IMG/VR virus record: IMGVR_UViG_3300020045_006388 | Location: 1-30,201 of that record | Direction: 5' to 3' (one strand) | From: a virus | Lineage: Duplodnaviria; Caudoviricetes | DNA length: 30,201 nt | In this document: positions 1 through 30,201 of the stretch, piece by piece | Layout: each line of letters opens with the position of its first letter | Position numbering within the stretch: the first letter of the stretch is position 1 | Notes under the pieces: generated by a model | Databases searched by the model: none | What the model was told of the DNA's origin: nothing | What the model saw: the letters and a program-made list of their open reading frames with translations, nothing else | Program-made: the position numbers and the translations under genes

Positions 1-258
1 CAGTGGCCCGTAACGCAATTCGCCAAGACCGTTTTTAGTGCCCCAATAGCGGATGTTTTTCGCATTCGTGATGAAGACGAAATCACCGTCGAGCGACACC
101 TCGCCGACGTACACAAAGCCGCGATCAAGGACGACGATGTTCTGGCCCATGGGGCGTTTAGCAGTGGACGATGCGTTCGCCGTTGTCGGCGCTGGCAGAT
201 TGGAAAACAAAGCGGCGATCTGGCGCGCTTCGGCGATGGTAAGGGAGTCGATGTTCAT
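1..258 (-). CDS. Conserved phage hypothetical protein (DUF6948-like), runs off window
   Basis: Not in ORF track. Manual translation MNIDSLTIAEARQIAALF...QNIVVLDRGFVYVGEVSLDGDFVFITNAKNIRYWGTKNGLGEL, open to base 1. In-frame alternative ATG at 309. Confidence 0.6.
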   Translation of the reverse strand, partial: MNIDSLTIAEARQIAALFSNLPAPTTANASSTAKRPMGQNIVVLDRGFVYVGEVSLDGDFVFITNAKNIRYWGTKNGLGELRYGPL

Positions 259-349
259 GGATGGAGCTGATTTTGGTTTTGGTTTACTGCGGGAAAGTTT
301 ACGTTTCATGTGTAAGTCTTGCGCATGGGGGCGCGGTTAGGGCTGGGGG

Positions 350-685
350 TTAGAGCCAGATGGGCGCGAAGGGCACGTCTTCGTCGATTGTCGGGCTAGG
401 TGGCTTGCCGCCCTGTGGGGCTGGTACTGGCGCACCAGCTTGCGGCTTGCGATCCCACTCTTTTCCATTCCCGCAGTAAGGAATCTTTTCACCCTTCTGC
501 TTCATGTCTGCCCGAATGGCCTTCGGCGGCGTCTGCTTAACGCTCCAGTGGTTGCCGTACTTGTCCGGCACGTCGTTCTCGTACACATCGAAATCCATGT
601 ATTCCTCCGTGCCGTTGGTAGCCTTGCGGAACCAGTTCGCTTTGATCGCGGAGCGTTTGTGTGAGAGTGATATTTTTCGTCCCAT
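350..685 (-). CDS. Small putative ssDNA-binding protein
   Basis: Pro/Gly linker and acidic tail IDEDVPF; follows the ERF and exonuclease genes. Confidence 0.55.
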   Translation of the reverse strand: MGRKISLSHKRSAIKANWFRKATNGTEEYMDFDVYENDVPDKYGNHWSVKQTPPKAIRADMKQKGEKIPYCGNGKEWDRKPQAGAPVPAPQGGKPPSPTIDEDVPFAPIWL

Positions 686-686
686 G

Positions 687-1313
687 TTATTTGTTTCCTA
701 AAGGTTGTATCCCGAATTGAACGCGGGCCTTGTTGTATTTCTCTGAGAAATTGAAGAGTTCTTTCTGTAGTTTATCGGTGAATTCATCCCAATGCACCAG
801 CAGGTGAAATGCTGGCAGGCTTCTGCTGTACGAGAAAAAATGCCAAGCCTTGCGACCAGTCACGATCATGTACCCGTGAACCTGGCAGCGGTATTCCACG
901 GGGAGAATACCGGCGCGAAGGTAGCTTATGGCAACCGGACCTGATGGCACCTTAATCTCTGCGCCTGCATCATCGCCAACCAGCGCATCAGGGGATCCTC
1001 CAAACATACCCGACTCGTGAATCACAAAGCCAACCTCAGACACCGGCCCCTTAGCGTACTCAAGATCGAAGGCACAGCGGGCCTCACCCTCTAAACGCAT
1101 TCCCTCAAACATCTCCTCCGAAGTGTACTTTATTACACCTTTCTGCGGCGGCAGAATAGACTCGCTAAGCAGCTCGTTTATTAGCGTCTCTTGGGCCTTG
1201 GCTGGCTCAGCCTTGGCTGGCGTAAGTATCATATCAAAGCGGCTCGCCGTAGGCATTCCGCGACGTGCGGCATACCACTGCTCCGAGCGTTGCTCCACAT
1301 CCAGCGTTTTCAC
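687..1313 (-). CDS. YqaJ/lambda-type exonuclease
   Basis: EQRSEQWYAARRG-TASR, G..LE..AR, GSPDALV, EIK, Y..QVHG.M.VTG motifs. Confidence 0.9.
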   Translation of the reverse strand: MKTLDVEQRSEQWYAARRGMPTASRFDMILTPAKAEPAKAQETLINELLSESILPPQKGVIKYTSEEMFEGMRLEGEARCAFDLEYAKGPVSEVGFVIHESGMFGGSPDALVGDDAGAEIKVPSGPVAISYLRAGILPVEYRCQVHGYMIVTGRKAWHFFSYSRSLPAFHLLVHWDEFTDKLQKELFNFSEKYNKARVQFGIQPLGNK

Positions 1314-2026
1314 TTGGACGACTCCTTAAGCTTCTTCTTCAGCGCATTCTTAGCCTGCTCGAATCGGTCGGCTTTGATCTCCTGCGGAACCTTGGCCTCG
1401 AATAGCGCCCAAAACACAGGCTCCTTGAAGTCATTAAGTCCACGGCAAGCCTGTACCAATTGGTCTATTTCTTCAGCCTGTTCGTCAGTGACATAGACCG
1501 TACCCGCACCATTGCCATCATCGTCAGAATCCTCGCCGGTAACAACACCAAGCGCACCACACATCGCGTAGCGCTTAGCATAGCTATGGGCCGATCCTAA
1601 TTGCTGAGCCTTATTCATACCCTTTATGGCCTCTGGAATTGTTAGGTCCATAGTCAGTTTCTCCCCATGTCCATCCATATGCCTGAGCTGGCCTTCAACA
1701 TGGATTAACGCATCCCGCACTTCGCATATCTGCCAAGTAACAGACAATCCAAGCTCTGTTAGAAGAGGACGGATAGTGCGCCAGATGCGGTCGAGCTTGG
1801 CGTATGGTTTATCATAGGCTACATCGAGCTTTTCAACAATAGGAGCACGGCGCTGAAACTCGGATACAGCTTTATTGAAAGCCGCTTTCGCTTCGTCCGC
1901 CTGCCATTCACGACGCACCGCAAGTAACTCGCGCAGGTAAGAGGGGTCAGCTCCATTCTGCATAGCAGCCTGCATCAGTGCGGGCAGTGTTCCTGGTGCT
2001 GGCTGTACTGTGATTTCGTTACTCAT
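1310..2026 (-). CDS. ERF-family single-strand annealing protein
   Basis: YAKLD.I...IRP.L...GL and AQQLGSAHSYAKRYAMCGALGV..GED.DDDG motifs; start taken at MSNEIT. Confidence 0.88.
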   Translation of the reverse strand: MSNEITVQPAPGTLPALMQAAMQNGADPSYLRELLAVRREWQADEAKAAFNKAVSEFQRRAPIVEKLDVAYDKPYAKLDRIWRTIRPLLTELGLSVTWQICEVRDALIHVEGQLRHMDGHGEKLTMDLTIPEAIKGMNKAQQLGSAHSYAKRYAMCGALGVVTGEDSDDDGNGAGTVYVTDEQAEEIDQLVQACRGLNDFKEPVFWALFEAKVPQEIKADRFEQAKNALKKKLKESSK

Positions 2027-2146
2027 GTTAAATAGGTGGCGGGCCATTGCTGGCTTGTGTAGTGCGGCTACCGCCATTGCCGGTGTTCGGGGATTACTGC
2101 GGCGAAGTCTGTCTAGAATTCGGCTGCGCCATTCATCCCAAATTGG

Positions 2147-2341
2147 TTATTCGTTATCGAGCTTCCACTCGGGAAGACACTCGTAGCAGATGTTCACCTG
2201 ACCGAAGCCGCCTTTAGAATCAAGGCAGGCATCGCGAGTGGTGAGCAGCGTGTCGTCGGTGAAGTCCTCTTCACAACAGAAGCAGCGCCACACGTCGGGC
2301 GTATTACTATCCTCCGGGTAGGTGAAGGGAGCCTCTTTCAT
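2147..2341 (-). CDS. Small Cys-rich hypothetical protein
   Basis: CFCC and CYEC motifs; ATGA overlap with the upstream gene. Confidence 0.55.
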   Translation of the reverse strand: MKEAPFTYPEDSNTPDVWRCFCCEEDFTDDTLLTTRDACLDSKGGFGQVNICYECLPEWKLDNE

Positions 2342-2496
2342 TTGCTGGCTTTCTTGATCCCAAGCGCAACGTCGAACAGGTACTCGCCGGTCTTGGGCAA
2401 GCTCCACTCTTTCTTGTTGGCCAGTTCTAGAAGCTTTGGGTACGCCTTTTCTGAAGGCTGAACCTTGATTCGGTTGTCTATGCGTTTCGTGCTCAT
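2338..2496 (-). CDS. 52-aa putative ribbon-helix-helix regulator
   Basis: Manual translation MSTKRIDNRIKVQPSEKAYPKLLELANKKEWSLPKTGEYLFDVALGIKKASK: a beta strand followed by two helices; first gene after a promoter. Confidence 0.5.
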   Translation of the reverse strand: MSTKRIDNRIKVQPSEKAYPKLLELANKKEWSLPKTGEYLFDVALGIKKASK

Positions 2497-2501
2497 GTGC
2501 T

Positions 2502-2546
2502 ATGTGGGTCTAAGCGGGACAATGTGGGGCGATGTGGGATTGTCAA
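2502..2546 (-). promoter_or_regulatory. Leftward sigma70-type promoter with three direct repeats
   Basis: TTGACA on the minus strand at 2541-2546; ATGTGGG at 2502, 2522 and 2532. The -10 element is weak. Confidence 0.55.
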
Positions 2547-2687
2547 CTATTTCCCGTAATAATTATCTTCGCGGTCCTTATCTAGGTGGTGGATAACGAC
2601 TCGCCTGATGATAAAAACCAGCGCTATCACCGTGATAAACGCGAAGGACATGCCGACAATTAAGAGTGGGCAAAGTGGATTGCTCAC
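2547..2687 (-). CDS. Small single-pass membrane protein
   Basis: GTG start overlapping the upstream stop; hydrophobic stretch LLIVGMSFAFITVIALVFII. Confidence 0.45.
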   Translation of the reverse strand: MSNPLCPLLIVGMSFAFITVIALVFIIRRVVIHHLDKDREDNYYGK

Positions 2688-2860
2688 GATTCTTCATCCT
2701 CCTCTTCCAGCCCGAATATATCGCCACGATTCTCGTCCAGGCCGTAGGCCGTTATCTTGATGAAGGCCGCTCGGTTTACGGCAATCCTCCCAATGTTGGT
2801 CTCCGCGTCCTCTGTTAGGTCGGCGTCTCGAAGCGCCTGAATTACTTCGCCGATAGTCAT
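2684..2860 (-). CDS. Hypothetical protein, 58 aa
   Basis: MTIGEVIQALRDADL...EEEDEES; coupled by overlaps at both ends. Confidence 0.5.
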   Translation of the reverse strand: MTIGEVIQALRDADLTEDAETNIGRIAVNRAAFIKITAYGLDENRGDIFGLEEEDEES

Positions 2861-3090
2861 TTTAGTCCCTCCATAAAAGGCATCAGTTCGCTGTGGTCCT
2901 TCGGCCTTCGGTTAGTTGGCTTCTTAGTGTCTTCCGATAGCGGCTCATGCGCGGGCACGTCGAATCGGATAAAGCCCGGCCCTTGCTTCTGCCCATGCTC
3001 CGGCCCTTGCCAGCACTCTTTAACGGTTTGTCCCTTGTTTTGGAAAAGAGCCTGATAAATAGCCTCCCCCGCAGCGATGCGGGGCGAGTG
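2857..3090 (-). pseudogene. 5'-truncated hypothetical gene
   Basis: Open frame ..PRIAAGEAIYQALFQNKGQTVKECW...MPFMEGLK* ends in an ATGA overlap, but has no start near its 5' end, where an in-frame TAG lies at 3091-3093. Confidence 0.4.
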
Positions 3091-3222
3091 CTAGAGCTGC
3101 AACTTTCCGACCTAACCGCAGTCGAAATCTTCGCCGCCTATTCTCAGTTATTTGGCCAAGCGCCGACAGCCAGCGAAGACGGCGCACGCGAACTCCTACT
3201 TGAACGGATGTGTGAATCATGA
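3088..3222 (+). CDS. Small or 5'-truncated hypothetical protein
   Basis: VLELQLSDLTAVEIFAAYSQLFGQAPTASEDGARELLLERMCES*; ATGA overlap with the methyltransferase. Confidence 0.4.
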   Translation: MLELQLSDLTAVEIFAAYSQLFGQAPTASEDGARELLLERMCES

Positions 3223-3812
3223 GCCTTCGCGTTCTCATATGCTGCGAGCATTCCGGCACGGTGCGCGATGCGTTCCGGGCGCGCGGCTTTGATGCATGGT
3301 CATGCGATCTGCTCCCGACAGAAGGCGATGCGCGCTGGCACTATCAGGGCGATGTGTTCGACATCATCGGTGATGGCTGGGATTTGCTCATTGCGCACCC
3401 GCCCTGCACTGATCTGGCCGTTTCTGGTGCCCGCCACTTTGCCGCAAAGATTGCGGATGGTCGCCAGGCTCTCGCACTCGATTTTGTGCGCCGCATGTTG
3501 GACGCGCCGATCAAGCATATCGCGCTGGAAAACCCTGTCAGCGTCATTTCCAGCCATATCCGCAAGCCGGATCAGACATTCCATCCTTATCACTTCGGCC
3601 ATGGGGAGGTAAAGCGCACCTGTCTGTGGCTGAAAAACCTTCCCAAGCTGCGCGCTACTAACATTGTCGATGGGCGTGAAGAACGTATCCACCGGATGCC
3701 GCCCGGACCGAACAGGTGGAAAGAACGCAGTCGCACTCTGCCAGGAATTGCAAACGCAATGGCTGAGCAATGGGGTGATTATATAGAAGGGAAAGATTAT
3801 GCCAGAGTATGA
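3219..3812 (+). CDS. Short phage DNA cytosine (C5-type) methyltransferase
   Basis: RVLICCEHSG, WSCDL, catalytic HPPC, ENP and C-terminal RSRT.PGIA.AMAEQW. Confidence 0.82.
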   Translation: MSLRVLICCEHSGTVRDAFRARGFDAWSCDLLPTEGDARWHYQGDVFDIIGDGWDLLIAHPPCTDLAVSGARHFAAKIADGRQALALDFVRRMLDAPIKHIALENPVSVISSHIRKPDQTFHPYHFGHGEVKRTCLWLKNLPKLRATNIVDGREERIHRMPPGPNRWKERSRTLPGIANAMAEQWGDYIEGKDYARV

Positions 3813-3936
3813 AGATGAACCGCCAGAACAAAAGTGCGGCCCTGATTATCTCGCGGCGGGCTGCTGGTGGATTATGCTGGGCAGCTTGATCGCTTTCTGG
3901 TGGGCAGTTTACAATTTGCTGACGGGGGCGTGGTGA
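3799..3936 (+). CDS. 45-aa membrane protein, copy 1
   Basis: MPEYEDEPPEQKCGPDYLAAGCWWIMLGSLIAFWWAVYNLLTGAW; homolog at 11013-11144; TGATG coupling. Confidence 0.7.
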   Translation: MPEYEDEPPEQKCGPDYLAAGCWWIMLGSLIAFWWAVYNLLTGAW

Positions 3937-4412
3937 TGGAATTGGGCCATAGAAGCAGCATGGAAATGGCGCGAGTGCTAGCCACCTATATGGATTGCCC
4001 GCGACAAATCAGACACGCGATCATGGGTGAATTTGACAAGTCTCCATCGCTCACTACCATCGAGAATATGCGCAAGGCCTATTTGGCCGACAAGCCCGAG
4101 CCAGAGGCGATCCGCAAGAATGATGGCTATTACCCTGGCGATATCAGCCGCAGCATGGAAGAAACCAGCAAGCGGTTCCTGGCCAGAATTGAGCGGGAGC
4201 GCATGGCCTCAGCGATCAAGAGCGGGCGTGTACTAGAGTTCCGCAACCCCGCCTGGCAACGCTCGGCCGCATAGCCACACACCAAAAGCCTGCCAAGCCG
4301 CGCCAGCGCCCAATGCGACACACGCAAAAGCGCCAGCCGCTTGGCAGGCCAATAGATATTCCTGCTGCCCGTCCTGCCATGACGACAGCGTATGGTTCGC
4401 CCGCTTCAGTTC
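3807..4412 (+). repeat. Left arm of a 606-bp imperfect inverted repeat
   Basis: Aligns without gaps to the reverse complement of 10537-11142. Confidence 0.95.
3936..4274 (+). CDS. Hypothetical protein, 112 aa, copy 1
   Basis: Differs from 10675-11013 at two residues, with mostly synonymous changes, which supports coding; overlaps the VRR-NUC 3' end by 42 bp. Confidence 0.85.
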   Translation: MELGHRSSMEMARVLATYMDCPRQIRHAIMGEFDKSPSLTTIENMRKAYLADKPEPEAIRKNDGYYPGDISRSMEETSKRFLARIERERMASAIKSGRVLEFRNPAWQRSAA

Positions 4413-4673
4413 GCAGATAAAGCTAGGCGATCCGGGCACGACAATATCCGACGCGCCCTTGCTCATGCCCTCGGCTTTGTGGCGGATCATTGCTTGATGT
4501 TGCCCGCCTGATAGCATTCCCTCGTTGCGTGGGTGAATAGCAATCAACCCATAGCTGTCTGGATATTCCCGCCTCAGCTTATTGAAAAAGCTGGCCTGCT
4601 CGACATGCTCAGCCGGGCATTTGCCGCGAAACGTCAAGTCGCCATAGACCGGAATACTCGGGTGGAATTTCAT
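4233..4673 (-). CDS. VRR-NUC domain (PD-(D/E)XK) nuclease
   Basis: EH.EQ, HPRNEG, KAEGM.KGASDI, ELK and Q..YL motifs; directly after the helicase. Confidence 0.85.
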   Translation of the reverse strand: MKFHPSIPVYGDLTFRGKCPAEHVEQASFFNKLRREYPDSYGLIAIHPRNEGMLSGGQHQAMIRHKAEGMSKGASDIVVPGSPSFICELKRANHTLSSWQDGQQEYLLACQAAGAFACVALGAGAAWQAFGVWLCGRALPGGVAEL

Positions 4674-6532
4674 GCGGCGACCCTTTGCTGGCTAGGTGGC
4701 GCCACCTTTTCGGGCATGTTATCCGCTTCCTGATTGTATGCGATAATCCTGAAAAAGCCGCTGTCCGCATCCTTGCGATATGTAATCGTCTCTGGCTGAC
4801 CGTTTCTAGTCGCTACCTGGAATTGCGCCCACTCGCCCAGCGCCCTACTATGTCGCCCTTCAGGCTGGAACCACGTAGCGAATTGGCGATATGGCGTTAC
4901 CCAGTCCACGCGCACGGTCTTATTGCCCCTTGCGCTAACACCCTCTTTTACCGACATACTCACTACCACGTCGGTTTGCAGGCGGGTGGGGTCTTTTTTC
5001 CGCGACTTGAAGTCGGCAACCAGCTTGTCATTCGGGTTTATAATCTCGGCTTTACAGATGTAGCAGTAGCGCGCAGCAATGTCGTTTTTTTCGCCGCACT
5101 CAGGACAATCCTTGCCAGTCCAGCGATAGGTGCAACGCTCCATCTTGCCGCGCTCAATGGCGCTGGGAACGTGGCCAAAACACCGCCGCCCGTAGTGGAC
5201 TGGCATCGGGCCAAAATCCGTTTCGATCCGCTCGCCAAAGGTATCCAGCGCATAGCCGTGGCTGTCATATCTATAATCAGCATAATCAGGGTTTAGGCTA
5301 AATTCGTTGATGAACGCGCAATCAGGACAGGTTGCTTCAATAGCACCGCCGCCACCGCCAGCTTTCCCGGCTTTGATTTGCGGGTTGTAAATATCACCAT
5401 CAGGAAAGTGGCGCTCCACGTTCTCGGCGTAGTCCAGCAACAGGCTTTCGGGCTTGTCGGGGTGCAAGCGCCAAGCCCGGCCCATGATCTGCTGCAACAG
5501 CGCGGCGCTTTCGGTATATCGCAACAAGGCAATCGTGCCTGTATGCGCCACGTCAAAGCCTGTCGTCAGCGTGCCGACCGAGACGATATAGCGCACATTG
5601 CCATCGCGATAGTCTTTGATCGCTTTGCGGCGCTCTGCGGTGCCACACTCGCCTGTCACTATCACGCTATTATCCGGCGGCAAGCTGGCCATAATTTCGT
5701 GGGCATGGCGCACGGTAGCGGCGAACAACATCACCCCTCCTGGCCACGTGCGTGATTGCTCGATCACATCAGCAACAATGCGTGAGGTCTTGCGGCCATG
5801 GCCTTCAAACGCGCGCTCTACCGTATCGTGGTTCAGCGTCCCGTTAGGCAACAGGACCACTTCGCTGGTATCGTATGCCGCCTCGTTGATCTGGCCGATT
5901 TGCATCGGCGTGATAAAGCCGCCATCCAACATTTCCCGTGCGCTGACGCGATAGGCGCATTGCATAAAGTAAGGATCGCGGGTGACATCATCGCCATTGG
6001 CATGAGCGTGCCCCTTGTCATCCTCTGGCCACAGTCTGAAAATATAGCCGCTGCCTAAGCGATATGGCGTGCCCGTCAATCCTAGCACGCGCAAGGCCGG
6101 ATTGGCATCGCGCATGGCGTTGATGATCGCTTGAATGGTCGGCGTGATACCGTGGGCCTCATCGACAATTACCGCGCAAAAGCCGCCAGCGCCTACCTGC
6201 GTAAATCGGCTGATGCTATTCTTGACGGTGCCGGGCGTGCCGAACACCACGAAATTGCGGGTGGATTTGACGCCAGCGCTGGCGCTGAAAATAGAAGCGC
6301 GCTCACCCGTTAACAGATATTTCTCGAAATTCTGCTTTACCAGTTCCGCATTGGGGGCAAGGCATAGAACGCGCTTGCCCCCGCTGATCCGATGAAGCTC
6401 CGCCGCGATGTAGGCAATCATAAACGACTTGCCCGCAGCCGGGGCGGCGTCAATCAAGCATGGTTCTGTCGATCTACGCAGGAACGCTAACGCAGCATCG
6501 CACGCCTTGGACTGGTAGGGGCGGAGTTTCAC
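4670..6532 (-). CDS. SF2 DEAH helicase (RadD/YejH-like) with C-terminal zinc ribbons
   Basis: LRPYQ, AAGKS, DEAH, LTGTP, TTGFD, QIMGRAWR; CPDC and CPEC...CYIC. Confidence 0.93.
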   Translation of the reverse strand: MKLRPYQSKACDAALAFLRRSTEPCLIDAAPAAGKSFMIAYIAAELHRISGGKRVLCLAPNAELVKQNFEKYLLTGERASIFSASAGVKSTRNFVVFGTPGTVKNSISRFTQVGAGGFCAVIVDEAHGITPTIQAIINAMRDANPALRVLGLTGTPYRLGSGYIFRLWPEDDKGHAHANGDDVTRDPYFMQCAYRVSAREMLDGGFITPMQIGQINEAAYDTSEVVLLPNGTLNHDTVERAFEGHGRKTSRIVADVIEQSRTWPGGVMLFAATVRHAHEIMASLPPDNSVIVTGECGTAERRKAIKDYRDGNVRYIVSVGTLTTGFDVAHTGTIALLRYTESAALLQQIMGRAWRLHPDKPESLLLDYAENVERHFPDGDIYNPQIKAGKAGGGGGAIEATCPDCAFINEFSLNPDYADYRYDSHGYALDTFGERIETDFGPMPVHYGRRCFGHVPSAIERGKMERCTYRWTGKDCPECGEKNDIAARYCYICKAEIINPNDKLVADFKSRKKDPTRLQTDVVVSMSVKEGVSARGNKTVRVDWVTPYRQFATWFQPEGRHSRALGEWAQFQVATRNGQPETITYRKDADSGFFRIIAYNQEADNMPEKVAPPSQQRVAA

Positions 6533-6535
6533 AAA

Positions 6536-7408
6536 TCACCTCACCTGCCAAAATGTTGATGGCTTGCCGCGATATGGCTCCAGGTCCACGCCCTTGCAGT
6601 GATCCTTTACCACCTTCGCATAAGCCACGCTGCCAGCGCGCTCGGTAAAGGTCAGCTTGCGGCCTGCAAGCAGGGAATTTTTCTCCCCAGCCAGCTTCAC
6701 CATATCGGCCAGTAAATCCTTTTTGCGCTCTGCCAGCAATTCCAACTGCTCGTTAATCGCGTCCCACTCGCCTATCATGCGCGCGGCTTCTGGCGTGTCA
6801 ATCTCTTGCCGCTTAGGGGCTAAATGATCCGAGGCGTGGTGCTTTACCTCATCCAAATACTCGGCATAGAACTGGCGCAAGATCGGCAAATGCTCATCCA
6901 GCCAGCCCGGATCAATCTTGATGGTCTCCAGCTTCGCGCCCTTGGGTGCCCATTGCCAGAAATGGCACCACATGCGGCCTGTCACGAATAGCTGCACCTG
7001 AATTTGCGCGTGGTAATGCGGCTGATCGTTAATCGACTTGAACGGCACCGGGGCTTCTGCGTTTCGCAGGCCGTAAGGGCACTTAATCTCGATCAAGCCA
7101 TGCCCGCCGACATAACCGTCAGGGCTGGCTCCTAGCCAATCCTCATATTCGACAAACGATGCCTTTTGGATATCGTGCAACGTCTCCAAGGTGTATTCAA
7201 AACCCGCGCCGCTTTCGTTTTGGCTGCCATACATCGTGGCCACGTTGCCGGTAAATTCAGGCTCTGCGCCAATTGCCGCCCGCACCATCGTGCGCATAGC
7301 GTCGGCACGCGTCATAAATGGCGACAGGCCCAGGATTGCGCCGACCATACTACCAGTCACGCGGCCCTTGCGCGCCTCAAACCATTCGGGGGTGCCTTGC
7401 TCGATCAT
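6536..7408 (-). CDS. YqaJ/lambda-type exonuclease
   Basis: EQGTPEWFEARKG, GASPDG, EIKCP, HYHAQIQVQL; ATG at 7408 follows AGGAG. Confidence 0.9.
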   Translation of the reverse strand: MIEQGTPEWFEARKGRVTGSMVGAILGLSPFMTRADAMRTMVRAAIGAEPEFTGNVATMYGSQNESGAGFEYTLETLHDIQKASFVEYEDWLGASPDGYVGGHGLIEIKCPYGLRNAEAPVPFKSINDQPHYHAQIQVQLFVTGRMWCHFWQWAPKGAKLETIKIDPGWLDEHLPILRQFYAEYLDEVKHHASDHLAPKRQEIDTPEAARMIGEWDAINEQLELLAERKKDLLADMVKLAGEKNSLLAGRKLTFTERAGSVAYAKVVKDHCKGVDLEPYRGKPSTFWQVR

Positions 7409-7543
7409 GCCATTCTCCTGTTTGCCTGCGATATCCGGCGATATCTCGTTAGCGATATTCAATCTGCGCTTATCCTCGCCCCCGGCGGCGAAAGGGGGGA
7501 AATTCCGCCGGAGGTCCGGGAAGGGCAGAAGCCCCTCAACTGG

Positions 7544-8128
7544 TCAAAAAGGAATATCCTCATCGTCGACCGTGGCGCCAGCCTTCGTAGCGGGCTTGGC
7601 AGATGGCTTGGGCGCGTCGGGGTTAACCTTCACGCCCTTGCTCTTTGGAAATACGCCAGCAATCCAGTTGCCTTGCATCTGGGTGCCGTCGCTGCCTTGC
7701 ATTTCCCATACCATCACCTTGATGGTCATCAGCTTGGCTTGCAGCGCAATCGCCAGATCGTCATTGTCAGGCTCACCGCTTGATCGCGCCAGCTTGCCGC
7801 CACAGTTCGCGTCGATTGCTGCGAGCATCCGCAAGGCCTTGTCGCGCTTTTTCGCCGCAGCTTCTGGCGTCTTTGCGCGCGGGTCGGGATCTTTTAGCCA
7901 CAGCTTCTGCCAAATCTTGCGATTGGTATATTCCTGGGGCTGCTCGACGGTCCATTCCAGTTCAATGTACTTGTTGAAATCCTTGTCCTCTGCCCACTTC
8001 GCCACCGCGATAAAGGCGAGCACGTTGCTGTCATTGGGGATCGGGTCGATGTTGCCGCTAGGCTGTTCGTATTCGTTGCCTGTGCCGGTGGCGCTTTCGC
8101 CATCGCTAGTGTTCCAGAAATCACTCAT
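7544..8128 (-). CDS. Phage ssDNA-binding protein (DUF669-like)
   Basis: Acidic C-terminus DDEDIPF; lies between the AAA ATPase and the exonuclease. Confidence 0.75.
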   Translation of the reverse strand: MSDFWNTSDGESATGTGNEYEQPSGNIDPIPNDSNVLAFIAVAKWAEDKDFNKYIELEWTVEQPQEYTNRKIWQKLWLKDPDPRAKTPEAAAKKRDKALRMLAAIDANCGGKLARSSGEPDNDDLAIALQAKLMTIKVMVWEMQGSDGTQMQGNWIAGVFPKSKGVKVNPDAPKPSAKPATKAGATVDDEDIPF

Positions 8129-8149
8129 GCTATTTACTCCGTATTGTGG

Positions 8150-9058
8150 TTAGGAAAAGTCGGCAGGATCGACACCATCCGTGTCAATCTCGCCCTCGTC
8201 AGCATCCGGTTCGGCTTCTGGCTCGGCCTTGGGCTTTGTCGCGGCCTTTGGCTTGGCGGCGGGCTTCGCTTCAGCCTTCGCTGGCGACTGCCCTGCGGTA
8301 GGCTTTGCTTCATAGATCAGCTCGATCAGCGGATTGGTGCCGGGCGGCAAATCCAGCGGCTCGGTTACGCCCAGCCCATTCTTGCTCACGCTCGCGGCGG
8401 TTGCGTGGCACACCAGTTCGCGGTCGCCATTGCTGATCACCTTTTTGCGCTCGCCTTCATCGCCACGCATGGCCGAGACCAGCCGCACGTAGCCGACCAA
8501 ATCGACATCATCGACATAAGGCGCAATGCTTTTTGCCATCAGCCGCAAGCTATAACGCTGGTAATCGTCCGCGTCGGGGAGGCGCATAGTTTCCAGATCA
8601 GCGTGGCTGATAAACACCACGACCATTCCCTTGCGCTCATTCAGCAGCCCGGCGGCCTTGCGCACGCGGCCGTGCATCGCAGCAACTGCGGCTGGCCCGT
8701 TGCCGTAACCCCCTAGCGCCTGATTGATGCCCTTGGCGCGCCCGTCCTTTTCGAGAATTTCCCGGATGAATATCTCTTCCAGCTTCGACACGCTGTCGAT
8801 CACAAGCGTCTGATAGGGGTGATCTTCACGCAAGAGCGCAATCAGCTGTTCTTCCAGATCGGCCATCGAGTGGACCACCGGAAAAGCATCCGGTAGCTGG
8901 ACTGACTTGTCAATTCGGCCCACGCCATCCTCGGCGCGGATAAAGATAGGATAGGGGAAAGTGGCAGCAAGACTGGTCTTGCCTGTGCCCGCATCGCCGC
9001 AGATCGTGATGATTGGCAGGCGTTTTTCGGGCTTCGATACTTGAGACAATATGCTCAT
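8150..9058 (-). CDS. AAA ATPase (AAA_24/Sak4-like)
   Basis: Walker A GDAGTGKT, Walker B LVIDS, GGYG, FISH; ATG at 9058 follows GAGG. Confidence 0.85.
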   Translation of the reverse strand: MSILSQVSKPEKRLPIITICGDAGTGKTSLAATFPYPIFIRAEDGVGRIDKSVQLPDAFPVVHSMADLEEQLIALLREDHPYQTLVIDSVSKLEEIFIREILEKDGRAKGINQALGGYGNGPAAVAAMHGRVRKAAGLLNERKGMVVVFISHADLETMRLPDADDYQRYSLRLMAKSIAPYVDDVDLVGYVRLVSAMRGDEGERKKVISNGDRELVCHATAASVSKNGLGVTEPLDLPPGTNPLIELIYEAKPTAGQSPAKAEAKPAAKPKAATKPKAEPEAEPDADEGEIDTDGVDPADFS

Positions 9059-9116
9059 CGGCTGCACCTCATTGGGCTTGTGCGGGCAGGGGCCGCGATC
9101 AACAACCTGCGATTGC

Positions 9117-9159
9117 CACTAAAGCAGGCTTTACATAGCCAGTCAAGCCTGCTTTAGTG
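9117..9159. promoter_or_regulatory. Overlapping divergent promoters with paired operators
   Basis: 15-bp perfect inverted repeat CACTAAAGCAGGCTT / AAGCCTGCTTTAGTG; TTTACA-17-TTTAGT on + and TTGACT-17-TTTAGT on -. Confidence 0.75.
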
Positions 9160-9194
9160 CTAATGTTGAAAATATCCAAACAGCCGAGGAAAAT

Positions 9195-9356
9195 ATGACC
9201 AAACAGGAAGCTATAGACGCATTTGGAAGCGCCAAGGCGCTGGCTGATGCGCTAGGAATTACCGCGCAAGCGGTCAGCCAATGGCCGGACGATGTGCCGG
9301 AATTGCGAGTGTTTCAAATCCGCCACGTTCTTAGCGCAAGGGATAATGGCCAATGA
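9195..9356 (+). CDS. Cro-like HTH regulator, 53 aa
   Basis: Not in ORF track. MTKQEAIDAFGSAKALADALGITAQAVSQWPDDVPELRVFQI; GAGGA RBS; ATGA overlap with the primase. Confidence 0.88.
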   Translation: MTKQEAIDAFGSAKALADALGITAQAVSQWPDDVPELRVFQIRHVLSARDNGQ

Positions 9357-10819
9357 ACGCGACAGGAGGGGGCGCGGGCAAAGCTGCGGGCAATAGTGGG
9401 TCTGGCAAATTCGACTTTGACGCGATTAAGGCCAGGATCAAGATTGCAGACGTAATAGGCGGAGTGGTTCCGCTAAAGCGCAAGGGCAACGTCCACGAGG
9501 GTTGCTGTCCGTTCCATCAAGAGCGCACGCCTAGCTTTAAGGTCTATGACGATCATTATCATTGCTTTGGGTGCGGCGCTCATGGCGATGTGGTGGATTT
9601 CATCACCGAGACGCAAGGTGTCAACGCAGCCGAGGCGATCGACAGGCTAGGCGCTGGCGATTACAAACTAGACGCGCCCGCAAAAGCAGCGATCAAAGAG
9701 CGAGACAAAACACGCGAACGCGAAATCGCAGCCGCCATCATACAGGCTCGCAGCCGCTGGGAAGCCGCAGAGCCAGCCCCAGCCGCCAACGCCTATCTTG
9801 CACGTAAGGGCATCCGCCCGCATATGGCGCGTAGCGAAGGCCCGCTGTTACTAATCCCGGTCTATGATCGGGGCGGCGATATCCAATCCGTCCAGACCAT
9901 TGCTGGAGATGGCGCAAAGCTATTCCAATTCGCAGCCCCCGTGAAGGGTGGGCGTCTCTATTTTGGCATCGCGGTAGGCCGCTCGATTATCTGCGAAGGC
10001 TTCGCCACCGCTGCCAGTATCTACGAAAGCGTGGCCGATCGGGTGTGCGTGGCCTTTAGCGCGAACGGCGTTAAGGAAATGGCGCGCGAATTTGCGGACG
10101 CTGGCTTGCCATTTGTCATTGCGGCGGATCGCAAGGCAGCAGCCGATATGATCGCGCTTGGCCGCGAATTATTAGCCCCTGTCTATTTTCCTCCAGGCCC
10201 TTATGACGACTTTAACGACCTCGCCAGCGCGGATGGCCATGATGCTGTTGCTGATATCTTGCGCGGTCCGCCTTGCTTGTCTTCCCCAGAGCCAGAAGCG
10301 CCTAACGAGCCAGAGCCAGCTTCGGACAATGATCCTGGCGATGACCCGGTGGATATCTGGGCAAAGGCCGTCCCTCCTGCGTTATTGCCCGGCATTCTGC
10401 CTCCTATCCTGGAGCGATTTGCTATGGCGCGCGCTAGAATGATTGGCGCAGACCCCGGCGGGCTATCCATGGCCGCTTTGACAGTATGCGGGGCAATGAT
10501 CAGCGACACGATCAAGCTAAAGGTTAAGCGTAACGAGAACTGGAGCGGGCAAACCATACGCTGTCGTCATGGCAGGACGGGCAGCAGGAATATCTATTGG
10601 CCTGCCAAGCTGCTGGCGCTTTTGCGTGTGTCGCATTGGGCGCTGGCGCGGCTTGGCAGGCTTTTGGGGTGTGGCTATGCGGCCGAGCGTTGCCAGGCGG
10701 GATTGCGAAACTCTAGCGCACGCCCGCTCTTGATCGCTGATGCCATCCGTTCCCGCTCAATTCTAGCCAGGAACCGCTTGCTGGTTTCTTCTAGGCTGCG
10801 GCTGATATCGCCAGGGTAA
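9353..10819 (+). pseudogene. CHC2 zinc-finger/TOPRIM primase, truncated at ~10545
   Basis: CPFH...HCFGC, ICEGFATA, DDFND. After KRNENWS the frame runs through the duplicated VRR-NUC fragment out of frame. Confidence 0.85.
10546..10716 (+). pseudogene. 3' fragment of a second VRR-NUC gene
   Basis: RANHTLSSWQDGQQEYLLACQAAGAFAC...* matches the end of 4233-4673; no 5' part. Confidence 0.85.
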
Positions 10820-11013
10820 TAGCCATCATTCTTGCGGATTGCCTCTGGCTCAGGCTTGTCGGCCAAATAGGCTTTGCGCATATTCTCGATGGTAGTGAGC
10901 GATGGGGACTTGTCAAATTCACCCATGATCGCGTGTCTGATTTGTCGCGGGCAATCCATATAGGTGGCCAATACCCGCGCCATTTCCATACTGCTCCTGT
11001 GGCCTAATTCCAT
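10675..11013 (-). CDS. Hypothetical protein, 112 aa, copy 2
   Basis: Near-identical to 3936-4274. Confidence 0.85.
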   Translation of the reverse strand: MELGHRSSMEMARVLATYMDCPRQIRHAIMGEFDKSPSLTTIENMRKAYLADKPEPEAIRKNDGYYPGDISRSLEETSKRFLARIERERMASAIKSGRALEFRNPAWQRSAA

Positions 11014-11144
11014 CACCACGCCCCCGTTAGCAAATTGTAAACCGCCCACCAGAAACCGATGATGCCACTAAAGATGGCCAGCCATACGGTTATCACGAGA
11101 TAGTCCAGGCCGCACTCTTGTTCGGGCGGTTCGTCTTCATACAT
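11013..11144 (-). CDS. 43-aa membrane protein, copy 2
   Basis: MYEDEPPEQECGLDYLVITVWLAIFSGIIGFWWAVYNLLTGAW; GGAG RBS. Confidence 0.7.
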   Translation of the reverse strand: MYEDEPPEQECGLDYLVITVWLAIFSGIIGFWWAVYNLLTGAW

Positions 11145-11223
11145 GGCTTTTCTCCATTATCGTTAGCCGCCCTTGCCACACGCATGGGCATGAAAGGAAC
11201 GCGATGGCCGGATAGGTATAGGG

Positions 11224-11415
11224 TCACTTGCCATCCTCCCAATAATCCGTTGGTAATGGAACACCGCGCTCAGCTGCCAGCTTAGCAATATCGTGCCTGC
11301 GCCGCCAAGGGATCGGCCTTGCGTGCCAATTGGCAACGGTTGAACGATCAGCCCCCAGTGCGGTAGCCAGCGCGACAGTGCCCCCAAGGGCCTCTATAAG
11401 CGGGTTTGTTTTCAT
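11224..11415 (-). CDS. Cro-like HTH regulator
   Basis: LIEALGGTVALATALG...STVANW..R.IPW pattern. Confidence 0.8.
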   Translation of the reverse strand: MKTNPLIEALGGTVALATALGADRSTVANWHARPIPWRRRHDIAKLAAERGVPLPTDYWEDGK

Positions 11416-11421
11416 ACCATC

Positions 11422-11528
11422 CTTGTCCCATATCGTTTGCGGGATGGCAAGCGTTAAATTGCATGAATTATTATTTTCGCCTTAGCTGCATTTTTCCAGT
11501 TGACACCCTTGTTGCATCATGGGACAAG
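11422..11528. promoter_or_regulatory. Divergent promoter pair
   Basis: TTGACA(11500)-17-GACAAG on +; TTGCCA(11450)-17-GACAAG on -; AT-rich centre. Confidence 0.65.
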
Positions 11529-11552
11529 TGGGGCATCGAAAGGGAACACGCC

Positions 11553-11933
11553 ATGACAAATGCAGATACCTCATTTTTCACCTTCCTTGGCCTGACAAGC
11601 TGGGCCGAACGCTGGGAGGCCTGCAAGGGCACCGCGCTGGAAAACGCCTGCCTGCAATCGTTCGCTGATAGCAGCGATGCGGAACTGGCCTGCCATGCTG
11701 GCTGCGCCCTGGAATGCCCGGAAGCGCGTGATGAGGCCATCGGCTACATCGAGGACTTTCTTGCAGCCCTGGACGCTGAGGAAGCGTTCCACGAGGCTTG
11801 CTACAGCCACGAGGCCCACAGCGGCCACGAATGGGAAAGCAGCCCTGCGCTGTTCGACAGCAAGGCATGGCAGGCAGAATACGCCGCCAAGCTGGACGCT
11901 GGCCACCGTGCATTTGTGCGAGGTGCGGCATGA
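11553..11933 (+). CDS. Acidic hypothetical early protein
   Basis: First gene after the promoter; AAGGGA RBS; coupled downstream. Confidence 0.7.
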   Translation: MTNADTSFFTFLGLTSWAERWEACKGTALENACLQSFADSSDAELACHAGCALECPEARDEAIGYIEDFLAALDAEEAFHEACYSHEAHSGHEWESSPALFDSKAWQAEYAAKLDAGHRAFVRGAA

Positions 11934-12067
11934 ACGCGCCCCACCAGATCGATACCAGCGAACTGTCCGCATCCATTGCCAAGCTGGACGCCATCACCGC
12001 GGCCCATCGTGCAGAGGTTGGCGAGGAACGCTGGGCTGAACTTCAAGCTGAATGGGAGGAATTGTGA
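11930..12067 (+). CDS. Small hypothetical early protein
   Basis: MNAPHQIDTSELSAS...EWEEL; coupled at both ends. Confidence 0.6.
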   Translation: MNAPHQIDTSELSASIAKLDAITAAHRAEVGEERWAELQAEWEEL

Positions 12068-12327
12068 TGGCTGATCGTTGGGAATGGCGGCGGAATTTCC
12101 TCTGGCGTCAGGGTGGCGATTTCGTCCTCTATTACACCGTCAATGATGACGGGCTGCACGGAACCGATGCGGACAAGCGCCTGGCCGCAGCCGCGCCGGA
12201 TTTGCTTGAGGCGCTGCAAGAGGCGGAGGTTCTCTATCAGGTTGGCCTTCTAAATGCCGCTGATGGGCAAGCCACGCGAGTCCACCACCTTCGCCAAGCC
12301 GCCATCGCCAAGGCCCTCGGCCAATGA
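12067..12327 (+). CDS. Hypothetical early protein
   Basis: GGGAGGA RBS; common phage motif RLAAAAPDLLEAL...AAIAKA. Confidence 0.75.
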   Translation: MADRWEWRRNFLWRQGGDFVLYYTVNDDGLHGTDADKRLAAAAPDLLEALQEAEVLYQVGLLNAADGQATRVHHLRQAAIAKALGQ

Positions 12328-12407
12328 TCCGCCAGCTTGAAACAGACCGCGTGTTGACGCCCCACGAAGCGGGCAGGGCGCGTAAGAGAATTGGAGCAGG
12401 GACGTGA
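12324..12407 (+). CDS. 27-aa linker ORF
   Basis: MIRQLETDRVLTPHEAGRARKRIGAGT; ATGA and GTGA overlaps on the two sides. Confidence 0.35.
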   Translation: MIRQLETDRVLTPHEAGRARKRIGAGT

Positions 12408-12619
12408 CCGACGACGAAATTCGCGCCTTGGGCTTTGTCCCTTGGCATGGGGGCAAGGAGCCGCCGCTTGATTGGGACGGAGGCCCTTACCTCTGCCGCG
12501 ACGGTAAAACATACCACCTGTGCGGCTATGGCTGGGGGCATGGAACCCATTGCTACAATCCGACCGCAGACTGGGATCGAGTTGGCTACCGCCGGAAGGA
12601 ACCAACCAATGCAAACTGA
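12404..12619 (+). CDS. Hypothetical protein with WHGG motif
   Basis: PWHGGKEPP.DWDG...DRVGYR; GGAG RBS. Confidence 0.65.
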   Translation: MTDDEIRALGFVPWHGGKEPPLDWDGGPYLCRDGKTYHLCGYGWGHGTHCYNPTADWDRVGYRRKEPTNAN

Positions 12620-13175
12620 CCAAATCACCGAGCTGCTAGACGCTGCCAATATCCGCTACACCCCCGAAGCTGTCGCGATGCTTGCCGAGTGCAATGCGCC
12701 TGCGACTGACTTCGAGCAGTATCGGGAGGCTCACCAAGTGTATTGGGCTTGTGATCCATCGCACCCCAGCCTTGAGGTTCGCTGCATAATCGCCCTCATC
12801 GCCGCCCATCCACACATGCCCGAAACGAAGGCCATGCAGGCGCGGATAGCGGAATTGGAGGCGCGAGCTGTGGAAGTTTCTAGCGCGCACAAATGGATGG
12901 CCGATCTGGCCAATTACGGGAAAGTAATCACGCTTGACGGCGAGTGGGTGTCGCTAGAGGATTTTTACAACAAGCCCGCCCCCGATGGCTGGATCGAGTG
13001 GCATGGTGGCGAGTGTCCGGTTGATGGGGATGTGTTTGTTGTTGTGCGGTATCGCACTGATCCGGCTTCAATGGACTTCGTCAAGTTCCGCACGTTCCGC
13101 GCATCGGGGCTTGTTTGGGATCAACTCAAGGCGGCGTCTGCTACCGACATCATCGCCTATCGGGTGCTGCCATGA
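12609..13175 (+). CDS. Hypothetical protein with C-terminal WHGG domain
   Basis: AAGGA RBS; WIEWHGGECPV...DIIAYRV. Confidence 0.7.
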   Translation: MQTDQITELLDAANIRYTPEAVAMLAECNAPATDFEQYREAHQVYWACDPSHPSLEVRCIIALIAAHPHMPETKAMQARIAELEARAVEVSSAHKWMADLANYGKVITLDGEWVSLEDFYNKPAPDGWIEWHGGECPVDGDVFVVVRYRTDPASMDFVKFRTFRASGLVWDQLKAASATDIIAYRVLP

Positions 13176-13600
13176 GCGGGCCGGAACTCGCCAGACTGTT
13201 TCACGAAACCTACGAGGAACTGGCCCCACAATTCGGCTATGAGACACGGCAAGAAACGCGCGCCTTCGATCCTGAAAGCCCGAACGGGAAGCTGATGGTG
13301 GCGACTTGCGAGAGCGTTCTCACAGCATGGAACCAGCGGGAAGCGCCGCAGGGATGGCAGCCGATTGAGACTGCGCCGAGAGATGGGACGGCAATTATTC
13401 TTGCTGCCAGTCACGGTGTTTCAGTTGGTTGGTGGGAGGACAGCGAGCCAACATTCAAGTGGCGCTTCGTGGATGATTTTGACCTTACTCCTACCGGCTG
13501 CTGTGACGACGAAAGCGATGATCGCGTGCCCTGCAATGGGATGCACGCCGATACGCCCACCCACTGGCAACCCCTCCCCACCCCACCGGAGAAACTGTGA
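13172..13600 (+). CDS. DUF551-like protein
   Basis: WQPIETAPRDGT...PTHWQPLP.PP. Confidence 0.75.
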   Translation: MSGPELARLFHETYEELAPQFGYETRQETRAFDPESPNGKLMVATCESVLTAWNQREAPQGWQPIETAPRDGTAIILAASHGVSVGWWEDSEPTFKWRFVDDFDLTPTGCCDDESDDRVPCNGMHADTPTHWQPLPTPPEKL

Positions 13601-13827
13601 TGGATGACCTTGTGAATAGGCTGACATTGTGGGGCGAACACGGCCTGACAAGCGATTTGTCTGACCTCACCGAAGCCGCCGCCCGCATCACCGCGCTTGA
13701 GGCCGATAAGGCGGGGCTGGTGGAGGTAGTGCGGTTGTATGTCGATCTGTCAGACGTAAGGCCGGAGCATGAGGATATAGTCGCCCGCGCCGCACTCGAA
13801 CAGCATGGAGGAAGCCATGACCAATGA
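13597..13827 (+). CDS. Hypothetical early protein
   Basis: DLVNRL...EAAARITALEA motif; coupled. Confidence 0.65.
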   Translation: MMDDLVNRLTLWGEHGLTSDLSDLTEAAARITALEADKAGLVEVVRLYVDLSDVRPEHEDIVARAALEQHGGSHDQ

Positions 13828-14146
13828 ACTAATCGCCGCGCTGGAAGCGGCTGAGGGGGCGAGCCGGGAGTTGGATGCGGCGATTGCTGACCTGCGATGG
13901 ATGCAGAACTGGGGCAAGAAGCGGCCCAAGGATATTCATGCGGCCCCCGTCACGTCATCCATCGACGCCGCCATGACGCTGGTGCCGGAGGGGTGGCGTC
14001 CGTCAATCGACTGCACGTTTGACCGGCCAGAAGTGACGATGCATCCCTGGTCCGATCACCTATTCAAGCATGGCCGGAAGTATGGGAAAGCCGCAACCCC
14101 CGCCATCGCCATCTGCATCGCCGCCCTTCGCGCAGGTGAAGCATGA
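13817..14146 (+). CDS. Hypothetical protein (phage ABA-sandwich-like)
   Basis: SRELDAAIA...TSSIDAAMTLVPEG...TPAIAICIAALRA; GGAGG RBS. Confidence 0.7.
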   Translation: MTNELIAALEAAEGASRELDAAIADLRWMQNWGKKRPKDIHAAPVTSSIDAAMTLVPEGWRPSIDCTFDRPEVTMHPWSDHLFKHGRKYGKAATPAIAICIAALRAGEA

Positions 14147-14349
14147 GCGAGGTTGAACGGATCGCTTGCCCTAATTGCGGCGGCGCAGGGTGCTTTGACG
14201 ATCAGGTGGCCGTTTGTTGTGGCAATGTGCTGCCATCTGGCGAATGTTGCTCAATGCCAGTTGGCGAGCACGTCCAATATCCGTGCGGTCAATGCGAAGG
14301 TTCCGGCCTTCGCGTCCGCCAGTGGCTACAGGAGAATGACGATGGTTGA
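14143..14349 (+). CDS. Small zinc-binding protein
   Basis: CPNCGGAG, CC..CC and CGQCEGSG (DnaJ-like CxxCxGxG). Confidence 0.65.
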   Translation: MSEVERIACPNCGGAGCFDDQVAVCCGNVLPSGECCSMPVGEHVQYPCGQCEGSGLRVRQWLQENDDG

Positions 14350-14689
14350 AGTGACGCATGCCGACAAGGACGACCGTGTTGTGCCGGTAAGCGTCAAACC
14401 GCGCCCGTTCCCGGTTATGATGGATTACAACGGCCTGTGCCAAGCCCTAGCCGATGAATGGGCCGCCCTTGATCCGGTGGATGAAACACGGACGTTATTG
14501 GCTGAGGCCATCAAGGCAATTGGTATCCTCTGCGATGCTCTTGAGACGCGAGAGGAATACATTCGCCGCCTTTATTCGTCCGTGCTCGAATTGAAGGACG
14601 GCATTGAGCAGCATGGCGCGGAAAAGTGGATGCCGCATCGCGTCGAACGTGCGACCAAGATCATAAAGGACTTGCAACCCCATGGCTAA
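14342..14689 (+). CDS. Hypothetical early protein
   Basis: AGGAG RBS; helical sequence; overlaps neighbours. Confidence 0.6.
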   Translation: MVEVTHADKDDRVVPVSVKPRPFPVMMDYNGLCQALADEWAALDPVDETRTLLAEAIKAIGILCDALETREEYIRRLYSSVLELKDGIEQHGAEKWMPHRVERATKIIKDLQPHG

Positions 14690-14858
14690 ATTGAACGCCT
14701 ATGAGCGCCGCATTGTGAAGTGGCTGCGGGCGCGAGCCGACTATCTCGAACGTGTCGGTTCCAGTTTCGACCACTACGACGCCGGTTGTCTGTTCCGAGA
14801 AGCAGCGGCCATTGAAAGCGGCGAGCATCACACACTGCATCTGGATGACCAGCCATGA
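14682..14858 (+). CDS. 58-aa hypothetical protein
   Basis: Not in ORF track. MAKLNAYERRIVKWLR...AAAIESGEH; ATGA-coupled. Confidence 0.6.
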   Translation: MAKLNAYERRIVKWLRARADYLERVGSSFDHYDAGCLFREAAAIESGEHHTLHLDDQP

Positions 14859-15034
14859 CACCGGACCGCTACTGGTATCGACAGGGGAGGGATGACGGCG
14901 TGCAGATGGAGCGCGAACACATCGTGACGTGGCTGCGGGAGCAATGGCGCACCGATATGGGCGTGATCGAATGCCTCGACATTGCCGACGCCATCGAGGC
15001 AGGCGAACACCTGAAAGGACAAGCACATGACTGA
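14855..15034 (+). CDS. 59-aa hypothetical protein
   Basis: Not in ORF track. MTPDRYW...EREHIVTWLR...ADAIEAGEH. Confidence 0.6.
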   Translation: MTPDRYWYRQGRDDGVQMEREHIVTWLREQWRTDMGVIECLDIADAIEAGEHLKGQAHD

Positions 15035-15380
15035 CTTGAAGGCGATGTCCGATGCGGCAACGCAGGGCAACTTAATATCTTACGGCGAATTAGATGTTGG
15101 GCTGGATTATGAACCGTTCTTTGGTTCGCCGGGGGTTGGTGGTATGCACCCGTTGCAGCCGATGGGCTACGCAGATCAGGACTTCGTGATTGCTCTTTGG
15201 AACGAATACCGCGCTGGCACCATTGGCGATACCGCAGCAGCCGAAGCGCGGGGCTACGAGCGCGGGTTGCGGGAGGCGGCGGAGGTTGCTTCCTCGCACC
15301 AAGGCGGATTTAACCAGGCCCATGACCGCACGTGCCGTCGCATCGATGACGCAATCCTCGCCAAGCTGGAGGACAAGTGA
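15027..15380 (+). CDS. Hypothetical early protein
   Basis: AAGGA RBS; LKAMSDAATQG...GLREAAEVA. Confidence 0.65.
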   Translation: MTDLKAMSDAATQGNLISYGELDVGLDYEPFFGSPGVGGMHPLQPMGYADQDFVIALWNEYRAGTIGDTAAAEARGYERGLREAAEVASSHQGGFNQAHDRTCRRIDDAILAKLEDK

Positions 15381-15661
15381 TGACTGATCTTGTGGAAGCC
15401 GTGGCGCGGGCGATCTGCGAGTGCGAAGGCTACGCCCCCAACGGCAGGATGCCCAACTGGCAGAGCAATTGGACGACGTTCATACCATCGGCGAGCGCGG
15501 TCATTCCCCTAGTGTTGGAACGGGCGGCGCTTGCTGTCGGCCACGAACTTGCAATGGTCGAAATGCTTAACGCAGAGGTTGCAGAGCCGTTGTGGATCGA
15601 AGGGCTAGAGCACGCCCACACGCGGGCCGTTGCCGCTATTCGTGGATTGGGGGAGCCGTGA
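15377..15661 (+). CDS. Hypothetical early protein
   Basis: GGAGGA RBS; DLVEAVARAIC motif; last gene before the convergent lysis region. Confidence 0.65.
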   Translation: MMTDLVEAVARAICECEGYAPNGRMPNWQSNWTTFIPSASAVIPLVLERAALAVGHELAMVEMLNAEVAEPLWIEGLEHAHTRAVAAIRGLGEP

Positions 15662-15674
15662 CAGCCAAGCGCCG

Positions 15675-16187
15675 CTATTCTTGTCCTGGGGTAAGCCCAG
15701 TCGCCCAATCATGCGCGCTCACAGCGTAGGTGTAGAGGTCGGTGCAGGCGAGCAAGTCGGCCTCACCCACGACAATTCCGGCGGGCACTGGCGTAGAAAT
15801 TCCGGCACCGTTATCGTCGGCGGCGCTATCGGCTTCGCCGGATGCACTACTATCGGACGCGGGCCGCAGGCGGTGAGTAGCGATGTAGCGAGCAACATCA
15901 GACCGAGCGGCTTCAAGATTGCGAGCGTGTTCATTGTCGGACCTTTCGGCTAGTTCCTGGTAACGGGCTTGCGCTGCGTCATTGACCGCCTGTTGCGCCT
16001 CGCCAGCCTTCACTTGCGCGGCTTCGACGCTGGCAACATAAGCAGCCATGCGGACATCGCACTTGCCTTGCGCGCTATCGTATCCGGCTTCGTAAACGCG
16101 CCACAGCAGCAAGGCGACACCGACAGCGGCCCATAATTGCCAAGGAGCGCGCTTCAGGAAGCCAAGGGCTGTCAGGATGAATGTCAT
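15675..16187 (-). CDS. Rz-like inner-membrane spanin
   Basis: N-terminal TM (WQLWAAVGVALLLW), then an Ala/Gln coiled coil; last gene of the lysis region; GAGGAG RBS. Confidence 0.7.
   Translation of the reverse strand: MTFILTALGFLKRAPWQLWAAVGVALLLWRVYEAGYDSAQGKCDVRMAAYVASVEAAQVKAGEAQQAVNDAAQARYQELAERSDNEHARNLEAARSDVARYIATHRLRPASDSSASGEADSAADDNGAGISTPVPAGIVVGEADLLACTDLYTYAVSAHDWATGLTPGQE
15719..15934 (-). CDS. Embedded Rz1-like outer-membrane lipoprotein spanin
   Basis: Signal peptide with lipobox LTA-C and a Pro-rich mature part; nested in another frame of Rz. Confidence 0.65.
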   Translation of the reverse strand: MNTLAILKPLGLMLLATSLLTACGPRPIVVHPAKPIAPPTITVPEFLRQCPPELSWVRPTCSPAPTSTPTL

Positions 16188-16381
16188 TGTCCAAACTCCT
16201 CGCCGCACTGGTAGCAATGCAGGCGCACGTCATCGCCTTCGCCATAATTACGATGCGGCACAAGGATGCTCATAAATTGCTCGTCGTCCCAGCACTTGCC
16301 GCAAAAGGCCTTGCCAGAGCGTAGGGCTTCCATATCGGACAGCCGTTGACGCGCGCCAGCAAAGGGGATGATATCAGCCAT
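16184..16381 (-). CDS. Small zinc-ribbon protein
   Basis: CGKC and CYQC; MADIIPF start. Confidence 0.6.
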   Translation of the reverse strand: MADIIPFAGARQRLSDMEALRSGKAFCGKCWDDEQFMSILVPHRNYGEGDDVRLHCYQCGEEFGQ

Positions 16382-16628
16382 TGATATCATGGCCCCTTGC
16401 GAAGCCTTTGAACTTCTCGAAGGCCCTCACACCGAACGCAGCCGTTGCTGCAGCGATGTATGCAGCGGCGGCAGTCAGGTCTGGCACTTCCCAATTGACC
16501 AGCGGGATCAGGATGAGGTTCACGATAGCGCCGCCAGCGATGCCTACGCAGGTCACTGGACGCCAAGTTTTGCTAACAAAACAGATCGCGGTATCAACAG
16601 TTCGAGTGATGGTTTCTTTCATACTCAT
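16374..16628 (-). CDS. Holin (GTA 3TM-holin-like)
   Basis: WRP motif, two hydrophobic segments, G.R.FEK.KG basic tail; in the lysis region. Confidence 0.75.
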   Translation of the reverse strand: MSMKETITRTVDTAICFVSKTWRPVTCVGIAGGAIVNLILIPLVNWEVPDLTAAAAYIAAATAAFGVRAFEKFKGFARGHDING

Positions 16629-16642
16629 ATCCGCACCAAACC

Positions 16643-16709
16643 TTGCGAGTAATGGTTGATTGCGGTATAAGAAGCGGGCCGAGAAGCTGCGACAACAGCA
16701 ACCCGGCCC
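16643..16709 (+). promoter_or_regulatory. Promoter and leader hairpin of the HNH gene
   Basis: TTGCGA-17-TATAAG; GGGCCG/CGGCCC outer stem with GCTG/CAGC inner stem. Confidence 0.55.
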
Positions 16710-16735
16710 TGACCACCACGCGAAAGGACCGCGCT

Positions 16736-17254
16736 ATGGATGACAACGAATACACCGCAGAAGAATGGCGGGCAATTCCCGATATTGTTAATTACGAGGC
16801 TTCCAGCTTCGGGCGAATTAAGCGGACCACCGCCAGAACTAGAGGTAAAGTCGGCATCGTTAAGTTGATCATGCGCAGTGATGGGCGATGGGTTGTCAAC
16901 ATTTGTGATGGGCCTGGACGGAGGTGGCAGATGGGCGTTCATCGCCTTGTGTGCGCAGCGTTCAATGGGCCATCGCCAGAGGATAAGCAACTTTGCTGCC
17001 ACAAGGACGGCGATCTGAAAAACAACCGTGCTGACAATCTTTATTGGGGCGATCAGGTGGAAAACATGGCGGACGCGCTCCGTCATGGGACATTCCCCTG
17101 CGGTGCGCGCAATCCCAATTCCAAACTTTCTGATAGCGATGTGTTGGCGATGCGGTCTGATCAAAGGACGCATTACGCCCTCGCTAAAGTGTATAACGTT
17201 AACCAATCGACGATTAGAGCTGCTCGCATCGGGAAGTGTTGGCGTCACATTTAG
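16736..17254 (+). CDS. NUMOD4-HNH homing endonuclease with C-terminal HTH
   Basis: EEWRAIP...YEASSFGRIKR; VHRLV..AF.G...HKDGD..NNRADNL.W....EN; AAGGA RBS; antisense to neighbours. Confidence 0.9.
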   Translation: MDDNEYTAEEWRAIPDIVNYEASSFGRIKRTTARTRGKVGIVKLIMRSDGRWVVNICDGPGRRWQMGVHRLVCAAFNGPSPEDKQLCCHKDGDLKNNRADNLYWGDQVENMADALRHGTFPCGARNPNSKLSDSDVLAMRSDQRTHYALAKVYNVNQSTIRAARIGKCWRHI

Positions 17255-17257
17255 TGG

Positions 17258-17311
17258 CTTGCTGACAAGGCAAAGGGCCGCTTCTTGCCACTTTAGGATT
17301 ACCTGCTTCAT
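17258..17311 (-). pseudogene. Relic 5' end of a holin gene
   Basis: MKQVILKWQEAALCLVSK aligns with holin MKETITRTVDTAICFVSK; ATGA-coupled to the endolysin. Confidence 0.65.
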
Positions 17312-17757
17312 GCGACCAAGCCCGGAATGTAAACAGTCTTGCCGCCGCGCTTCTTTGCGCTCAGTTCCTGATTGCGCATCCGTGGTCCATGGCTGCAATG
17401 CACCCAGCCGCCTTCACCGAACTCATATATGATTTGGTCATATGCCAAATTCTGCATGATATATTGACATACCGCCAGATTAGAGACGCCAGGCACCACA
17501 AAGTCCACCGCCTCACCCAAGCAATGCTGCGAACTGGCAGCGCCACCGACAGCGGTATTCACGCGGGGGGAGCGGTATCCAGAGAATACGCGAACTGGCT
17601 TTCCGTAGTGCGCCCTGACAGGTTCCAGCACCTTTTCGCATAGTGTCGTCATGGCTTTAATCACGTTGGATGGCGCTACGTTCGGAATGCCCTTGCGGAC
17701 AGCGGTGTTTGAGTGGGTCATTTCAGCTAGCGTGAAATGCTCGGTTAGTTGGGTCAC
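17308..17757 (-). CDS. Endolysin, peptidase M15A family
   Basis: HFTL.E...S, SGYRS...N..VGGA..SQH..GEAVD, WVH. Confidence 0.88.
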   Translation of the reverse strand: MTQLTEHFTLAEMTHSNTAVRKGIPNVAPSNVIKAMTTLCEKVLEPVRAHYGKPVRVFSGYRSPRVNTAVGGAASSQHCLGEAVDFVVPGVSNLAVCQYIMQNLAYDQIIYEFGEGGWVHCSHGPRMRNQELSAKKRGGKTVYIPGLVA

Positions 17758-17948
17758 TAGTCTTTCTCCACCCTTCGGCCTATCGTTTCTGCCAGCGCGC
17801 GGTGGATGGTCTGCAGCCGCTGTTCACGGGCGAAGGCTTCCTTGCGCAAGGCCAGCATCACATCGGCAGCTTCGCCATAGCCATCGGCGCGCAACAGCCG
17901 CATCATGTCATCAGACTTGGCTTGCAGGGCGATAAAGTCATTCGTCAT
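17757..17948 (-). CDS. Small hypothetical protein
   Basis: MTNDFIALQAK...; abuts the endolysin start. Confidence 0.5.
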   Translation of the reverse strand: MTNDFIALQAKSDDMMRLLRADGYGEAADVMLALRKEAFAREQRLQTIHRALAETIGRRVEKD

Positions 17949-18074
17949 CTTGGATGCATTCAAAGCTGGGGAGGAGGCCCGCAATGTCGGCAGCGTATAG
18001 ACGCGCAATCTCATATGACATGAGCACCTCGGGGTCGTAATCGGCATTGATGCCTAACCAGTGGTAAGGAAGTG

Positions 18075-19217
18075 TCATGCGACCTCCGATAGCATTTCAG
18101 GGCTTATCATAACACGCCCCACTTGTCCAAATCTCTTGTGATAGGTCACTGCCTGCGCAGCCCGGTCGGCAATCCACCCGCCGCGCGCAGCGTAAGCATC
18201 CCTTGCTGCAAGGGTTGGATGCTGTATAACAGTCACCCCGTTGTATTCCTTTTCGTCCCTGTGGTGGCGGTGGCCGCAGTGGATCTCACGCTTCTTTGTC
18301 CGCCCCCACTCTTGCGGGAATTGCGCGGCGAACAGCAGCGGCAGGCTTTCGTTCTTGACCTTGTGGCCGTGGTGAACGCCAAGCATCACATCACCCCATT
18401 CAAAGACGTAGAACGGCAATTGGCTATCGTTCACAGTTAGGCGCGGTTCGTTTTCGTAGATCACCGTGAATGCATCAACTAGCCACCCGGCGCTTTCCTC
18501 ATCGTGATTGCCCTCGGCAATGATAAGGTGAACGTCTTGATGTGCAGCCAGCGCCCAAGTCACCATGTTGCGGATCAAGCGTATCGCTGCCTGCCGCAAT
18601 TTGGGAAAGCGCGTGTCTGCATCGAGAACATGCTTGCTGGTGGGTGTCAGTGGCAGCTTGCCATCAGTGTGGAGGAAGTCGCCTTGCACATTGATGATTG
18701 CCATTGATGCATTGGGGCTTTGCTCGATCATTGCGCCCATGGCAGCGGCCAGTATCCGCTCGGCAATGTCCAAGTCCCAATCCTGCCCACCCTCACGATG
18801 CCATGCGAGGCATCCGAGGTGGTAATCGGTAAAAGTATAGAGGTTGCATAGATCGCCCATAACGGCCTGTGGAGCACTTACAGGGTCAACGCGGGGTAAC
18901 GTGGCCCGCAAGGCTTCCAGCGCGTCCCTGCGCGCCTCTGCGGCCCGTTCCTGATCGATTGACGACTTGACCCATTGCGCCCGCATGGTGCCGTCGGCAT
19001 CGTATAGGGTGGAAGTGCCTTTGACGTAGTGGCCTTCTGGCACCCGCTGTTCAATGTCGGCAAATTCGGGGAAGGCAATGCGCGCCTGCCTGACCCTGTT
19101 TTCAAGCGTTGCCCGGTGTATTCCGCTTTCCCTAGCGGCGGCTGATAATGTGCCGTGTTCCTTAAGTAGCGCCAAGGCCTCGCGCATTTGTTCTTCAGTC
19201 AGGCCGGGATTTGACAT
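18075..19217 (-). CDS. HTH-containing calcineurin-like metallophosphoesterase
   Basis: N-terminal HTH (AAARESGIHRATL); DYHLG, GDFLH, GNHD, HHGH, GHRH. Confidence 0.8.
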   Translation of the reverse strand: MSNPGLTEEQMREALALLKEHGTLSAAARESGIHRATLENRVRQARIAFPEFADIEQRVPEGHYVKGTSTLYDADGTMRAQWVKSSIDQERAAEARRDALEALRATLPRVDPVSAPQAVMGDLCNLYTFTDYHLGCLAWHREGGQDWDLDIAERILAAAMGAMIEQSPNASMAIINVQGDFLHTDGKLPLTPTSKHVLDADTRFPKLRQAAIRLIRNMVTWALAAHQDVHLIIAEGNHDEESAGWLVDAFTVIYENEPRLTVNDSQLPFYVFEWGDVMLGVHHGHKVKNESLPLLFAAQFPQEWGRTKKREIHCGHRHHRDEKEYNGVTVIQHPTLAARDAYAARGGWIADRAAQAVTYHKRFGQVGRVMISPEMLSEVA

Positions 19218-19243
19218 TGGACCTCCCCTGTAGGTTTACTGTC

Positions 19244-19504
19244 TCAATCCTCCACATCTAGCGCACAAGGCGGTGTAATGTCTAGCCTATCCTGTATTTG
19301 ATCCATTTGCCGCACTGCACAGACCATAAAGTCACTGCGGCCATCCAGGCGCAAATCAGCTTCCGCAACCTTGCCTTCCAGTATGGCTAGGCGCGTCTCA
19401 GTCGTTGTCTGACCTGTCACGAAACCCCCATAGATCGCGAAGGCGCTCGCCAGGATCGCCCAAGCGTGGTTTTTCAGCCATGTCTCGATTGTCGCCCGAG
19501 CCAC
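19244..19504 (-). CDS. Single-TM protein with coiled coil, possibly lysis-related
   Basis: N-terminal TM AWAILASAFAIYGGFV. Confidence 0.6.
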   Translation of the reverse strand: MARATIETWLKNHAWAILASAFAIYGGFVTGQTTTETRLAILEGKVAEADLRLDGRSDFMVCAVRQMDQIQDRLDITPPCALDVED

Positions 19505-19914
19505 TACTGAACACGCCCCGCAACAGGCAGCGAACGGCGACTAGGGCCAAAGCGACTACTACAATATCCCCAAGTGTCATACAGCCCCCAAGCCGCTAGA
19601 ATAACCCATTGCGCCCAGCCTAATCCTGCCAAGCCCGAAAGCATCAATTCCTGTTGGTGCCCCTCGGAAATGAGAAAGCCCAATTCAAAGAATACCATAC
19701 CTACAAACAGCAGGCCTATCAATCTCTGTGCAATGCCTAAGGGCTGGCGTAGGATTACCGCAGCCGCCACAATATCAATCGCCACGAAGGCCGCGATAAA
19801 CGGCGCAAACAGGGCTGCGAGGGACGCTCCGAAAAGCGCCCCCCACGTCCGCAACTTTGCCCCGCCAAGCATCATTGGCAGCAGGCAGATCATGGCGATT
19901 TTCCAGTCAGTCAC
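19504..19914 (-). CDS. Multi-pass membrane protein
   Basis: About 4 hydrophobic segments; GTG start at 19914 preferred to 20010. Confidence 0.65.
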   Translation of the reverse strand: MTDWKIAMICLLPMMLGGAKLRTWGALFGASLAALFAPFIAAFVAIDIVAAAVILRQPLGIAQRLIGLLFVGMVFFELGFLISEGHQQELMLSGLAGLGWAQWVILAAWGLYDTWGYCSSRFGPSRRSLPVAGRVQ

Positions 19915-20005
19915 CTTGACGCTTTCCCGGTGTTGGCTCGGTTGGTTCCGGGGTTGGTGATGGCGTTGGGGTTGGTTCAAGCGGCGGGGGATCAGGTGGG
20001 CACAT
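19907..20005 (-). CDS. 32-aa Pro/Thr-rich peptide
   Basis: MCPPDPPPLEPTPTPSPTPEPTEPTPGKRQGD; AAGGAG 8 nt upstream; overlaps the next start. Confidence 0.55.
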   Translation of the reverse strand: MCPPDPPPLEPTPTPSPTPEPTEPTPGKRQGD

Positions 20006-20017
20006 TGCATTCACTCC

Positions 20018-20473
20018 TTAGAAAATGACGGTACTATTCCAGACGACAACACCGCCTAAAATAGTGATGTTAATCCACTGGAACAGGCGCACGGCATCGC
20101 GGTTTCCGCTGTCGCGCAAGTGATCGAGCATCAGTTCGTAAAACACCGCTTGCGCAACCTTGCCCACGACAACCCGTTCAATGTGCTGGCCATAGATCGG
20201 GTTGGCTTCCTCGCAGTTTTCGGCCACTTCCAAGCAATAGGCCGTGGTGGCAAGGTCGCCAGCGTTGAGAACGTGGAAGGCAATCCGCCGCTGCTCAACA
20301 CCCCGATTGTAAGCCTGCCATTCGGTAGCTTCGCGGGGGTCATTGCTATAGGTCGTTTCGCTAGTCTGATAAACAGGCTGTTCAATGACAACAGGCGTTT
20401 CCAGCGATGCCAGATCGAAGTCAGCGGGGATGGGTTGCGCCGCGACAGCAGCGGCGGCGAGGATGCTAAGCAT
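20018..20473 (-). CDS. Envelope protein (DUF5658-like)
   Basis: Signal-like N-terminus; D.ATT..CL.....EANP; hydrophobic C-terminus. Confidence 0.6.
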   Translation of the reverse strand: MLSILAAAAVAAQPIPADFDLASLETPVVIEQPVYQTSETTYSNDPREATEWQAYNRGVEQRRIAFHVLNAGDLATTAYCLEVAENCEEANPIYGQHIERVVVGKVAQAVFYELMLDHLRDSGNRDAVRLFQWINITILGGVVVWNSTVIF

Positions 20474-20703
20474 TAGGTCACATCCACATCGACAATGGCT
20501 GCCTGTGCTTTGGCGCGCTCGTCAATCTTGTGGCGGCGCACAACGTCACGCAGCGATGCTTTGCAGCAAGCCTCAAACCATGCCCATGCCTCTGCTTTAG
20601 TCGGCGTCGGGTTAAGTTCCGTGGCAGCGCTCGCCTTCAAAGCGGCCACAATGTCTGCCTCGTTGGCGTCGGCAAAGTTAAGGGTCAGGTTCTTGGTGGC
20701 CAT
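20473..20703 (-). CDS. Hypothetical tail-associated protein
   Basis: TAATG-coupled in the late operon. Confidence 0.6.
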   Translation of the reverse strand: MATKNLTLNFADANEADIVAALKASAATELNPTPTKAEAWAWFEACCKASLRDVVRRHKIDERAKAQAAIVDVDVT

Positions 20704-20900
20704 TAGCTAATCTCCACTTCTTCGGTTGGTTCATTCGCCGCCGCTTGCAGCTTGTAAAACAGCGGGACTGCGACAAGTGCGGCTTGCAGGCCGCTGGCCT
20801 TCACGGCTGCGTCAAACAGCGTGACTATCTGCTGGCCTTCTTCTTCGGTTAGGGTGACTTGCATTGTTTGCTCCACTGGTATTGTTGCTATGTGTCTCAT
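20703..20900 (-). CDS. Small tail-associated protein, possibly a fiber chaperone
   Basis: L.....Q.IV.LFD.AVK.SGL pattern; follows the fiber gene. Confidence 0.55.
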   Translation of the reverse strand: MRHIATIPVEQTMQVTLTEEEGQQIVTLFDAAVKASGLQAALVAVPLFYKLQAAANEPTEEVEIS

Positions 20901-21676
20901 GGCTCGATGGCGATTTGCTGGGCAGCGCCAGACGGGAAAATAATATACGCAGCAGTCTTTCCGCCGTTGTCTGCAAAGTATAGACGCCCCTTATTAGCCG
21001 CAGGCGCGGACGGTGCGGTCATTTCGTCAAATTCCATAAAGTTTGAAGACACGGCCACACCTGCGGTCGTCGATTGCAGCAGTAGGGGGCGACCAGCAGT
21101 GCTGCCAACTCTATAAGAGCCGCCAACATTATTGACTTCGATATACTTTGTCCCACAGATGGAAAGTTCAAGCGTCTTTGTGCCGCCACTAGAACCGGCT
21201 GCCGGATCAATCACAATCTTGTTATCGTATGCAGTGCTTACGGGGGAACCGATGGTCATTTGTCGGTTAGTTCCGGTTCCTGCCGCTTTATTGTAGAGAT
21301 AAAGCACGTTGGACGACCACAACGTCTCAAACCGCTCATAGTTACTCGCGTCGGTGTAAGTATTATACACGTTAAACGCCTGCGCGGCGGTGCTGTTGCG
21401 GAGGGCTAGTGTGTTGGCGGCGTCTCTGTTTAGCTTAACATCGGTCGAAAGCTGGACCGCGCCGGACGACCCAGCCTGCACCGTTCCAGTCAGGGTCAGG
21501 CTGGTGCCTGTTGCAGCGCCAATCTCTGGCGTCACCAGCGTCGGCGCATTAGACGTGAACGTCTTGATCTGCGTTGCAGTGACCTTGACGTTCGCCAGCG
21601 ACTGCACACCCGGAATTTCCTCGGTCCCGCCAAGGGCTGAAGCGGCAGTGAGCGCGCTGATTTTAGTATCGGCCAT
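20897..21676 (-). CDS. Tail fiber/receptor-binding-like protein
   Basis: MADTKISALTAAS N-terminus, PTLVTPEIGAATGTSL; rich in G/S/T/N. Confidence 0.65.
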   Translation of the reverse strand: MADTKISALTAASALGGTEEIPGVQSLANVKVTATQIKTFTSNAPTLVTPEIGAATGTSLTLTGTVQAGSSGAVQLSTDVKLNRDAANTLALRNSTAAQAFNVYNTYTDASNYERFETLWSSNVLYLYNKAAGTGTNRQMTIGSPVSTAYDNKIVIDPAAGSSGGTKTLELSICGTKYIEVNNVGGSYRVGSTAGRPLLLQSTTAGVAVSSNFMEFDEMTAPSAPAANKGRLYFADNGGKTAAYIIFPSGAAQQIAIEP

Positions 21677-21677
21677 T

Positions 21678-21836
21678 TTATGCTATCTCCAACAAAATAT
21701 AATCGCCGCTTTCAAGCAGTACATCGCCGCTGTCGTCCTCTAGCGCAAAGCGGAATGTTTCAGCAACACTGCCACCCATCCCAGGAATAGGCCATACCGC
21801 CAAACCAATTGGATAAACCGCATTTAGGCTAATCAT
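21678..21836 (-). CDS. 52-aa protein with LLE motif
   Basis: Not in ORF track. MISLNAVYPIG...FALEDDSGDVLLESGDYILLEIA; ATGA-coupled. Confidence 0.55.
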   Translation of the reverse strand: MISLNAVYPIGLAVWPIPGMGGSVAETFRFALEDDSGDVLLESGDYILLEIA

Positions 21837-22120
21837 GGCGCATCGCAGGCGATAACCTCGCCAGCCACAATATAGCGGTATTCCTTTTCTTCAATTGCCC
21901 ATGGCTCACCGCCTGATGCATTGGCAAGGCTTGTTCCAATACGAATGGTGCAAGCACTAGTCGCTTTTATCCTGTAAATACCAGTCGATGCAACAGCACT
22001 AGATACCGCACCATTGGCAACGGAAATAGCATCGCCAGACTGAGCGCCAGGTGCTTCCACAGTATCATAGTTATTCTGGCGCGGGAGCATATTGCCGTAA
22101 TATGTGGCCTTAATTGCCAT
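21833..22120 (-). CDS. Putative virion structural protein
   Basis: AAGGA RBS; beta-rich; late operon. Confidence 0.6.
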   Translation of the reverse strand: MAIKATYYGNMLPRQNNYDTVEAPGAQSGDAISVANGAVSSAVASTGIYRIKATSACTIRIGTSLANASGGEPWAIEEKEYRYIVAGEVIACDAP

Positions 22121-22131
22121 AGTAAATTCCT

Positions 22132-24828
22132 TTAGTAACGAAATGGTGAGACTGGATAGACTTCTTCTTCCGGCTGCGTGAATGCAAGCGGTAATGACGC
22201 ACTGCCGATAATGCCGGATCGACGCGCGATTTGATCGCCAAGCCAGCGACTAGTTGCGTTGCGGTTGGTAAGTGCGCCAGTCATAGCGCGTTGCCCAATG
22301 CGTGACCCGCCAGCGGCAAGCGCCAACAGACCAGCCAGAGGGATGCCCGCACCTTCAGCCGCGCCGCCAATCTCGCCGCCCTCATCAGCGCCGCCATAGC
22401 CAGCGCCCGCGCCGCCTAGAATAGACAAGCCAAGCAAGCCTTGCGCGGCCCTGTCGGCGGTCGCGCTATTGGGGATGGTTTGCGGCAACACCTGTTGCGC
22501 AGCGTCGGCCAATTCCGCGAATGGACGCGGGCCGGGATACCGCGTAGCCGTTTGGTGGCCCGCTGTCTGTAGCTGGAACGGGGTAAACCCGCCAATCTCG
22601 CCGGTCGCTACCCCACTTCTGCCAGCGCGTACCGCATTAGCCAAAGTCTCAATATTGCGGTTAGCCGTATTCGCTGCGGACAGGTCCGTCACAAGGCCAG
22701 GATCACCAGTCCGGTCAACCTGCCGGGTCAACCCACCCTCGATGTCAGACAGCGCGTTACGGTAGTATTCTTCAAACCCACCTATGCTAGTCGGGCGGTC
22801 CTTATTGCGAGCCATGCGTAGTGAGCGAATTAGCTGCTGATACATTGGGCCGCTAAAGCCCTGCTGTCCCGCTACGGGGCCAAGCCGAGCCTCAGCCACA
22901 CGCTGCGTTGCCAGGCGCACATCTTCAGGGACGTTGGGCATTCTCAGCGCGTCATTTACATCACCTCGGAAGGTGTTATCAATCGGCACATCAGGATAAC
23001 GAGAAAGCGCGCTATAGGCATTATTCCTGCCCACCCGCAATTGCTCCAATCCCTGCTCACCAGCGGCTGTCGGCACAGTGCGGATAGGTGCGCCCGCCTC
23101 GCGCATGGCATCCATGTTAAATGCGTCCAGCCCCTCTGCGCGGCGGTTGCGGATAACATCGCCCGCGATGGGTAAACTCATAGCCCGCTGTTCAATGCGG
23201 TCAGCAGCACCGCCGATAGTCTGGCCCACAGTCAAGGGAATACCCCGGTCACGCAAGGTCTGGACAGCTTGGCTGGGCACAAGGCCGCGAATAGCGCCCC
23301 CGACAGTATTAGCCGCACCTTGGCCGATGGTGCTGCCTACCGCACCTTCAAGCGCGCCGGTTAACGGATCGCCCTCGCTAAAGCCGCCATACATCGCGCC
23401 GTATGTGGCATCGGTTGCTAGATTGCGCCCGAATTGCGCACCTCGCGCAGTGCCTTCCAGAAGCGTTCGGCCAAGGTTGGGGGCGGCGCGGCCTACGGTC
23501 TGACCGACAAGCCCGCGCCCGAGTGCGGCAATTCCGCTAGTGGCACCGATTGAACCTAGCATTTCCCCGCCCAGCGATGCGTTGGGGTAATCATTGCGCA
23601 AAGCCGCCAACTCATTCCCGACAAGCAATTCTGGGATATACGCGCCGCCAGCGTTCAGCCCCGATACAACAGCAGCGCCCACGGGGTTATCAACCATACG
23701 CGACTGCGCCTGCTCGTTATCGGTTTGCTCACGCTGCGGAGGCGGGAGTGTCGTTTCCAAGCGCCCACCGTTGCCGCTCTGGAACATACTTTCCATATAG
23801 CGGCCATAGGGGATATAGTCAGAGCGCGGGCGAGCGGGCGCACCATATCGCTGATCTAGGTCAGCGCGAAAATTGGCATAGTCGTCCGCCGTAGCCGTCG
23901 GCCCTTGCGTCCTGACCCACATCCGGTGCTCAAACTGCATCCCTTCCGGTATCGTCTCGCTCGCCATGCCACCCGCACCGCTCACGCTCATTTGCGATGG
24001 GCCGTCATCAATAACCGGATTGCGGAACTGCGAGCGGTCTAGTGCACTAGGCGTATCGCTACTAGCTGGGGCTGACCAAACATTCTGCTCAGCCCATGCG
24101 TCGGCGCGGCGGTCTGGCATACTTGGGTTGTAACTCTGTGTGTTGTAGCCCTCTGCGCGCAGCACCGCCAATGCCGCATTGCGCATATTGGAAATGCGAA
24201 GCTGATTACCGACATCGCGAGAATTAGGATCGGGCAATAGCGCGCGATACGCAGCGGCATCGCGGTCGCTACTAGCGCCTTCGCCCGGAACGCGCATGAA
24301 CCGCTTAACCAGAGGTAGCGCGGCATCATTCTGCGCCGCAAGGCTAGAGATTGCCTCGCTCTGATTTAGCCCGCCATAGGTGTATTCCTGTAGAGATAAA
24401 ACACCATTATTTTCAAAGTCGCGATTATAGATGCCCTGTATTCCGCCCTCACCATCAATCACGCGCAGCAATTCCAGCGCCCCAGTTGCGTTGCTGGATA
24501 CCGCGTTTTGACGTTCGCGCGGGGCTGGTCCTGCCTCTGCATTTTGCGCTGCTAGACGTGCGTCTGCCTCCATGCGGTCAGCGGTTGCCCGCTCTTGCCG
24601 AATACGCGCGTCAATCGTGGCCTGATCCACCTGTGCACCAGCACCAGCGCTGGCCGCTTCTGAATTGCGCTGGCCAATCTGTGATGGGATTGTAGCGCCA
24701 TCAACCTGCGATTGTGGATTGCGCCCGCCTACAGGCTCCGGGTCTGAATAGCCCACCGCCGTGCGAGTACCATCACTATTCCGCTGCCATACAACGCCAT
24801 TTTCGACGTAGGTATTAGATTGGGACAT
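22132..24828 (-). CDS. Large DNA ejection (internal virion) protein
   Basis: 898 aa, Gly/Ala-rich helices, GIPLTVGQ motif; third of three ejection-type genes. Confidence 0.65.
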   Translation of the reverse strand: MSQSNTYVENGVVWQRNSDGTRTAVGYSDPEPVGGRNPQSQVDGATIPSQIGQRNSEAASAGAGAQVDQATIDARIRQERATADRMEADARLAAQNAEAGPAPRERQNAVSSNATGALELLRVIDGEGGIQGIYNRDFENNGVLSLQEYTYGGLNQSEAISSLAAQNDAALPLVKRFMRVPGEGASSDRDAAAYRALLPDPNSRDVGNQLRISNMRNAALAVLRAEGYNTQSYNPSMPDRRADAWAEQNVWSAPASSDTPSALDRSQFRNPVIDDGPSQMSVSGAGGMASETIPEGMQFEHRMWVRTQGPTATADDYANFRADLDQRYGAPARPRSDYIPYGRYMESMFQSGNGGRLETTLPPPQREQTDNEQAQSRMVDNPVGAAVVSGLNAGGAYIPELLVGNELAALRNDYPNASLGGEMLGSIGATSGIAALGRGLVGQTVGRAAPNLGRTLLEGTARGAQFGRNLATDATYGAMYGGFSEGDPLTGALEGAVGSTIGQGAANTVGGAIRGLVPSQAVQTLRDRGIPLTVGQTIGGAADRIEQRAMSLPIAGDVIRNRRAEGLDAFNMDAMREAGAPIRTVPTAAGEQGLEQLRVGRNNAYSALSRYPDVPIDNTFRGDVNDALRMPNVPEDVRLATQRVAEARLGPVAGQQGFSGPMYQQLIRSLRMARNKDRPTSIGGFEEYYRNALSDIEGGLTRQVDRTGDPGLVTDLSAANTANRNIETLANAVRAGRSGVATGEIGGFTPFQLQTAGHQTATRYPGPRPFAELADAAQQVLPQTIPNSATADRAAQGLLGLSILGGAGAGYGGADEGGEIGGAAEGAGIPLAGLLALAAGGSRIGQRAMTGALTNRNATSRWLGDQIARRSGIIGSASLPLAFTQPEEEVYPVSPFRY

Positions 24829-24830
24829 TT

Positions 24831-25514
24831 TTAGTTCCTGACCTGGATGCCCATCCGGGCAAGGTAATCGTCCACGGCTGCGGCGTTGCCGTCGCTTTCA
24901 TTGACAAGCGCCTGATATTGCTGGCGCGTCAGTTCGGTTGGCAACCCATTCGCGCCAAGTTGGGGCGCTGGCGTGTTTTGCATTGAGGGGGGGGCTGCGT
25001 TGGGATCGCGCTCGGTCGTGCCCAATGCCGGACGGCGAGGCATATGAACGGGGCCTTGCGCGGTGGCGACAAATTCAGGATTATAGCGGTCGTACACCGC
25101 GCGCTCAGCCTCACTAGCGGTTTGATACCAGCCGAATGAGCCTGGGGCTGGGGGAGGGTTTACTTCTGCGTCGATCCGCTGTCGAGTGGCATAATCCTCA
25201 TTGCCCCACTGCCGATCTTCCGTCCGTTCGGCTTGACGGCGGGCCTCCGCTTGCGCTGCTGCGGATGCCTCGCGCGCACGTTCCATCGCTCCGTTGCGGT
25301 TGCCCATAATCATGCCGATGCGATCGTGCCCGCCATTAGCATCAAAAGCATCGCCTATCGATGCAAGGGCCAATGCTGCGCCGTCCTTCCACCCGAAGCC
25401 TTCGCCACCCTGCCAATAACCGGGCTGGTTTTCTTCTTCCCTGCGGGGCTGGCCAAGGCGCGGCGCACTGCTAATCATGCGGCCAGCACCACTTAGAATA
25501 GAACCTAGAGACAC
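24831..25514 (-). CDS. Putative DNA ejection protein
   Basis: AAGGAGG RBS; ALASIGDAF then a charged coiled coil; position. Confidence 0.55.
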   Translation of the reverse strand: MSLGSILSGAGRMISSAPRLGQPRREEENQPGYWQGGEGFGWKDGAALALASIGDAFDANGGHDRIGMIMGNRNGAMERAREASAAAQAEARRQAERTEDRQWGNEDYATRQRIDAEVNPPPAPGSFGWYQTASEAERAVYDRYNPEFVATAQGPVHMPRRPALGTTERDPNAAPPSMQNTPAPQLGANGLPTELTRQQYQALVNESDGNAAAVDDYLARMGIQVRN

Positions 25515-25545
25515 CGCTTGCCCTCCTTGAATACCTTATACACTA

Positions 25546-27630
25546 TCACCGCCCACCTAGATAGGCTGCACCGCCCATTGTAGCCGCTGACAATAGCTGA
25601 CCAAGTAGGCCCTGCTTTTCTTTTGTCACGTTAGTCCCGGTCGAATTAATCGTCTGACCAGTTGTCGCGCCGATCAGGCCGGGGTTCATCAATTCACCCT
25701 GCACCTGCATTTGCGTCCACGGGGCAATCTGGTTCTGATAGTCAATTCCATACTGGTTCTGGCCCGCCGCCAGTTGCGCGTTCATATCAGCAACCGAATT
25801 GCCCGCATACGAATTGGCATTATTCGACAGCAAGCCAGCCGCCTGCAATTGCATCGCTAGCGCGTTATCCTGTTGACCTGCGTTGAACTGGCCCGCTGCG
25901 TTGTACGTGCTCTGGTTAGCAAGGCTGGCTTGCTGGTTCAATGCCGCCTGCTGCAATGCAAAGTCGTTGGCCGCGCCAGTATTGAACTGATTATTCTGGG
26001 TGCCCAACTGCGCGTTTAGATTGTTGGCGGTATTCGTTGCCGCCGCATTAGCCATATTAGCTTGCTGGTTAAACCCGGCATTCTGCATGGCATAATCAGA
26101 CAATAGCCCGGTATTGAATTGCGCGCTCTGGTTCTGTCCGGCGGCATTGGCGAGATTGGCCTGCTGATTAAAACCAGCGTTGGCGAGCGAGAATTGATTG
26201 CTCGCATCCTGGTTGGAAAGCGCGCCAGTGTTATAGGCGTTAGCGTTGAATTGGCCAGCGTCGTTAGCAAATCCAGCGTTGGCCAGATTTACATTGGTGC
26301 CAAGTTGCGCGTTCAACTGCGCAATATCGTTGGCCTGACCAGCGTTGAACAGGCTGGCTTGATTGCCCGCGTTAGCGCTAAACTGGCTCGCGTCATTGGT
26401 AAATCCAGCATTTGCAAGGTTGACGTTGGTGCCAAGCTGAGCGTTTAGTGTGTTCACATCATTCAGTGCCCCAGCGTTGAACTGGTTATTCTGCGTTCCA
26501 AGCTGCGCGTTCAATCGGGTGGTATCATTGAACTGGCCTGCGTTGAACATACCCGCCTGATTACCAGCGTTCGCCGTAAAGGCATTGGCATCATTCAACG
26601 CCCCTGCATTGAATAAGCCAGTGCTGCTGTCGATCTGGGCTTGCTGGCCTGCGCGGCTATTGGCCATTTGCGCATTAAGCGCGCTAGTGTTCTGGCGATT
26701 GGTAGCATCATACTGCGACATGCCAGCCGCATTAAGAAATGCCTGGTTCCGCAATTGAGCATCAGCAGAAGCCCTGGCGCGGGCCAATTCACCCTCTGTC
26801 GCCGCTTCCTGAATGCCGTATCGCGAACCGCCAAAGGCACCGTTTCTGGCCGCCTGAGCAGATTGCTGAGCACGGGTCTGGGCAGCGTTAGTGTCGAAGT
26901 CCGAAAGGGTCGTGTCCACCAGCGCCTGAGTGGCCGGGTTCTGGTATGCCGCAAAATTGTCCAACAATGATGCTGACTGCGCGCGCTCCAGTGCGGCTAC
27001 CTGCGCGGCTTGGGCTTGTGCGGCGGTATATCCTTGCGACCCGACTTGCGCAGCAGGGCCAGCAAGTGAAGCCTGAGATTGCGCGGCCGGGCCAGCCAAA
27101 GACGCAGCGGCTTGCGCGGCGGCGTAGCCTTGTGCACCAGCTTGCGCAGCCGGACCTGCAAGTGATGCAGCAGCCTGCGATGGGTTGTACCCGCTCAAGT
27201 TAACCGTTGATGCTGGGCCAGCGTTCGCCGATGTAGCACCAAAGAAACCAGCCTGCGGAGCGGTGCCAGCACTGGCCGGATTGAACAGCGAAGCCGTGGT
27301 GGTTTGTGCGGTTGATTGCCCAGCGGACGGCAAAGACTGCGCGCCGATATAGGCGGCGTTATAGGTATTTGGCCCAGCGCCCGCGACATTGGTGGCTAGC
27401 GCATTGCCCTGATCTAGCCCAGACTGCCAGCCACCAAGGTTCGCCGCGCCGCTATATGCCTGCTGCTGCAAGCTATTGGCTGGGGCCTGAAACAGGTTCG
27501 GTGTCGTGCTGTTGAACGTATTGGCAAGTCCGCTATAATAATTGTCAACCGCAGTCTGCTGCGGTGACGACAGATTGGGGGTCGTTACCGCTGTTTCATT
27601 GCTGTTGGTGGTAGTGGTTTTCTTGCCCAT
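25546..27630 (-). CDS. DNA ejection/pilot protein with 11-residue repeats
   Basis: MGKKTTTT start, YQNP and GAFGGSR core, N/Q/A-rich hendecad array, hydrophobic Gly-rich C-terminus. Confidence 0.7.
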   Translation of the reverse strand: MGKKTTTTNSNETAVTTPNLSSPQQTAVDNYYSGLANTFNSTTPNLFQAPANSLQQQAYSGAANLGGWQSGLDQGNALATNVAGAGPNTYNAAYIGAQSLPSAGQSTAQTTTASLFNPASAGTAPQAGFFGATSANAGPASTVNLSGYNPSQAAASLAGPAAQAGAQGYAAAQAAASLAGPAAQSQASLAGPAAQVGSQGYTAAQAQAAQVAALERAQSASLLDNFAAYQNPATQALVDTTLSDFDTNAAQTRAQQSAQAARNGAFGGSRYGIQEAATEGELARARASADAQLRNQAFLNAAGMSQYDATNRQNTSALNAQMANSRAGQQAQIDSSTGLFNAGALNDANAFTANAGNQAGMFNAGQFNDTTRLNAQLGTQNNQFNAGALNDVNTLNAQLGTNVNLANAGFTNDASQFSANAGNQASLFNAGQANDIAQLNAQLGTNVNLANAGFANDAGQFNANAYNTGALSNQDASNQFSLANAGFNQQANLANAAGQNQSAQFNTGLLSDYAMQNAGFNQQANMANAAATNTANNLNAQLGTQNNQFNTGAANDFALQQAALNQQASLANQSTYNAAGQFNAGQQDNALAMQLQAAGLLSNNANSYAGNSVADMNAQLAAGQNQYGIDYQNQIAPWTQMQVQGELMNPGLIGATTGQTINSTGTNVTKEKQGLLGQLLSAATMGGAAYLGGR

Positions 27631-27992
27631 CAGTGCAATTCCTTAGTCAAAATACTCTGGTGGAATTTCCACCCATGGGGGCCTAGAACTTTCTTCCAGC
27701 CATGCCGCCCGGTTACAAACAAATGAGATAATCTCATCGCTTGGCCGAATGCGGTGCAGGCAGGCTCAATCTTCTCCGACAGCGCATTCATGTCCCCTGC
27801 GCCAGCAATGGCATCCAGTACCTTCGCCCCGCCCGGAAACTCCAAAATGCGCGTAACCAATGCAGCTTCACCATCACACCAGAACTGCGCTGTTCCATCA
27901 GCCAGCATCGCGTCAATGGCTTCCATCGGCCAGAATTCCCGATCATTAGCTTTGGCCAGTCTATCGCGCCAATCCCAGTAGCTATTGCTCAC
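27630..27992 (-). CDS. GNAT-fold-like virion assembly protein
   Basis: AQFW.....LVT.I...P....L....G.GD and GRHGW.KVL; between tail hub and ejection genes. Confidence 0.55.
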   Translation of the reverse strand: MSNSYWDWRDRLAKANDREFWPMEAIDAMLADGTAQFWCDGEAALVTRILEFPGGAKVLDAIAGAGDMNALSEKIEPACTAFGQAMRLSHLFVTGRHGWKKVLGPHGWKFHQSILTKELH

Positions 27993-29490
27993 CTGTCACC
28001 ACCGCTGCAAATGTTGGCAGGCCAAGGCGCATATATGCCGGTGCGCTCGATCCCTCCAGAAGCACAGAGCCCACCCGCCCCTCTGCGCGGAAGTCCTTTT
28101 TAGACCGTCCAGACGCCAGCGTATAAGGCCCCTTCTCGCGCACGTCTGATTGCGGATAAGCGCGCATCCGTAGGGTGAGCGTTACAGCGCCGGTTTGATC
28201 CTCGAAGTCGGGCCAAATGCCCTGCAACTCCACCCTGCGCTGGCCTTTATCGAGATAAAAATCCCCACTCTCGATGAAGTATTCCATCACCCCGCCATCA
28301 GCGGTGTTGCCGGTTTCATGCCAGTAGGAAGCCCCATCATAGGTCACATATAGCGGGAAGGCAGTCGGGCCGCTGTCAATCGCTGCGGTTCTTGCAAGTT
28401 GGCCCTTGAACCATGCCCCATCGAATGTTGACATAGCCACATAACGACTATTCTCGATCCCGTCGCGGGCATCCGGGTAAAACCACCACACCTCACCAAA
28501 GCGGCTAACCCCGGTGCACACAACCTTGTCCTTTTGCGACCCCACCATGTTATCGCCAAAGTCGCGCAAGATAGGACACGGGATCATTTGCGGTGACGCG
28601 CCAATCTGCCATGCGTAGAATTGCAGATCAGGCGTGACCCAGTAGGCGGTCTGGTTAAAGACCGTCATTGCGTTTGGCCCCAATAGCCCGCAATTGGTAT
28701 CGACCAAATCCCAGCGATACGTCTGGCCAACAGCCCCGATAAACTGGCCAAGGTAAACGCTGGTGTCAGTCCATACCGCGACATATGACCCAAACAACGC
28801 AGCGCCGACAATCATGCCGCCGCCCTCTAGGATGCTCTCAAAGGCGTTATTCGCCGCCGTGGTAGTCCAGTCGGTAATATCCTCAATATCGCTACCGCGA
28901 ATGCACATCGGGTTGTAGGTGGCGCTTACCTCCTCATTGCAGCCAAAGGCCAGCAGCTGCCGTTCTGGTGTGACCAGGATAGTGCCGACAGTCGCTGGCG
29001 CGTTTGTTACCGCTGCCGCCACTACCGCAGTATTGTTTTCCCAACTATAGATCGTGTCACCGCGCGGACAGGCTATCAGCCACTCACCATAGGTCTGCAA
29101 AGACCACGTTTGCGCCTGATAGCCAATCGACGCGCTTTCCCCGAAGTCAGCATCACCATAGCCGCTGGTGCCATATCCCGGCCCGCCAGCGCCATCAATC
29201 GGCCCTGCCGTATAACCAGCAGGGGTGATGTCAAACAAAGCGCCGCCGACATAAACCTCCAGCGCATTGTGCTGGCCAAAGGCAATGTTTTCGGTACCGC
29301 TAATATCAATCCAAGCCAATGCGTTACGACAAACGCCAGCAAGGCCAGATACAGCAGAAGTCCAGCCACCGATTGTCTCGGGCTTGCCCAGCCAAAAGCG
29401 CACGTTGTTGCCATCAACCCAGCGCGCCGGGGTCGAAAACGTGGTTTCATCCGTCACGAGGCCAGGGGCAAGGTTAAGCGGGATGCGCAT
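27982..29490 (-). CDS. Tail hub/packaged-DNA stabilization protein (P22 gp10-like position)
   Basis: W.DGNNVRF..G.PE.IGGW, NCGL.GP, FGEVWWFYP; beta-propeller-like composition. Confidence 0.7.
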   Translation of the reverse strand: MRIPLNLAPGLVTDETTFSTPARWVDGNNVRFWLGKPETIGGWTSAVSGLAGVCRNALAWIDISGTENIAFGQHNALEVYVGGALFDITPAGYTAGPIDGAGGPGYGTSGYGDADFGESASIGYQAQTWSLQTYGEWLIACPRGDTIYSWENNTAVVAAAVTNAPATVGTILVTPERQLLAFGCNEEVSATYNPMCIRGSDIEDITDWTTTAANNAFESILEGGGMIVGAALFGSYVAVWTDTSVYLGQFIGAVGQTYRWDLVDTNCGLLGPNAMTVFNQTAYWVTPDLQFYAWQIGASPQMIPCPILRDFGDNMVGSQKDKVVCTGVSRFGEVWWFYPDARDGIENSRYVAMSTFDGAWFKGQLARTAAIDSGPTAFPLYVTYDGASYWHETGNTADGGVMEYFIESGDFYLDKGQRRVELQGIWPDFEDQTGAVTLTLRMRAYPQSDVREKGPYTLASGRSKKDFRAEGRVGSVLLEGSSAPAYMRLGLPTFAAVVTGEQ

Positions 29491-30200
29491 TATGACCAAG
29501 TGCCCTTAGTGTATTCAGTTGATCCACCAATGCGGCGGGCAATGAAGTGCGAGCCGGGCCAGATAGCGGCGGTGCCGATTGCGGTAGTTAGTGCAATCGA
29601 AGGAATAATTGTGCCAGCGCCAGAAACGCGAATGATACCAGATAGCCTCACAATAAGGCTGGTTAATGTCCCCGCCGTAACAACTGGCGCATTCACCCCG
29701 TCATTAAAGCCATATTGCGAACTTGATGTCTGTGCCGTTCCATCACTCTCGCTGCCGACAAGGAAAATGGATTGATCCCCACTTGTGAAGGTGGCGGTGC
29801 CAGCACCAAGGATATTAACCGCAGCGTTGCCGCTGGTGGCAGACATACCAGTAACCAGCAGATTAAGACTGAACTCATAAATGCCAGTCGCCAATGTCAC
29901 CGCGCCCGCCGCGCTTTCGCCAAATATCCGCTGAACCGCAGTGGAATTGGTCAGCGTTCGTGATACAGATTGGTAAACATACACAGACGCCACATTGGCC
30001 AAAATCTCTTGCTGCACAAAGGCCGTGGTGGCCGGTGACGTGGTGCTGTTGCCAGTCGTGAGTGTCGCGCTGGTGCAATTGGTCAGGACACCGCTCGCTG
30101 GCGTTCCTAAGGCTGGGGTCACTAGCGTGGGGGACGTGGCAAATACAACCTCGCCCGTGCCCGTTTCCCCCGTTAGGGCAGTGCGAAGGTTCGCGCTGGA
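29490..30200 (-). CDS. Tail fiber-like protein, 5' end outside window
   Basis: Frame open to the window edge: SSANLRTALTGETGTGEVVFATSPTLVTPALGTPASGVLTNCT. Confidence 0.7.
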   Translation of the reverse strand, partial: SSANLRTALTGETGTGEVVFATSPTLVTPALGTPASGVLTNCTSATLTTGNSTTSPATTAFVQQEILANVASVYVYQSVSRTLTNSTAVQRIFGESAAGAVTLATGIYEFSLNLLVTGMSATSGNAAVNILGAGTATFTSGDQSIFLVGSESDGTAQTSSSQYGFNDGVNAPVVTAGTLTSLIVRLSGIIRVSGAGTIIPSIALTTAIGTAAIWPGSHFIARRIGGSTEYTKGTWS

Positions 30201-30201
30201 A

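Follow-up and report, generated by a model that had tools for sequence, protein, structure and literature searches.

A backward HNH endonuclease gene inside the start of a putative phage holin gene, and an open antisense frame that may carry ribosomes across it

Homing endonucleases are thought to spare their hosts by residing in introns, inteins or intergenic sites. For GC-rich bacteria, long antisense overlapping genes or shadow ORFs have reportedly been found, with the codon-aligned register said to be the easiest one. Among phages, the closest described systems are the free-standing endonucleases (T4 seg and mob; I-HmuI-type HNH enzymes), which lie outside introns and beside a conserved gene; the parts of PMC2988022 drawn on here name antisense segD and the coupling of mobE with nrdA, and state that cleavage by free-standing enzymes of T4 can occur a long way from the gene encoding them. 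In fungal mitochondria, endonuclease insertions that provide alternative gene ends are described in the sections of PMC4019555 used here (Allomyces atp6, Ophiostoma rps3, Phlebia atp6 and cox2). A third point of comparison is offered by ambigrammatic narnaviruses, in which a reverse ORF over the RdRp gene is under selection according to the cited parts of PMC8316113. Phage endonuclease neighbourhoods, free-standing as well as intron-borne, are covered in the cited portion of PMC10448857, where the layout analysed in this work is not described. Our literature search, with most subscription journals outside its coverage, turned up no account of a phage endonuclease gene spanned by a reverse frame that lacks stops.

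The stretch of DNA analysed here (the window) is a complete virus record of 30,201 nt. It carries an HNH gene on the plus strand between minus-strand endolysin and holin genes, in a lysis region with the following features:

17308..17757, minus strand: endolysin of the peptidase M15 family (PF08291, E 1.6e-23; phrog_894 endolysin, E 4.6e-41)
17258..17311, minus strand: stub, identified from homologs and empty alleles as codons 1-18 of the former holin, now heading the bridge frame
16625..17311, minus strand: bridge frame, 228 codons, codon-for-codon antisense to the HNH gene, with an ATGA overlap at both ends
16570..17257, no strand assigned: inserted cassette of HNH gene, leader, promoter-like site and replacement holin start (joint 16569-17259)
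16736..17254, plus strand: NUMOD4-HNH endonuclease gene, 172 aa (PF07463, PF13392; phrog_59, E 2.4e-37)
16675..16743, plus strand: leader carrying a predicted hairpin (16676-16709); 62 of its 69 nt recur upstream of a different HNH gene in the related contig L001
16643..16671, plus strand: promoter-like site of the HNH gene, TTGCGA-17-TATAAG, read by eye
16623..16672, minus strand: predicted mRNA hairpin over a weak ribosome-binding region and ATG 16628 (-15.8 kcal/mol)
16374..16628, minus strand: putative holin, 84 aa, with a replacement N-terminus (MSMKETIT...; phrog_3427 holin, weak, E 0.004)
16184..16390, minus strand: small cysteine-motif gene overlapping the holin end (phrog_1244, E 0.0013; 93% identical in L001)
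15675..16187, minus strand: Rz-like spanin (phrog_1327, E 1.9e-5)
15934-15719, minus strand: lipoprotein-like ORF of 71 codons embedded in the spanin gene (from the ORF list; role putative)

With the T4 genes as covered in PMC2988022, the window HNH gene shares its position outside introns and beside a conserved gene, its own promoter-like site and its leader hairpin. The T4 genes are intergenic, whereas the window gene lies backwards inside a gene start and comes with a replacement for it; T4 coupling, moreover, concerns translation of the endonuclease itself, while a bypass to the next host gene is proposed here. The fungal insertions of PMC4019555 resemble the window in that a foreign copy of a gene end was brought in and the old end left behind as a relic. 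They affect C-termini, involve LAGLIDADG or GIY-YIG enzymes and are found in organelles, in contrast to the N-terminus, the HNH gene of opposite orientation and the phage operon seen here, and in the window, unlike in the fungal cases, the relic still heads an open frame. By analogy, the window cassette would work like a fungal mitochondrial gene-end replacement without being a member of that group. With the narnaviruses of PMC8316113 it shares a reverse ORF that spans a whole gene and has no known homolog, and in both cases translating this ORF may matter more than its product. Narnaviruses are eukaryotic RNA viruses in which protection of the RNA was proposed, whereas the window is a DNA phage in which the reverse frame of a mobile gene would relay between neighbours.

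Both NUMOD4 and HNH domains of the endonuclease scored above the Pfam cut-off, and the protein matched the I-HmuI structure 1u3e_M (E 1.4e-4). Residues H75, N83 and N96 of I-HmuI, which we take to be the catalytic His and Asn residues, align with H89, N97 and N110, while the D74 position is occupied by Cys. The gene has its own start and stop on the strand opposite to the holin. The site occurs both with and without the insert (see below), Rfam gave no match, and the gene does not lie in an intron or intein; these are traits of a free-standing homing endonuclease, and as judged from its sequence the enzyme appears to be of the free-standing I-HmuI-like HNH type. It belongs to a very large family in a search of protein representatives; a single-protein HNH scan of viral contigs yielded no match. 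The promoter-like site was missed by a consensus scan that demands a final T. The same leader fold was predicted in the window and in L001, Rfam gave no match on cassette or leader at gathering threshold or at E<=5, and the L001 contig was the only match in a leader pattern search. As a side observation, hairpin leaders sharing a common pattern were seen upstream of different HNH genes in the window (16675-16743), L001 (1078-1146), L165, L172, L201 and L256; the pattern had four clear matches among 125 HNH loci, and further variants occur in metagenome run X1.

Identification as a holin is tentative. It is suggested by the position between endolysin and spanin genes, by a single segment exceeding 1.6 in a hydropathy scan with a 19-residue window, and by phrog_3427, which at E<=0.01 matched 28 of the 71 members of the family; Pfam gave no match for the family. 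Neither the holin nor the region beyond the exonuclease gene was found in annotated phage records, and an endolysin search of viral contigs returned 80 loci (43-58% identity), none with the holin by tblastn. A Novosphingobium was the sole bacterial genome in which the holin family turned up, so a sphingomonad host is a guess; among 401 genomes searched around Novosphingobium the holin was present in one and the HNH gene in four.

The preliminary description had proposed that the frame coupled to the endolysin is a remnant of the holin start. Its ATG at 17311 overlaps the endolysin TGA (ATGA, 17311-17308), and the frame begins MKQVILKWQEAALCLVSK. The proposed likeness to a holin start held up: 17 of the 18 stub residues are identical in the intact homolog P0002 and 16 in P0009, also intact, and L001, a related contig whose upstream stretch is 98% identical, has an intact holin that agrees with the stub in 20/20 nt up to 17259. 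Given the P0002 match and the empty alleles, this likeness is more than chance. It breaks off at 17258-17259, which is 3-4 nt away from the stop codon of the HNH gene (17252-17254), in line with the claim that similarity stops where the antisense HNH gene ends. When 70 holin homologs were compared, 54 scored closer to the stub and 14 closer to the new start.

Empty alleles were found in contigs of runs X1 and X3, from two studies, which join 16569 directly to 17259; the evidence consists of contigs with a depth of 4-10 at the joint, and the four runs compared are freshwater metagenomes by their record. A record of X3 covers 16371-16569 and 17259-17336, so that endolysin end, stub and holin body are present in one piece. 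A record of X4, from a third study, follows the stub to 17258 and continues with letters reading WWRP. As pieces of the HNH gene were present in runs X1 and X4, the empty joints in X1 and X3 and the loose end in X4 indicate that filled and empty alleles coexist. The expectation that relatives without the HNH gene would have the endolysin end joined to a holin starting with the stub was thus confirmed by the X1 and X3 contigs and by P0002; without the cassette, endolysin and holin are directly coupled. The cassette, about 688 nt in size, was inserted after codon 18 of the putative holin.

Stub and new start have 26 of 54 nt in common, and a recent duplication of the holin start was rejected on this count. 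Together with homologs P0010 and P0043, which are of the KTWRP type as is the new start, this value suggests import of a diverged allele. Of the target repair that had been proposed, the presence of a replacement start stood, while this start looks more like an imported diverged allele than like a repaired copy. Sliding identity between the window holin and that of L001 was 13-18/24 over the first 96 nt and 21-23/24 over the next 96, so the imported tract probably ends near 16530; the divergence extends to about this position and is not confined to the AICFVSK codons. That a cassette was inserted and the holin start replaced is, on this evidence, almost certain. Separately, the C-terminal holin codons at 16392-16416 differ from L001 and from an X1 contig and match the X3 empty allele, and the holin would seem from these letters to be mosaic at both ends.

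Other gene-end exchanges were noticed in L001. At 573-1911 a different, forward HNH gene follows a diverged exonuclease end (39% to that of the window), and the final 19 codons of an exonuclease of the window type (95%) persist downstream of it, probably as a result of another end replacement; the first ~200 codons of the ORF look unrelated, and it may be a chimera. At 2232-3007, a different endolysin (lysozyme-like by look) and a 110-codon gene lie between a near-identical upstream gene and the holin. The arrangement suggests that this endolysin was swapped as a module.

The bridge frame of the window is open for 228 codons, and its stop (16627-16625) lies over ATG 16628, in agreement with the second ATGA of the preliminary description; the remaining two minus-strand frames contain 12 and 11 stops over the same span. 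Because the bridge is codon-aligned with the HNH gene, stops can arise in it only from TTA, CTA and TCA codons of that gene, and none of the 172 codons is of this kind. The probability of an open HNH stretch was 0.043 with the codon use of the window (8274 codons, including 107 from an out-of-frame row at 14365-14689), 0.077 with third-base use and 0.13 in a model calibrated on forward HNH genes, and the spacer stayed open in 0.33-0.38 of shuffles. Three other genes of the window have antisense runs of 187, 207 and 223 codons. Taken alone (P 0.04-0.13), the open frame at this locus is suggestive only. These values and the long runs in other genes speak for a reading in which insertion and start replacement are real, the open frame is a shadow ORF caused by codon bias, and the holin starts independently from a weak ribosome-binding site or an internal promoter. 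One study reportedly found that GC3 bias is able to mimic reverse ORFs, which counts in the same direction. Against it, the GC content of the window HNH gene is merely 52%.

Some features of the new start itself also speak against an independent holin start. The database gene call places the start at ATG 16622, whereas ATG 16628 gives the commonest N-terminal length of the family: WRP has its W at residue 22 in 47 homologs out of 70 and at residue 20 in 12. The Shine-Dalgarno match of the new start is weak and the start is predicted to be paired: the probability of the ATG being unpaired was 0-0.1, with z -3.9 for 16600-16745, and the predicted hairpin is formed together with the complement of the promoter-like region of the HNH gene. 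A consensus scan of 15400-18200, which is a weak test, revealed no promoter-like or terminator-like site on the minus strand. The second ATGA was discarded as independent evidence: a start codon followed by TGA is the norm of the holin family (51 of 67 distinct starts, with TGA as the upstream stop not confirmed case by case), and the overlap was probably inherited with the imported start.

The relation between orientation and an open antisense frame was examined in HNH homologs. Two scans gave 80 HNH loci each; six other loci were added, and removal of identical proteins left 77 and 48 rows. Flank orientation was derived from a composition score and PHROG scans, some flanks being unscanned or unmatched and some calls relying on the composition score only. 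Thirty-two genes lay backward inside a co-directional run, 79 lay forward, and 14 of the 125 were set aside as convergent or unclear. No antisense stop was present in 16/32 backward genes, with 1.8 expected from each gene's own use of A-ending codons, as compared to 8/79 forward genes (4.8 expected) and 0/14 of those set aside. The excess in backward genes is ninefold over the within-gene codon model and is seen against the forward genes as well; at GC<=0.60 the frame was open in 16/30 backward and 2/59 forward genes. A reverse ORF open beyond chance, as is characteristic of narnaviruses, was hence found at the level of the family. The codon-aligned frame was the only one emptied of stops, as the other two antisense frames contained 3-5 stops per 100 codons.

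In the first sample, where orientation was called with the stop counts in view, 8/19 backward and 3/49 forward genes were open. In the second, orientation was recorded before stop counts were printed, and 8/13 backward and 5/30 forward genes were open (Fisher P 0.006); five of these eight open genes belong to a site already seen, and of four new sites three were open and one had one stop. Counted by site, 9/18 backward sites were open, two had one stop near the HNH start (L178 and L317, otherwise open) and seven had more. At a site in a tail region the frame was open in all eight members, which share 57-96% protein identity and have 35-51% GC. Openness tracks operon orientation in this family and not GC, as illustrated by the open frame of L199 at 35% GC, in contrast to the shadow ORFs of GC-rich bacteria.

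The prediction that the antisense frame stays free of stops in homologous cassettes was therefore upheld for backward genes, which were open far more often than forward ones. The proposed antisense bridge is not universal, since it is absent at 9/18 backward sites. The 16/32 backward genes with stops include two sites next to endolysins that are represented by several members, most of which have 2-9 stops at one site and 7-10 at the other, and backward insertions must be able to survive without a full bridge. Two such non-open sites lie after endolysin genes (1-10 stops; L223, L224, L244, L293, L296 and L307 at the first, L169, L208 and L259 at the second), possibly at operon ends. Forward NUMOD4-HNH genes with antisense stops were noted inside lysis cassettes of L092 (3173-3673), where the gene sits between the window holin family and spanin, and L187 (2498-2998); lysis cassettes appear from such loci to be a frequent landing place of HNH genes. 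While the open forward genes and the closed backward sites fit a shadow ORF, the ninefold excess does not, and we consider that explanation unlikely. Selection has very probably kept the reverse frame open in the HNH family.

If the frame is selected, it might be translated solely to keep the mRNA covered, protecting it from decay or Rho-type termination, or to dampen the HNH transcript that converges on it, the holin being re-initiated independently. The junctions of the bridge frames bear on this possibility. Among open sites with a placeable downstream start, the window included, five of eight have the bridge stop within -4 to +2 nt of that start; for L252 and L275 the downstream start could not be placed. 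The three other sites, which fit mere cover of the mRNA, end 39 nt before the next start (L171), 46 nt inside the next gene (L172) or at a 24-codon mini-ORF lying between (L101). L178 and L317, with their single stop near the HNH start, can also be counted in favour. In contrast, all eight members of the tail-region site have the bridge stop -1 to +1 nt from the next ATG despite spacers of 17-39 nt, and the predicted hairpin over the holin start in the window likewise argues against independent re-initiation. In L248, L258 and L182 the stop is -4 to +2 nt from the next start, with shuffle probabilities of 0.91, 0.025 and 0.018; the frame of L182 (1694-3004), 436 codons antisense to a double HNH protein of 398 aa, begins 5 nt after the upstream stop and ends 2 nt before the next start. 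Part of these matches is inherited, because the His codon of a terminal W-x-H provides a free antisense ATG or GTG near the HNH end (in 14/16 open genes) and start-plus-TGA is the holin norm. Overall, translation for the sake of mRNA cover alone is improbable.

In L101 (identical to L100) a backward NUMOD4-HNH gene at 2371-2986 lies in the 3' end of an endolysin gene and supplies a new C-terminus. An ATG located 5 nt after the new endolysin stop opens 179 codons, followed by the mini-ORF, which is the old endolysin tail and is ATGA-coupled to the same holin family as in the window. By its layout, L101 is a mirror case of the window. Further backward HNH genes between two versions of a gene end were observed in L178 (2430-3090) and L201 (1640-2370), where starts are concerned, L275 (2270-3100; an end) and L252 (230-870; possibly a start). 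As in the window, the relic of L178 stands at the head of the bridge frame and is joined through ATGA.

A function of the 228-aa product itself, for example as a membrane-bound lysis regulator starting with the first 18 residues of the holin, is very improbable. In its favour, the product has a single hydrophobic segment at residue 92 (mean of 2.38 over 19 residues). Against it, there was no family match in Pfam or PHROG; the 34% similarity between the product and the L101 frame is explained by codon alignment with a conserved HNH gene, and open frames adjoin tail and other non-lysis genes. In phages, lysin genes with HNH introns are known, and in group I introns the 5' splice site comes after a U. 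A self-splicing intron, excision of which would restore the holin mRNA by yielding the empty allele and for which there are precedents in lysis and structural genes (tape-measure gene HNH introns in the cited part of PMC10448857), was rejected as having a negligible chance, since the cassette has no Rfam match and ~110 nt of non-coding room, no possible 5' junction follows a U, and the intact replacement start makes splicing unnecessary.

The preferred reading, in which the bridge relays ribosomes from the endolysin stop to the new holin start, is likely for the window locus. The donor of the cassette would have been a phage carrying a diverged holin allele, and the repair would have been one-sided, homologous on the side of the holin body and non-homologous at the HNH end; lysis would have been preserved only where the junction kept the register of the stop-free frame. 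After the endolysin stop, ribosomes would resume translation at the stub and traverse the HNH antisense strand, melt the predicted hairpin on arrival, stop at the ATGA and restart on the holin. The translated mRNA would also escape Rho-type polarity on holin and spanin genes, and the bridge peptide is probably waste. Unfolding of a hairpin by the incoming ribosome is a standard mechanism of translational coupling.

The window locus points to another route by which a homing endonuclease may spare its host, namely replacement of the broken gene end while the reverse strand is kept translatable. On balance, we favour the broader view that a widespread class of phage homing endonucleases is ambigrammatic by selection, having shed TTA, CTA and TCA codons so that the reverse strand serves as a portable ribosome bridge. 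If this is true, these endonucleases can land backwards inside coupled operons, even in gene ends that they replace, without causing polarity, and they would represent a protein-coding, splicing-free alternative to introns and inteins for silent insertion. Backward HNH genes without TTA, CTA and TCA would be the genomic signature, and unannotated translated antisense ORFs would be expected in many phage late operons. The family would then add a prokaryotic example of a reverse frame that is selected for being translated.
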